Below are positions 1-64,000 of a stretch of 64,000 nucleotides of DNA, piece after piece. Numbering within the stretch: position 1 is the stretch's first letter; the number at the start of each line of letters is the position of its first letter. Origin of the DNA: Candidatus Heimdallarchaeota archaeon (GTDB lineage: Archaea > Asgardarchaeota > Heimdallarchaeia > Heimdallarchaeales > Heimdallarchaeaceae). The notes beneath the pieces are model-generated. The model made no database searches. It was not told the origin of the DNA and saw only the letters and a program-made list of their open reading frames with translations. The stretch spans positions 32,001-96,000 of the forward strand of contig JAHLWR010000002.1 of NCBI GenBank assembly GCA_019057815.1, read 5' to 3'. The translations under genes and the position numbers were made by a program.

Positions 1-1613
1 AAAAACATGCTTCCACAAACAGGAACAATGAATTTAGCACCAGTATAAAGACGGACTTCATCAACATTTAAGGTCCAATCCTTTGGAGCTCCCATCATAC
101 CCACTTTATCAGTCAAACTGAGTTGGGTTTTAGCCATACAAATAGGAAAGTCAGCGTATCCAAGTTTCTCGATAGCAGTTATATCCTGTAAAGCTCTTGG
201 GGAGTATTCAACATCAGCAGCTCCATATATCTCTTTAGAAATTTTTTCAATCTTAACTTTTATTGGATCATTAAGTTCATAGATGAATTTAACATCACCA
301 GAACCAGTCTCAATAGCTTCTAAAACAGCGTTAGCTAGTTCAATACCACCATCACCACCTTTCATGAAGACTTCACTAACAGCAGCAGTAACGCCTATTT
401 CAGAGCATTTATCTTTAATCCATTGGATTTCTTCGTCATTATCGAAGGGGAAACGATTGATAGCTACAACTGGAGGAATGTTGAATTTGTTGAGCATGTT
501 GTCGAGATGCTTTTCAACATTGCAAAATCCTTTAGCAAGAGCATCAAGGTTTTTGTTCTTAGCTTCTTCAAGATCTTTTACTCCTCCATGGAGATGAAGA
601 GCTCTAACTGTGACTACAAGCACAACAGCAGAAGGAAAAGTATCATATTGACGAGCAACAATGTCAATAAATTTCTCAAAACCCAAGTCAGCAGCAAAAC
701 CACCCTCGGTGATTGCATAATCTGCGAGTTTGAGAGCGAGTTTAGTGCCAATAACAGATGAGTTGCCATGAGCAATATTAGCGAAAGGTCCGCAGTGAAT
801 AAAGCCTGGTACTCCTTCAAAGTTTTGTACAAGGTTTGGTTTTATTGCGTCTTTGAGTATTAGTGTCATAGCTCCTACTGCTTTTAAATCCCTTGCATAT
901 ACTGCTTTATCATCGTATGTATACCCTACTAGTATACTTCCTAGTCTTTCCTTAAGTTCTTTAACATCTACAGATAATGCTAATAGGGCCATTATTTCTG
1001 AAGCAGCGGTTATAACAAAACCAGTGTTTCTTATTTCCCCACCTAACCTTCTTCCGCCAAGTCCGATGATGATATTTCTTAGTGCTCTATCATTTGCATC
1101 GATGGTTCTTGGCCATGTAACTTTTGTTGGATCCAGTTCTAGTTTGTTTCCCTTTGTTAGGTGATTATCAAGCAAAGCAGCCAGTAAATTATGAGCTGCG
1201 GTTATTGCGTGAATATCGCCTGTAAAATGTAGATTTATATCCCACATTGGAAAAACTTGCGATTGTCCTCCACCAGTTGCACCTCCTTTAATACCAAAGG
1301 TCGGTCCCATACTTGGTTCTCTTAATGCAAACATCACTTTTTTGCCTATCTTTTGTAAAGCTTGGGAAAGACCTATTGTTGTGACAGTTTTTCCTTCTCC
1401 TGCTCTTGAAGCAGTCATTGCTGTCACAAAAATTAATTTCCCATTAGGTTTATTTGAATTAAGTATTCTTAGCATTGTATCATACGATAGTTTAGATACA
1501 TACTTACCAAATTGCTCAAGGTCATCTTCTTCTAGGCCTATTTTTTTAGCAATCTCTCTAATATTTTTCATTTCTTTTTGCTTTTCTTGTGCAATCTCTA
1601 TGTCAGCTTTCAT
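1..1613 (-). CDS. fhs: Formate--tetrahydrofolate ligase (3' end runs off window edge)
   Basis: Manual translation: MKADIEIAQ..., AGEGKTVT, LREPSMGPTFGIKGGATGG, INLHFTGDIHAITAAHNLLA, HCGPFANIAHG. Missing from the ORF track because no stop lies inside the window. Confidence 0.95.
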   Translation of the reverse strand, partial: MKADIEIAQEKQKEMKNIREIAKKIGLEEDDLEQFGKYVSKLSYDTMLRILNSNKPNGKLIFVTAMTASRAGEGKTVTTIGLSQALQKIGKKVMFALREPSMGPTFGIKGGATGGGQSQVFPMWDINLHFTGDIHAITAAHNLLAALLDNHLTKGNKLELDPTKVTWPRTIDANDRALRNIIIGLGGRRLGGEIRNTGFVITAASEIMALLALSVDVKELKERLGSILVGYTYDDKAVYARDLKAVGAMTLILKDAIKPNLVQNFEGVPGFIHCGPFANIAHGNSSVIGTKLALKLADYAITEGGFAADLGFEKFIDIVARQYDTFPSAVVLVVTVRALHLHGGVKDLEEAKNKNLDALAKGFCNVEKHLDNMLNKFNIPPVVAINRFPFDNDEEIQWIKDKCSEIGVTAAVSEVFMKGGDGGIELANAVLEAIETGSGDVKFIYELNDPIKVKIEKISKEIYGAADVEYSPRALQDITAIEKLGYADFPICMAKTQLSLTDKVGMMGAPKDWTLNVDEVRLYTGAKFIVPVCGSMF

Positions 1614-1875
1614 AGTAATCATCATCGATTTCTGTTAATTCAATTTTTTTTGTGTTCTTTATATTAAAAAATATTTGTATCTATATTCAAAAAAAAATAA
1701 TTTTAATTTTGTAAAAATATACCTTCTACCTTATTTTGCACAATATCCAAAGTGGATGAATTACACCAACTTGAAGGAAGGAGACTTCTGTTATGTTCAG
1801 TTAAATAGATATATTCTAAAATGCCCATTCCTAGATAGTCATAGAAGTAGTGATGCCCAGTTTGAGTGTTTAATC

Positions 1876-2817
1876 ATGAAATGTGACTATCCTAATTGCA
1901 AATCTGATGAAGTGATACTTTTCTATTGCTCTTACTGTAAGGGTTCTTTTTGCCCGTCTCACAAAGATTCTATTACTCACAATTGCAAAGCGTTTACGCA
2001 ACAGACAGGAACAACGCGTCCAACCCCCCAAAGCTCAACATCTCAAACACCGACACCACAAGATGTTATGAGAGCATTTGCATATCAAGTTTCAAGAGCT
2101 GTTGGAGCACAACAATCTCAAACACGAACTCAAGCACCTCCTATGGATGAAAAGGCTAGAAAGAAGTTTATAGAGAAAAAATTAACGGAAAGAGGAGATC
2201 TTTTTTCTTTTGGTAGTGAAATAATAGACATCTTGTTTGGATTTGCTTTGATTGTTCTTGTATTCGGGTTCTTCAGATATGCAAGAACACAAGAATGGAC
2301 AGGATTTGTAGTATCTGGAATCCTTGTTGCAACAGCTTTTCTACCTCATGAACTCGCTCATAAATTTGAAGCTATTAGGAGAGGACAATTCGCGCGATAC
2401 ATTTTGTGGGTTCGTGGAATGATGTTTACCTTAATTACTCTCATTTTTGGTATAGGGTTAATTGTTCCTGGATTTGTTGCAATTGTACCTTTAACTCGAC
2501 AAATGAATAAGAAAGACTTAGGTATTATTGCTTTAGCTGGTCCCGCAATAAATGTTGTTATAGGCGTGGTAAGCTTGGTAATTGGTTTACTTACCCACTT
2601 TGCAATCATCCCATTCAGTGGTCTTTTCTCAGATCCTAACATTTTCATTCAAATTGCTCAATTTAACGCTTTAATAGCACTTTTCAATTGCATCCCTATC
2701 TGGCAGTTGGATGGGGCTAAGATTTTAAAATGGAACAAAGTGATCTTTTTTGTCTTAATACTAGCAAATATAGCAATTGCAGTCCCAACATTTATTTTGA
2801 ATCCTGATCTTTTTTAA
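1876..2817 (+). CDS. AN1-type zinc finger fused to site-2 (M50) intramembrane metalloprotease
   Basis: N-terminal CDYPNC...FYCSYCKGSFCPSH...HNC; HELAH and FNCIPIWQLDG motifs; several TM segments. Confidence 0.85.
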   Translation: MKCDYPNCKSDEVILFYCSYCKGSFCPSHKDSITHNCKAFTQQTGTTRPTPQSSTSQTPTPQDVMRAFAYQVSRAVGAQQSQTRTQAPPMDEKARKKFIEKKLTERGDLFSFGSEIIDILFGFALIVLVFGFFRYARTQEWTGFVVSGILVATAFLPHELAHKFEAIRRGQFARYILWVRGMMFTLITLIFGIGLIVPGFVAIVPLTRQMNKKDLGIIALAGPAINVVIGVVSLVIGLLTHFAIIPFSGLFSDPNIFIQIAQFNALIALFNCIPIWQLDGAKILKWNKVIFFVLILANIAIAVPTFILNPDLF

Positions 2818-2935
2818 TCAATTTTCCAAAAATGATTAAAACAAAAAGTAATAATAGTTATTTAGTTTAGTTAAGTAAAGGATGAACAAGGCATTGCTGA
2901 GAGCATAGCTCAATGACGAATCATAGTTAATCTGA

Positions 2936-3985
2936 TTATCCTTGAATTATTGGATCTATTTCTCTAAGCTCTTTAAGGTTCCTTGCCCCTAGCAAAGCCA
3001 TAACACATTTCATTTCAGTTACATAACTTAATAAATAGGTTCTGAGAGCTTTTTCTCCTCCCCCATTAATAGCTTTAAGAATAGGTAATGCTAAAGAAAC
3101 ATAATCTGCTCCCAGAAGCAAGGCTTTAATCGCTTCAATTCCAGTCCATATTCCCCCAGAAGCGATTATTTTAACATTTTTTTTATTTTCAACGGATTTA
3201 ATATTGAGAATACTCTCTGCCGTAGAAACACCCCAATTCAAGAATTCAGATGACATTAGCTTAATGGAAGGATCAGGATTACGGTAAGTTTCTATTTTCA
3301 CCCAATTTGTTCCTCCTGCTCCAGCAACATCAACAGCATAAATGTCTAATGACATCAAATATTCAGCATCTTTCTTTGATATACCACTTCCTACTCCTTT
3401 AATTATGAGTGGATATTTTAGTTCTTTAATTAACTGTGAAATACTTTTCTTTAAATTCGAAAAATCCTTGTTACCTTCAGATTGTAGAAACTCTTGTTGG
3501 ATATTTACATGCAAAGCTAAACCATCTGCCTTTATCATAGTAATTGCATTTTCCGCATCATTTACATCATACTCATCTATAAATTGACCAATGCCTAGAT
3601 TAGCTAGAAGAGGAATATCAGAAGCGATATGTCTAACTTGATATGTTGTAACTAATTCAGGATTTTCAATAGCAGCACGTTGACTACCTACACCCATTCC
3701 TATAGAAAACTCTTGACAAATTTCCCCTATAATTTCGTTGATTTTTTTTCCTTTTCTGGAACCGCCTGTAATTCCAGATATTAGAATAGGAAAATTAATG
3801 GTTTTATTCAAGAATTTGGTTTCAAGATTAATATCATTTACTGAAAGTTCTTCGAACAAAGAAGGTCGTATTTGTACTTTCTCTAATCCATTAGACATTC
3901 CTTCATACACAACATTGTTTTCCAAACAAATGCGTATATGCTCTTCTTTTCTTCTTGAAATATCTGAAAGAGGTTCTTCATCCAT
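2936..3985 (-). CDS. fni: Type 2 isopentenyl-diphosphate delta-isomerase
   Basis: RRKEEHIRIC, GITGG, GVGSQRAA, HVNIQQE, VAGAGGTNW, ASGGI motifs. Confidence 0.95.
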   Translation of the reverse strand: MDEEPLSDISRRKEEHIRICLENNVVYEGMSNGLEKVQIRPSLFEELSVNDINLETKFLNKTINFPILISGITGGSRKGKKINEIIGEICQEFSIGMGVGSQRAAIENPELVTTYQVRHIASDIPLLANLGIGQFIDEYDVNDAENAITMIKADGLALHVNIQQEFLQSEGNKDFSNLKKSISQLIKELKYPLIIKGVGSGISKKDAEYLMSLDIYAVDVAGAGGTNWVKIETYRNPDPSIKLMSSEFLNWGVSTAESILNIKSVENKKNVKIIASGGIWTGIEAIKALLLGADYVSLALPILKAINGGGEKALRTYLLSYVTEMKCVMALLGARNLKELREIDPIIQG

Positions 3986-4117
3986 TATTTAAAGTCACTG
4001 AAAAGAAGAATAAAAAGGTTGAGCTTCATTATAACAAATTTTTATCTCCTTGTCAACTAAGGAAAGAGAAAGAGAGAAAAGGTAGGGATTACATAGGAAA
4101 AAAAGTAACAATAAGTT

Positions 4118-4330
4118 ATGATTGTTGTTCTCTGGACAGAAGTGATGGAGGTAACCAGCAATTCAGTATTGAGTGAACTTTGTCATCAGGCTAAAAATAT
4201 CTACAATCGAGCGAACTATCTGTAAAGACAAGGACAGCTATAACAGGGAAAATTTCTTTCCTATTATGACTTGGACAGGAAGATGAAGAAGGGAGAATGT
4301 TACACTATCCCTCCTGCCCATACTGCTTAA
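4118..4330 (+). pseudogene. Degenerate N-terminal fragment of IS200/IS605-family TnpB
   Basis: Reads MIVVLWTEVMEVTSNSVLSELCHQAKNIYNRANYL*RQGQL*QGKFLSYYDLDRKMKKGECYTIPPAHTA* in one frame; matches the TnpB N-terminal pattern LC..AKNLYN.ANY..RQ...YY.LD...K....Y..LPA.TAQ; three in-frame stops. Confidence 0.75.
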
Positions 4331-4519
4331 CATAGTAGGAGAGTATGAAATGTACATCCTTAGAGTGAGCTATCCAGCGATGACCATCTACGAAAGACTC
4401 TGTTAGGAGATAAGGAGACAGAATCATATCACGACTAAGAACGAGGTACAAAGTTCAAAAAAGAATGGTTCAAAGGATAAAACCTTTATAGTAAAAGAAA
4501 AAACTCATTGATGATGCAT

Positions 4520-4789
4520 ATGGAATTTTGCCCAAAGTGCGGGAAACTCCTAATACCTAAAAAGGAGGGTAAAATTAAGAAACTTGTCTGTCCTAACCCT
4601 AAATGTGATTTCGAACAGAAATTAGACTCTGATGTTTCGTACGAAGTTTCTGATAAAGTTAAACACAAAGCTAGTGATATAACTGAAGTGGTTGATGCTG
4701 AAGAGAGTGAAGACTTATCAGAAGAAGAATTAGTGGAAAGAAGAGAACGTTTTATAGAAAACATTGATCTTTATGAGACAGATAATTAA
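4520..4789 (+). CDS. RpoM/TFS-like protein (N-terminal zinc ribbon plus acidic tail only)
   Basis: MEFCPKCGKLLIPK...VCPNPKC; no second zinc ribbon or ADE hairpin. Confidence 0.75.
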   Translation: MEFCPKCGKLLIPKKEGKIKKLVCPNPKCDFEQKLDSDVSYEVSDKVKHKASDITEVVDAEESEDLSEEELVERRERFIENIDLYETDN

Positions 4790-4815
4790 CTAACAGCTCA
4801 ATAGAGGCTTTTTTT

Positions 4816-5742
4816 ATGCGTTGTGTATTGATAAGATTCTCTGAAATAGCTATCAAAGGAGCCAAGACAAGAAAAAGATTTACAAATATTTTGATTAATC
4901 ATCTCAAATATGTTCTCTTCAATCTTTACAACATCACCAACTTTGATGTAAAGAACCTATACAGTCGTATACTAGTTAGCTCAGAAAACAATGTACAAGT
5001 AAATAACATCGTAGCATCTTGTATACCTGGTGTTGTTAGTACAAGCATTGTTCATAAGACTTCTACAGAAACTGAGAATATTAACGAAATAATCACAAAT
5101 CACTATTTGGATAAAATAGGTAAGAAAAAAGCTTTTGCTGTTCGAGTGAAGCGAACAGGAAATCACACTTTTTCTAGTATAGAATTTGCAGCAAATATTG
5201 GTAGTTTTATTTATGATAGCTTTCCAGAAGGAAAGTTAAAAGTCGATTTAACCAATCCTGAGTACGTTCTATATTTAGATATTAGAGGAGAAGACACATA
5301 TATTTTTGATCACAAAACAGAGGGATTAGGAGGAATACCAGCTGGAAGTCAAGGAAATGTTCTAGTTCTTATTTCTGAGGAAGAAGAAGATTTATCAAAT
5401 ATCTTACAATTATACAAAAGAGGAGCTAATACACTAATATATTCACTGAAACCAGAAAAGGAATATTCAGAATCTTTTCTTCAACATTTAAAGTGGTTAA
5501 TCAAACTCCAACCTGTTTTAAAGAAAAAGGAGCAACCTATTTATTTTCCTCTCAAAAATTCCGATATCAGAAATATTCTCAAGGTTTATGAGTACAATAA
5601 GTGTTTTGGGATAGCATTAACTGCAAAAATGTTCGAAACCTATACTTCGCTTTTTCCTGTAAAAATACCACTATTTGTCCCTCATTTAGTCACAAGAATA
5701 CAAAAAGGTGAATTAGAAAGAATATTTTCTTTTATTCAGTAA
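4816..5742 (+). CDS. ThiI-like THUMP-domain protein with degenerate PP-loop
   Basis: LIRFSEIAIKG, FAVRVKRTGNHTFSS, KVDLTNPE, GLGGIPAGSQG; SGGxDS position reads SEEEED. Confidence 0.8.
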   Translation: MRCVLIRFSEIAIKGAKTRKRFTNILINHLKYVLFNLYNITNFDVKNLYSRILVSSENNVQVNNIVASCIPGVVSTSIVHKTSTETENINEIITNHYLDKIGKKKAFAVRVKRTGNHTFSSIEFAANIGSFIYDSFPEGKLKVDLTNPEYVLYLDIRGEDTYIFDHKTEGLGGIPAGSQGNVLVLISEEEEDLSNILQLYKRGANTLIYSLKPEKEYSESFLQHLKWLIKLQPVLKKKEQPIYFPLKNSDIRNILKVYEYNKCFGIALTAKMFETYTSLFPVKIPLFVPHLVTRIQKGELERIFSFIQ

Positions 5743-6349
5743 TTTTCTTTCGTTCAATTTTCCCGTTGGGAGAAGATTCTGCGAAAACAACACCTTGAAA
5801 TTTTTCAACAATAATTTTCTCTTTTAGCCAAATTTTCTCTTTTAGCCAAGCTTTTCGACATGTATAGGATAAATATTCCTCTTTATCCCACCCTTGCTCA
5901 ACAGGCACTTGGGGTAATAACAATCCTCTATTTGATTTATGTTGAACAATAAGACCATCTCTTCCTATTTCAATTTGGTCGAGCAATTCTTGAGGGGAAA
6001 TATAATTTATTTTTTCTGGGGGAGTTAATACTGTTACTTCGAATATTAAAGAATCCAGTTCAGCAGTTTTCACAGGTGGAAAACGAGGATCGTTTAGAGT
6101 AGAATCTCTAGCTAAATCTATTACTTCTTCATATAAGGGAGCAATTCCTAATGGATACCCAATACACCCTCTTAAATCCGAACTTTCCCCTACAACCTTC
6201 CTAACTGTTACAAAAACCCCAGTCGTAAGTTTAGCTTGTTTTTCTATGGGTTTAAGAGGTTCAGGTTTTTTTCCTTCCTTTATCCACTCTTTAGCTGCAA
6301 AACGAGCTAATCTCACTAAATATTCCCCAGTTTCAGTTTTTACATCCAT
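5732..6349 (-). CDS. AMMECR1-domain protein
   Basis: GVFVT, LRGCIGY, DPRFPP, GRDGL, GLLLPQV, CRKA. Confidence 0.92.
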   Translation of the reverse strand: MDVKTETGEYLVRLARFAAKEWIKEGKKPEPLKPIEKQAKLTTGVFVTVRKVVGESSDLRGCIGYPLGIAPLYEEVIDLARDSTLNDPRFPPVKTAELDSLIFEVTVLTPPEKINYISPQELLDQIEIGRDGLIVQHKSNRGLLLPQVPVEQGWDKEEYLSYTCRKAWLKEKIWLKEKIIVEKFQGVVFAESSPNGKIERKKITE

Positions 6350-6353
6350 ATGA

Positions 6354-6818
6354 TCACGTTTTTACGTTTTCCAATATGGCTTTAATATTTTCCCAATGTC
6401 TTCCTACCCAATAAATTTTCTTACAGTTTGTGCACTCCCAAAATTCATTATAATACTTGGCAGTTCCTTTGGGAATACGAGAAATAATTTTATCTTTGGC
6501 TTTTTTTTCCAAAATTCCATTACAAGCACTGCATCTTGAAAATCCGGGGTCGGTGGGATAACCCATTTCAAGTTCTTGTTTAAGTATCTTTAAGTGGTTT
6601 GTAATACCTTCATTCCCAATATTTAAGGCTTTTACACCTAATTTTTTGCTCTTCTCTAGAAGTGATTTAGATCTCGATAGAATAATTCTATCTTCAGATA
6701 AGGATTGTATTAGCATTTCTTTCTCTGTTTCATTGAATCTGTATAGAGTATCATACCCAAAAAATCTAAGAAATCGTGCAAGTTTGCCTAACATGCAATC
6801 TATATAGAATTTGTACAT
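6354..6818 (-). CDS. Mut7-C RNase (PIN-like) domain protein
   Basis: DCMLGKLARFLRFFGYDT, SRCSACNG, FWECTNCKKIYWVGRHW. Confidence 0.92.
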   Translation of the reverse strand: MYKFYIDCMLGKLARFLRFFGYDTLYRFNETEKEMLIQSLSEDRIILSRSKSLLEKSKKLGVKALNIGNEGITNHLKILKQELEMGYPTDPGFSRCSACNGILEKKAKDKIISRIPKGTAKYYNEFWECTNCKKIYWVGRHWENIKAILENVKT

Positions 6819-6872
6819 TAGTTTACTCCCTTGCAAATTTATGTTGTTAAGCTATCACAATTAAGAATACAA

Positions 6873-7466
6873 TTATTGTTCTACAGAGCAAGTTGGGCAA
6901 GCATATATCCCATCGATGTAGATTAGTTCATCTGAGTATACACGACAATCATCACAATAACCAGCATATTTGTTGGTATTTTCTTTGTTGTTTTCATCTT
7001 CACTTTTTTCTCTAATCAGTTTAATGTATTCTTGTTCTAAGAAAATTAATTGAGGGACTACCTTGAAAATATCTGTATCAGTGCAAATTCCTTCGACTCT
7101 CCCATTGGAATCAGTTATCACTAAATGCCTTATTCTTTCCTTAAACATCTTTTCCATTGCTTCAGTCAATGTTACATTTTGGTTAATAACAATAACAGGA
7201 GAAGACATAATTTCAGATGCTTTCACTGTTTCAGCATCAGTTTTTTGAGCAATCACATGTTGTATGAGATTCTCTTTAGTGATTATCCCAATTGTTATAT
7301 CCTCTTTATTAACAACAACTACTGAACCTATGCGATTTTTAATCATTAGCTTTGCACATACTTCAGCAGACGTCTGAGGAGTGATTGAAATTACCTGCTT
7401 TGTCATTATCTCACTTACTTTCATGTCAAATTCTGTTTTATCGAATATAGATTTCACATTAGTCAC
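6873..7466 (-). CDS. CBS-pair protein with C-terminal zinc ribbon
   Basis: Two CBS repeats (VSEIMT...IGIIT; ASEIMS...RHLVI); C-terminal CDDC...CPTC. Confidence 0.9.
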   Translation of the reverse strand: MTNVKSIFDKTEFDMKVSEIMTKQVISITPQTSAEVCAKLMIKNRIGSVVVVNKEDITIGIITKENLIQHVIAQKTDAETVKASEIMSSPVIVINQNVTLTEAMEKMFKERIRHLVITDSNGRVEGICTDTDIFKVVPQLIFLEQEYIKLIREKSEDENNKENTNKYAGYCDDCRVYSDELIYIDGIYACPTCSVEQ

Positions 7467-7596
7467 CGAAGTTATTACTCAATTAACATAAACATTATCA
7501 CTTTAAAGGTTTTACTTTTTCCTTATACGTATTAAATGCACATTATAATACACATTATAAAACTCTTAAATTTGGAGATAAAGCATGTTTAACAAA

Positions 7597-9612
7597 CTAG
7601 TCAACTATATCAGCATCTCCGGGAATAAATCGGATTAATTCATTAATATCAAGAGCTTCAAGTTTATATCGATCTTCTTCTGGACAATTTTGTAGAAATG
7701 TTTGACGTATTTGCTTAGCTAAGTTCCCTTTTTGTGTATCTCCTGGTTTAACTTGAACACAATAAACTGATTTATCGATAACACTTTGCAAAGGTCCTCC
7801 AATTATTTGAGCATATTGTTCATATAAAACAAAACCTACAGCATGAGCGATTTCTACGTTCTTAAAATAGTTTTTTTCACCGTATATCATAACACTACCC
7901 TTAGCTAAATACTGTCCTGATGGAGGTGTTAAACTAACTTGATTAGGAAGAACATAATACACATCACCAGCTAATTTCTTAACTTTCCAGAGGCTAGAAT
8001 AATTTAAAGCAAAAATAGCCACATCTTTCAACTGTTGCTCAGTTAGCTTGTTTTGACCATCTTTCACTATAACATAAGGTGCACCATGTACATCTGCATG
8101 AAAGAACAAATCTTCATCATCTAAATAGGTTTTAAGCAACCGTTCATTGGCTTTAAGATCTGTTCCTCCTACAACTGTGAATTTACCACACAAAAACCAA
8201 TGAAACTTTTCGTACCATCTTTTTTGTCTTTTAATAATTGGTTGTTTAGATTGCTCTTCTTTTTCAACAACATCTTCTATATCTTTACTCTCTTCAATTT
8301 GCTTTTTCGTTCTGTTAATAGCTTGCTCCGCACCTGGTATTTTTCGTCTAGCTTTCTTTGACTTCTCATAGAAAAGATTGGCATTTTCTACCAAAGAAAG
8401 AGTAAAATCCAACTCGATTTCTTCTTTGTTTTCTGCTGATTCATCTTCAAATGACAACCATATTTTCTTAGATTTTGGTTCAATTTTCTCATATACCGTT
8501 GCAGCGGTTATACCTTTTTCTTTCCCCATAACTAGTTTTTGTATAATATTTTCCCACTCAACACCACTTTTTCTTGCACCTATTATTGTAGAGAGCAAAT
8601 CGTCGACCGATGCAAAATTTGCATAGAGAAGATCACCTTTCCTCTTCTCTTTCTCTTCCTGAGATATGAGAGCAAGCAAATGTTTTTCTTGTTTTGACAA
8701 AATCTTCTGGAGTTTCGAGATTTTCCCGGAAACTTCTGCTTTATCTTCTTCAAGCTCTGGTTCTTCTTCTTGTAAAGAGAAGTAGTCATCAATAATTTCA
8801 TTGAAAGAATTAACTTCCTTAATCTCTAAATTATCATAACGAGAAAGAGGTAATGGAGATATATCAACAACGTCTCCATCATCAAGATACTCTAAATACT
8901 TGTAATCTTGATTTTGTATTATTTTCTGGAATGACATTATTTCTTCAAAGAGTAGTTTCTTCTCGTTTTCATCAAGATCAGAAGCGTTCTTAGCTTTAAT
9001 ACCCGCTTTTTTTACTACATCTTTGGAGTACGTTGGTCCAAGATCCATCATCATATTTAGAAAGGAAATTAGTTTTCCAGAATAAGCAGACACTTCTCTT
9101 TCTAAATCTTCAGAAGTAATATTCAATATGTTTTTGTCTGAAGAAGGAGGAAAGTTAAACGCTCTTCCTGGATGAATATCGCGATCTTTCATTCTTCTAT
9201 AATTGTAAGCCATATGAATCTTGTTTTCTGGACTTACTAAGATTATATTTCCATCATCAAATAATTCTATTACAAGTTTGTAGAAACCGTTTTTGTAGGC
9301 TATTTCAAAAACAATTATTCTATCTATTTTATGCTGGTAAAAATCCTTAACTGGAAGGTCTCTGATATGTTTGCGAAGCATTTGAATCTTGTTATTAGGA
9401 GATGAAGGCTTTTTTCTCTGATATTTTGTCACGTGAAATCTTTTTCCAAGTTCAATAACTAGCTCAAAAGGATTTTCTGATGCCTTACGAAATCGTAATA
9501 TCACACGATTTGTTCCTATCGAATAAATATTATTAACCCAACTGCCAATTATTTTTGGACGTAACTCATGGACTAAAGCAGATATGTCAATGCTTGACAA
9601 AAAAGTCTTCAT
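7597..9612 (-). CDS. rqcH: Ribosome quality-control protein Rqc2/NEMF (NFACT family)
   Basis: SSIDI, MLRKHI, DRII, LVIELF, ENANLFYEKSKK, WYEKFHWF, FFHADVHGAP, PSGQYLAKGS; ATG at 9612 with GGTGGT SD. Confidence 0.92.
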   Translation of the reverse strand: MKTFLSSIDISALVHELRPKIIGSWVNNIYSIGTNRVILRFRKASENPFELVIELGKRFHVTKYQRKKPSSPNNKIQMLRKHIRDLPVKDFYQHKIDRIIVFEIAYKNGFYKLVIELFDDGNIILVSPENKIHMAYNYRRMKDRDIHPGRAFNFPPSSDKNILNITSEDLEREVSAYSGKLISFLNMMMDLGPTYSKDVVKKAGIKAKNASDLDENEKKLLFEEIMSFQKIIQNQDYKYLEYLDDGDVVDISPLPLSRYDNLEIKEVNSFNEIIDDYFSLQEEEPELEEDKAEVSGKISKLQKILSKQEKHLLALISQEEKEKRKGDLLYANFASVDDLLSTIIGARKSGVEWENIIQKLVMGKEKGITAATVYEKIEPKSKKIWLSFEDESAENKEEIELDFTLSLVENANLFYEKSKKARRKIPGAEQAINRTKKQIEESKDIEDVVEKEEQSKQPIIKRQKRWYEKFHWFLCGKFTVVGGTDLKANERLLKTYLDDEDLFFHADVHGAPYVIVKDGQNKLTEQQLKDVAIFALNYSSLWKVKKLAGDVYYVLPNQVSLTPPSGQYLAKGSVMIYGEKNYFKNVEIAHAVGFVLYEQYAQIIGGPLQSVIDKSVYCVQVKPGDTQKGNLAKQIRQTFLQNCPEEDRYKLEALDINELIRFIPGDADIVD

Positions 9613-9930
9613 TTTACCACCGAAATTTAGTTTTTTGTCGCTATATACTGCAAAACCAAACAGATTAAAAACAATTTGAAATTGAAGTGAGTCTGTGCTG
9701 TTAGATGATATACAGAAAAAACATTTCCTCAAAAGGGCCTTTTTAGATATACAAAGGTCAAAACGGATAGAAATCATTCAAATCGAAAAGCTTTTTATAC
9801 CCTATTTCTCCAGATGGAATAGATATTGTTAATTCAGTTATTAACAGTCTATGGGTGCACGAACGCAACTAAATGAAATATACAACACTAGAAATGAAAG
9901 TGTTAATGTGTGTCAACACGGTGATTTGGT

Positions 9931-10359
9931 TTGGACTTTAGCATGAGAGGATTATTAGAACGAATTAAAAATGGTTTAAATCCCAAGAATATCTTGGCAA
10001 AAACCAATAAATCGTTTAAACGAACTATAACTGGTTTAAATCCTACGAACATCCGTGAAAAAATCAATAAAATGGCTAAAATGGACCAAGTATATTGGTC
10101 AAAAGTACTAATTGCTGGTGTAACAGGAATGATTTTTGGTTTTTCCAATTTTACAAAATGGCCAGCAACAACAACAATGCTAATAATTTTCTTAGCAATT
10201 TCAGGAGCTTGGGCTTTAATTTTAAGAAAAAAAGAACCAGGCATAAAAATAAGATCTTATTTCACTTCTGCGATTTTTCAATATTTTATCTCATTTGTTG
10301 CCATATGGACATTAATTTGGACTCTAATGTCTGTGCCTGAATCACATTGGCTTTACTAA
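9931..10359 (+). CDS. EMC6/RAB5IF(OPTI)-like three-TM membrane protein with N-terminal repeat
   Basis: VYWSKVLIAGVTGMIFG...FQYFISFVAIWTLIWTL resembles the EMC6/Rab5ip pattern; TTG start with GGTGA SD. Confidence 0.65.
   Translation: MDFSMRGLLERIKNGLNPKNILAKTNKSFKRTITGLNPTNIREKINKMAKMDQVYWSKVLIAGVTGMIFGFSNFTKWPATTTMLIIFLAISGAWALILRKKEPGIKIRSYFTSAIFQYFISFVAIWTLIWTLMSVPESHWLY
9961..10071 (+). repeat. Imperfect 60-bp tandem duplication (20-aa repeat)
   Basis: cgaattaaaaatggtttaaatcc...caataaa at 9961 vs cgaactataactggtttaaatcc...caataaa at 10021. Confidence 0.85.
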
Positions 10360-10447
10360 AACTGTTCAAGTCCATCTTTTTCTTATTTCATCGTTTTTTT
10401 TTATCCCGACAAGAAAAAATATAAGGCTTGTACAAAATGATTCATAA

Positions 10448-10801
10448 ATGAGCACACAAAAGAGAAAATATAGTAGTAAATCTTCCAAAAATAAAAAAGT
10501 ACAACAAAATGAAATAGAAGTAGAAGAATCGCTAGTAAAGAAAAAGAAGATGAATGTAATATATACGATTGTTCTGGTAGTTATTTTTGGATCAGGGATA
10601 ATACTTTTAATTCTCTCAAATGTGGTTTTTAAAGACGGCGGAGATATAGCGTTTTTCATTTCATTGGGTATTATTGGGCTGGGAATAGTATTACTTACTC
10701 AGAGAAATGTTTACAAACAAACAAAACCAAGTTCTAAAAGTAAAAGCTCAGGAAAAGAAAAGGAAAAGGATGAAGGATTACAACTTCGTGCTAGACGATG
10801 A
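10448..10801 (+). CDS. Hypothetical two-TM protein with basic termini
   Basis: Hydrophobic hairpin flanked by Lys-rich segments. Confidence 0.7.
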   Translation: MSTQKRKYSSKSSKNKKVQQNEIEVEESLVKKKKMNVIYTIVLVVIFGSGIILLILSNVVFKDGGDIAFFISLGIIGLGIVLLTQRNVYKQTKPSSKSKSSGKEKEKDEGLQLRARR

Positions 10802-10887
10802 TTCCAACATATCTACTTTTCATTCGATCATAAGGTGTAATACTATAGAGTTACCAATAGTCAAATAGTGCCGACAGAAATCGTTTT

Positions 10888-11259
10888 ATGAGAAGAATGA
10901 TAGACGAAGATTTTAAGAGTCAAGTGGGGAAATTTCTTAAGAGGTATGGTAAAGTTAAAACTTTGGAGAATTTAAACAGTAGCGATAGTAGTCGAGTTCT
11001 TCCTTTTATTGTTGAAAACAAGGAACAAAAATTTGCAGTATTTGCTTTTCATTGGAAAAAGAGTATTGGCACTAACACAGTCATCAAAATAGAGCATCAA
11101 ATCAGTGATATGAACTGCGATGGAGCAATTGTGATTGGTTCAATATTTTCTCAGAATTCTTATGATATGGTTCAAAATTTGAGCGAAAGAGATCAAATAA
11201 GGATAATTCTAATTAAGAAAGATGAAATGAACGAGATTTTGCGTACTGCAAGCAGATAA
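10888..11259 (+). CDS. Mrr-like restriction-endonuclease-fold protein, probably inactive
   Basis: F...V.KFL..YG, FAVFAFHWKKSIG, DGAIVIGSIFS, IILI pattern of Mrr_cat; catalytic D and (Q/E)xK not present. Confidence 0.55.
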   Translation: MRRMIDEDFKSQVGKFLKRYGKVKTLENLNSSDSSRVLPFIVENKEQKFAVFAFHWKKSIGTNTVIKIEHQISDMNCDGAIVIGSIFSQNSYDMVQNLSERDQIRIILIKKDEMNEILRTASR

Positions 11260-11392
11260 AAACAATTGCAGGTTAATCTCCTCACGTTCTACTCAAGATA
11301 AATTATTGAAAACAGTTCTTTTTTTAAGAAAATTTCGAAGTTTCATTGATACAGAAAATTTAAAAAATAGGTTGTTAAATGTTAATCTGATT

Positions 11393-12040
11393 ATGCTTTC
11401 CCAACTTCGAGAACCAGTATCAAAGATTTTACATCCGATTGTTATCTTTTTTGCGAAATTGGGTATCCACCCAACAGCTTTTACAATCACTGGGATGTTA
11501 TTAACTCTTAGTGCGGGTATTTTCTTAGCCCTTAACAACTATCTAGTTGCATTGATACTATTCTTTATCGGAGTTCCGATGGACTATTTAGATGGTGGAG
11601 TTGCACGATATAGAAATATGGCTACAAAACAAGGTTCTTTTCTAGATAGTATTATAGATAGAATAAGTGATCTTGCCCTCTTTGGAGGTGTTGTAATCAG
11701 CGGAAAAGTCGATATTGTAACAGGTATTGTCATGGTTACTTCGACGCTATTAATTAGCTATATACGAGCAAAAGGGGAAAGTATTGGAGTCACAAAAATG
11801 GGAATGGGCATAATGGAAAGAGCTGAAAGATTACTCTTCTTGTTCGTATTAATCTTGTTATCCCTATTTATTCCCAGCTTTAACACTACAGTATTGTTCC
11901 CACTCAACCTTTTTGATGTTACACCTTTTGCATTAGGATACATGATCTTAACTACTTTATGTGTAATAACAGTAATTCAACGATTCGTATATGCTACCAT
12001 ACAATTAACAAAATCTGAAAAAAAAGTTTTAGAAACATGA
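11393..12040 (+). CDS. pgsA: CDP-alcohol phosphatidyltransferase (archaetidylinositol-phosphate synthase-like)
   Basis: DYLDGGVARYRNMATKQGSFLDSIIDRISD; SYIRAKGE; ERAER. Confidence 0.9.
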   Translation: MLSQLREPVSKILHPIVIFFAKLGIHPTAFTITGMLLTLSAGIFLALNNYLVALILFFIGVPMDYLDGGVARYRNMATKQGSFLDSIIDRISDLALFGGVVISGKVDIVTGIVMVTSTLLISYIRAKGESIGVTKMGMGIMERAERLLFLFVLILLSLFIPSFNTTVLFPLNLFDVTPFALGYMILTTLCVITVIQRFVYATIQLTKSEKKVLET

Positions 12041-12148
12041 GTAGATATTAAGTAATAATAGCAATTTTTTTCTAGAATAAATATCTTCTAGCAGAAGAGC
12101 AAACATTTTATATCAAATATTAAAGTTAACCTGGAATACAGTGGTTTT

Positions 12149-12475
12149 ATGCCTAGCAATAAAAAAACTTCGAATCGTGGAAAAAAAACAATCAACGATT
12201 ACCCTGATGAAAAACACTCAGAAACAATAAAAGATTATTCTCAAACAAAAGAAATTGTTAAGGTATTATCTACTGAAATCGGTAATGTTGTTGACCAATT
12301 GTTAGGAGTAATATACAATGTTGAAACAGCTGACCGTTTTGCTGATTCGATAATAACTATCTATAAAAGGTTAGTTGGGGAAGGTATCACTCAAACAACA
12401 GCTGAAAAGATATTATGTGAATACTCAGCTAACATTGATAAATTCGCTTCAATGTTGAAAAAAAAGGATAAGTAA
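12149..12475 (+). CDS. Hypothetical helical protein
   Basis: 108-aa ORF with ATG and GTGGT SD; amphipathic helices (YKRLVGEGI). Confidence 0.65.
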   Translation: MPSNKKTSNRGKKTINDYPDEKHSETIKDYSQTKEIVKVLSTEIGNVVDQLLGVIYNVETADRFADSIITIYKRLVGEGITQTTAEKILCEYSANIDKFASMLKKKDK

Positions 12476-12892
12476 AAAAATCTGCGCTAATATTAAACCT
12501 CTGGAGGATAAAATGCGATGTCAAGTGGTTTTTCATCTTTATACTATGGAATTCTTATAAAACTGAAAACACTTTGGTATATGAAGAAAAAGAGAAAGAT
12601 GCAAAAATCGACAAAAAACTTCCTTAAAGGAAAATTGCAAGATGCAGAAATTAAATATTTTGACGATAAAATCATTGAAAATTATCTCAATATTTTCAAC
12701 TTACTATTAGATAAGAATATCTACGAGAAAATTCTCACAATTAAACAAAAAAAAGGTTAAAATCACAGGTAACAGGGATTTAGTTACATTTTTAAAAAAC
12801 AAAATATTTGAAAAGGTAGAATCACAGACTCTAATTGACCTTAACGTAATCTTTATTTTACAAGTCTTCTATATCCATATAGGAGCATTTTC

Positions 12893-13582
12893 ATGTCAAA
12901 CTACAAGAAATTTAAAGGAGAAACTATAAACAATTACATTCAAGAATATATTCCTTTAATCAATGTCGATAGCCCTACATTTGTAAAATTACCTGCAGAT
13001 AAGAAAGACAATAGGTTAAAAGATATTGAACGCGAGATAATCCAATACTGGGAACTACTTAATCCCATAATTAGAGAATATATCAAAATGATAGTTGACT
13101 ATCTAAATAATTTCGGTGAAGGAACCGAAAATCTTGATAGTTTACGTAGATCTTTAGATTTAGAATTACAAAATTCTTCAGAATTGTCAAATGAAAATAG
13201 AAAACTTAAAGCTCAAGTTTCTGATATGATGATAGATAAAAAAGGGTTAACAGAAAAATTAGATGATTTAATAAAAGAAAAACCCACGATTTCAAAAGAA
13301 GAATTTGAATCTCTGAAACTATTGACATCTTCAAAATTTGATATTTCAACTGGGGATTTTGAAACACTTCTTTCAAAAGCAGTTCAAGATGTGAGGGAAA
13401 GTGATGCAATGAAGAAAGCGCGTGAAGAGAAAGAGAAAATGCAAAAAGAACTTGAATCTGAAAAAGCACGCTTTGAAAAAATTCAACAAGAAGTTGGAGA
13501 AACTTTCCAAAAGAAGCTGATGGAGTATCAAGCTAGGCAAGATGAATTGGAAGAAGAACTCAAACAATATACCAAGAAATAA
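12893..13582 (+). CDS. Coiled-coil protein upstream of Rab-like GTPase
   Basis: AGGAG SD; E/K-rich heptads; 18 bp from the GTPase gene. Confidence 0.8.
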   Translation: MSNYKKFKGETINNYIQEYIPLINVDSPTFVKLPADKKDNRLKDIEREIIQYWELLNPIIREYIKMIVDYLNNFGEGTENLDSLRRSLDLELQNSSELSNENRKLKAQVSDMMIDKKGLTEKLDDLIKEKPTISKEEFESLKLLTSSKFDISTGDFETLLSKAVQDVRESDAMKKAREEKEKMQKELESEKARFEKIQQEVGETFQKKLMEYQARQDELEEELKQYTKK

Positions 13583-13600
13583 ACAAGAAAGGTGATCTAG

Positions 13601-14329
13601 GTGGCAAAATGGAACTTCAAAATTGTCCTTGCGGGTGATGGGGCTGTAGGAAAAACAAGTATAAGGGAACGATATATGGGTAAAGGCTTTACTGGTGACT
13701 ACCTTAAAACAATTGGGGCTGACTTCGCCTCGAAGAAGGTTAAAGTCGATAACCATGATATTAATTTTCAAATTTGGGACCTTGCAGGTCAAGATAGTTA
13801 TTCTGCTGTAAGAAGCACTTTTTATAGGGGTGCAATTGCATCTTTAATGGTTTTTGACTGTCAAGACCCTAAAACACTGACAAATCTCAAAAGTTGGATG
13901 GATGAAGCTATAGAAGGATCAAAAAATGGAATCCTTACTTTCTTTATTATAGCAAATAAAATCGATCTTGAAGAGAAACGTCGTGTCTCAAGGGAGATGG
14001 CTATAGAATTTTGTCATCGTGTAGAAAAAGACACTGGTATACGCATTTATTACTGTGAAACCTCAGCTTTGACAGGTCAAAACATTGCTGAAACTTTCGA
14101 CTTTCTTGGACATAAACTACTAAGTGCAAATAATGTTAAAATTAAAGAAAAACTTGCTATAACAGATGGAATAATTGATATTCATCAAGAAGTTGCAGAA
14201 GGAGCTACTATAACAGAGGGTGTAAGTAAAGAAGAGTTTGATGTTTTGAAAAACCGAATGGATAATATTGAAAAGAAAGTTAAAACTATACAGACAATAA
14301 TAAAGAAATTGGTTGAAAAAATACAATAG
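13601..14329 (+). CDS. Rab-like small GTPase with C-terminal coiled coil
   Basis: GDGAVGKT, TIGADF, WDLAGQ, FYRGA, NKID, ETSA; GTG start with AGGTGA SD. Confidence 0.95.
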   Translation: MAKWNFKIVLAGDGAVGKTSIRERYMGKGFTGDYLKTIGADFASKKVKVDNHDINFQIWDLAGQDSYSAVRSTFYRGAIASLMVFDCQDPKTLTNLKSWMDEAIEGSKNGILTFFIIANKIDLEEKRRVSREMAIEFCHRVEKDTGIRIYYCETSALTGQNIAETFDFLGHKLLSANNVKIKEKLAITDGIIDIHQEVAEGATITEGVSKEEFDVLKNRMDNIEKKVKTIQTIIKKLVEKIQ

Positions 14330-14438
14330 TAAAAATCACTTAATTTCCCTTTTCTTCACTTCTTTTTCTAATGATTTGTGAGAAAATATTCTGATGTAGA
14401 AGTGTTTGTTTCACAATAAAAAAATAAAAAAACAATCA

Positions 14439-15728
14439 TTATTTAATTTTTCTCCCACAATCTGTACAAAATTCCACTCCCAATACTAATTTAGCGGAAC
14501 AATGAGGGCACATATTATATGTAAAGTTAGTTATTTGATGTACTTCGGAGATATTAACTTGACTCTCTAAGGTTTCTAAAATAACTTTATCATTTTTACC
14601 ATCTTTGCTACTTATCCAGTCTAAACTAGGTGACAGAGAATATTCTCTTAGCAATAATTCATACTCCATTGCGGTATTAGAGTCTTCAATAGCATTGAAC
14701 ATAAAAGCTGCTGAAAGCGACAACCATGATGCACATATAGCTACAACTCCCCATCCAGAGACACTACTAGTGTTTTGAAGGAAAAGGTTATTCATAAAAG
14801 ATATCAAAGGTTCTAAGCTTAATAAAGAAATAGTCACTGGAATAATGCATGAAAACACAGTAATCCCAAATATTCTCTTGAAACTAATTTTCTGAAACTG
14901 GAAAGAATTGAAAAATGTCTGAAAAATTCCAGATTTTCTTAATATAGTTAGTTTTTTTGCAATTCTAAATGGGGGAGAAGTTATTGTAATTATTGTTATA
15001 GTATAAGCAATCAAAATGTAGAATTGCGCACTAATCTCTAACTGTAAGAGGAAACTTGTTGAAATAGAAAACAATAATTGTATTAATGCAAGTATAATAC
15101 CAAAATGTAAAAGTTGGATTACAGAGTATATAATAAAACTCCTATGTTGTTTTCCAAAGGATATGTTCTTTTTCGTTATTAAAACAGAAAATATGTATTT
15201 TGATTTATAATAATTGAATACTATGAATAATAAAAACGAAACTGCAAACACGATATAGTGAGTACTTGAAGTATGGGGTGTTTTCAAATATAACAAGCAA
15301 CCTATTCCCATTAGAAACAAGAATGTTAAACTTGTGAATAGAGCGAAAAATAAGATTATTAGATTTTCAAACAAAGAAAAAGATTTGAATATTGATAAAT
15401 TTATTTTAAATGGAAAATTACCTTCAAGGTATTTAATCCTCCCTTTAAGTTTTAAAATTACATTATTACCATTAGTTGTCCATGCTAAAGGTTCATTATT
15501 TTCTGTCAATTTTATCATTCTTGATTGATTATTTTGCATCCCTTCAGATAAATTATCTGTATATGATCCCAATTGATTTAACGTGGATCTGTTTGACGAA
15601 GATCTTGAATCTATTGGTCTATCTGATGATTCTTGGACTCCACTTCCACAATAAGGACAAAATGCTACTTTAGAAGATAATATCGATTTACAGATAGGAC
15701 AACTTTTCTCCGAAATAAAATTCACCAA
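14439..15728 (-). CDS. Multi-pass membrane protein with N- and C-terminal zinc ribbons
   Basis: CPIC...FCPYCG and CPHC...FCTDCG flank about six hydrophobic segments. Confidence 0.75.
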   Translation of the reverse strand: MVNFISEKSCPICKSILSSKVAFCPYCGSGVQESSDRPIDSRSSSNRSTLNQLGSYTDNLSEGMQNNQSRMIKLTENNEPLAWTTNGNNVILKLKGRIKYLEGNFPFKINLSIFKSFSLFENLIILFFALFTSLTFLFLMGIGCLLYLKTPHTSSTHYIVFAVSFLLFIVFNYYKSKYIFSVLITKKNISFGKQHRSFIIYSVIQLLHFGIILALIQLLFSISTSFLLQLEISAQFYILIAYTITIITITSPPFRIAKKLTILRKSGIFQTFFNSFQFQKISFKRIFGITVFSCIIPVTISLLSLEPLISFMNNLFLQNTSSVSGWGVVAICASWLSLSAAFMFNAIEDSNTAMEYELLLREYSLSPSLDWISSKDGKNDKVILETLESQVNISEVHQITNFTYNMCPHCSAKLVLGVEFCTDCGRKIK

Positions 15729-15882
15729 TAAAATTTCTTTTCTGAATTTATATAATTCTGCAATACGTAGATGTTTTTATCAATTTGAAAGTTATTAGTA
15801 ATTGTATATTTTTGCTCTAAAACACTTAAGCGTTTTTCGACTGATTTATATAATTTGAAGCTTATTTGATATTTGAAAGCAT

Positions 15883-17343
15883 ATGCCTGACTCAACTGAT
15901 GATTCGCCAAATTTCATTGACTTCATTGAGATTGTTAGAAAATTAGAGAAAAAAGCATTCAATGTTGTTGATATCCCAATTAAAGCAATAAACGCAAAAG
16001 AAGATAACGAAAAAGAATCATTACAAGAGAAAGGGAAAGAAGATATAGTCGAATATGCAGAAGAAGAAGAAACAGAGGAAGTAGTCACTCAGCCAATCAA
16101 AATAGAGGAAAAGCTTATTGAAGTTGAAAAAGAAACAAAAAGCGAGGAAACAGCAAGATCAGAAGATGAAATCAATAAATTAGTGAAACAAATAGATGAA
16201 AGCTATCCAAGAATAGACATTAACATTTCAAATTTTTATTATGAAAACGAACTTCCAACAGATCAAGAAATGTCAGAGAAAATCAATTCTAAACTTACAT
16301 CTCTTGAATCGGTTCAAATACGAAAAAAGGAAACGAAATATTATCCTTTTGCACTTTGTAAGGTGTCCGGAAAAACAATATTCCATATACCTGTACCAGT
16401 AAATTTTGTTAATGTTCCGGTATATTATACTGAAAAAGATTCACTTCACAAATTGTTAGCTGCTACTTCTCAAGAATACCAAGGATTAGACAATCATGAA
16501 TATCAAAAATGGATTCAATCAATCACACAACTTCAACTGAAAATCAGTAAATTAATAGTTAAAGATGCACAAGATAAAATTTCTAAAAACCGACCATCTG
16601 AAATTGAAAATTTTCCTTTGGATTTCAATATCTTTTCTGAATTGTTGAGGAATTACAATGAAAAAATTAATAAAATTGAAAATTTTTCTTCAAATATTTA
16701 TAAATACTTAGAATCCTTTGTAAAAGAAGGGCAAAATAGCACGAGACTATGGAAGGGAGATGCAATCTTCGATCAAGTTAAGATGAAATTGCGAAAACAA
16801 TTAGAAACTATTCAACAAAATCAATTAGATTTAAGCCACCAAGTACAGGTGGATTTTCTAAAACTAAGAAAAATTCAGAAAAAGATAGAATCAAAGACAA
16901 AAAAATACAAAGAAGAGGAGAAAAAAGGTTCAGAAATAGAGCGAGAAGAAAAAGAAAAATTAATAAGGGAAATGAGAGACTTCCAAAGAAAAAAGCAACA
17001 ATTGCAGATAAAGATGAAAGAAACAAAAATCCGTGCAGAAGACTTGGAAGAATGGTTAAACATTCTATCTATCGATAATGTAAATGAAGCAGAACAACAA
17101 TTTATTTCCAGTTTTAAAGAAGAGTTTCTTCAATCTATAGAAAAGATTTTGGCTCAAGAAGATTATGATAAACTATTGGATAAAATCGAAACTGTTGAGT
17201 CAGATATCGAGCGCACTAGTATTCAACTAATATATGTACCTTTAACTTATTACACTTTTAATGCTAGACATTCAAATAAGAAAATAAGAGGTAGTACAAT
17301 ATACTCCTCATCAACAGAAGAAGTAATTTTATTGAATCCCTAA
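15883..17343 (+). CDS. Hypothetical long coiled-coil protein
   Basis: 486-aa ORF with acidic N-terminus and E/K/Q heptads. Confidence 0.75.
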   Translation: MPDSTDDSPNFIDFIEIVRKLEKKAFNVVDIPIKAINAKEDNEKESLQEKGKEDIVEYAEEEETEEVVTQPIKIEEKLIEVEKETKSEETARSEDEINKLVKQIDESYPRIDINISNFYYENELPTDQEMSEKINSKLTSLESVQIRKKETKYYPFALCKVSGKTIFHIPVPVNFVNVPVYYTEKDSLHKLLAATSQEYQGLDNHEYQKWIQSITQLQLKISKLIVKDAQDKISKNRPSEIENFPLDFNIFSELLRNYNEKINKIENFSSNIYKYLESFVKEGQNSTRLWKGDAIFDQVKMKLRKQLETIQQNQLDLSHQVQVDFLKLRKIQKKIESKTKKYKEEEKKGSEIEREEKEKLIREMRDFQRKKQQLQIKMKETKIRAEDLEEWLNILSIDNVNEAEQQFISSFKEEFLQSIEKILAQEDYDKLLDKIETVESDIERTSIQLIYVPLTYYTFNARHSNKKIRGSTIYSSSTEEVILLNP

Positions 17344-17445
17344 AAATATTGGTAAACAATTATTAGAAAAAGAAGAAGTCTTACTTCACGAAAACCTACC
17401 AAATATAACTTTATTAGTGTTTATATTCAAATCGATTCAACGAGA

Positions 17446-18177
17446 ATGAAAAACGAAATAATTGTCTGTGAGTCTTTGACTAAAATTTTTACTATAGGTA
17501 ATAATAAACTATGTGCTGTTAACGATGTTTCATTCACTCTCACAGAAGGAGAGTTTGTTTCTATAATTGGTCCGTCAGGAAGTGGAAAAACTACACTTCT
17601 CAATTTAGTAGGCACTTTAGAAGTTCCAACAAGCGGAAAACTATTGATCAATGGAACTGATTTAGGAAGATTCACTGCTGCAGAATTATCGAATTTTAGA
17701 AGAAGAAACCTAGGTTTTATATTCCAGTTTTTCAATCTTGTAGACGGGTTAACATCATTTGAAAATATAGAATTACCGCTGATATTTGATTCAGTTCCTT
17801 TTGAAGAAAGGAAAAAAAGAGTTGATTCTTTACTTAAAGATTTTGAATTAAAATATTTAAGAGATAAGTTCCCTGAAGAAATAAGCTCCGGAGAGAGACA
17901 AAGAGTCGCCATAATGAGAGCTCTAATCAATGAACCTGCTTTACTCCTAGCTGATGAACCAACAGGTAATCTTGATACAACAACGGGACATGCGGTTTTA
18001 TCACTCCTAGAAGAACTGAATAAAGAGAGGGGAACATCAATATTGATGGTAACACATGATATATCTGCAGCTAAAAGAGCTTTAAGAACTTTGCACATGA
18101 TTGATGGAAAAATTGCCTATGATCAAAGGATAAGTAATGACATAGCAAAAATGAAACAAGAAGGAAAAGAAATCTAG
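17446..18177 (+). CDS. ABC transporter ATP-binding protein (LolD/MacB type)
   Basis: GPSGSGKT, GFIFQFFNL, ISSGERQR, LLADEPTGNLD, VTHD. Confidence 0.93.
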   Translation: MKNEIIVCESLTKIFTIGNNKLCAVNDVSFTLTEGEFVSIIGPSGSGKTTLLNLVGTLEVPTSGKLLINGTDLGRFTAAELSNFRRRNLGFIFQFFNLVDGLTSFENIELPLIFDSVPFEERKKRVDSLLKDFELKYLRDKFPEEISSGERQRVAIMRALINEPALLLADEPTGNLDTTTGHAVLSLLEELNKERGTSILMVTHDISAAKRALRTLHMIDGKIAYDQRISNDIAKMKQEGKEI

Positions 18178-18620
18178 AACTATTTTAAGAGGAATTCTCA
18201 CATAATGAATTATTAGCTTTATTGACAATAACTTGTTGATATCCTAGATAGTTTGAATAATAATTATAAGCTCTTTCACATCATATTTGTAGAGATTCGA
18301 GAAAAAAGGAGAAAGATAAGGAAAAAATGCAAAAACATGAATTAAGAATAATATTGCAAGATATATTATCAATTTATCTTAAAATCCGTTTAGCAAATAT
18401 ACAGAAGGAAACTAAATAAAGTAATTTTTGAAAGGAAATCAGTAATGCTTTTGGAAAAAATAATATCCTAATTGTCACTACATATAGGTTAAAATTGTTA
18501 AATATTTAGACACGAACTGAAGGGAACGCTTATAAATGCATATAAGGAAATTTGTATAAGTAAGAGAAAAACTTATTCTTCAGTAAACTTTACTGGAAGA
18601 AAATAAGGAGTATCTGAAAT

Positions 18621-19628
18621 ATGTCTTTAAAAGGTTTCATATTAAGAAGAACCATATATATTGTTCCAGTGATGATTGGCATCACTCTTATGAACTTCAC
18701 ACTTATTAATGTCGCACCTGGTGATCCTGTTCTTGTAAGATTGGGTTTGATTAAATGTGAAAATCCCGATTGTTATAATGCTGCATACAATAAAGAAGCT
18801 ATAGAAATGGGATTGCTCGACAATGACTTCTACACTATTCCTTGGTTATCAAGGTATGTTGATTTCCTTTCTGGCATCGCTAATTTTGACCTAGGAAGAT
18901 CTTGGTACTATACGCAAGCTGGTGAAGGTATACCAATAAGCCAGATAATCAAGGAAAAAGCTCCATATACTATCACACTCAACGTCCTATCATTTGTACT
19001 ATCACTGCTACTCGCGGGAGCCATTGGTGTTGTGTCAGCTACTCGTCAAAACTCTTTTTGGGATCGATCATTAACAATAGCTATGCTACTAGGATATTCA
19101 ATGCCACTATTTTGGCTAGCGAAATTAATAATGCTCGTTTCATTCTACTTGTTTGATTTTACGGGAGTAGCAAATAAGAACGCTTTTAGGAAACCCTTAT
19201 TCCTGAATCCGGAGTACTATAAATTCCTAATATTGCCAACACTAGCACTAACACTAGGAGGGCTGGTATTTATGGCAAGACTTGTTCGTTCACAACTACT
19301 GGAAATCTTAAGGCAAGATTATATTACAACAGCAAAAGCAAAAGGATTAGATAATCGAGCTGTTATATACAAACACGCTTTCCGAAATGGGTTACTTCCA
19401 ATTGTAACAATAATTGGAAGCTCTCTGCCAGGTCTACTAGCTGGATCAGTAATGGTTGAATCGGTTTTTGGATGGCCAGGATTAGGAACAGTGTTCTTAG
19501 AAGCAGCTTTATTCAGAGATTTCCCTCTGTTGATGGCGATTAACACAATCTTTCCACTAATGTTCTTGATAGCACGGTTACTGACGGATATAACGTATGT
19601 GTTTATAGATCCGAGGATTAAATACTAG
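18621..19628 (+). CDS. oppB: Oligopeptide ABC permease OppB/DppB
   Basis: PGDP, DLGRSW, QDYITTAKAKGL, HAFRNGLLP, ESVFGWPGLG, DPRIKY. Confidence 0.93.
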   Translation: MSLKGFILRRTIYIVPVMIGITLMNFTLINVAPGDPVLVRLGLIKCENPDCYNAAYNKEAIEMGLLDNDFYTIPWLSRYVDFLSGIANFDLGRSWYYTQAGEGIPISQIIKEKAPYTITLNVLSFVLSLLLAGAIGVVSATRQNSFWDRSLTIAMLLGYSMPLFWLAKLIMLVSFYLFDFTGVANKNAFRKPLFLNPEYYKFLILPTLALTLGGLVFMARLVRSQLLEILRQDYITTAKAKGLDNRAVIYKHAFRNGLLPIVTIIGSSLPGLLAGSVMVESVFGWPGLGTVFLEAALFRDFPLLMAINTIFPLMFLIARLLTDITYVFIDPRIKY

Positions 19629-19639
19629 GAAGTCTTGAA

Positions 19640-20707
19640 ATGGCAACAGTCGAAAAAGATCAGATTGAATTAGATGGAGAACTAATAGATGAAGCGACTC
19701 TCAAAGAAATAGACGCAATGAAGGGAGCTGGACAATGGAGCATCGTTTGGCGTAGGTTAAAGAAAGATAAAATGGGTATGTTTGGACTCTATATTGTTAT
19801 CTTTTTGATATTAATGGCAATCACCTCTTGGTTACTTTTAATGTACGATAATTGGTTAACCAACGCTGAATTGATTTTTGGTAATCCAGAGAATCCCTTA
19901 AGTCTTAACAATCTTTACGTGGAACTCTGGTTCCCGGGAATGGAAAAGACTAGTCCTCTAGTTCTCTTTAATCATCCAGAGTACAGTTTCTCAGATCAAG
20001 TGAAATTACCTCCCTCAATCACACATCCCTTCGGAACTGATGGGATAGGCCAAGATTTGTTTTCAAGAATGTTTTTTGGCTCAACTGTCTCACTAGCACT
20101 TGGCTTTATTGGTCAAATGATGACAGTAGTCATTGGCACAGTTTTAGGTTCCTTAGCAGGATACTATGGTGGATTGATTGATGATATCGTCCAAAGAGCT
20201 GTTGAATTACTATACTCTATGCCGGGTTTTATTCTAATAATCTTCATAATAGTACTTTTCGAAGACGTGAATATCCCAGGAGGGCGGTATGCTGTAGTAG
20301 TTATATTCTTATCACTCATTTCATGGGGTGGTGTAGCTCTAATTGTACGTTCAAACTTCTTCTCATTAAAACAACAAGATTTCGTAGAAGCAGAAAAAGC
20401 ACTGGGTGCGTCAGATATGCGGATTATCTTCAAGCATATCTTGCCGAATTCACTAGCACCGCTAATCATCATTATTACACTAGGTATAGCTGGAACAATA
20501 TTCCTCTTTGCAGCACTAGCCTTTTACGGCTTTGGTGACCCAAATGCTGTATCGTGGGGTGATGACCTTAACAAGTGGCAAAACTCACTTGTCGAGTATC
20601 CTTGGATGCCAATGTTCCCAGCGATGATGATATTCTTTACGGTTTTAGGTTTTAACATACTTGGTGATGCATTAAGAGATGCCTTAGATCCTCGTTTGAA
20701 GGATTAA
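19640..20707 (+). CDS. oppC: Oligopeptide ABC permease OppC/DppC
   Basis: HPFGTDGIGQDLFSR, DFVEAEKALGAS, HILPN, FNILGDALRDALDP. Confidence 0.93.
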   Translation: MATVEKDQIELDGELIDEATLKEIDAMKGAGQWSIVWRRLKKDKMGMFGLYIVIFLILMAITSWLLLMYDNWLTNAELIFGNPENPLSLNNLYVELWFPGMEKTSPLVLFNHPEYSFSDQVKLPPSITHPFGTDGIGQDLFSRMFFGSTVSLALGFIGQMMTVVIGTVLGSLAGYYGGLIDDIVQRAVELLYSMPGFILIIFIIVLFEDVNIPGGRYAVVVIFLSLISWGGVALIVRSNFFSLKQQDFVEAEKALGASDMRIIFKHILPNSLAPLIIIITLGIAGTIFLFAALAFYGFGDPNAVSWGDDLNKWQNSLVEYPWMPMFPAMMIFFTVLGFNILGDALRDALDPRLKD

Positions 20708-21062
20708 AAAAATCTCCCTCTTTTTTTTATTTTATTTTTAGTTAAATATTTAAGTTGCTTTTTGATTAATTTATTAGACAAAAGATATGTAGCCTTTATG
20801 CATAATTGTTTTACCTCGTACTAACAAGTTATAGTATACTATTGACAACTTGCACAGAATGATTTAGTAAATGAAATAAAAGGATATTACAAGAAACTAA
20901 ATTTTTTTTCTAAATGGGAAGAAAGTAGTGTAAATAATTTGAGTTGAGATTAAATAACTAACAAGAGTCAACAGTTACATTTATAATGGTTTAGACTTTC
21001 TTCCTATCAAAGCATGCTAATTTATAGCTTTAACAGCTTATAAGATATCTCAAAGTGATTTT

Positions 21063-22121
21063 ATGAGTAGACCGCAAGAAGATATATTACTAGAAGTTAA
21101 AGGCTTAAGGACATACTTTTTTACAGAAGAAGGTGTCGTTAAAGCTATTGAATCTATAGACTTCGTGGTTTATAAATCAGAGACCCTTGGTCTTGTAGGA
21201 GAATCAGGATCAGGTAAAAGTGTTTCAGCACTTTCAATATTAGGAATAGTTCCAGACCCTCCTGGTAAAGTATTAAGGGGGGAAGTTGTTTTCCATGGTC
21301 AAGATCTTCGTAAACTTTCCAGTTCAGAAATGCGTAAGATTCGTGGTAATCAAATTGCTATGATTTTCCAAGACCCTATGACAAGTCTTAATCCTGTTTT
21401 CACTGTTGGTAATCAGATTGCTGAAGCGATTATACTTCATCAGAAAGTCAATAAGAAGGAAGCGCGTGAAAAATCCATCAAAATTATGTCCCTTGTCGGT
21501 ATTCCTTCAGCGGATGAACGTGTTGATAATTATCCTTTTGAATTCTCAGGAGGTATGAGACAACGTGTTATGATTGCTATGGCTTTATGTTGTAATCCTG
21601 AGCTTCTTATAGCCGATGAACCTACAACTTCCCTTGATGTTACCATTCAAGCTCAGATTCTTGAGCTACTTAAGGCTACCAGTGAAGAATTCGATATGAG
21701 TATTATTCTTATTACTCACGATATGGGTGTTATCGCCGAGATGTGTGACCGTGTAGCTGTAATGTACGCTGGTTACATTGCAGAAGTTGGAGACATTATG
21801 ACAATTTTTCGTAACCCTTTTCATCCGTATACTAGAGGTTTACTTGGTGCTATACCGCGTCCCGATGCCAATCGTGAAGATCTCACTATTATTCGGGGAG
21901 CCATTCCGAATTTGATTAATCCTCCGTCTGGGTGTCGTTTCCATCCTCGTTGTGATTATTGGATGCAAGGTCTTTGTGAAAATGAAGTTCCTGTTCTTTT
22001 GGAACTAGAGCCTGGTCATATAATTATGTGCCATTTATACACAGAAGAAGGTAAAGCCTTCCTCGCTCAACGCAAGATTGACCCTGAGACATATATGAAA
22101 CAAGTATTAGCAGCTCAATAG
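21063..22121 (+). CDS. oppD: Oligopeptide ABC ATPase OppD
   Basis: [45 protein letters not shown]. Confidence 0.95.
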
Positions 22122-22134
22122 AAAGGTGAAGAAT

Positions 22135-23355
22135 ATGAGTTCAGATACATCATTAAAAGATAAAATACTCGCTCGAGCTGGAAAAGGTATCCTTGGTTCT
22201 TCTCGACTTCGTATGAAAGAGATGGAAGAAGATGTTGTTTTAGAGATTGTTAACCTTCGTAAATTCTTTGAAATCCCCATTCCTTTTGAGACCACTTGGT
22301 TTTTAATAGCTTTCATTGCATCCTTAGTTGTTTTTGCATTCCAAACTATGGTAGGTCTCATTTTGATGGGTGCAGTTATTGTAGCTTACTTTGGACTACC
22401 GTACATACCACCTTTCAATAAACGTCCGAAAATAGCATACTTAAAGGCTGTAGATGGTATTGCCATAAAAATCAAAAGAGGTAAAATTATTGGTCTTGTT
22501 GGAGAATCTGGTTGTGGGAAAAGCACCGCAGCTAAAACAATTATCCGTTTACTGGAGCCTACATCAGGAGCTGTTTATTTCCAAGGTATCGATATAAATA
22601 GGCTCACGAGCGAAGAAATGAAAGAAGTTAGAAGGCACATGCAAATAGTCTTTCAAGATCCTTATGCATCTCTAAATCCACGAGCTACGGCTCATGACAT
22701 AATCGCAGAACCATTTGATATTCATGGTATTGCGTCAGGTGATGAAGCTAGTTTCCGTGTTCTTAAATTAATAAAAGATGTTGGTTTAGCTCCTCATCAT
22801 GCTTATAGATATCCGCACGAATTTTCAGGAGGACAAAGACAAAGGTTGGGTATCGCAAGAGCTCTTGCTCTCGAACCAGATTTCATTGTAATGGATGAAC
22901 CTGTAAGTAACCTAGACGTTTCTGTTAGGGCTGCAATAATCCAGTTAATTCTTGACTTACAAAAGAAGATGGGGTTGACTTATCTATTTATTGCTCACGA
23001 TTTATCACTTGTTAAAATCCTATGTGACGAGGTTTATGTAATGTATCTTGGTAAGATTATGGAGGCAGGTACAAGTGATGACGTCTTCGAAGATATGAAA
23101 CACCCATACACTAAAGCACTTATATCAGCTGTCCCTGTTGCAGATCCAACAAAAAGATCAAAGAAAATCTTCTTACAAGGAGAAATACCAACACCTATAA
23201 ATCCTCCACCAGGATGCAAATTCCAAACAAGATGTCCACTTGTTTCTGACATCTGCAGAGTAGACGAATCACCTGAAAAATGGTATAGTAAAACTCATGT
23301 ATGTTTTTGCCACAATGTTGAAGGTGGAGAAGACAGTTCAGAAGCATTCTATTAG
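22135..23355 (+). CDS. oppF: Oligopeptide ABC ATPase OppF with inserted hydrophobic hairpin
   Basis: KAVDG, GESGCGKS, FQDPYASLNP, FSGGQRQR, HPYT, GCKFQTRC; ~55-aa hydrophobic insertion near the N-terminus. Confidence 0.92.
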   Translation: MSSDTSLKDKILARAGKGILGSSRLRMKEMEEDVVLEIVNLRKFFEIPIPFETTWFLIAFIASLVVFAFQTMVGLILMGAVIVAYFGLPYIPPFNKRPKIAYLKAVDGIAIKIKRGKIIGLVGESGCGKSTAAKTIIRLLEPTSGAVYFQGIDINRLTSEEMKEVRRHMQIVFQDPYASLNPRATAHDIIAEPFDIHGIASGDEASFRVLKLIKDVGLAPHHAYRYPHEFSGGQRQRLGIARALALEPDFIVMDEPVSNLDVSVRAAIIQLILDLQKKMGLTYLFIAHDLSLVKILCDEVYVMYLGKIMEAGTSDDVFEDMKHPYTKALISAVPVADPTKRSKKIFLQGEIPTPINPPPGCKFQTRCPLVSDICRVDESPEKWYSKTHVCFCHNVEGGEDSSEAFY

Positions 23356-23361
23356 AAATAG

Positions 23362-23405
23362 TAGTCCCGCCTTAAAAGTGCGGTACTAAAAATTTTTTTC
23401 TTTTT
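23362..23405 (+). terminator. Imperfect hairpin plus T-tract after oppF
   Basis: tagtcccgc-cttaaaagt-gcggtacta followed by T runs. Confidence 0.55.
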
Positions 23406-23494
23406 CATATTTTGTTGCAGAACTGTGACAAGATTTATTTAGTTATTTCATAATATTTAACTGTTTCAATATATCAATTTGAGGAGAAGAAAGT

Positions 23495-24247
23495 ATGAGT
23501 AAAGTTAATCTTGAATCGGCCCAAAATGGCACAGAACGTTTACAAAACGAACTTAAGGAATTGCTTCAATTTACTACCAGTCAGAATGAGGAACTTTTAA
23601 AGCACTTAACAGATCTTAAGTATAATTTAACTGAAAAATCTAGAAAAACAGAGCAATTATCAGAAAGCATAGCTACTGAAGAGACTAAAAAAAGGGTCCG
23701 TGCAACTGAACTGGAAGAGTTGAATACTGAACTCCAAAAATTAAATCACCATAAAGATGTTCTACTTTCTGAGATATCCAGCCAACAGAAAGATATTGAA
23801 CAGCTTTCATTTATTATTCTTGAAAAAGAAAAATCTAAAACGGAAGTAAGTATTTCAGTAGATTCCTTGACTCAACGCATTGCTGAGCAGAATAGGAAAA
23901 TGGAGGAACATGAAGTTCTCATCGACGCAATTAATGAGGAGTATAAAGAAGATTCCCTCAAAAAAGACACTATTTATGCACAAATAACTAGTCAATACAA
24001 TAGCATGATGTCTAAATCTAAAGCATTAAAATTTCTAGTTAAGAAAGATATCGTTATCCTTCCTGAAATTAAAGTAATACGCAGCTTAAAAGTTCCAGGT
24101 ATGGATTCTGAACAAAACATTCGTAAAACTTCCGGTGTTTCTGACCAAATTATTAGAAACATTCTACTAGACTTAGATAAAAGAGAGATTATCTCTTTTG
24201 ATCCTTTATCAGGAAAAGTTCAAATTTTAGACGAAATTGACATTTAG
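23495..24247 (+). CDS. Coiled-coil protein with C-terminal winged-helix-like domain (paralog 1)
   Basis: GAGGAG SD; ~170 aa of heptads, then helix-turn-helix plus beta-hairpin pattern. Confidence 0.8.
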   Translation: MSKVNLESAQNGTERLQNELKELLQFTTSQNEELLKHLTDLKYNLTEKSRKTEQLSESIATEETKKRVRATELEELNTELQKLNHHKDVLLSEISSQQKDIEQLSFIILEKEKSKTEVSISVDSLTQRIAEQNRKMEEHEVLIDAINEEYKEDSLKKDTIYAQITSQYNSMMSKSKALKFLVKKDIVILPEIKVIRSLKVPGMDSEQNIRKTSGVSDQIIRNILLDLDKREIISFDPLSGKVQILDEIDI

Positions 24248-24260
24248 GAGGTATATAGAA

Positions 24261-25013
24261 GTGGCAATCGAAGAAAAAATATTAGAAAATCTTTCAAGTT
24301 TAAGGAAAAACATAGGCGAACTAAATTCCCGTTTTAAAGATAAAATAGAGAGTCTAAATAATATAATTGAAACAGCGTTTGAAGATGCAAGGTTAATCCC
24401 TCAATTCATCGAATCTCTAGAAACGACATTAAAAGGGATAAATCAAGAAATTTCTGTGATCACTGAAAATTTAAGCAATAGTAAAGATACTATTCAAAGT
24501 GTTAAAACAGAAATTGAAATTCAAGAATCCACGAAAAATGATTTAATTGTTAAAGAAGAGCAAAACCGAGAGACTGTCAACTCTTTAGATTCAGAGATAA
24601 CAGAATTCAAACAAAGAAATGAACAGTTACAACTAGAATATGACACTGTAAAACAGCAAGCTCAGCAAAGAAAAGAAGAGTACCACAACCTTCAGATAGA
24701 TGTCAAGGGAGAATTGTCAAAAATCGAAACAAAAATCAAGGAAGCAGAAGAGAAACTAAAAGTAGCCAAAGAAGAGAACAAACTAATAGTCTATTTAATG
24801 GAAGCAGGACTTTTAGATGTACCAGAAGCCGAACTAGTAGCAATGATTGCAGCTCATCCTGAAGGCATGAAAATAGAAGAAATTAAAGGAAAGGTGAAGA
24901 TACCTCCAGTTAGAGTGCAACCAATACTCAATAATCTGCTGGAGAAGATATTAGTCTACAATGAACACCAAGAATCATACACTATTAAAGAAGATATTAA
25001 AGATGAACTTTAA
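24261..25013 (+). CDS. Coiled-coil protein with C-terminal winged-helix-like domain (paralog 2)
   Basis: AGGAGGT SD before GTG; same architecture as the upstream gene. Confidence 0.8.
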   Translation: MAIEEKILENLSSLRKNIGELNSRFKDKIESLNNIIETAFEDARLIPQFIESLETTLKGINQEISVITENLSNSKDTIQSVKTEIEIQESTKNDLIVKEEQNRETVNSLDSEITEFKQRNEQLQLEYDTVKQQAQQRKEEYHNLQIDVKGELSKIETKIKEAEEKLKVAKEENKLIVYLMEAGLLDVPEAELVAMIAAHPEGMKIEEIKGKVKIPPVRVQPILNNLLEKILVYNEHQESYTIKEDIKDEL

Positions 25014-25156
25014 TTTCAATTTTTCCAAAACTTTTTCTTTTTTACGTAATATCTTGTTTTGTTATTGGGAAATTGGAATGTGAGAAATCATCTATGTAAT
25101 ACTGTAATCTTTTTAAAGTAAGTAAAACTTCAGAAATCAACCTTTGTTTCATATAA

Positions 25157-26518
<1,362 letters not shown>

Positions 26519-26534
26519 GAATAATGGATGATTA

Positions 26535-26551
26535 GACGGAAACTTTCCGTC
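26535..26551. terminator. Perfect inverted repeat between convergent genes
   Basis: gacggaaa-c-tttccgtc between the gdhA stop and the 26557 stop. Confidence 0.6.
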
Positions 26552-26556
26552 AACTT

Positions 26557-29538
26557 TTATTCTTCTTTACTCCTTTTTTTCGGTTTTATTATCATTCCTT
26601 CTCCTTTTTGTGCATCAATTCTAATTATAAATGGGTTTTTGATTCTAATATGACGAACATACTCCAAATCAGTAATAACTTTCTGCTGGTCAATCCATTT
26701 CCAGTCAATAAAATGGCGATTTGATTCATGTTTAATATGTAAATAGCCAATATTGGAATTTACAATGTTTGTAAAGAAATGGCTCCCTTGTGAGAAGTCA
26801 ACATTAAAATCTTTCAAGTTTGCTTCTATCATAGCTCCGACTCCACTGATATGTTGCCATTTCACTGGGATACCTAGAAAACGGTCAGCAGTACCCCAAC
26901 GTCCAAAACCTATTAAAATGTAAGGTCTTTTTTCTTCTAATAATTTTGCGTTAAGTTTACTGATTTCCCCCACCATTTCTAGAGTTTTTGTTCTATTGAA
27001 ATTCTTTGGTTTTACAAAAACTATATCACGTATATCTTTTCTAAGAAGATTACCAGATACATTTGAAGAATAAGCCAAAATTTGATTTATATTTATTGCT
27101 TCAAGATCCACAGAATGTAAAGCCTCTTGTTGTAAAAATGGTCGAATTTGTAAAAAGTAAAATATATCTTTATCTTTAGAGCTCTTTTTGAAATCCGCTG
27201 CAAATTCAATCTCTATTGAACAACCCATTACACTTTCTCCAACTGAAAGTACTTTAGAGACCAATTCAGCCAGCCTAAAGTCTTTATATTTCAGTTGTTG
27301 GTTAAATGTTATAACTGGAGAACCTTCACCGTAAAAACCACTTTGAAGACTTTGAGAAGTAAAATCGTAAGTGTCCGCAATTTTTGTTAGTGTATTGTCC
27401 TGAATTGCATCACTTAAGTTGAGTTCTATTACAAAAGGGTCATCAAGCAGAATGTCAAACTCTTTTTCCACTAGATCAATTGCATAGAATTTTGATTGAC
27501 TATGTTCTAGGAGCAAATCAGGAGTGGAGTAAAAGTTGAGTTTTGGATATCTGGGACAGAATCTAACTGATGACCCTCCTTCTACGATCATTTTACCTAG
27601 ACCTAACGCTACTTGTGAGATTCTGTCTTCGGGTTTCATATAATCTCCAAAGGGATAATAATTGTAAGAGGATGCTGTTCCTGAAAAATCAGGATAAAAT
27701 CTGTTATTATGCTCATTTCCAACAACGTTTTGGATAACTACAGCCATTTTAGATTCTTCTACAGTTTGATTAATTGCTTCAGAATAAGACCGAGCTAGTT
27801 CTAGAAAAGGTGAGGCATATACAAGTTTTATTGCTGTGTATAATCGCTCTAAGCGCGTTTCTATTTCAGTATCATTATTAGGGATCATATATGTATTGAA
27901 GATTCCTGCAAAAGGTTGATAAGCCGAATCTTCTAAAAGGCTTGAAGAGCGAACAGCTAGCGGAATGTTCATATCTTTTAGGAGGAAACGTAAATCATTA
28001 CGAAGACTCTCAGATAACTTGGCTTTTACAAACTTCTTTTTGATATCATCATCTGAAATTCTCGAAAGAGCAAAATCATAAAGGTTATTATCTTCCATGA
28101 ATCTATCAAATTCATCGGTTCCAATTACAATTGTTTTTGGAATATCTATTATTATATTTTTAAATTCATCTCCAATTAAGAACGAATTTAGAAGAAACAT
28201 GAGAAAAGCTAAACCTCTACCTTTACCTCCTAGTGAGCCAGGCCTTAGCCTAAGAAATAGAATCTCTGGATGGTAGTTCTCACGAGAGAAATCATTAACA
28301 ATCCCTCTTGTTTTTTCAACAACTATTTCTTTAACTGTATCAAGTAAAAACTGTCTTAATTCTTCTGCAGAAAATTCTGAAACTTTTCTTGGTTTCAATT
28401 TGTGAGCTGTTTCAAATTCCCCTCTTGCATTAAGCCAATTAGAAAAATGATCATTTGTTCCATGATAAACTAGTGTTTCAGCGGGAACTTCACTGAGTTG
28501 ATTGTAAAAATCTATTACATCCTTGACTTTTACAATGGTTTTACCTTTACTAGTTTGAAAAACAAAATCACCGAAACCCACGCGATTAAGAAGCCATTTT
28601 TGAAATTCCCACATCATTCCATGACTTCGTTTGTGAATAAACCAACAACCAAGTTTTTTAGCTTTATCTCTATATTTTTCTTTACTGGATTGAAGAACTA
28701 TTGGTAGGTTAGTTGTTTCTTTCTTTAGTTTCTCAACGAATGCAAATCCAGCATTTTTATCAAGTATTCCATCTTTTGGGAATTCAATATCAGAAACTAT
28801 ACCAAGAACATTATCTTTGTACTTTTCATAGTACATTATTGCTTCCTCATAAGTCTCAGCTAAGAGAATTTTAGGTCGGATTCTCATCTTAAGTAAATCT
28901 TGAAAATCATTTGTTCCTTCAGTGGTTAATCGGTGGGTTTGACGCATTAACTCACCATAGAGTTCAGGTAGGAGAAGAGAGTAAAAACGGATAGAATCAT
29001 CAATAAAAATAAAAACTCTAACATGTCCATGTTTAGTGTCATAATCAGCATTAAACTTATCTTCTAAATGCTTAATTATAGCCACGAAAATTTTGGAATC
29101 CCCATTCCAGACAAATATTCTATCTATACCTTCTCTTTTTTCATAATCTGGTAAGTATTTAATCTCTACAACACTTGTTAGGAGAAGAATAACGGGAATA
29201 TCATGGATTTCTTTTACGTTTTTTCCAAAAGAGAAAGCATCCATATCTCCAAGTCTCCTCATTGTAATTACTAAGTCGAATTTCTTTTCCTGTATCATTT
29301 CAAGTGCCATAGCTGCAGAAGATACTCGAGTTATACGAGGAAGAGTCCTGAGATTTAAGGTCTTAAATTCTTCATATATTTGATCAGAAAGACGACCATC
29401 TTCCTCAATCAAGAAGGAATCATAAATACTACTAACAAGAAGAACATTACTCATTCTTATAGCCATTAATTCATGAAAAATTTTGTGTTTCGGTTTGTAC
29501 TCAAGATAGAACTTTTCATCATCTTTTGTGGTAGCCAA
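26557..29538 (-). CDS. PEP-synthase/PPDK nucleotide-binding-domain protein with receiver-like domains
   Basis: GSLGGKGRGLAF, AVRSSSLLED, FAG, MAVVIQ, GLGK, IEIEFA, LQIRP, SQGSHFF; REC-like segments in the N-terminal region. Confidence 0.85.
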   Translation of the reverse strand: MATTKDDEKFYLEYKPKHKIFHELMAIRMSNVLLVSSIYDSFLIEEDGRLSDQIYEEFKTLNLRTLPRITRVSSAAMALEMIQEKKFDLVITMRRLGDMDAFSFGKNVKEIHDIPVILLLTSVVEIKYLPDYEKREGIDRIFVWNGDSKIFVAIIKHLEDKFNADYDTKHGHVRVFIFIDDSIRFYSLLLPELYGELMRQTHRLTTEGTNDFQDLLKMRIRPKILLAETYEEAIMYYEKYKDNVLGIVSDIEFPKDGILDKNAGFAFVEKLKKETTNLPIVLQSSKEKYRDKAKKLGCWFIHKRSHGMMWEFQKWLLNRVGFGDFVFQTSKGKTIVKVKDVIDFYNQLSEVPAETLVYHGTNDHFSNWLNARGEFETAHKLKPRKVSEFSAEELRQFLLDTVKEIVVEKTRGIVNDFSRENYHPEILFLRLRPGSLGGKGRGLAFLMFLLNSFLIGDEFKNIIIDIPKTIVIGTDEFDRFMEDNNLYDFALSRISDDDIKKKFVKAKLSESLRNDLRFLLKDMNIPLAVRSSSLLEDSAYQPFAGIFNTYMIPNNDTEIETRLERLYTAIKLVYASPFLELARSYSEAINQTVEESKMAVVIQNVVGNEHNNRFYPDFSGTASSYNYYPFGDYMKPEDRISQVALGLGKMIVEGGSSVRFCPRYPKLNFYSTPDLLLEHSQSKFYAIDLVEKEFDILLDDPFVIELNLSDAIQDNTLTKIADTYDFTSQSLQSGFYGEGSPVITFNQQLKYKDFRLAELVSKVLSVGESVMGCSIEIEFAADFKKSSKDKDIFYFLQIRPFLQQEALHSVDLEAININQILAYSSNVSGNLLRKDIRDIVFVKPKNFNRTKTLEMVGEISKLNAKLLEEKRPYILIGFGRWGTADRFLGIPVKWQHISGVGAMIEANLKDFNVDFSQGSHFFTNIVNSNIGYLHIKHESNRHFIDWKWIDQQKVITDLEYVRHIRIKNPFIIRIDAQKGEGMIIKPKKRSKEE

Positions 29539-29634
29539 CTTGTTTCCTCCTCAACATATAGAACAATATGTTAGACTAATATAAGTCTTTTATTTCATAA
29601 ATAATAAAAAACAGAAAAAGGAAAATAAGTTCCT

Positions 29635-30978
29635 TCAACCACTTACTTCTCTAGATAGCGCTTTCCCCTCTTTTCCAGTTGTTTTCACAAAAAGCATAAA
29701 TATCAGAGCGATTGCTAGGAATACTATTGAATATAAAAAGAGATACTTAACTCCTATTAAATCCCATAGTGCACCAGCAATAACTGGAGAAAGAATTGCT
29801 GCAGTTGCTACGAAGAAATAATAAAGTCCAGTAAGTGTTCCTAGTTTTTTTGTTCCCGCCATTTCCCAAACAATTACAATGCTATTAACATTGATCATAG
29901 CCCAGAAAATACCTCCTAAGAACAACATCATCCCAACTATAATTATCTCCCAAGTCCATTTAAATGGTAAAAAGGTTATGAATTCTTGTAGTGCTGAATT
30001 TGGGAACAATGAGAGAAGTACGATTGGAATTAAAACAATTGAAAGTCCAATAATACCCATTAGTATTATTTTTCGCCGATTTATTTTCTTTGCCATCAAG
30101 CCTGCTGGAATAGCTGCTAAAATGAAAGTTAAGGAATATATTCCTAGTAACATAGAAGCATCAGCTTCAGCCATATTGAGGTGATAAGCAGCATAAGTAC
30201 TAAACCATGTTTCTAAGGCGTTAAATGCAAAAAACCATGATGAAATCGCCAAGAAAATGAAGAGAAGACTTTTATCTTTACTAGTAAAAAGCTCTTTTAT
30301 CGCTTCAAAAAGCTTAACTTTTTCCTTAACTTCAACATCAACGCGCTTTTTTGTTTCTTTAATAGTGAATATAAGAGCAACTAAACATAGAAGCATTATA
30401 ACAGACACAATCCAGAAGGACAAATTGGGGTTGACTTTGTAAACAGCAGACATAACGAAAAGACCAATTAAAGCTCCTACACCGCCCATGAGATTTATCA
30501 TAGCATTACCTCGACTTCTGAACTCTTTAGGTACTAAATCAGGCATTAAAGCTACTACAGGAGCTCGATAAAGCGCCATAGCAATGTTAAAACCACCGAT
30601 AGCCACAAGTAGTAAAATAAACATTTCTTGAAAAGTAGAAAGTAAGCCGAAGAAAATTGCTGCAATTGGAATGCCAATGATAATAAAAGGCATTCTTCGA
30701 CCCCATTTTGTCCAGATATTGTCACTAACGTTTCCCAACCATGGTTGAAGTGTAATTGCTGCGATATTGTCGAGCACCATTATGACTCCAATTACTGTTT
30801 TTTCTCCTTGGAAATTTAATAAATTATCTAAGTATCTCGGCACATAAATATTGAACATCGCCCATGTTATAGCTGTTGTAAAGAAACCCAAGCCTAAAAC
30901 AGCAGTAAAAACATAAGAGAAACTCTTCCCTTCTTGGGCATCTTTATAATTATTTTTCATTTTACTAAAGAATTGCAT
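29635..30978 (-). CDS. MFS transporter (sugar/glycoside type)
   Basis: QPWLGNVSD...WGRRMPFI; ALMPD; about 12 TM. Confidence 0.88.
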   Translation of the reverse strand: MQFFSKMKNNYKDAQEGKSFSYVFTAVLGLGFFTTAITWAMFNIYVPRYLDNLLNFQGEKTVIGVIMVLDNIAAITLQPWLGNVSDNIWTKWGRRMPFIIIGIPIAAIFFGLLSTFQEMFILLLVAIGGFNIAMALYRAPVVALMPDLVPKEFRSRGNAMINLMGGVGALIGLFVMSAVYKVNPNLSFWIVSVIMLLCLVALIFTIKETKKRVDVEVKEKVKLFEAIKELFTSKDKSLLFIFLAISSWFFAFNALETWFSTYAAYHLNMAEADASMLLGIYSLTFILAAIPAGLMAKKINRRKIILMGIIGLSIVLIPIVLLSLFPNSALQEFITFLPFKWTWEIIIVGMMLFLGGIFWAMINVNSIVIVWEMAGTKKLGTLTGLYYFFVATAAILSPVIAGALWDLIGVKYLFLYSIVFLAIALIFMLFVKTTGKEGKALSREVSG

Positions 30979-31086
30979 GCATATAAGGAATAGAAGAATT
31001 ATATATATTTTATTAATTTTTTTGATAGAAAAACGTTAAAATATTGGAAAAATGGATGAGAAGACATTTTTTTTGGGTACTGAGTT

Positions 31087-31119
31087 ATTGTTTCACTCAA
31101 CCTTTATAAATGAAACAAT
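31087..31119 (+). promoter_or_regulatory. Inverted repeat (putative operator) bracketing a TATA box
   Basis: attgtttca-N15 (containing tttataaa)-tgaaacaat; extra half-site ttgtttca at 31152. Confidence 0.6.
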
Positions 31120-31197
31120 TCGTTGCAGTCAGTTCTTTTTAAAAAGACGCTTTGTTTCACCTAATTGAATATATCTACCCAAGTACTAAAACAAATT

Positions 31198-32226
31198 ATG
31201 AAGGTTCTATTATCTGGGGCATTTGGGAATGTTGGAGAAAGTACTCTTAAAGAGTTACTGAAGAAAGGTTATGATGTTAGATGTTTTGATTTAAAAAATC
31301 CTAGAAACGCAAGAATAAGGAATAAATTATCAAAACATGGAAAATTTGAAGTCATTTGGGGGGACATAAGAGAAAAAGAAACTGTTAACAATTTGGTTCA
31401 GGGTGTCGACTGCATAATTCACCTTGCAGCTATAATCCCACCTTTAGCGTATGAACGACCGAAACTAGCCTATGAAGTGAATGTTCAAGGAACAAAAAAT
31501 CTAATTAATGCTGCTGAAAAGATGGAAAATCCGCCTAAATTCATTTATTCCTCATCCATTGCAGTCCACGGCAATACAATGAATAAAAAACCACCCACGA
31601 AGATAGATGATGCACTTAAGCCATTAGATTATGATAACTATGCAAAGCACAAAATCGAGATAGAACAAACTCTATGGGCGAGTAGACTCCCTTGGATTAT
31701 TTTACGATTTGCTGCAATTACTCCCTTTGACATGAAGTGGGATGTTCCTGACATTATGTTTGAAATTCCTTTAAAGCAGAGGATAGAAATAGCTGATACT
31801 CGTGATGTAGGATTAGCTTGTTCTAATGCAGTAGAAGCCGATGTAGTTGGAAAAACGCTTTTTATTGGTGGAGGTAAAGGTAACCAATTATTGCAACGCG
31901 AGTATGTCTCCAAGATGTTAGATGTTATGGGAATTGGAATGCTACCTGAAGAAGCATTCAAACCCGTGAATGACTTTGATGACTTTTACCACTGTGATTG
32001 GATGGAAACCGAGGAATCTCAACGAATTTTGAAATTTCAAAGATATACATTTGAGGATTTCCTCAACAAATTTAAAAAACGTAAATGGTTTATGCGTTTT
32101 ATCGCTTCAATGTTTAAACCAATAGTAAGAGCCGTGTTACTTAAGAAATCTCCTTACTACAAGAAACTAAAAGAGAAACACCATACACCACGAAAAAGAA
32201 GAAAAACCAAACCATCATTTTCATAA
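31198..32226 (+). CDS. NAD-dependent epimerase/dehydratase (extended SDR)
   Basis: SGAFGNVG, IIHLAA, VNVQGT, SS, YAKHK. Confidence 0.9.
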   Translation: MKVLLSGAFGNVGESTLKELLKKGYDVRCFDLKNPRNARIRNKLSKHGKFEVIWGDIREKETVNNLVQGVDCIIHLAAIIPPLAYERPKLAYEVNVQGTKNLINAAEKMENPPKFIYSSSIAVHGNTMNKKPPTKIDDALKPLDYDNYAKHKIEIEQTLWASRLPWIILRFAAITPFDMKWDVPDIMFEIPLKQRIEIADTRDVGLACSNAVEADVVGKTLFIGGGKGNQLLQREYVSKMLDVMGIGMLPEEAFKPVNDFDDFYHCDWMETEESQRILKFQRYTFEDFLNKFKKRKWFMRFIASMFKPIVRAVLLKKSPYYKKLKEKHHTPRKRRKTKPSFS

Positions 32227-32302
32227 TTTTTTTTCCTTTTATTCTGCACAACTCTTATAAGATTCGAATTCTAGAAAAGGTCAATTAAATGGAGTCATTT
32301 AT

Positions 32303-33586
32303 ATGAGTGATTTAAGAGAAAAATTAAAAATTCCCCAAGCAAATCTTGACGCAGTTCAAAAATTCCTTTTAGATGAAAACAATCCTTTGATCAATGATTT
32401 ATTAAGTTTAATTGATAAATACGGTGGAGTCGATGAAATTAATCGTAAAGCCAAGGAAGCAACACAACTGGATAATCTATTAAGACGATTAGAAACAAAG
32501 AAACCTGAATATGTAAAGGATTTGAATTGGTTAATTAACCAGAGAGATAATGATGCCTTCATCAGTTATGAAGATTATAAGCGCAAAGTCTTAGGTAACA
32601 ACTATAACACAATGACTTTTGATGAATCATTTGCAGTAACAATAGAGTTGTCAGCTTGTCAGTACTTCCCCTTCTTGATAAAAGGTGCAAAGGAGATGAT
32701 TGAAAAACAGGAGTTAATGCCTGGAAGAATCATTAGGGTGCGCATGATGAAAGAACAAGAAGAGGATGGAGATCTTTTAGCAATGACAGCTGCTGTAGGA
32801 ATTATAGGAGCATCAATTGTTGAAACACTTGACACAAAAGGAACATCACCAGGTCCAGATGGACTGCCTGTCAATGTTCATCTTGGAGGACCACCGACAA
32901 TAACAGGATATTTCGGTGGAGTAGGACAACCAAATGATTTTGCCATAAAATGGATAGATGAATTTCTGTACTATTATACAAATTACGGGACTAAACAGGT
33001 ACTCAATATCAACCCAGGTACAGTAATATTGGGTTATTTCCTTCATAAACTAGGAATCGATAATGAATTTAAAATCTCTGTATACATGGGTAATGACAAT
33101 CCATATTCAGTATTGTGGACTTTAATGACTGCTAAATTATTCGCACGCGAAGATGGTACCACACCCTTAATTGGCTTTAATTTAGCAAATTCTGTTAACA
33201 ATGAAACACTTGAGATGAGTGGATATATCAGAGATAATTTCGGTTTTGAAGATGTAGTTAGGCTTGAACACCACATAATTGAAACACAAAAGAGTATTGT
33301 CCGTCAACCTTATGATCGTACTGACGAACTTCTCGAAGTTGCTAAGAAAGTAAGGAATATCAGTGCAAAGCATGAAGGAGGTCCAGTTGATATTGATCAG
33401 GCCAGAGACCATCCATCAGATATTCTTGACTACTTCAAATCAAAAGACCAAATAACAGAAGAAGGAATATGGGAAGGATTAGAAATCAACTACATGGATA
33501 GATTGACAGCCATAAATAATACCGCAAAAGCGCTTATTAAAAGCGGAACAGATGCCATTGCTGCACGTAACCTTCACTATAAATAA
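32303..33586 (+). CDS. Hypothetical soluble alpha/beta protein
   Basis: 427-aa ORF with GGAG SD; motif-like segments TLDTKGT, NVHLGGP, GYFGG, EHH, KHEGG; 19 bp from the aminotransferase gene. Confidence 0.85.
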   Translation: MSDLREKLKIPQANLDAVQKFLLDENNPLINDLLSLIDKYGGVDEINRKAKEATQLDNLLRRLETKKPEYVKDLNWLINQRDNDAFISYEDYKRKVLGNNYNTMTFDESFAVTIELSACQYFPFLIKGAKEMIEKQELMPGRIIRVRMMKEQEEDGDLLAMTAAVGIIGASIVETLDTKGTSPGPDGLPVNVHLGGPPTITGYFGGVGQPNDFAIKWIDEFLYYYTNYGTKQVLNINPGTVILGYFLHKLGIDNEFKISVYMGNDNPYSVLWTLMTAKLFAREDGTTPLIGFNLANSVNNETLEMSGYIRDNFGFEDVVRLEHHIIETQKSIVRQPYDRTDELLEVAKKVRNISAKHEGGPVDIDQARDHPSDILDYFKSKDQITEEGIWEGLEINYMDRLTAINNTAKALIKSGTDAIAARNLHYK

Positions 33587-33605
33587 AAAATAACGGTGGA
33601 TTATT

Positions 33606-34766
33606 ATGAGAAAAATGGCTGATGGGATGTACAGAATCCTTGGAGAAGGTGCATTTGAATACCTCGCTAAAGCTCAAGCATTAGAGCGTGAGGGGAAAAA
33701 AGTTCTCCATTTTGAGATTGGACAACCAGACTTCCCTACACCACAACACATCAAGGAAACAGCATATCAAGCTATAAAAGACAATTTTACCGGATATGTA
33801 TCTGCAACGGGGATTCTAGATCTTAAAGAAGTAATCCAAGATGAGGTTGAGAACACTAGAGGATTTCGTCCAGATATAGATCAAATCTTAATACTTCCTG
33901 GAGCAAAGCCAGGCATATTCTTCCCAATGATGAGTTTAGTTAATCCAGGAGAAGACATCATCTATCCAGATCCTGGTTTTCCTACTTATGGAAGTGTGGT
34001 AAAATATCTTAATGCTGGTGATGTTCCTGTTGCTCTTAAGGAAGAAAATGAGTTCAGATTAGATCCTGCAGATATTGCTGAAAAAATCACTGATAAAACG
34101 AAATTAATCATTCTGAATAGCCCACAAAACCCTACGGGTTCAGTGATGGCTAAAAGTGAAATTGATCAAATTGCTGAACTTGCAGAAGAAAAGGATATTT
34201 TCGTTCTATCAGATGAAATATACTCAAAGATGCTTTACGACGCGAAATTTCATTCTGTAACTGTACGTGACGAGACAAAAGAAAGAACCATCATACTTGA
34301 TGGATTTTCTAAATCGTATGCTATGACTGGATGGCGTTTGGGTTACGTTATCGGACCTAAACCAATCATAGAAAAGATGGGATTATTAATGATTAATGCT
34401 TTATCATGTACAACATCTTTTGTGCAAAAAGCGGGAATAACAGCCTTACGAGGTACTCAAGAACCACTAAAAGAGATGATGAAAGCTTTCAGAGAGAGAA
34501 GAGATACGATAGTCAAAGGTTTGAATGAAATCCCAGGTTTCTCATGTTTAACACCACAAGGAGCGTTCTATACGTTTCCAAGCATTAAAGGGACAGGGAT
34601 GAATTCAAGAGAAATGGCAGACCATATCCTAAATCAAGCTGGAGTCTGCTGCTTACCTGGTTCAGCTTTTGGTCCTTATGGTGAAGGATACTTAAGATTC
34701 AGTTATGCAACATCCGTGGAAAACATCAAACAAGCGATGGAGCAAATCAAGGAAAGTTTTGAATAA
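33606..34766 (+). CDS. PLP-dependent class I (aspartate-type) aminotransferase
   Basis: GQPDF, NSPQNPTG, SDEIY, GFSKSYAMTGWRLGY, GAFY, LRFSY. Confidence 0.93.
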   Translation: MRKMADGMYRILGEGAFEYLAKAQALEREGKKVLHFEIGQPDFPTPQHIKETAYQAIKDNFTGYVSATGILDLKEVIQDEVENTRGFRPDIDQILILPGAKPGIFFPMMSLVNPGEDIIYPDPGFPTYGSVVKYLNAGDVPVALKEENEFRLDPADIAEKITDKTKLIILNSPQNPTGSVMAKSEIDQIAELAEEKDIFVLSDEIYSKMLYDAKFHSVTVRDETKERTIILDGFSKSYAMTGWRLGYVIGPKPIIEKMGLLMINALSCTTSFVQKAGITALRGTQEPLKEMMKAFRERRDTIVKGLNEIPGFSCLTPQGAFYTFPSIKGTGMNSREMADHILNQAGVCCLPGSAFGPYGEGYLRFSYATSVENIKQAMEQIKESFE

Positions 34767-34910
34767 TTTTCTTTTTTTACTCCAAAGATTTGGCTTTCTA
34801 CTTATACAATAAACGTAGATGATTTTTCCTTTTATCTATAATTCACCAAGTTTATAAGTTTAATTTCTAAAATATTAGTAATTATTAAAAGAAGTTAACA
34901 GGCGAAAATA

Positions 34911-35945
34911 ATGGAATTTAATATTGCATTTATTGGTTTTGGTGTTGTAGGTCAGGGCTTTGCAGAAATACTCTTAGAGCAAGAGAATGAACTTAAAAAA
35001 AATCATAATTTTGAATACAAAGTTGTAGCAATTTCTGACACGATGAAAGGTTCTGTCTACGATGAAAATGGATTAGATATCAAAAAACTCCTTGATTTGG
35101 TAAATAGTACTGGTAAAATAGAAGAATATCCTGGTGGAATAAAAGGCTGGGATAGTTTGAAAACTATTACCGATACTAATTCAAACATAATTCTTGAATT
35201 AGCTTGGACAGATCTTAAAACAGGAGAACCTGCAATAACACATGTTACAACAGCATTAAAAAACAGAAAGCATGTTATTATGACAAATAAAGGTCCCATT
35301 GCATTAATGGTTAGAAAACTCCTTGATATAGCTAAAGAGAATGGTGTAGAAATGCGTTATGAAGGTACAGTTCTAAGTGGAACACCAGCATTGAATTTGG
35401 GTTTATACAATTTAGCTGGAGCTGGAATTACAAAAGCTAAAGGAATTGTAAACGGTACAACTAATTATATCCTTACAGAAATGGAAAAAGGTTTAGGGTA
35501 TGACGAAGCACTAGAACAAGCTAAAGAATTAGGTTATGCAGAACAGGATCCAACAGCTGATGTGGAAGGGTATGATGCACTTGGAAAAATAGTCATTTTA
35601 GCAAACACAGTCATGGGAGCAAATTTAAGCAAAGATGAACCACCGTGCGAAGGAATTACAAAAATCACATCTGAAGATATCAAAAAAGCTAAAGAAGAAG
35701 GATATAGGTGGAAATTAATAGCTGGAGCAGAAATAAAGGAAGATGGTTCTGTAGAAGCATATGTTAAACCAGAAAAAATACCCTTAGATCACCCTTTGGC
35801 TAGCATTATGGGGCCAATTAATGCTTTAACTTACACTACAAAATATCTAGGGGATGTTACAATTGTTGGACCCGGTGCAGGAAAATTGCCAACCGGTTAC
35901 TCTGTCTTAACAGACATTTTAGATATTAATCGAGTAGCTAAGTAG
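34911..35945 (+). CDS. hom: Homoserine dehydrogenase
   Basis: GFGVVG, TNKGP, YEGTVLSGTP, GIVNGTTNYIL, GYAEQDPTADVEGYDA, GPGAG. Confidence 0.95.
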   Translation: MEFNIAFIGFGVVGQGFAEILLEQENELKKNHNFEYKVVAISDTMKGSVYDENGLDIKKLLDLVNSTGKIEEYPGGIKGWDSLKTITDTNSNIILELAWTDLKTGEPAITHVTTALKNRKHVIMTNKGPIALMVRKLLDIAKENGVEMRYEGTVLSGTPALNLGLYNLAGAGITKAKGIVNGTTNYILTEMEKGLGYDEALEQAKELGYAEQDPTADVEGYDALGKIVILANTVMGANLSKDEPPCEGITKITSEDIKKAKEEGYRWKLIAGAEIKEDGSVEAYVKPEKIPLDHPLASIMGPINALTYTTKYLGDVTIVGPGAGKLPTGYSVLTDILDINRVAK

Positions 35946-35958
35946 AATATCAAAAAAC

Positions 35959-37758
35959 GTGACAATTATGGGATACATGGGCAAATATTTGGATATAAAT
36001 TTAACAACAGAGCATATTCTTGAAAAGAAATTAGAATTAGAATTAGCTGAAAAATATGTCGGTGGTAAAGGTCTAGGTGCAAAAATACTCTACGATCAAC
36101 TAGCACCTAAGGTTGACCCACTTAGCCCAGAAAACATAATTCTTTTTATGACGGGTCCTCTTTCAGGAACGTCAGTACAAACTTCAGGTCGATGGGCTAT
36201 AATTACTAAGTCACCTCATACAGGTATTTTCCTTGATAGCCAAATTGGGGGTAAATTTGGTCATAGATTAAAAAGAGCAGGATTTGATTACATACTATTT
36301 AGAGGTAGAGCTGAATCGCCAAAGTATCTTAATGTAACTTCAGATGGAGTGGAAATACTTTCAGCTGATGATCTTTGGGGTAAGGGGACTTTTGAAACTG
36401 AGAAGATTTTGTCAGAAAGACATGATGGAGCTGAAGTAGCTTCTATTGGTCCAGCAGGAGAAAATCAAGTCACATATGCAAATATAATGACAAATAACTC
36501 TCACATGGCAGGAAGGGGAGGATCTGGAGCTGTTATGGGTTCAAAGAATCTCAAAGCTGTTGTTGCAAAAGGGAAAATTAAGATTAAGGAACGCGAAGAA
36601 GGAAAATTCAAAGATTTAACACGTATTTTAAGAGAGAAAGTGCTTGCTAATCCAGGCGTTCAACAGAGAAAAGAAATTGGAACAATGATGTGGGTTAACA
36701 TGTCCAATGAAGCTGGATTCCTTCCAACAAGAAACTATCAATCTGGCGTTTTTGAGGATGCAGAAGCGATTTCTGGGGAAATAATGAAAGAAAAATATGT
36801 TACTGCAAACAAAGCTTGTTATGGTTGCTCTATTGCTTGTGGAAAAATGACTAAATTCAAAGAAGGAAAATTTGCGGGACTAGAAGTAGAAGGTCCTGAA
36901 TATGAAACTACTGCACTATTAGGGTCTAATTGTGGAATAAAAGATTTAGCTGCTATCGCAAAAGCAAGTCAAATGTGTGATGATTTAGGTTTGGATACTA
37001 TAACCTCTGGTGCAACTATAAGCTTTGCAATGGAATGTAGTGAAAAAAACATATTAGAACAGAATGATATTGATGATCTTAAATTTGGTAATGATGATGC
37101 TGTTCACAAAATGCTTCAACTTATAGCCAAAAAAGAAAGAATTGGAGAGTTATTCTCAAAGGGTTCTTTAGCTGCAGCTAAAATACTAGGACACAATACT
37201 AGCGATTTTGCTATTCAAGTAAAAGGATTAGAATTGGCAGGTATTGAACCACGTGGCTCATTTGGAATGGCTTTAGCTTACTCGACTTCAGATCGTGGAG
37301 CATGTCATCAACGTTGTTGGACACCTTCAGCTGAACTAAGAGGTGATCTTAAACGATTTTCTTTTGCAGGAGTGCCAAAATTTGTTAAAGAAAATCAAGA
37401 TGAGAGAGCTATGTGTTTTTCATTAGTATTATGCGATTTTCTACCCTTTGAAGTCCCCGAAATGGTTGAAATGTTAAATACTGCTACAGGGTTCTCTTAC
37501 ACACAAGAGAGCTATCTTCTAACTGGTGAAAGAATATGGAATCTCACAAGAATGTTTAACGTTCGTGAAGGTATAACAGCTGCAAATGATGTACTACCAA
37601 AGAGATTTTACGAAGAAGAAATGCCTGAAGGACCTGCTAAAGGACAAAAAATAAAGGAAGAAGAACTTGAAAATGCAAAATCAGAATATTATAAGTTAAG
37701 AGGTTGGGACCAAAATGGTATCCCTACAAATGAAAAGTTAAGTCAACTAGAGATTTAA
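35959..37758 (+). CDS. Tungsten-type aldehyde:ferredoxin oxidoreductase family protein
   Basis: GGKGLG, IGPAGE, AGRGGSGAVMGSKNLKA, CYGCSIAC, EYET, DDLGLD, YYKLRGWD. Confidence 0.95.
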   Translation: MTIMGYMGKYLDINLTTEHILEKKLELELAEKYVGGKGLGAKILYDQLAPKVDPLSPENIILFMTGPLSGTSVQTSGRWAIITKSPHTGIFLDSQIGGKFGHRLKRAGFDYILFRGRAESPKYLNVTSDGVEILSADDLWGKGTFETEKILSERHDGAEVASIGPAGENQVTYANIMTNNSHMAGRGGSGAVMGSKNLKAVVAKGKIKIKEREEGKFKDLTRILREKVLANPGVQQRKEIGTMMWVNMSNEAGFLPTRNYQSGVFEDAEAISGEIMKEKYVTANKACYGCSIACGKMTKFKEGKFAGLEVEGPEYETTALLGSNCGIKDLAAIAKASQMCDDLGLDTITSGATISFAMECSEKNILEQNDIDDLKFGNDDAVHKMLQLIAKKERIGELFSKGSLAAAKILGHNTSDFAIQVKGLELAGIEPRGSFGMALAYSTSDRGACHQRCWTPSAELRGDLKRFSFAGVPKFVKENQDERAMCFSLVLCDFLPFEVPEMVEMLNTATGFSYTQESYLLTGERIWNLTRMFNVREGITAANDVLPKRFYEEEMPEGPAKGQKIKEEELENAKSEYYKLRGWDQNGIPTNEKLSQLEI

Positions 37759-37893
37759 TATTGCAACAAGTTTTTCATTCTCTTTTATATTTTAGCAGAG
37801 TTTTATTTGTAATTTCCTTGAATTTCAAATTACAGAAAGTATTAATAACAACTGTTTTGCTTCCCCTATGTAAATAGATTTTAGTTGTTCCCT

Positions 37894-39324
37894 ATGAATC
37901 AAGCTTCTTCCATACGAAAACCGATTAACCAAAGGAATATAGTATTAATTATTATCTCTCTATCTTCATTTATTTCGGCTTTCAGTGGGTCATCTATAAT
38001 AGTTGCAGCTCCTATAATGGGAACAGAGTTGCAAATGGATGCAGCAACACTTAGTTGGTTTGTTACCATCTTTATCTTAGCTACAGCATTATTACAGATA
38101 CCTTTTGGTAAAATAGCTGACCTTTATGGGAGAAAAAAAATCTATTTTATAGGGATGTTAATATTCACCAGTGCTACACTTGCACTAGGTTTTGCTAATT
38201 CAGCAAATTTACTGCTAGCATTCAGATTCGTACAAGGAATTGGTGCAGCACTAGTTTTTGCTACAGGTACAGCTATTCTTACATCTGTTTTTCCTGCAAA
38301 TGAAAAAGGGAAGGCATTTGGTTATAATATAGGAGCTGTTTATTTTGGTTTAACCATAGGTCCTTCTTTAGGCGGAGTCTTAACTCAACATCTTGGATGG
38401 AGAAGTATATTCTATGTTACTGCTTCCTTAGCATTAATAGTTGCTCTTCTGATTGTATGGAAGTTGAAAGGTGAATGGACTAGTGAAATAAAAGAACCAT
38501 TTGATTACATTGGATCTTTAATCTACGTTTCTACTCTCTTTCTTCTTCTTTACGGGTTTAAAGTTCTCCCAGAATATCCAGGATATATAATGATTGGTGG
38601 TTCTATCATATGCGCTGGTACTTTTGTTTGGTGGGAAAGGAGAATAGATAACCCTATCTTAGAACTTAGACTGTTTAAGAAGAACAAATTTTTCACGTTT
38701 GCTAATCTTTCAGCTTTTGCTTTTTACACTTCAACTTCAGCTGTTTCTTTTCTGTTGAGTCTATATTTACAATCAGTAAAAGGATTTACTCCCCAACAAA
38801 CTGGGCTGATTCTTCTAGCAAGACCTATTGTTCAAGCTATTCTGTCTCCAATAGGTGGTAGACTTTCAGACTTTATTGAACACAGGACAATCACAACTAT
38901 AGGAGTAGGAATAGGGTTTGTGAGTCTATTGTTACTAACCTTCCTGAATGAAAATTCGCACCTAAGTCTGATTATAATCAGTTTAGCTCTTGGTGGGCTA
39001 GGATTCGGTTTATTTTCCTCTCCTAATGCTAATTCAATTATGAGCTCAGTTTCAAAAAGATTCTTTGGTGTGGCTTCAGCCTTAATAGGTACAATGAGAA
39101 CTATAGGTCAAACACTAAGTTTGGGTATTGTAACTCTAATATTCGCAGTATTAATCGGTGATACTAGCTCTGAATCACCAGAATATGCAACTCAACTATT
39201 AGAGAGTTCAAAAATAGCTTTTATTATATTTACATCGTTGTGTACTATTGCTGTAGTCTTTTCATTCCTTAGGGGAAAGATGGATCAATTAAAAGAACTA
39301 GATAAAAGTGAGGTAAGTCACTAA
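37894..39324 (+). CDS. MFS drug/metabolite efflux transporter (DHA2 type)
   Basis: GKIADLYGRK, RFVQGIG, GPSLGG, GWRSIF; about 14 TM. Confidence 0.9.
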   Translation: MNQASSIRKPINQRNIVLIIISLSSFISAFSGSSIIVAAPIMGTELQMDAATLSWFVTIFILATALLQIPFGKIADLYGRKKIYFIGMLIFTSATLALGFANSANLLLAFRFVQGIGAALVFATGTAILTSVFPANEKGKAFGYNIGAVYFGLTIGPSLGGVLTQHLGWRSIFYVTASLALIVALLIVWKLKGEWTSEIKEPFDYIGSLIYVSTLFLLLYGFKVLPEYPGYIMIGGSIICAGTFVWWERRIDNPILELRLFKKNKFFTFANLSAFAFYTSTSAVSFLLSLYLQSVKGFTPQQTGLILLARPIVQAILSPIGGRLSDFIEHRTITTIGVGIGFVSLLLLTFLNENSHLSLIIISLALGGLGFGLFSSPNANSIMSSVSKRFFGVASALIGTMRTIGQTLSLGIVTLIFAVLIGDTSSESPEYATQLLESSKIAFIIFTSLCTIAVVFSFLRGKMDQLKELDKSEVSH

Positions 39325-39382
39325 ATCATTAATAATCAAAACTATTAATACTTAAAAACTGAGTGAAGGACCTAGACAACAA

Positions 39383-39904
39383 TCATCCAAACACTTCATA
39401 CTTCAAAATGTTGAGCTTATTAACAATTTCTTGAATTGGCTGGTATTCGTCTAGATACATACCAACGGTTTTTATCCTTGTTTCTAAGATATATTTTGAA
39501 AGGTTTGATAGATCATAGTTTTTTAATTCATTAATAGATACAAATTTTGCTTCTGAGGTTTCAAAATGATCTGATACCGCGTTTCCTTCAACATAATCTA
39601 GGCTAAAAACTAAATATAAATCAGAAATAGTCCTATTCTCGTCTTTTTTTTGTGTTGAGTGTCTCAACATTACCAATCCTCCAACTCGAGTTTTCACTCC
39701 TGTTTCTTCTAAAACTTCCCTAACTACCGCTTCAGATAAAGTTTCCCCGATTTCTACATATCCACCAGGGATAGACCATTTTCCTATATTAATACCAAAA
39801 GAATGTTGAATTAAGAGAACTTTTTCTTTATGAACACATATTCCACCTACTCCTAAACGATGTTTTTCAAAATTAGTTGAGGAAAGATTTCTCATGTATT
39901 TCAA
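39383..39904 (-). CDS. NUDIX hydrolase
   Basis: GGYVEIGETLSEAVVREVLEETG Nudix box. Confidence 0.92.
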   Translation of the reverse strand: MKYMRNLSSTNFEKHRLGVGGICVHKEKVLLIQHSFGINIGKWSIPGGYVEIGETLSEAVVREVLEETGVKTRVGGLVMLRHSTQKKDENRTISDLYLVFSLDYVEGNAVSDHFETSEAKFVSINELKNYDLSNLSKYILETRIKTVGMYLDEYQPIQEIVNKLNILKYEVFG

Positions 39905-40032
39905 ATGTTTTAGAAAATTAAAAGCCTTTTGCTAGAAACTTATTATTTGATTTTAAAAAATATTCAGAAATTGATTGCTTTCCGCTGTTAATTTGATATA
40001 AGATTTATATATTACATAGAGTTCTGATTTTT

Positions 40033-41088
40033 ATGGATTCTAATAAGTGGAAATTTATTGTTAACCCTAACGCAGGGACAAAACTGTGTTTAAAGAGGTG
40101 GGAGAAAGCAGAACCAGTTATTAAGGATAGTGGAATTGATTATGATGTTGTTTTAACTACTGGAGTAAGACAAGGACAAGAACTAGTTAAACAAGCTGTA
40201 AATGATGGTTTTGATAGAATTATTATTGTAAGTGGTGATGGAGTTGTTAACGAAGGAATAAACGGGTTGATGGAACTATCTGAGGAAAAACGTAAAAAAG
40301 TAGTATTTGGAGTTTTACCCTTTGGAACAGGAAATGATATGTGTACAAGTTTGGGAATGCCATGGAATCCAGAAAATTCTGCAAAAACACTAATTAATAA
40401 GACAGCAGTTGCCCCAGCTTCAGTAGGCAAAGTTAACTATCCAGATACAAAGTTTGAAGTGTATTTTGCTAATGTGTTTGACTTTGGGATATCTTCACTT
40501 GTAAATCTAGCAAATTATGAGGGAGAAATGAAATGGATAAAAGGCCCAAATAAATATACATTATTAGCGCTAAAAAAATTAATCCAAGTGAAACAGCGAA
40601 AAGGAACAATAAGGCTTGATGATGGAGATCCAATAGATTTCAGGTTAATGTTCGTAACCATAGGCGTAGGAAAAGCTGTAGGTGGTGGTATGTTGTGTTG
40701 TGTTGACGCTCATCCTCAAAATGATTTCTTTGATCTTTTTATTACCCAAAATGTTTCCAAACTCCAAACTCTCAAAGGTATCAAGACAATCCACAAAGGT
40801 GAACATAAGAAGATGAAAAATACCATCTATACAACAGCAAAGAAAGTTGAAGTGGAATTAGAAAGTCCAATAGCTATGGAACATGATGGAGAAATATATA
40901 TCCCTGAAGATGTTAGTGCTCACGTAATCGCAAAACACATTCCTCTAGCTTATAATGCTCTATACAACACTGAACACCCGTCAATGAAATGGCTTACTCC
41001 AGAGGAACTTGAACAAGGTATTAAAGCAGATGGAACAGCAACAGGTATGTCACATCATAAAGGTCGTACGTGGATGGAAAAGAATTAA
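40033..41088 (+). CDS. Diacylglycerol/lipid kinase family protein (YegS/DgkB-like)
   Basis: VNPNAG, SGDGVVNE, PFGTGND, FANVFDFG, GGG, DGE. Confidence 0.88.
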   Translation: MDSNKWKFIVNPNAGTKLCLKRWEKAEPVIKDSGIDYDVVLTTGVRQGQELVKQAVNDGFDRIIIVSGDGVVNEGINGLMELSEEKRKKVVFGVLPFGTGNDMCTSLGMPWNPENSAKTLINKTAVAPASVGKVNYPDTKFEVYFANVFDFGISSLVNLANYEGEMKWIKGPNKYTLLALKKLIQVKQRKGTIRLDDGDPIDFRLMFVTIGVGKAVGGGMLCCVDAHPQNDFFDLFITQNVSKLQTLKGIKTIHKGEHKKMKNTIYTTAKKVEVELESPIAMEHDGEIYIPEDVSAHVIAKHIPLAYNALYNTEHPSMKWLTPEELEQGIKADGTATGMSHHKGRTWMEKN

Positions 41089-41240
41089 CAAGATAAATAA
41101 AATATAGGTTGATTTTTTTACAACGTTTTGGGGTTTTTAATTATTACACTACTAATATACTGAAGGATTTTAGAATTCGCAATTTTCTCGGTAATAAAAA
41201 TATTGAAATTACTTCCGCACAATAATAACATTGTTGTCCA

Positions 41241-41278
41241 CTGAAATTTTTCGGAGTAATTTTTAAAGGATTATCCGA
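41241..41278 (+). promoter_or_regulatory. Putative operator/promoter of the caspase gene
   Basis: ctgaaatttttcgg...tttaaa...ccga; 12/14 identical to 42209-42222. Confidence 0.5.
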
Positions 41279-41354
41279 TTTTTTGCGATAGATTTATTAA
41301 TAAAATGCGAGAATCATAAGATTAGGGTTATCTTAACCCTACAAAGTGATAAAA

Positions 41355-42152
41355 ATGAAGAAAAAAGTTTTGTTAGTTGGAATCCTTTCTTTAGTCATAT
41401 TAGTCACAACAGTTACTTCAATACAGGCTCTTGATCCTGTTGACAAGTATGCTTTGATTATTGGTGTTAGTGATTATAAAGCAATTAGTGACCTCAGTTT
41501 CTGTGACGAAGATGCTACTGATTGGTATAACTATTTAAGCCCTCTGGGCTACCAAATCACCCTCTTAGGTGACTCTCACCCTGAAAATTATCCATCGTAT
41601 GATGGTGTTGCAAGTGAAATTAATGTTAAAAATGCATGGGCAACAATTGTTGCAAATGCAGATGAGAACGATATAGTCGCGTTTATTAGCTCTGGCCATG
41701 GTTCTCAAGTTAACATTGGTGCTCGTCGAAGAAGGGACAGGATTTATGTTCAAGTCTTGTGCATGTGGGATACATCTGCAGGCGAAGATGGAGAAGATGG
41801 ACTAATTTATGATTATGAATTAGAAGCCATGATGGCACCATCAGTTAGCAATACTTTCATCTTTCTAGATCATTGTTATGCCGGTGGAATGAATGAGTTG
41901 ATGCAAAATGCTAATGCTGCTAAAGTCTACCTGACAACTACATGTACTGATGATGGATATGGATGGGATATGACCGCTTATGAAAATGGCGCTTGGACAT
42001 ATTTCTTCCTTGAATATACATTAATTGGACATTTTGGTGGCACCGCTTCAATGGAAGCAACTTTTGACTACGCCTCTTTTGTATATCCCTTTGATGGTGG
42101 CGATACACCTCAAGAATTTGATGGTAATTCAGGGATAGATTTCTACCTATAG
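41355..42152 (+). CDS. Secreted caspase-family (C14) cysteine protease
   Basis: Signal peptide MKKKVLLV...IQA; KYALIIGVSDY, DA, SSGHG (His), FLDHC (Cys), NGAWT, TPQ. Confidence 0.88.
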   Translation: MKKKVLLVGILSLVILVTTVTSIQALDPVDKYALIIGVSDYKAISDLSFCDEDATDWYNYLSPLGYQITLLGDSHPENYPSYDGVASEINVKNAWATIVANADENDIVAFISSGHGSQVNIGARRRRDRIYVQVLCMWDTSAGEDGEDGLIYDYELEAMMAPSVSNTFIFLDHCYAGGMNELMQNANAAKVYLTTTCTDDGYGWDMTAYENGAWTYFFLEYTLIGHFGGTASMEATFDYASFVYPFDGGDTPQEFDGNSGIDFYL

Positions 42153-42163
42153 TTCAAGGGCAT

Positions 42164-42192
42164 TGTAGAGTTTAACTCTACATCCTTTTTTT
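42164..42192 (+). terminator. Perfect inverted repeat plus T-tract
   Basis: tgtagagtt-t-aactctaca followed by ttttttt. Confidence 0.65.
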
Positions 42193-42208
42193 CATTTTAA
42201 TCGTTCTT

Positions 42209-42256
42209 CTGAAAATTCTCGGGAGAATATTTAAATATCCCCGAAAGAAAATTTCA
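42209..42256 (+). promoter_or_regulatory. Putative operator/promoter of the secreted partner gene
   Basis: ctgaaaattctcggg-agaatatttaaatatc-cccgaaagaaaatttc, an imperfect palindrome around tttaaata. Confidence 0.55.
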
Positions 42257-42260
42257 ATTA

Positions 42261-42719
42261 ATGAAATATCTCAAAAAGGTTTCAATATTGTTCTTATTTG
42301 TGTTATTATTAGCTAGTATTAGCATTTATTCTACTTCAGCTAAACCTCCGCGCTCCAGTGAAACAGAGATACATTCAGTAACCATAACTGACGCTTATTA
42401 CATAGGATGTGATATTTACTCTTCTATTACTGTAACAGTTAAGACAAATGCGAATACAGAAAATTACTATCTTAAAATCATTCTAACCAATCCAATAGGT
42501 GAAGAAGTATCGATAATTTTTCATATAATAGCATCACAAGAAACGGTTAACTTAGACCTCACGTTCTACAATTACGCGACTGTCTCGGGGGACTACATTA
42601 TTGAAGCTACTATAGTTTCAAATAGCAATGGCTGGTTTGCTGTTACTGATGTACTTGTTTTTGATCCTCCTAGTGGTGGCAGCGAAGGCGACCCGTATAT
42701 AGGAGTAAGTGTATATTAG
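42261..42719 (+). CDS. Small secreted beta-rich protein
   Basis: Signal peptide ending TSA; alternating beta-strand pattern (Ig-like by inference). Confidence 0.75.
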   Translation: MKYLKKVSILFLFVLLLASISIYSTSAKPPRSSETEIHSVTITDAYYIGCDIYSSITVTVKTNANTENYYLKIILTNPIGEEVSIIFHIIASQETVNLDLTFYNYATVSGDYIIEATIVSNSNGWFAVTDVLVFDPPSGGSEGDPYIGVSVY

Positions 42720-42760
42720 TAATAATAGAACTACCACCTATATTAGGGAGGAATAAGCAT

Positions 42761-43846
42761 ATGATTCCGTATTATAATCTATTCCAATATTTACAAAAAA
42801 ATCCTAATGCTAACTATTCACAAATGGCTAAGGAGCTAAAAATTACTGATAAGACTGCTAAAGCTCATTATCAGTATTTAGTTAAAAATGGATATATAAT
42901 TGGAGTTAGAGCTAAATATAAACCTGAAAGCATAGGGTTAGAAACGAATAGTTACATCCTTTCTATCTCCGATTTGAAAAGAGTAAAAATTATTGAAAAA
43001 CTAGCTGATTTCCATTATTTTACAACTTTTAGAAACAGGATTCTAGGAAGCGCACAAGGATTATTTCTCCAATTTGATGTGCCAGCAACAACCTCAAAAT
43101 ACCTTGATGCACTTTTTCTAAAACTTCAAGAATATAATATTATAGAGCAGTTTGAAAAAATCCTTTCACTACAGATAAAAGTCATTACAAAACCTGAATT
43201 CCAATTTTTTGACAATAAAATAGGAAAATGGACATGGGAGATTGATTCTTGGGAAAAGAAATATCAAACATCTTCCACTATATTTTCGGAAGAACCACAA
43301 AAAAAGAGAAATTTCATGAAACAACTGAGAGAATTAGATCTCAAACTTTTGTACAAATTAACCAGTGGTACAAAAGTTCCTCATGTTAAATTAGCAAAAG
43401 AACTTGATGCAACATCAGTTCAAATAACACGAAGAATCAACTTTTTAAATGAAAATATACTGAATTACCGACTTTTGTATACACGATCAAAAATTCAACC
43501 TGTTGATCTTGTTCTCTTTAGAGGTAAGTGTTCAGAGGTAAAGAAAAACAAATTATACAATTTAATCACAAAACACTCTATTCCCTTTGATACTGGTTTT
43601 GAATTGTTAGATGACGGTTTTATGTGGAGAATGAATGTTCCACCATCGTACGTTTCACAATTTGGGGAATTCTTATGGAGCATTTGCGTGAATCTACAAT
43701 TTTTTCACTTTGATCATAGTAAAAGTATGTTATACTACTTCTATGACGGAAACTATGATACAGAAAAGAAGGTTTGGAAAGCAACAAAGGCTGAACTTTA
43801 CGAGCTCCCGCTTGAATGGCTTAAAGAAAATCAAAAATGGATTTAG
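42761..43846 (+). CDS. Tandem Lrp/AsnC-like winged-helix transcriptional regulator
   Basis: Two HTH units (NYSQMAKELKIT...; LDLKLLYKL...LAKELDAT...RRI); GGAGG SD. Confidence 0.8.
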   Translation: MIPYYNLFQYLQKNPNANYSQMAKELKITDKTAKAHYQYLVKNGYIIGVRAKYKPESIGLETNSYILSISDLKRVKIIEKLADFHYFTTFRNRILGSAQGLFLQFDVPATTSKYLDALFLKLQEYNIIEQFEKILSLQIKVITKPEFQFFDNKIGKWTWEIDSWEKKYQTSSTIFSEEPQKKRNFMKQLRELDLKLLYKLTSGTKVPHVKLAKELDATSVQITRRINFLNENILNYRLLYTRSKIQPVDLVLFRGKCSEVKKNKLYNLITKHSIPFDTGFELLDDGFMWRMNVPPSYVSQFGEFLWSICVNLQFFHFDHSKSMLYYFYDGNYDTEKKVWKATKAELYELPLEWLKENQKWI

Positions 43847-43867
43847 AAACTATCAATCGAAAAATCT

Positions 43868-44389
43868 ATGACTGACCAAAATAAGAACATTGTAATGAGT
43901 TCCGTTGAAGAAAAAATAGGTAAACTATTACAAAGTAAAAGTTGGACATTAGCAACTGCAGAATCATGTACTGGAGGTTTCATCGCCCATTCTATAACAA
44001 ATATTTCTGGGAGTTCCTCCTATTTCAAGAGCGGATTTATAATATACAGTTTGGAATCAAAAAAGCGAATTCTTGATTTGGAGGAAAAAATAATTGAGAA
44101 TTTTGGTGTTTATTCACCAGAAACAGCTATAGCAATGGCAAATAATGTGAGAAAAATAGCAAATGCAACTATCGGTCTCTCTACTACAGGAATAGCACCT
44201 CCAGATGATGATAAAACAAAAAAACCTATTGGGCTAGCTTTTGTGGGAATTTCATCTTCTAAAATTCAAGAGTTTAGGCAATTTGATATTAAATGTAATA
44301 GCAGAGAAGAATTCAAGCAAAAACTAACAAAAGAGGCCCTGGGATTTTTAGAATCCTTTTTGATAAAAACATTAAAGGATAATAATTAA
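43868..44389 (+). CDS. CinA C-terminal / PncC-like NMN deamidase
   Basis: ATAESCTGG, ISGSS, AIAMA, STTGIA. Confidence 0.88.
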   Translation: MTDQNKNIVMSSVEEKIGKLLQSKSWTLATAESCTGGFIAHSITNISGSSSYFKSGFIIYSLESKKRILDLEEKIIENFGVYSPETAIAMANNVRKIANATIGLSTTGIAPPDDDKTKKPIGLAFVGISSSKIQEFRQFDIKCNSREEFKQKLTKEALGFLESFLIKTLKDNN

Positions 44390-44497
44390 CAAACAATGGT
44401 ATTAATCACCTGTGGTTGGATGTTACCCTTACAATAGGAAACTTTTTCATGTTTTTGCATGAAACGTTAATAACACATGAAAGATGGTTAATTGCAC

Positions 44498-46063
44498 ATG
44501 GAATTTCTTGATGATTTCGACATTTCAATGGATCTTCTAAGCATTGAGAAAAGAGATTATCAAATAGATGCTGTTAAAGAAATCATCGAAACTTTATCTG
44601 AAAAATCTATTTTGCTTAATTATCCTTATGGAACAGGCAAAACAATCATAGCTCTACTCTCATTTTTAGCGATAAGGAAAGTTAAACCAGAAGCTAAGTT
44701 TATTTTTACTTCAGCTCGGGAAGCTGCAGCTTTGCGTTGTCGTCAAGCTTTAGAGATGGCTAAAAAATTCGGTTTTATAGAAGAATTAGGCTATTTATAT
44801 GACCCTCGAGGAAAGGGATTGAGTTTAAGACAAAAACATAAGATGTATGAAGCATCTTCAGTTATTTTTGCTCCTATTACAACAATAATGAAAGATCGGT
44901 TTGAAATGCGAAGTAAATTAAAAGATGATATTCTCAAATCTATAGATTTGTGTGTAATTGATGAAGCAACCGATCTCCTTGCAAGAGATATGACAGGTTT
45001 TCGATTGAGTAAATATTTTGATACACTATTTCAAATAAGAAAACAAGGGAATATGTTTCCCATCTTAGCTATGACAGGAACAAGAGATAAGCAAAAGGCT
45101 AAAGCTATTAAGAAAATGTTAGATGAAAACGCCTATATGATGCAACGTCTTGACCTTTCACCTTATGAAACTATTACAAAAATGCACCAAATTAAAAGAG
45201 AAGATTATATCAAAATTGATCATTTACTATCATCTTTACTAAGTAAACCCGTTGAAACCATCCAAAAACTACTGGATTCTAAACTTTCGCGTCTTGAGAT
45301 AATCAAACTCTCCTATGGAGGGATTGTAGAGAGGTTGCAGACAGCTAAAAATGAATATCCTGTAAGAGTGGGAAGGTTTCAGATTAAAGATAAAGAAACC
45401 AAAGATGAATTAATCAATGCTTTCTTTAGATTGTTTAAGTTTGCACATTCGCGGTTACTTTTACTTGAATCAACTCCAAATGAGTTTCTTAAATATATAG
45501 AAATTGAAGAAAACAAAGAATTCTTCAAAGACGTTATTGAAGCAAGCAAAGAGATGATATCTTATAGAATTGATCTTCCACTCTATGACAACCCTTCAGA
45601 AACAATTACTCGAGCTTTTATCCAACCCAAAGTGTACACTGCAGTTGAGATTATTTATGATCACTTAGTTAGAGGAGCACAAATTTTACTTTTTACTAGA
45701 TATCTTGCTCTTGGAGAACAAATATACAGATTATTGAGAAAGCTAAATTTTCCCAATGTTAGATATCTTTCTGGTAAAACTCCAGAAGACCTGAGAAGAA
45801 TAACTCTCAAAGAGTTTGAAGAAGGAAATGCTGAAATATTAATTTTCACCCCTGTTGGAGGAAGGGGACTTAATTTAGATGCTGCTGATGTGGTTATTCA
45901 TCTTGATATCACCACTAACATTGATGACATGATACAACGAAGAGAACGCGCAAGAGGATGTTTGGAATATGTTCTGGTTCTTCAAGAAACCAGTGAAGAA
46001 AAAAAGGTTGAGGATTACGGAAAATTAATAGACAGCTTAAATAATAAAGAAACTGAAAATTAG
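44498..46063 (+). CDS. SF2 helicase-like protein (Hef/ERCC4-helicase-like) with divergent motifs
   Basis: RDYQ, PYGTGKT, IDEAT, MTGT, LLFT, GGRGLNL, IQRRERARG. Confidence 0.75.
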   Translation: MEFLDDFDISMDLLSIEKRDYQIDAVKEIIETLSEKSILLNYPYGTGKTIIALLSFLAIRKVKPEAKFIFTSAREAAALRCRQALEMAKKFGFIEELGYLYDPRGKGLSLRQKHKMYEASSVIFAPITTIMKDRFEMRSKLKDDILKSIDLCVIDEATDLLARDMTGFRLSKYFDTLFQIRKQGNMFPILAMTGTRDKQKAKAIKKMLDENAYMMQRLDLSPYETITKMHQIKREDYIKIDHLLSSLLSKPVETIQKLLDSKLSRLEIIKLSYGGIVERLQTAKNEYPVRVGRFQIKDKETKDELINAFFRLFKFAHSRLLLLESTPNEFLKYIEIEENKEFFKDVIEASKEMISYRIDLPLYDNPSETITRAFIQPKVYTAVEIIYDHLVRGAQILLFTRYLALGEQIYRLLRKLNFPNVRYLSGKTPEDLRRITLKEFEEGNAEILIFTPVGGRGLNLDAADVVIHLDITTNIDDMIQRRERARGCLEYVLVLQETSEEKKVEDYGKLIDSLNNKETEN

Positions 46064-46183
46064 TGTAAAATTAGAAATAAAGATTTTTTTTCTGATTTTC
46101 ATGTCAAGTCTTTTCGTTGCAGTCAAAAGCATATATATACCCTCTTTATTTCTTTGAACAAACCGAAAGAGGATGTTGTTATT

Positions 46184-47314
46184 ATGGGACATGATAAAAC
46201 ATGGTTAATTGTAAAAGAAGAACCACTCGCAGGTTACTCTTTACTGAATATTTTTCGAGTTCTTTGGGACAATAAGTTTAGAATGCACCCCAAATACTAT
46301 TTACGATTTTGGTACGCTATTGGATTGAATCTTGTCACTTTACCTTTAAGAGTAATACAAAAAATAAGGTTTCACTCCAAAATAAAGAATACAGTGATTA
46401 AGGAGGATCCTATTTTTATAATAGGTCATTACAGAACAGGAACCACATATTTGATGACTTTAATGGCTTACGATAAGACAAAGGGATATGTTTCTAATAT
46501 TGAGGGATATGCTACACTTTTCTACCTAGCATTTCCAAAATTCACGAGATGGATAATTGAATCGTCATTACCAGATGTTAGACCTATGGATAATGTGATT
46601 ATGGGGGCTGATGAACCTACAGAAGAGGAATATTGTATCGGGACATATACACGATATGGTTACTATACTGGCTTCATATTCCCACGTAACTTTGATCTAT
46701 ATTCAAGATTTCTAACGTTTGAAGGAATGCCTAAGCATTTGGAAAAATGGAAAAAGAACTATTATTATTTGGTTCAGATGCTTACTTTAGGTCACAAAGG
46801 TAAGCAATTATTTCTAAAAAACCCTGCAAATAGTTATCGTATACCTCACATTTTAGAAATGTTCCCCAATGCAAAGTTTATTCATACATATAGAAACCCA
46901 TACAAAACCTACTCGAGTACAGTGAAATTTTTTGATGAGGTTTTCGCCATATATACACTACAAACTTGGGATAAAGAAAAAATGAAACAAGATATTCTAG
47001 ACAACTACAAATTGTTGTATGAATACCACGAAAAAGACTTGCACTTAATTCCAGAAGACCATATTGTTCATGTTAAATATGAAGAGTTCATCAAAGATCC
47101 TGTAACCAATATGGAAAGAATTTACAAAGATTTGAATATTGATGGTTGGGATGAACATAAGGATGACATGATTGCTTACGCTGAATCTCAAAAACGTGAA
47201 TATAAACCTAACATACATATTACTGATGATGATGTTATCCGAAGAGTCAACGAACATTGGAATGATATGCGCGAGAAATACGGTTACGAACGATTAGAGC
47301 CCAAAGAAAACTAA
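46184..47314 (+). CDS. PAPS-dependent sulfotransferase family protein
   Basis: IFIIGHYRTGTT, RPMDN, LKNP, FIHTYRNP...SS, VKYEE. Confidence 0.9.
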   Translation: MGHDKTWLIVKEEPLAGYSLLNIFRVLWDNKFRMHPKYYLRFWYAIGLNLVTLPLRVIQKIRFHSKIKNTVIKEDPIFIIGHYRTGTTYLMTLMAYDKTKGYVSNIEGYATLFYLAFPKFTRWIIESSLPDVRPMDNVIMGADEPTEEEYCIGTYTRYGYYTGFIFPRNFDLYSRFLTFEGMPKHLEKWKKNYYYLVQMLTLGHKGKQLFLKNPANSYRIPHILEMFPNAKFIHTYRNPYKTYSSTVKFFDEVFAIYTLQTWDKEKMKQDILDNYKLLYEYHEKDLHLIPEDHIVHVKYEEFIKDPVTNMERIYKDLNIDGWDEHKDDMIAYAESQKREYKPNIHITDDDVIRRVNEHWNDMREKYGYERLEPKEN

Positions 47315-47425
47315 CTTCAATGTCGTCCTATATTCAATAGTAGTATTAAGATATTCTTTTGTTCTGAAAGTTAATCTATATTCGAAAAAAGAGTGAACTT
47401 ATGACATGAATTTTGTACAAATCCT

Positions 47426-47580
47426 TTAGAAGTGCTTGAGGCACATCATGGGGACTCCACATACCCTCCTACACCGCCCACACCTTCTCATAAAGATGCT
47501 TACGGTTTCGCTTTTGGATGGTTGTTGGATGTAGACCCAAGGATCACCATGAAGTTGGTGCATATCTACAATCCTTCAAA
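47426..47580 (-). other. GC-rich structured intergenic element (candidate ncRNA or 45-aa Cys-rich ORF)
   Basis: About 49% GC by hand count over 140 nt in an AT-rich background; nested hairpin; TATA-like box at 47599-47606. Confidence 0.35.
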
Positions 47581-47708
47581 AGATAATTTATACGACACTA
47601 TATAAACACCATAAAATGTACAAAAAAATACTTATAAATTCGCTATTTAAAGGTTGAAAAAAGTCAAATACAAAAGCAAGATGATTTGCAGTTAGAAAGT
47701 GGATTTAA

Positions 47709-49343
47709 ATGGTTAGCAACATTATAATTTCTCAGAAAGAAGATTGTTCGCCTTTTGAAGATGTTAGAGCAATTAAGGGAGAAGAAGCAATTCTATCAAC
47801 TCACCAAGATTATTGTATCGATGAATCCAAGCTTGCTGGGGGGTATGCGGATTGGTTATTCTTTCCCAAAAATGAAAGGGATATTATTTCTATTGTAAAT
47901 AAGATGAAGGAAGACAAAACACCAATAACTATTTCTGGTGCAAGAACAGGAATCGTCGGATCTGCCGTTCCAACATGTGGTGGAGCTATTCTTTCATTCG
48001 ATGATATGAAGCAAGTAAAGGGAATAAGTTATGATAAAGATACTCAGAAATATTTTGTTAGAATTCAACCAGGGTTAACTTTAGAAGAACTTGCTGATAT
48101 CCTAAAATATAAACGATTTTCACAAGAGCATAATCTTGACGAAGAGGATTGGGTACAGGCTTTTAAAAAGGTTGAAAGGGGACATATTTTCCCAGTGGAT
48201 CCTACAGAAATGACTGCAGCTGTAGGTGGTTCCATTGCAGCTAATGCTTCTGGAGGTAGATCTTTTAAATATGGGGCTATGCGTCCGTGGGTTAAACATC
48301 TACGCGTTGTTATTGAATCAGGAGAAGTTCTTGATATAGAAAGAGGACAATACATAGCTGTTAATAGCAAGTTTATCATTAAAACTTCTGAAAAAGATAT
48401 TGAAATTGATATCCCTACTTATAAAATGCCTGAAGCAAAAAACGCTGCAGGATTATATGCCAAACCTGACATGGATCTTGTAGATCTTTTCATTGGTTCT
48501 GAAGGGATATTAGGAATCATTACGGAAGTGGATTTGTGGCTAATAGAAAAACCTGAAGTCCTAACAAATGCTTTATTTTTTAAAACAGAAGAGGATGCAA
48601 TAAATTTTGTAAAAAAATTACGATCAATAGAAAATTTAGATATAGAATACATAGAATTTTTCGATAAAAATGCTTTCAACTTACTTAGGTCTAGACGAAA
48701 AACCAATCCTGAACTTGCTAATATTGACACAATTCCTGAAGATACAACTACAGCAATATTTTTTGAAATACCATTTTCAGATGATACTTTTGAGGAGATT
48801 TTTGTTACATTAGACGAGATAGCAACAGAGTCTAACACCTCAGTTGACTCAGGATGGAGTGCTTTAGATGATAATGAGCGCGATAAGTTTAGAAAAATAC
48901 GACATGCAGTCCCTGAAATTGTAAATAGCATAATATCAAAAAGAAAAGCAACTTATCCTAATCTTCACAAACTAGGTACAGATATGTCAGTAACAGATAA
49001 TCATCTACAAGATATAATGACATTCTATCATCAAACACTTAAGGAAACTACCTTGGAATACGTAATATGGGGACACATAGGTGACAACCATGTCCACGTC
49101 AACATTTTACCAAAGAACATGGAAGAACTAGATTTAGGAAAACAACTCTACAAGGAATTCGCCAAGAAAGCTGTTGAATACGGTGGATCCGTCTCAGCTG
49201 AGCATGGAATTGGGAAAATCAAGCATGAATACCTGGAAATAATGTACGGAGAAGAAGGCGTAGAACAAATGAGATCTGTGAAAAGGAAACTAGATCCAGA
49301 AGGATTATTCAACAGAGATAATGTTTTTTCATTCACAGGCTAA
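47709..49343 (+). CDS. FAD-binding oxidoreductase (D-lactate/glycolate dehydrogenase GlcD/LctD-like), copy A
   Basis: SGARTG, PVDP, GGSIAANASG, FIGSEGILGII, GHIGDNHVH, SAEHGIG. Confidence 0.9.
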   Translation: MVSNIIISQKEDCSPFEDVRAIKGEEAILSTHQDYCIDESKLAGGYADWLFFPKNERDIISIVNKMKEDKTPITISGARTGIVGSAVPTCGGAILSFDDMKQVKGISYDKDTQKYFVRIQPGLTLEELADILKYKRFSQEHNLDEEDWVQAFKKVERGHIFPVDPTEMTAAVGGSIAANASGGRSFKYGAMRPWVKHLRVVIESGEVLDIERGQYIAVNSKFIIKTSEKDIEIDIPTYKMPEAKNAAGLYAKPDMDLVDLFIGSEGILGIITEVDLWLIEKPEVLTNALFFKTEEDAINFVKKLRSIENLDIEYIEFFDKNAFNLLRSRRKTNPELANIDTIPEDTTTAIFFEIPFSDDTFEEIFVTLDEIATESNTSVDSGWSALDDNERDKFRKIRHAVPEIVNSIISKRKATYPNLHKLGTDMSVTDNHLQDIMTFYHQTLKETTLEYVIWGHIGDNHVHVNILPKNMEELDLGKQLYKEFAKKAVEYGGSVSAEHGIGKIKHEYLEIMYGEEGVEQMRSVKRKLDPEGLFNRDNVFSFTG

Positions 49344-49384
49344 TGTAAGTATTTCTATAAATTTCTTTTTAAAAATAGTTTGCT

Positions 49385-49409
49385 GACTCTGTTAATATTC
49401 AACAGAGTC
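49385..49409. terminator. Perfect 9-bp inverted repeat directly after microprotein 2 stop
   Basis: gactctgtt-aatattc-aacagagtc; lies between convergent genes. Confidence 0.7.
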
Positions 49410-49411
49410 GA

Positions 49412-49531
49412 TTAATTACCAATCAACTGAAATCGAACAGTTTTGGAGAGCATTTCTATTTGATTCAATTTTCTTGAACTTTGGTAAGTTTTTTTGTTTT
49501 TATTTGATCTTTGAGCTGTGTGTCTGTACAT
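49412..49531 (-). CDS. 39-aa microprotein 2 (MYRHTAQRSNKNKKTYQSSRKLNQIEMLSKTVRFQLIGN)
   Basis: SD/start context ataggtgcaaaaaaATG; shares C-terminal motif with the upstream microprotein. Confidence 0.75.
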   Translation of the reverse strand: MYRHTAQRSNKNKKTYQSSRKLNQIEMLSKTVRFQLIGN

Positions 49532-49541
49532 TTTTTTGCAC

Positions 49542-49664
49542 CTATTTCATTGCGCCTACTAATTGTAGTCTGACTAAATTTGTTAGCATTTCAATACTAT
49601 TATATTGTTTTCCATATTCTTGTTCATGTCCGTTTTCCAGTTTTTGAGATGTTTTTTTAACCAT
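49542..49664 (-). CDS. 40-aa microprotein 1 (MVKKTSQKLENGHEQEYGKQYNSIEMLTNLVRLQLVGAMK)
   Basis: SD/start context ataggtgcaaaaaATG; upstream TATA-like ttattaaa; paralogous to the downstream ORF. Confidence 0.75.
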   Translation of the reverse strand: MVKKTSQKLENGHEQEYGKQYNSIEMLTNLVRLQLVGAMK

Positions 49665-49987
49665 TTTTTGCACCTATACATACCATAGAGTCTTATTTAA
49701 TAAGCAATTTTAAAATTCACTTGTTTTACAGCCTAACTCTAAAGTTTACAGAACTTCACTTGAGGAATAAATATACTATAAAGAAGTAAAAGCATTAAAC
49801 CAGATGGTTTATATTGGAAAAAGTGAAGAATTATCCACTAAAACATATAGATATAAGAATAAAGAAGAGATATTAACTGGGTGAATTTGCTATTATATCA
49901 AGAGCTTTTTCTATTTTAATACCCAATTATTTCACCTTTGTCTATCATGAATTGGATTGAATGACAAAAAATTATTCTTTTGTTATG

Positions 49988-50683
49988 TCAACTTAAATCA
50001 ATAGGTGACGATCTTTTTTTTTTCAGAATTTTTTTCATTTTATTAATGTTAACAGGTTTTCCATGTGAAATGTATATTTTCTTTGCTCCTTCCTTGATTA
50101 TACGTTCCCAACTAGATAAAACCTGCTCTATATCTTGTGCAATAGTTGGCAATCCTGAATTTATTCGTAGAGGAAAGCCATGAGCACAACATCCAATGAA
50201 AGCATTACCTTTTTCCGTAATTATCGAAATTGTCCCCGAAGTATGTCCAGGAGTGTGGATTACTTTTGCATTTATACCAAATTCTTGAAGAGAATACTCA
50301 TCCTTAATAACTATATCTGGTTCGACAGGATCAAAAAATTTCAGTGAATTGGGAAGAAGATTGATTAATATCTTACTAATAAATGAAGTGGGTTTTACTT
50401 CAGCTGAGATGCCTTTTCGGAGAAAATTTGCATCATTTTCATGAACTAAAACTTGAGCATTTGATATATCCTTCAAAGCTTTAAGACCACCTACATGATC
50501 AAAATGAGCATGATTGACTATGATGAGCTTTATCGCTTTTGGATCAATATTTTGTTTCTTCAACAAGCGCAAATATTTTTTCACATTTGATTTATACCCC
50601 GCGTCCATCTGAATATAGCCATCACCTGCTTTAAGTAACTGGACTTTTGTAAAACCTAAATTTAGTTCAATGTATTCTTCCAT
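49988..50683 (-). CDS. MBL-fold metallo-hydrolase
   Basis: DAG, NHAHFDHVGG, HTPGHTSG, SHG. Confidence 0.9.
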   Translation of the reverse strand: MEEYIELNLGFTKVQLLKAGDGYIQMDAGYKSNVKKYLRLLKKQNIDPKAIKLIIVNHAHFDHVGGLKALKDISNAQVLVHENDANFLRKGISAEVKPTSFISKILINLLPNSLKFFDPVEPDIVIKDEYSLQEFGINAKVIHTPGHTSGTISIITEKGNAFIGCCAHGFPLRINSGLPTIAQDIEQVLSSWERIIKEGAKKIYISHGKPVNINKMKKILKKKRSSPIDLS

Positions 50684-50845
50684 ACAATTCGACCTTTTTT
50701 TTAACTTCTTATAGTTTTCTAACTTCATTACAGACAGACGCAAAAAGTAAATCAGGGAAAAAAATGACAGATGTGAGAAAATGTGAGATATGATAAATGA
50801 CGTTGAGTTTATATGTAATCAAGATTTTATCAAATTCGGTTACTT

Positions 50846-51406
50846 ATGACACCTAAGAAAGATAAAAAAGAAAAAACTCCAAAAACTGGTGATGATTCCT
50901 TCATTGAGGACGTTTTTGATGCTTACAAGCAATCAGTTATCTTGCTTGTCATGTCAATTGTCTATAATATCATTGCTGGTGGTTTAGGCTATTTGGGTTA
51001 TTATTTAGCTCAGAAAGATGGCTTTGATTTTACTGATTTTGTGACTGATTTAATGGATGATCCAATGAGTATTTTGGATGTAGAATTTCATTATGGTTTG
51101 TACATAATTGGAGTTGCTGCGGTACTTGTTATCATGGGCTTTGCAGCAGCATTCCTCTTCACGGGATCTAGAAATGATAGAATTGCTAAACCATTGGGAT
51201 TCTTCAAAGCTTACACTGCGACATGGAAAATCTTATTCCAATTTGCGATAGTGATTGTAATTTTCGGTGGAATTTACTTCGGTATTACCTATGTAGAAAA
51301 TCCTACAGTAGTATTGGTTGTTGGAATAATATGTGGTGTAGTAGCTGTAATAACTCCATTAGCTATGATATTTAGAGTTGTAGACTTTTTACTCGAATTG
51401 GAGTAA
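50846..51406 (+). CDS. Hypothetical four-TM membrane protein
   Basis: Four hydrophobic segments. Confidence 0.75.
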   Translation: MTPKKDKKEKTPKTGDDSFIEDVFDAYKQSVILLVMSIVYNIIAGGLGYLGYYLAQKDGFDFTDFVTDLMDDPMSILDVEFHYGLYIIGVAAVLVIMGFAAAFLFTGSRNDRIAKPLGFFKAYTATWKILFQFAIVIVIFGGIYFGITYVENPTVVLVVGIICGVVAVITPLAMIFRVVDFLLELE

Positions 51407-51493
51407 AAAGTACTGCTCTACCTATTCACTTTTTTTATTTGAAATTTAATAAAAATGTAAGAGAATGATGTAAAAAAAGGAAGAAGAAAGAAG

Positions 51494-52549
51494 TTATCTC
51501 CTTTTTACTACAATAGCGACTAGTGCAACTAAGGTTATACCAGCGACTACTGCTACTACAATAATAACAGGATTTAAGCCCTGATCTATTCCCAGCGTTG
51601 GGTCGTGTACCATTTTCAGTCCATCACCATAATTAGGATAGGACAAGAATAGGTTTATGAAATCTTTTCCGAATTTCTTACCATTTCCAAAGTCTTCATC
51701 AAATCCATCATTGTTCATTGATGAAGTTACATTTACATCAGAAACTATATTGTCTTCAGAATCATAAATTTGAGCTGTAGGGACCCATGTAAAGTAGCTT
51801 GATCTTCCACCTGACTCATCGTAAAATTCTATACCATGTTTGTTCTCATTTTTAGTAGCATTTGCTGGTCTTTCGTAACCATCTTCAGTAACATTCACCC
51901 CATCACTTGCTTGTACCCTATGTTTGTAAGCCAGTTCATGAATCTTAACTGCAAAAACTAAACCTGTAGCTTCAGGACTAAAAGTCCAATTGTCAACAAT
52001 AATATCAAACTTAATCTCGGAAACAGACTTAATCTGATAGGTTGTTGTAATTATAGTATTTGTTTCGTTTATTTCTTCTGTAATCAAAACATCTTCTAGA
52101 TATACGTGGAAAACAAATGAAATTGTCGCTCCATTATCAAGAGTATCTGATGTTATTGTCCCTCTAACTTCATTTGTGAGTGTTTCTTTTGTAAGTGTCC
52201 AATCAAAAGATGAAGAGGCTAAATTGAAAGCTTTGCCACTTAATTCACCCATATTGTTTACCAATAGATCATCACCAAATAACTCAGCTATATGAGTAAA
52301 GGAAACATGAAAAACAGGCATCTTTTTCCCTTCAGAACTATTTACTAACCAGAACATCATATCGGGTTTTCCTTCATGTAATTTCATAGACAAAAAGTCG
52401 GTTTCAATAAAGGTTGACCCTTCTCTATCATTTACTCCTGGAGCGTTTTTCTTTGCTGAAACCAAGAATGATGTGGGTATGGAACTCATTATCAAAATGG
52501 TTAATACCCCAACCAGTAAAATTTTGTTTTTATTAAACATAAATACCAA
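51494..52549 (-). CDS. Secreted surface protein with C-terminal TM anchor
   Basis: Signal peptide; acidic beta-rich body with several N-x-S/T sequons; HDPTLG; TM helix followed by KRR. Confidence 0.8.
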   Translation of the reverse strand: MVFMFNKNKILLVGVLTILIMSSIPTSFLVSAKKNAPGVNDREGSTFIETDFLSMKLHEGKPDMMFWLVNSSEGKKMPVFHVSFTHIAELFGDDLLVNNMGELSGKAFNLASSSFDWTLTKETLTNEVRGTITSDTLDNGATISFVFHVYLEDVLITEEINETNTIITTTYQIKSVSEIKFDIIVDNWTFSPEATGLVFAVKIHELAYKHRVQASDGVNVTEDGYERPANATKNENKHGIEFYDESGGRSSYFTWVPTAQIYDSEDNIVSDVNVTSSMNNDGFDEDFGNGKKFGKDFINLFLSYPNYGDGLKMVHDPTLGIDQGLNPVIIVVAVVAGITLVALVAIVVKRR

Positions 52550-52803
52550 TTACTAATTAGCGTTTTTCTATATTAACACTTACATTTAAACAATTAAAGG
52601 TGCTATTTTCACACTGTTAGTCAAGTTCATCAAATCTTATCCAAAACCACTTGCAAAACAATGATTTATGAAAAGGAATATTTGATTTGCTATGAAATAA
52701 AAATAATTCTCCACAACAAAGATATTTATAGTAATTTACATATCAATTATATTAATGCTTATTCGGTAAACGAGAAAGCTCTAAAATAATAGGAGAAAAT
52801 GAA

Positions 52804-53697
52804 ATGAAATCGTTAAAATTTAACATGGTATCAATTATTGTTATTGGATTATTCCTAATCAACATATTTTCTGCGACGACACTTGTACAAGGACAGTTGG
52901 GAACATCATATCTAACCACGTTACAATCTGGCACATCATATGCATGGGAAGTAACAACATTGTCTACCTCTGGACCCTATCTGAGTCTGTCTTTCTTGGA
53001 TTTTGGAAATGATTCCTTAGAAAGTGGAGACATATTTTCAATTAATATTACTCAAAATATTAATGCCATAACTGATGGTGACCCATCTCAACTATTAAAC
53101 CAGTCAATAACTTGGTGTGACTTTTACTTAAATGGTGACTATAAGACAAATGCTACTGATGATGTTGAAATAATTACTTTCATCTGGTCTGGTCATTTCT
53201 TCCTTCAACCTACAAATTATGAAAATGTTACAGGGACATACAATAGTTTTCAACTGATGGAAAACACATACTTGCAAACTGCATATGAATTGAAGGATGA
53301 AGACATTTCGGTGAATTATTATGACTATACCCATTCAATTTATAAGCAATCTTCATCTCTAAATTCAAAAACATGGATCATTAAAATGGATTCAACTATC
53401 GACACAAAAGAAGATGATTTAACAGATCCATTAGATTGGGAAAAGAATGAAAGAACAATCACAACAACATCTGAAGCAAGATTTGATATAGAAACAGGAT
53501 TCTTATCCTATCTAGCTTACACCTACACATATTATGACAGAACAGAAATAGAAGGTTCTATAGACATAGATGAACGCTCTATTAACTTCATATTAGAAAG
53601 TATAACACTTGCTACCGATGCTCCATACAACTGGTCATTTTCAATAGTAAGTCTTCTGTTCATTGGTTTAGTAGTTATTTATAAAAGGAGAAAATAA
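52804..53697 (+). CDS. Secreted surface protein with C-terminal sorting-signal-like anchor
   Basis: Signal peptide; T/S/D-rich body; APYNWSFSIVSLLFIGLVVIYKRRK tail. Confidence 0.8.
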   Translation: MKSLKFNMVSIIVIGLFLINIFSATTLVQGQLGTSYLTTLQSGTSYAWEVTTLSTSGPYLSLSFLDFGNDSLESGDIFSINITQNINAITDGDPSQLLNQSITWCDFYLNGDYKTNATDDVEIITFIWSGHFFLQPTNYENVTGTYNSFQLMENTYLQTAYELKDEDISVNYYDYTHSIYKQSSSLNSKTWIIKMDSTIDTKEDDLTDPLDWEKNERTITTTSEARFDIETGFLSYLAYTYTYYDRTEIEGSIDIDERSINFILESITLATDAPYNWSFSIVSLLFIGLVVIYKRRK

Positions 53698-53769
53698 CTA
53701 CTTTCCTTCCCTTCCCTTTTTTTGTTATTAGTTTTTACAACTACTATTAACCTCTGCTTGAAAAGATAA

Positions 53770-54219
53770 CTATTGAGTGTTAGTAAAAAAGTATATCACA
53801 AAAGGTAGAAGGGTATGATGTAACCCCTTTCCATAGTTTGTAAGTGAATACTTAACTCGTACAGGGGAAGAAGAAGATTCCACTTGACGATAAACAATTT
53901 TACCTTCAACAAGTTCTTTTAATCGCTCTGAAAGTGTTTTTGACGTTATAGTTTTGAGGTGATTCTTGATTTCATTGAAGTACAAATGTTCATGAAAGGC
54001 TAAAGCATTTACAATTTCAAGAGTCCATTTTCTTTGAAGGAATTGGAAAATATTTTTCATTAACATCCTTTCAATTTTCTCGTGTTGAGGAATATCGTTG
54101 AAAATCGCACAATGGTTACTTATTCCTTTTTCTGCTGCGAATTGTATTTCTTCAAGTAATTCTAGAATGTCTTTCCAATTATTTCGAAAACGTTCAGGAT
54201 TGAAAAAATTATTTTCCAT
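53770..54219 (-). CDS. HxlR-family transcriptional regulator
   Basis: KWTLEI, FNEI, ITSKTLSERLKEL, PVRVKYSLT.YG. Confidence 0.9.
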   Translation of the reverse strand: MENNFFNPERFRNNWKDILELLEEIQFAAEKGISNHCAIFNDIPQHEKIERMLMKNIFQFLQRKWTLEIVNALAFHEHLYFNEIKNHLKTITSKTLSERLKELVEGKIVYRQVESSSSPVRVKYSLTNYGKGLHHTLLPFVIYFFTNTQ

Positions 54220-54237
54220 ACTACCACCTTATGATTT

Positions 54238-54263
54238 ACTAGGTTTCTGTCTAGAAACCTAGT
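54238..54263. promoter_or_regulatory. Perfect 11-bp inverted repeat, probable HxlR operator
   Basis: actaggtttct-gtct-agaaacctagt in the divergent promoter. Confidence 0.7.
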
Positions 54264-54325
54264 TTAATGGCTGAAACTGTCTATCTTAATAATACTAGTA
54301 TTTATATTAAAGTTAGTGATAAACT

Positions 54326-54997
54326 ATGATACCTGCTGAGGATTGGTGGAATGTACTAGCAAGTTATAATGAATCTATTATGCCCTTTCAATTTATTTTG
54401 GCAACTATTGGAATACTCATAACATTTTGGTTTATAATCAAACCGAATAAAAAAGCGAATATTTTGCTGAAACTATATTTCAGTGTTAGTTTCGCAGTGA
54501 TAGCTGTAGTGTTCTTTTTAATAAAAGGTCGAGAGCTACCAGCATATATAGCTCAAGCTATTTGCTTTGGAAGTTTGTCGGTTTTATTTGCATTAGACAT
54601 AAAGTTTGATAAGATGAAATTTAGAACCCCTGAAGGAAAAATTAGGTTGATTTTCATGTATACCTCTTTCCTTCTTGTTTTTCTTTACCCTGTTGTAGGT
54701 ATGCTGGCTGGACATGTTTATCCTCGTATGATCCTTTATGGAACATTTCCTTGTCCAACAACAGCTTTAGCGCTAGTCTATGCAACTGCAAGTATGCCAA
54801 AAATAGATTGGAAAAGCATGATTCTGTTACTTATTTGGGCAATACCTTTTCCCATTGCAATTCAACTGCCTAAATTTGGTGTTTATGAAGATAGTATAAT
54901 GCTCTTTATTGGATTAGTTTCCTTGATTACATGGATTTGGTGGTTAGTGAGAAAATATAGAAAAAATAATCTAGAAAAGAAAAGATTATTTTCTTGA
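54326..54997 (+). CDS. Conserved-looking membrane protein (DUF6064-like)
   Basis: WWNVLASYN...P.Q, LYP, FPCPTT, FGVYED; about 7 TM. Confidence 0.65.
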   Translation: MIPAEDWWNVLASYNESIMPFQFILATIGILITFWFIIKPNKKANILLKLYFSVSFAVIAVVFFLIKGRELPAYIAQAICFGSLSVLFALDIKFDKMKFRTPEGKIRLIFMYTSFLLVFLYPVVGMLAGHVYPRMILYGTFPCPTTALALVYATASMPKIDWKSMILLLIWAIPFPIAIQLPKFGVYEDSIMLFIGLVSLITWIWWLVRKYRKNNLEKKRLFS

Positions 54998-56263
54998 ATA
55001 TACAGATATATCAGCTATAGCCCCAGGTACCTCTTTTTCATGTTTTTCAGTCTCTTCAGTCTTTTCCTTTCTACCATATCTTTGACTATATCTATTTTGA
55101 CTTCTATCTTCATTTCTTTCTTGTTGAGAAAGATACATTTGTTCTATATCTCTATCCATAAAAAGTTCTATTTTACGGATTAATGGCATTTGGTCGCTTT
55201 CTACTAGCGAAATAGCTCGCCCTTTTCCTTCCATTCGACTTGTCCTACCGATTCTATGCACATATACTTCTGGATCCCCTTCTGGCAAATCATAATTGAA
55301 AATATGTGTTACATGAGGTATGTCTAATCCTCTTGCTGCCACATTTGTAGCTATTAAGCAATTTATCTTCTTGCCTCTAAAGTCCCTCATAACTATTTCT
55401 CTTTGTTTTTGTGTCATATCACCTTGTAATGTATCAATTCTTAACCTAATTCGTTTATCTTTTATAAGTCGCCTTTTTAGATTTGCTCCCCATCTCTTTG
55501 TATTAACGAATATTATGCAAGATGCTGGGTTTTCTTTGATAAGAATTTTAACAAATTTATTATACTTTTCTTTGGAGTTATCCACTTTATAGTAATATTG
55601 CTTGCAGCTTGTAACCGTAAGATTATCATGGCTAACGTTAATTTCCAATAATTCTTGACCCCAACTAAAATCAACTGCTATATCTTTAATTTCTTTAAGC
55701 ATTGTAGCAGAAAATAGTAGAAGCGTTGGAAAAATTTCTTTCATTGCTTTAAACAGGATAAACTCAACATCAGGAAGGAATCCCATATCCAACATCCTAT
55801 CTGCTTCATCTAAGACTACAATTTTCACATTATTAAAAGATAGGGCTCTTCTCTCGTATAAATCAATGAGTCGCCCAGGAGTGGCTATTACAATTTGAGC
55901 ACCAGAGCGAATTATGCTTATTTGCCTGTTAATAGAAACTCCACCATAAACTTCGACAGCTTTCAAGCGTCTATATCTAGTTAATTCGGAAATTACTCCA
56001 TAAACTTGTTTGCATAACTCTCTCGTAGGCACTAGAATAACTGATTGAACAGAACGTAAGGAAGGATCGAGTTTTTCAGCGATTGGAATAGAATAAGCTA
56101 AGGTTTTTCCAGTTCCAGTTCTAGCTTGAGCTAAAATGTGTGTTTTTTCTTTCTCAAGAATCTCTGGAATCGCTCGTTGCTGTATATCAGTAGGGGTATG
56201 CATCCCCATACCTTTTAAAGCATCCATAGTCTCGCTTGTTAAATTAAAATCTTCAAATTTCAT
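54986..56263 (-). CDS. DEAD-box RNA helicase
   Basis: PTDIQ, ARTGTGKT, PTREL, TPGR, DEAD, SAT, ARGLD, HRIGRTSR. Confidence 0.95.
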   Translation of the reverse strand: MKFEDFNLTSETMDALKGMGMHTPTDIQQRAIPEILEKEKTHILAQARTGTGKTLAYSIPIAEKLDPSLRSVQSVILVPTRELCKQVYGVISELTRYRRLKAVEVYGGVSINRQISIIRSGAQIVIATPGRLIDLYERRALSFNNVKIVVLDEADRMLDMGFLPDVEFILFKAMKEIFPTLLLFSATMLKEIKDIAVDFSWGQELLEINVSHDNLTVTSCKQYYYKVDNSKEKYNKFVKILIKENPASCIIFVNTKRWGANLKRRLIKDKRIRLRIDTLQGDMTQKQREIVMRDFRGKKINCLIATNVAARGLDIPHVTHIFNYDLPEGDPEVYVHRIGRTSRMEGKGRAISLVESDQMPLIRKIELFMDRDIEQMYLSQQERNEDRSQNRYSQRYGRKEKTEETEKHEKEVPGAIADISVYSRK

Positions 56264-56493
56264 TAATATCATCTATATTTAGTTTTACAGTAAAACCAGA
56301 CTTCATTTTTTCTAATATATGATTCTAAGCTTTTTGTATTAATATTTATCAATATGTTGAAAAAAACTAGGTCGCTTAAACGATTATCTCCTAATCTTCC
56401 TCAACTCTAAACCTTTTTAGTCCCGGTACTTTAAAAGACTTCATATTTAACACAAATTACTTTAATGGGCAACAGCAGTAAGATTGAGGACAA

Positions 56494-57183
56494 ATGAAAA
56501 AAATAGGCATAGTTGGCGGATTAAGTGCTGAATCAACTATTGAATATTATAAAATACTAATCAGAGAGTATAATAAACAAATGGGAGGAGCTTCATCTCC
56601 ATTATTAGTTATTGATAGCCTCAATCTTGAAATAGTCAGAAATTTGATGGTAAACAATAATTGGGATGAGGTTTACTCTACTATCCTCTCATCAGTGAGA
56701 AATCTTGAAAAAGCAGGGGCTGGCATAATAATTATTGCTACAAATACAATTCATAAAATATACGAACAACTATCCAATGTCATCAAAACCCCTATAATTA
56801 GCATCATGGATGCAACTGCAGAAACTATAAAGAAAAAAAAACTAAAAAAAATAGGATTATTAGGGACGATCTTTACTATGCAAGATGATTTTTATCCTCT
56901 AGCATTTGCTAAATATGACTTAGAAATCATACCCCCATCAGAAAAAGATCAAGAATATATTAACAAGGTTATCTGGGAAGAATTAACACACAACATCCTG
57001 AAGGAAGAATCAAGAACAAGGTTTCTAGAAGTGATTAAAAGATTACAAGCTAAAGGTGCAGAAGGAGTGATATTAGGTTGCACAGAGATTCCCTTACTCA
57101 TAAAACAAGAGGATTGTAATATTCCAGTCTTTGACACTACAACAATACACGCTTTAGCAGTTTTGAAGAAAGCAATAGAATAA
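56494..57183 (+). CDS. Aspartate/glutamate racemase family protein (YgeA-like)
   Basis: IGIVGGLS, IIATNTIH, GLLGT, ILGCTEI, DTT. Confidence 0.9.
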   Translation: MKKIGIVGGLSAESTIEYYKILIREYNKQMGGASSPLLVIDSLNLEIVRNLMVNNNWDEVYSTILSSVRNLEKAGAGIIIIATNTIHKIYEQLSNVIKTPIISIMDATAETIKKKKLKKIGLLGTIFTMQDDFYPLAFAKYDLEIIPPSEKDQEYINKVIWEELTHNILKEESRTRFLEVIKRLQAKGAEGVILGCTEIPLLIKQEDCNIPVFDTTTIHALAVLKKAIE

Positions 57184-57228
57184 GAAAAAGAGATTATTTA
57201 TTTGTCCATCTCACCCTTTATATCTTTC

Positions 57229-57642
57229 TCACTGCAAATCTTCTTCTTCCTCTACTTTCGTTTGAAGCTTGATGGTTTCTGCCAAACTATACATTCGATC
57301 CAAAATAGACTTTGCTCCAATCCCTTTTAGCATCAGAGCATATTTTTGGGTTAGAAAGAATCCTCTAAGCTTGAACCACGAAGTTGTAACCAACACAGGT
57401 ACAACGCTTTTTTTAAGGACACATTGATGCTTACCTTTTTTGAGCTTCTCAGCAAGTCCTATTTTTCCACATTTTAAACAGAACTTCCATTTTGCTGATC
57501 TCTTGTATAGTGAATTAAAAGTCTCCTTATAGGCTAAAAAGCCTTCTGTAAAAGTAACAGACCATAATCCCATAATATAGTTTTTTGCTATAAGTCTGAT
57601 TTTGGATTTATCTAAATCTGTTATATCTGGCAAAAAATTCAA
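57229..57642 (-). CDS. Hypothetical protein with CxxC...HxC putative zinc site
   Basis: FCLKCGK...HQC. Confidence 0.6.
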   Translation of the reverse strand: MNFLPDITDLDKSKIRLIAKNYIMGLWSVTFTEGFLAYKETFNSLYKRSAKWKFCLKCGKIGLAEKLKKGKHQCVLKKSVVPVLVTTSWFKLRGFFLTQKYALMLKGIGAKSILDRMYSLAETIKLQTKVEEEEDLQ

Positions 57643-57743
57643 CTCTAATACTTATCCACTTTTTTTGTGTCTTTAACACTTATTAATTTTATCTCACTTC
57701 GAAAAACATAACTGCTGTTTCTATGAAACGCATTTTTTGAAAT

Positions 57744-59471
57744 TCAACCTGTATATTTGTAAATTACTGCTCTTGTATCTATCTCATGGACAATACTGTA
57801 ATTATAAGGTATAAGAATATCGTTAATCTGTGTTGAATTCACATTATCAAGTGATGTTGAAACCACATAGTTATATATTTCATATTTAACAGAGATTAAT
57901 ACTCTTAAATTTACCCATTTTGTGTTTTGATGGACAAAAGGAACTGTTTCAAGTGAGATATTCTTGTGCAAATAGCTGTACATTTTGCCATGATACCAAG
58001 GCTCTAAAACAATGACACCTATAGAATCTTCTTGTTGTCCCACGTATGCTAAAGCTCGTGCTATTTCATCTCTTTCTTGCCAATAAGTGACTGATGCTGA
58101 GTAAATATTTGCTATTGAAGCAAGTAGGATTAATATTGTTATCAGTATGGTTGCAATATTCTCTTTTGTTATCTTTTCTTTAAATCGATTTTTTATTGTT
58201 TTATTCTCTTCTTTCAGTTTCAGTTTTTTAACTGTTTTGAATATTAACTTACTCAAGTATTCTACAATAATGACACTTATTATAGCTGTACAAATATGAA
58301 GGTAAATCGTCCCAAAATATACAAATCTGAATTCTTTATGTATTTGAAGAGAATAAAGAATATATATAAAAAGAGCAGCAAAAAGATAGGTTCCTGTAAT
58401 TTTTGTTTTGAGCCAATTTTTCCTTCCTTTAATTTTCTTTTTCTTCCAATCAACATAAGTTAAGAGTGCGAAACCAATACAACAGAATAGGTAGCCAATA
58501 ATTATTAGAAAACCTGAAACAGCTGTAAAATAGAAATAGAAAGGCGCAGTGCCGAAGTATTCAGCATGTCCTTCTATAATGTTAAATTTGAACCAATGAA
58601 TTGGAGAAACAAGAAATTCTTCATAGAATAATAAATCCACCATTCCTCCCAATAAGAAGGCACAGACAAAACCTAAGAATTGACTTAACAGAGCTTTCAA
58701 TCGCTTGTAGGGGAAATTGAATATTAGAAGTGCAACAAGTCCAATAATCAAATCCATACGTATATACAAGATTAGACCGATGAAGAAGCTGAGGAAGAAG
58801 ATTTTAAAATATTGTTTAAATTCAAAAGCTTTTTTGCATCTGATAAACAGAAATTTCGAATCGGTATTAAATGACGCTTTTTTGTTTGTTAATTTATCTA
58901 TAGTATTCCAATATAGATATATGCTGAAAAACACCCAAGGAACAAAAAAGAAGTTTGTTATACTTCGAAAAGATTCAAACATGATAAGAGGAGAGAAGGA
59001 TACTATAAATGTCGATAAAAAGGCGTACATTTTATTTCCACCTGTACTTTTTTTAACCAACAAATAAGTAGAAGGAGTTATTAAACATCCATTCAACGCC
59101 ATAAGAATTCGAATTACGGGTATTGTAAAGGTCCAATAATTCCAGTTAAACCATTTGCCAATTAACATAGGAAGTGTGAAAATAAAAGGAAATATAGGTG
59201 ATCTACTTTTAGCATAATTAGTGAACGAAGAATGTTCTAACCTATACTCAGGGGGAATGTGCCCATAACCATAAACCATATTATGAGCCATTTCTAAGCT
59301 TTGAAATACTTCATCTGAATAAACATGTCCCCAAGTATTTAGCGCAAAGTAGGACTGCAAAATGAGAGAGATAAGAGTAAGGAGGAGAAGAGCTATTACT
59401 TCTTTATTTCTGTAACAAAATTGCGTTATGTCCCTTTTCCTTATTTTTTTTACATTCTGTAGTAGATTCAT
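57744..59471 (-). CDS. GT22 (PIG-B/Alg9-like) membrane mannosyltransferase
   Basis: DEVFQSLEMAHNMVYGYG, RS, R.D, WFKFN...FGTAPFYFY, HKEFRF; about 11 TM. Confidence 0.8.
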   Translation of the reverse strand: MNLLQNVKKIRKRDITQFCYRNKEVIALLLLTLISLILQSYFALNTWGHVYSDEVFQSLEMAHNMVYGYGHIPPEYRLEHSSFTNYAKSRSPIFPFIFTLPMLIGKWFNWNYWTFTIPVIRILMALNGCLITPSTYLLVKKSTGGNKMYAFLSTFIVSFSPLIMFESFRSITNFFFVPWVFFSIYLYWNTIDKLTNKKASFNTDSKFLFIRCKKAFEFKQYFKIFFLSFFIGLILYIRMDLIIGLVALLIFNFPYKRLKALLSQFLGFVCAFLLGGMVDLLFYEEFLVSPIHWFKFNIIEGHAEYFGTAPFYFYFTAVSGFLIIIGYLFCCIGFALLTYVDWKKKKIKGRKNWLKTKITGTYLFAALFIYILYSLQIHKEFRFVYFGTIYLHICTAIISVIIVEYLSKLIFKTVKKLKLKEENKTIKNRFKEKITKENIATILITILILLASIANIYSASVTYWQERDEIARALAYVGQQEDSIGVIVLEPWYHGKMYSYLHKNISLETVPFVHQNTKWVNLRVLISVKYEIYNYVVSTSLDNVNSTQINDILIPYNYSIVHEIDTRAVIYKYTG

Positions 59472-59722
59472 TTCTAGCCTTCCAACTAGTAGAAATTGAT
59501 TCTTATTGATATACTAATTCTTGATTTGCGGTTTAAGCAGAAATTCTATCTTTAAAAAATTTCCTTAAAGAATAGACAATCCAACTCAATGAGAAGAATT
59601 TATTAACGGATAATATTTCAAAATTTGTAGTTTGAAAAAAGCTCGAAAAGGTAAAGTTCACACCTGAGCTTTCTAACTTGAGTTAATAGAAAAAAACATG
59701 CAAAAAGAAGAGGATAATTTCA

Positions 59723-61360
59723 TTGTCGAGCAACATCATTGTATCAGAAAAAATTGAACCTGCTCCAATTGATCAGATTCGATCTGTTAGAGGGGAAATG
59801 GAAATTTCAAGCTCATTCCAGAGTTACCTTATTGACGAATCGAAAATTAGTGGCGGTCACGCAGATTGGTTATTCTTTCCTAAAACCGAAAGTGATCTTG
59901 TCACTATTATTGATAAAATGGGAAGGGAAAACCATCAGATTACTATCTCTGCGGCCAGGACAGGTATAGTAGGAAGTGCAGTACCATTTGGGGGAGCAGC
60001 TGTTTCCTTGGAAAGAATGGATAAGATATTTGGGCTTGGATTTGATGAAGAAGTAGGAAAATGGTTTTTGAGGATACAACCTAGTTTATCATTAGATCAG
60101 ATTAATGAGATTGTAAAACTGAAGAAACTTGAAGACCATCATAGTATTCCACTAGAGAAAAACTGGGTTGAAAAATTCAAAGAAGACTGTACACATTATT
60201 ATCCAATGGATCCAACAGAAATGACTGCTTCGATAGGAGGTACAATTAGTGCAAATGCATCTGGTGCGCGTTCATTCAAATATGGTGCTACAAGAAATTG
60301 GATTAAACGTATAAGAGTCATTCTTGGAACGGGAGAAGTTTTAGTTATTCCAAGAGGGAAATATAGAGCTAAAGATGGCGAATTTGTAATTAAAACTGCA
60401 GGAAAAGAGTTAATAGTAAAAATACCAACGTATAAGATGCCAACAGCAAAAAACGCAGCAGGGTTATATGCCAAACCTGATATGGATTTGATCGATCTTT
60501 TTATTGGCTCTGAAGGTATTTTTGGGATAATAACTGAAGCTGATATCTGGTTGAAAGAATATACATCTCAAATGTCCTGTGTAGCATTTTTCAATGATGA
60601 GTTAGATTCTCTCAAATTCGTTGATTTCCTACGAAACAATAAAAAAGTAGATCCTGAATTTGTTGAAATCTTTGATTGTAACGCCTTGAATCTTCTAAGG
60701 AACAAACAAAAAGAAGACCCTAAGTTTGTAGATATGCCCGATATATCTGAGGAAGCAACCACAGCTATATCATTTGACTTATCATATTCAGAAGAAGACA
60801 TGATGGAAAAATTCAACATTTTATCAGAAATGCTTGAAAAATGCAATTCATCTCTTGAAAAGACTTGGTGTGGATATGAAGAAAGAGAACTAGAACGGTT
60901 CAAACATTTCAGACATGCTGTTCCAGAGATGGTAAATAATATCATTGCTGAACGAAAGAAAAAGTTTCCTGAAATTCATAAACTAGGTACGGATATGTCT
61001 GTAGAAGATCAACATTTAACCGATATTATGCATTTTTATCATAAAGCACTCAAAGAGGAGGGTCTAGAATATGTTATTTGGGGGCACATAGGTGATAATC
61101 ATGTCCACGTCAACATTTTACCAAAGAACATGGTAGAGTTGGAATTGGGTAAACAACTTTACAAGAAATTCGCTAAAAAAGCAGTTGAATACGGTGGATC
61201 CGTCTCAGCTGAGCATGGAATTGGGATAATCAAACACGAATATCTAGAAATAATGTATGGTGAGGTGGGTATTAATCAAATGCGAGCTGTAAAATGTAAA
61301 TTAGATCCCAACTGTATCATAAATTGTGACAAAATCTTTTCAAGGAGTAAATGTATATGA
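59723..61360 (+). CDS. FAD-binding oxidoreductase (LctD/GlcD-like), copy B
   Basis: Same motifs as 47709-49343; GAGGA SD; abuts etfB. Confidence 0.9.
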   Translation: MSSNIIVSEKIEPAPIDQIRSVRGEMEISSSFQSYLIDESKISGGHADWLFFPKTESDLVTIIDKMGRENHQITISAARTGIVGSAVPFGGAAVSLERMDKIFGLGFDEEVGKWFLRIQPSLSLDQINEIVKLKKLEDHHSIPLEKNWVEKFKEDCTHYYPMDPTEMTASIGGTISANASGARSFKYGATRNWIKRIRVILGTGEVLVIPRGKYRAKDGEFVIKTAGKELIVKIPTYKMPTAKNAAGLYAKPDMDLIDLFIGSEGIFGIITEADIWLKEYTSQMSCVAFFNDELDSLKFVDFLRNNKKVDPEFVEIFDCNALNLLRNKQKEDPKFVDMPDISEEATTAISFDLSYSEEDMMEKFNILSEMLEKCNSSLEKTWCGYEERELERFKHFRHAVPEMVNNIIAERKKKFPEIHKLGTDMSVEDQHLTDIMHFYHKALKEEGLEYVIWGHIGDNHVHVNILPKNMVELELGKQLYKKFAKKAVEYGGSVSAEHGIGIIKHEYLEIMYGEVGINQMRAVKCKLDPNCIINCDKIFSRSKCI

Positions 61361-62160
61361 AAATTGTAGTATTAGTGAAACAAGTTCCTGAAGCTGATAA
61401 AGTAGCTGTCGACCCTGAAACAGGCACTTTAATTCGAGAGGGTATCACTTCTATACTCAATCCTTACTGTGAATACGCACTGGATGAAGCTGTAAAGCTT
61501 AAAAATACTCATCCTGAAGAAAATATTGAAATTATTACTATAAGTATGGGACCTCCTCAAACTAAGATGGCTCTACTTAGATGTTTAGAATTAGGCGCGG
61601 ATAAAGCATACCTTCTATCAGATCGGAAATTTGCTGGTTCTGATGTGTGGGCTACTTCAACAGCATTAAAAGAGGGAGTTGTAAATCTTGAACCCGAATT
61701 TGATTTGATCTTAGCAGGTAAACAAGCTATAGACGGTGATACAGCTCAAGTCCCAGCAGAGATAGCTGAACAACTTGGAGTTCCTCAGATAACTTATGGT
61801 GTGAAAGTTCAAATTGTTGATAAAAAAGTAGAAGTGAAACGAGAAATTGAAACTGGTTATCAGATCGTATCAGCGAGAATGCCAGCTCTTGTAACAATGA
61901 GTAAAGGCTCCAATATACGACGAATTCCTTCGATGAAAGAGGTTTTAAACGCCAGAAAGAAACCATTGGAAGTTCTAACAGCAGATGATATTGGTATTGA
62001 CGAAAATAAAGTAGGATTAAAAGCTTCACCAACTCAAGTAGCGAGAATTTTTGCTCCACCTGAAAAGGTTGGTGGAGAAATAATTGATGGAAGTGACCAT
62101 ATTGTAGCTGCTAAAAATCTTCTCGAATTTCTGATCGTGAATAATTATATTAAGGAGTGA
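61357..62160 (+). CDS. etfB: Electron transfer flavoprotein beta subunit
   Basis: VKQVP, SMGP, DRKFAGSD, GKQAIDGDTAQV, GLKASPT. Confidence 0.95.
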   Translation: MKIVVLVKQVPEADKVAVDPETGTLIREGITSILNPYCEYALDEAVKLKNTHPEENIEIITISMGPPQTKMALLRCLELGADKAYLLSDRKFAGSDVWATSTALKEGVVNLEPEFDLILAGKQAIDGDTAQVPAEIAEQLGVPQITYGVKVQIVDKKVEVKREIETGYQIVSARMPALVTMSKGSNIRRIPSMKEVLNARKKPLEVLTADDIGIDENKVGLKASPTQVARIFAPPEKVGGEIIDGSDHIVAAKNLLEFLIVNNYIKE

Positions 62161-63389
62161 ATAAAATGTTGAAAGTAGATTATGAAGCTTGTACAGGATG
62201 TAAAGTCTGTGAAAAAGTTTGCCCTTTTGCTGCTATTATAGTTGTTCCTGAAACTAAGAAAGCAAAAGTGTTGGACACTTGCACTCTCTGTGGAACTTGT
62301 GTTAATGCGTGTAAATTTGAAGCTTTAAGTATAGAAAGGAGAGCTATATCTGAAGAAGAATTAGCAAAGTTTTCGGGTGTTTTCGTTTGGGGAGAATGGG
62401 AGAAAAAAGAAGATAGTAATAAAATCAAAAGAGTTGTCCTTGAACTTTTAGGTAAAGGAAGAGAACTTGCAGAAAAATTGGGTGAAACACTTTCTGTTAT
62501 CTTACCAGGTTACAACGTTGAACATTTAATTCCTGAGTTATTCCACCATGGAGCAGATAAAGTCTATCTTTGTGACCATGTACTTCTGGAGCAATATACA
62601 ACCGATGGTTATGCAACAACAATTTCCAGCGTTATAGCCACAGAAAAACCCTCAATTGTTCTTTATGGTGCAACACCAAATGGAAGAGATTTAGCTCCAA
62701 GAATAGCAGCTAGACTAGCTTTAGGTTTAACAGCTGATTGTACTGGTTTAGATATTAACGAATCTCGCCAATTACTTCAAACAAGACCAGCTTTTGGAGG
62801 AAATATCATGGCATCAATTCTATCACCATATACTCGACCCCAAATGTCTTCAGTTCGACCTAATGTATTTTCTAAATCAAATCCTGATTCTTCTCGTACA
62901 GGAGATATTGTAAGAGTGAACGTAAATTTAAATCGTATTACTATAAGAACGAAAATAGTTGAAGAAATAGTTTCTCAGGATGATTCAATAAATATTGAAG
63001 AAGCTAAAGTACTTGTATCTGCTGGTAAAGGTATTGGAGACAAAGAAAACCTAAAGTTAATTGAGGAATTAGCTCAAGAACTTAATGGAACAGTATCTGG
63101 ATCGCGAGCGTTAGTGGATTTAGGATGGATTCCACACCCTCAACAAGTGGGGCAATCAGGAAAGACAGTTGCACCAACTCTGTATCTAGCTCTTGGAATT
63201 TCAGGTGCTATTCAACATCTTGTAGGAATGAGTGCTTCTGATACTATAATATCAATAAATAACGACCCAGAAGCAGCAATTTTTAAAGTGTCAGACTTTG
63301 GAATTGTGGGAAACATGTTTGATATTGTACCTGAGTTCATTAAACAATTAAAAGAGTACAAACGAGTACAAACGGAAAAACCTGGATAA
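62157..63389 (+). CDS. etfA: Electron transfer flavoprotein alpha subunit with N-terminal 2x[4Fe-4S] domain
   Basis: CTGCKVCEKVCP, CTLCGTCVNAC; GLTADC, TRPAFGG, QVGQSG, GISGAIQH. Confidence 0.95.
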   Translation: MNKMLKVDYEACTGCKVCEKVCPFAAIIVVPETKKAKVLDTCTLCGTCVNACKFEALSIERRAISEEELAKFSGVFVWGEWEKKEDSNKIKRVVLELLGKGRELAEKLGETLSVILPGYNVEHLIPELFHHGADKVYLCDHVLLEQYTTDGYATTISSVIATEKPSIVLYGATPNGRDLAPRIAARLALGLTADCTGLDINESRQLLQTRPAFGGNIMASILSPYTRPQMSSVRPNVFSKSNPDSSRTGDIVRVNVNLNRITIRTKIVEEIVSQDDSINIEEAKVLVSAGKGIGDKENLKLIEELAQELNGTVSGSRALVDLGWIPHPQQVGQSGKTVAPTLYLALGISGAIQHLVGMSASDTIISINNDPEAAIFKVSDFGIVGNMFDIVPEFIKQLKEYKRVQTEKPG

Positions 63390-63418
63390 ATAGATACCAG
63401 AAAGAAGACAAGTTAAAA

Positions 63419-63844
63419 TTAGAGAGTTATGCCTTCAGTATTTACCGAGGCTACACCATCGATACGCTCTATTTCATTTTTAATGGTATCAATAGAGACA
63501 TCCTGTAATTCTTTTGTATCGATATAACCTTCATAAACACAACTATTTTGGGTAAAACATAAACCCGTACTATAGAGAGTATTTACTCCAAAGTCGGAGA
63601 AAATTGTTCCCATTCTACGTAGAAAATCTGGTGAAAGTTTTTCAATATTTATATTGAATTTGACTACTTCTTGACTTTCAGTTGGTATAATTCTTATTGT
63701 TCTAGTATTTGGGGCAAGAATGATCACTGCTTGTTCAGATTTACTTGGTTTTATAGCGTCTATAAATTCTTTAGGTAATCCAAATTCTTTATCAGTATCC
63801 AATTTTGTTACTTTTGCGATGGTTACGCTGGGATATTCACTCAT
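63419..63844 (-). CDS. AbrB-like N-terminal + ACT-like domain protein
   Basis: KLD...GLPKEF motif followed by a beta-alpha-beta-beta-alpha-beta pattern; AGGAG SD. Confidence 0.6.
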   Translation of the reverse strand: MSEYPSVTIAKVTKLDTDKEFGLPKEFIDAIKPSKSEQAVIILAPNTRTIRIIPTESQEVVKFNINIEKLSPDFLRRMGTIFSDFGVNTLYSTGLCFTQNSCVYEGYIDTKELQDVSIDTIKNEIERIDGVASVNTEGITL

Positions 63845-64000
63845 TTTGTTTTTCTCCTTATGATAATAATGAACAAAATCATCTAACACTTTTAATTTGA
63901 CATAATAGTTTAAAGCGTACCCATAAAAAAACTTTGTTCAATTATAGAGAGTCAACCTGAATTTCAAATAGAAAGTACTTTTCTTTGTAATATTCTCTGA

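Follow-up and report, generated by a model that had tools for sequence, protein, structure and literature searches.

A two-gene locus in a Heimdallarchaeota archaeon and its family of predicted microproteins with a conserved promoter

Layout of the two-gene locus

The window, i.e., the whole stretch of 64,000 nucleotides that was analyzed, contains two small open reading frames, ORF1 and ORF2, both of which are encoded on the minus strand. An MBL-fold hydrolase gene lies upstream of the pair, an FAD-linked oxidase gene adjoins it, and a sulfotransferase gene is found nearby (Table 1). The sequencing runs that contain the locus are DNA runs (sediment and cold-seep metagenome). An earlier note, made from the letters of the window, had described two ORFs of about 40 amino acids with a shared leader, the TAG stop codon of ORF1 embedded in the Shine-Dalgarno sequence of ORF2, a TATA-like box, and a 9-bp hairpin 2 nt past the last stop codon; all of these elements are present, and the ORFs read as translated there. 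The TAG codon (49544..49542) falls inside the ATAGGTGC of the ORF2 ribosome-binding site (RBS), and an exact 14-nt direct repeat (49532-49545 and 49664-49677) spans both RBS leaders. ORF2 is the most basic member of the family described below, with a net charge of +8.

The hairpin is a perfect 9-bp inverted repeat (49385-49393 and 49401-49409) that starts 2 nt past the TAA of ORF2. Its predicted fold has a free energy of -14.3 kcal/mol (z = -4.5), and none of 200 shuffled sequences folded equally well. At the sister species' orthologous locus, 7 bp of the stem are kept and the loop is changed. Together with the T5 run, the hairpin would act as a terminator; a scan for bacterial-type terminators did not call the hairpin after ORF2. 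The locus appears to form a transcription unit of its own, made up of two paralogous genes. An exact 12-nt direct repeat, TATTCAACAGAG, has one copy in the hairpin (49396-49407) and another within the FAD-linked oxidase gene at its 3' end (49306-49317), probably by chance. As for the MBL-fold hydrolase gene, the open frame of its counterpart in the sister species (local positions 2699-3148) is just 149 codons long, and the gene may be truncated or frameshifted there.

Table 1. Features of the two-gene locus and its surroundings (positions in the window unless a contig is named)
Feature	Position	Strand	Description
ORF1	49664..49542	-	40 aa; TAG stop; subtype A; family profile E = 1.5e-18
ORF2	49531..49412	-	39 aa; TAA stop; subtype B; family profile E = 1.8e-15
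RBS of ORF1	49670..49677	-	ATAGGTGC; GGTG core 49674..49671; 5 A, then ATG
RBS of ORF2	49538..49545	-	ATAGGTGC; 6 A, then ATG
Family-specific promoter block (predicted)	49680..49762	-	Conservation and repeats
TATA-like TTATTAAA	49704..49697	-	32 nt upstream of the ORF1 ATG
AT-rich palindrome AATTTTAAAATT	49706-49717		Within the promoter block
Two CAAGTGAA(T/G)TT repeats	49713-49723 and 49752-49762		Within the promoter block
Terminator-like element	49371..49409	-	Hairpin 49409..49385 and T5 run 49375..49371
FAD-linked oxidase gene	47709-49343		Adjoins the ORF pair
Sulfotransferase gene	46154-47314		Near the ORF pair
MBL-fold hydrolase gene	49988-50743		Upstream of the ORF pair; 251 codons
Family members in the same genome	Window pair; contig 27; contig 43, 203751-203858; contig 44		Second pair on contig 27; single gene on contig 43; divergent copy on contig 44

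Members of the family and their distribution

ORF1 and ORF2 share a motif of 16 residues at their C-terminal ends, of which 10 are identical, and a recount agreed with the identities and synonymous codon differences that the earlier note had listed. The direct similarity of the two products is weak (tblastn E = 0.02), and their paralogy therefore rests on the family as a whole. The shared motif is nevertheless beyond chance: when the 3.7-Mb genome was translated in six frames, a strict regular expression of the motif matched only three times. All three matches are C-terminal in open frames of 43 to 44 codons, i.e., the two ORFs of the window and a third frame located 122 kb away on the same contig. 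A family profile retrieves members at E = 1e-12 to 1e-23, and the inventory of the genome, compiled from whole-genome profile searches and a local HMM scan, comprises six members at four loci and one pseudogene.

The pseudogene (contig 27, 13213-13302) derives from a fourth ("d") member of the array on that contig; it contains one TGA and one TAA codon, has CTG where the intact copy of the sister species has ATG, and is separated from the array by extra sequence. The divergent sixth member on contig 44 (approximately 66430-66660) is 36 residues long, ends in Y-Q-L-N-L, and has a weak RBS. Behind it stands an ORF of 22 codons that has a good GGTG site and may be a truncated second copy, and the locus sits past two pairs of small antitoxin/PIN-like genes. 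The 36-residue third member on contig 43, the contig of the window, opens a tight operon (203751-206425) that continues with coiled-coil micro-ORFs of 43 and 77 residues, a coiled-coil protein of 486 residues with a C-terminal ArsR-like winged helix-turn-helix domain, and an unknown protein of 224 residues. The same operon is found in the sister species, and a C5 DNA methylase gene adjoins it on the opposite strand.

The pair has relatives elsewhere, with arrays in the genus of the window and in a second genus and a single copy in a third. Eight members were counted in the sister species, among them an array of three genes orthologous to the locus of the window and one of four genes, and the second genus has at least 12 members in arrays of up to five. 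In the third genus, 22 of 25 genomes have a single syntenic copy, in a divergent form that ends in G-[VI]-F-N-Y and that was recovered only with a larger profile; this copy is always flanked by a divergently transcribed gene for an ExoIII-type AP endonuclease and a convergent one for an MFS transporter. Profile searches did not find the family in two single-contig genomes (92 to 93% complete) of a fourth genus or in a fifth genus, and there were no matches in 52 genomes from other families of the class. Among the genomes searched, the family thus appears to be restricted to Heimdallarchaeaceae. Weak profile matches (E = 0.05 to 0.5) in frames of 49 to 66 codons in other genomes were discarded, as the frames have no start codon.

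In the protein databases, approximately 80 clusters of the family were found among 5.8 billion predicted proteins, and an exhaustive HMMER search of 1.8 billion representatives returned 15 clusters. The sequences of the former are unnamed or are called "hypothetical protein" of Heimdallarchaeaceae or Heimdallarchaeota. The claim that the family is unannotated is only partly true, since some relatives are named "hypothetical protein" in NCBI and JGI records. No curated family matches it. Within Pfam, NCBIfam, PHROGs, and the PDB sequences, any one family was hit by at most 2 of 23 members, and no match was better than E = 0.002; Rfam gave only below-threshold matches, and a feature search of the ESM Atlas gave no usable match. 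The protein searches yielded no longer protein with the family motif. An apparent fusion of the A and B subtypes (85 residues; metagenome contig, 717-974), which at first resembled Rosetta-stone support for a heterodimer, was rejected, because it consists of two adjacent family genes split by an in-frame TAG, and the contig yields the fusion only when TAG is read as Gln. The artefact folded as a single helix of 83 residues with no hairpin, a result that is uninformative; the public gene call that merges the two genes in this way is a database artefact.

Comparison of the arrays suggests how the copies arose. ORF1 is a recombinant: its promoter and the first 30 nt of its 5' end match copy "a" of the three-gene array of the sister species, and the remainder matches copy "b". 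This junction points to an unequal crossover that deleted one unit of an ancestral three-gene array. Judged from the sequences, the family is a single syntenic gene in one genus that was amplified in two genera to arrays of two to five diverged copies, and the amplification appears to have proceeded by tandem duplication, unequal crossing-over, and dispersal of the genes together with their own promoter.

Selection on the coding sequence and conservation of the promoter

The earlier note had proposed selection at the protein level, and four kinds of evidence agree with it, i.e., constant ORF length, the RBS, codon usage, and dN/dS. In three genomes, the length is 36 to 41 codons in all of more than 24 diverged copies, each with GGTG-N6-7-ATG, and 12 of the single-copy orthologs of the third genus are 40 to 42 codons long. 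The sequence (T)AGGTG-N6-7-ATG precedes every member examined in the three genera, except the divergent copy on contig 44. As estimated from the base composition of this genome (33% G+C), a frame of 40 codons would be open by chance in approximately 4 to 5% of cases. Codon log-odds scores, trained on 1171 long ORFs from the same genome, are positive only in the annotated frame for all six members of the genome (0.07 to 0.37 bits/codon); true genes score 0.31 ± 0.15, and shifted frames -1.3. ORF1 scores +0.37 bits/codon, and its other five frames are negative.

The dN/dS ratios (Nei-Gojobori) of moderately diverged paralog and ortholog pairs are mostly 0.2 to 0.5. For the single-copy orthologs of the third genus, the median is 0.40 over 66 pairs, with a mean dS of 0.9; a dN/dS of 0.4 is only a moderate constraint. 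The ratio between ORF2 and its ortholog in the sister species is 0.07. The corresponding value for ORF1 is an outlier (2.3), for which positive selection was ruled out by the a/b recombination junction. Taken together, the genes appear to be real ORFs of the translated type under purifying selection.

The region upstream of the genes is more strongly conserved. Approximately 75 nt upstream of the first ATG are nearly identical between the two paralogous arrays of the genome (the window pair on contig 43 and the pair on contig 27) and the orthologs of the sister species. The promoter core reads TTTTAAAAyTsCTTAATAAA, followed after approximately 22 nt by TAGGTGmAAAAAAATG, and is common to the second genus; the third genus has it in a slightly different form. 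In the genome of the window, a 25-nt promoter pattern occurs at the two arrays only, with no match among the controls. The mean identity among the copies of the third genus is 77% in the 60 nt before the ATG, 68% in the coding sequence, and 35% downstream; conservation of the promoter (approximately 60 to 75 nt) thus exceeds that of the coding sequence. In two members of the second genus, the usual promoter is swapped for one with a TGACCAC...TGGTCA palindrome. At these members (local positions 4534-4640 and 2053-2150), TGACCAC-N4-6-TGGTCA stands upstream and a GTGACCA half-site stands near the RBS; the palindrome resembles an operator site to which another regulator would bind.

Predicted structure and possible function

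AlphaFold2, run with an alignment of 39 rows, models the product as one continuous helix comprising residues 2 to 38. The pLDDT averages over successive blocks of ten residues are 63, 65, 85, and 80, i.e., lower in the N-terminal half and higher in the C-terminal half. The products of the family (36 to 42 residues) are virtually free of cysteine, and sequence analysis found neither a signal peptide nor a transmembrane segment in the members. Their net charge is 0 to +8 and the basic residues are mostly in the N-terminal half, while members of subtype A are nearly neutral (0 to +3). The helical hydrophobic moment is 0.25 to 0.73 and, with two exceptions, larger than the beta moment, and nearly all members have a negative mean hydrophobicity. 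The model is consistent with one cationic amphipathic helix with a conserved core.

Across the family, Met1, Lys4, and the Q-L-T center of S-x-I-E/N-Q-L-T-x-x-A are the best conserved. This amphipathic core lies in the C-terminal half and is extended in the genus of the window to ...[RK]-x-Q-L-[IV]-G, an ending that is specific to the expanded genera and is replaced by G-[VI]-F-N-Y in the third genus. The 16-residue motif of the earlier note is indeed shared by the two ORFs of the window, but the most conserved core is the shorter segment around Q-L-T, and the binding face is less clear than had been assumed, since Q-L-[IV]-G is lost in the third genus. The suggestion, in the earlier note, of a disordered tail with a docking helix was right in part: the C-terminal half is modeled with the higher confidence, but the helix is continuous, and the N-terminal half does not drift freely, since within a subtype both halves are equally well conserved.

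Several known short motifs were considered and set aside. A C-terminal Gly-Gly (or GGQ/E) tag of the Pup or ubiquitin type, to which the ...Q-L-[IV]-G-x end had drawn attention, does not fit, because the products of the two expanded genera have a single glycine followed by one to five variable residues, and because in the third genus, the contig 44 copy, and the "d" members the end is replaced (e.g., by N-G-V-F-N-Y or Y-Q-L-N-L), so that a glycine-end motif is not conserved. The MIT-interacting motif of ESCRT-III, the PIP box, and the HbYX motif were dropped for unfit spacing or conservation, as were two further analogies, encapsulin cargo tags and double-glycine leaders. Basic microproteins of the eL29/TMA7/SERF type were dropped, as they have no Pfam support.

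Many functions could be served by a lone amphipathic helix, e.g., binding to membranes or nucleic acids and self-assembly. Our preferred reading, which we hold tentatively and at somewhat less than even confidence, is that the products are cytosolic docking or regulatory helices whose Q-L-T face binds a conserved partner. The two paralogs of the window would be co-transcribed from their own promoter, each product forming one cationic helix, and the microproteins would act in the cytoplasm. The invariant Q-L-T face would bind a cellular partner that is itself conserved, be it a protein or the ribosome or nucleic acid, to which the basic N-terminal half would be suited, and the subtype-specific N-terminal halves would tune what is recruited or blocked. 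Since the promoter is unusually conserved and specific to the family, all copies would be placed under one regulator.

The main variant of this docking reading, which we regard as rather unlikely, is that the small basic helices bind the ribosome or nucleic acid directly, e.g., in the manner of a lineage-specific ribosome-associated or hibernation-type factor or an RNA chaperone. Nearly all members have a net positive charge, with a Lys-rich N-terminal half and a near-invariant Lys4, and the single copy per genome in the third genus resembles a housekeeping gene. The very strong, invariant RBS and the conserved promoter suggest high expression as well. However, subtype A is nearly uncharged, the members have no similarity to models of ribosomal or nucleic-acid-binding proteins (the few weak matches of single members are noise), and the absence of the family from the profile searches of the two single-contig genomes of the same family indicates that it is not universal.

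A bolder form of the docking reading is an "adaptor helix" system of Heimdallarchaeaceae, in which the Q-L-T face would plug into a core machine, possibly a eukaryote-like one (the ribosome, the cytoskeleton, or a membrane-remodelling ATPase), the tandem paralogs with differing N-terminal halves would be interchangeable modulators, and one dedicated regulator would act through the family promoter. We consider this scheme improbable; if true, it would be a new and genetically compact mode of microprotein-based regulation.

Diverged tandem arrays are more typical of dosage- or conflict-driven peptides than of housekeeping regulators, and the products might instead be leaderless exported or membrane-active amphipathic peptides, i.e., archaeal counterparts of the phenol-soluble modulins (PSMs) or of leaderless multi-peptide bacteriocins, with arrays diversified under conflict. 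The tandem arrays of two to five paralogous ORFs of 36 to 41 residues, each with its own RBS and no signal peptide, would fit such peptides, as would the cationic, amphipathic-helical character of the products, the copy number that differs between sister species, and the presence of a pseudogene and a recombinant copy. On the other hand, nearly all members have a negative mean Eisenberg hydrophobicity (-0.2 to -0.75) even in their most amphipathic 18-mer, one half of every peptide is highly polar, no bacteriocin or PSM model is matched, and no exporter, immunity, or processing gene recurs beside any of the arrays. The gene of the third genus, which is single-copy, syntenic, and under purifying selection, looks like one with a cellular function rather than a weapon. 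We therefore give this explanation little credence.

The neighboring genes bear on two further points raised in the earlier note. They differ from locus to locus (an oxidase, an MBL hydrolase, a MoxR ATPase, GcvT, a deaminase, an AP endonuclease, an MFS transporter, and others), and no neighbor recurs among the array loci. This argues against any link in function with the FAD-linked oxidase or the sulfotransferase next to the pair, and also against precursors of modified peptides; the genes of these two enzymes and of the MBL-fold hydrolase are not conserved neighbors of the family. The synteny of the third genus with the AP endonuclease and the MFS transporter genes suggests no particular function. 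The family, in which several paralogs share one conserved segment and otherwise differ by subtype, does resemble precursors of ribosomally synthesized and modified peptides (RiPPs) with a constant recognition segment, whose enzyme would be encoded elsewhere, and dispersed precursor arrays of this kind exist in other systems, e.g., the prochlorosins. Nevertheless, no maturation enzyme, protease, or transporter recurs within approximately 4 to 5 kb of more than 10 loci, the products contain almost no cysteine and no Cys-rich or Ser/Thr-rich core, the supposedly variable halves are conserved within subtypes instead of being hypervariable, and the whole 40 residues are modeled as one helix; the precursor explanation, proposed in the earlier note, is thus very doubtful. 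The least probable explanation is that the locus is a small RNA or a regulatory DNA repeat with incidental ORFs, for which the promoter and 5' region being better conserved than the ORF would speak, and against which stand a frame kept at 36 to 42 codons in all copies at a dS of up to approximately 1 in spite of the low chance of an open frame, an RBS and ATG before each copy, the codon log-odds, a dN/dS below 1, and the lack of an Rfam match.

Eukaryotes have their closest known relatives in the Asgard archaea, whose smallest genes are largely invisible to annotation. The present case shows that multi-copy families can be hidden by a gene-length cut-off. It allows the description of an entire microprotein family with its coding signatures, dedicated promoter, and birth-and-death dynamics, and peptides of 40 residues can be synthesized, which makes the family a tractable target for the study of lineage-specific microproteins in Heimdallarchaeia. 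The family alone settles no long-standing question.

Two groups of known small proteins are the closest points of comparison. The psm-alpha, aureocin A70, and enterocin L50 operons of Bacillota encode PSMs or leaderless multi-peptide bacteriocins. The present arrays resemble them in consisting of tandem paralogous micro-ORFs, each with its own RBS, that encode leaderless amphipathic helices without a hydrophobic N-terminal region and are easily missed by gene callers. Unlike these operons, they encode far more polar peptides, with an N-terminal half rich in K, Q, E, and N in place of a hydrophobic membrane-active helix; they also have no linked exporter or immunity genes, a single-copy syntenic ortholog, an archaeal host, and no homology to the bacterial peptides. 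The second group is formed by the non-membrane small proteins of Methanosarcina mazei, which bind glutamine synthetase or GlnK/AmtB. Like these cytosolic regulators, the products of the family are shorter than 50 residues, have no signal or transmembrane segment, possess their own promoter and RBS, and are restricted to one lineage; with 36 to 42 residues, their own promoter, and the hairpin, they are predicted to be soluble and independently transcribed cytosolic microproteins. They differ from the M. mazei regulators in that there is no sequence relation and that the Heimdallarchaeaceae family is multi-copy and tandem, with a promoter that is better conserved than the gene. It is a new family at the level of sequence within a general class that is already known, the prokaryotic microproteins, and its arrayed and promoter-conserved organization is unusual.
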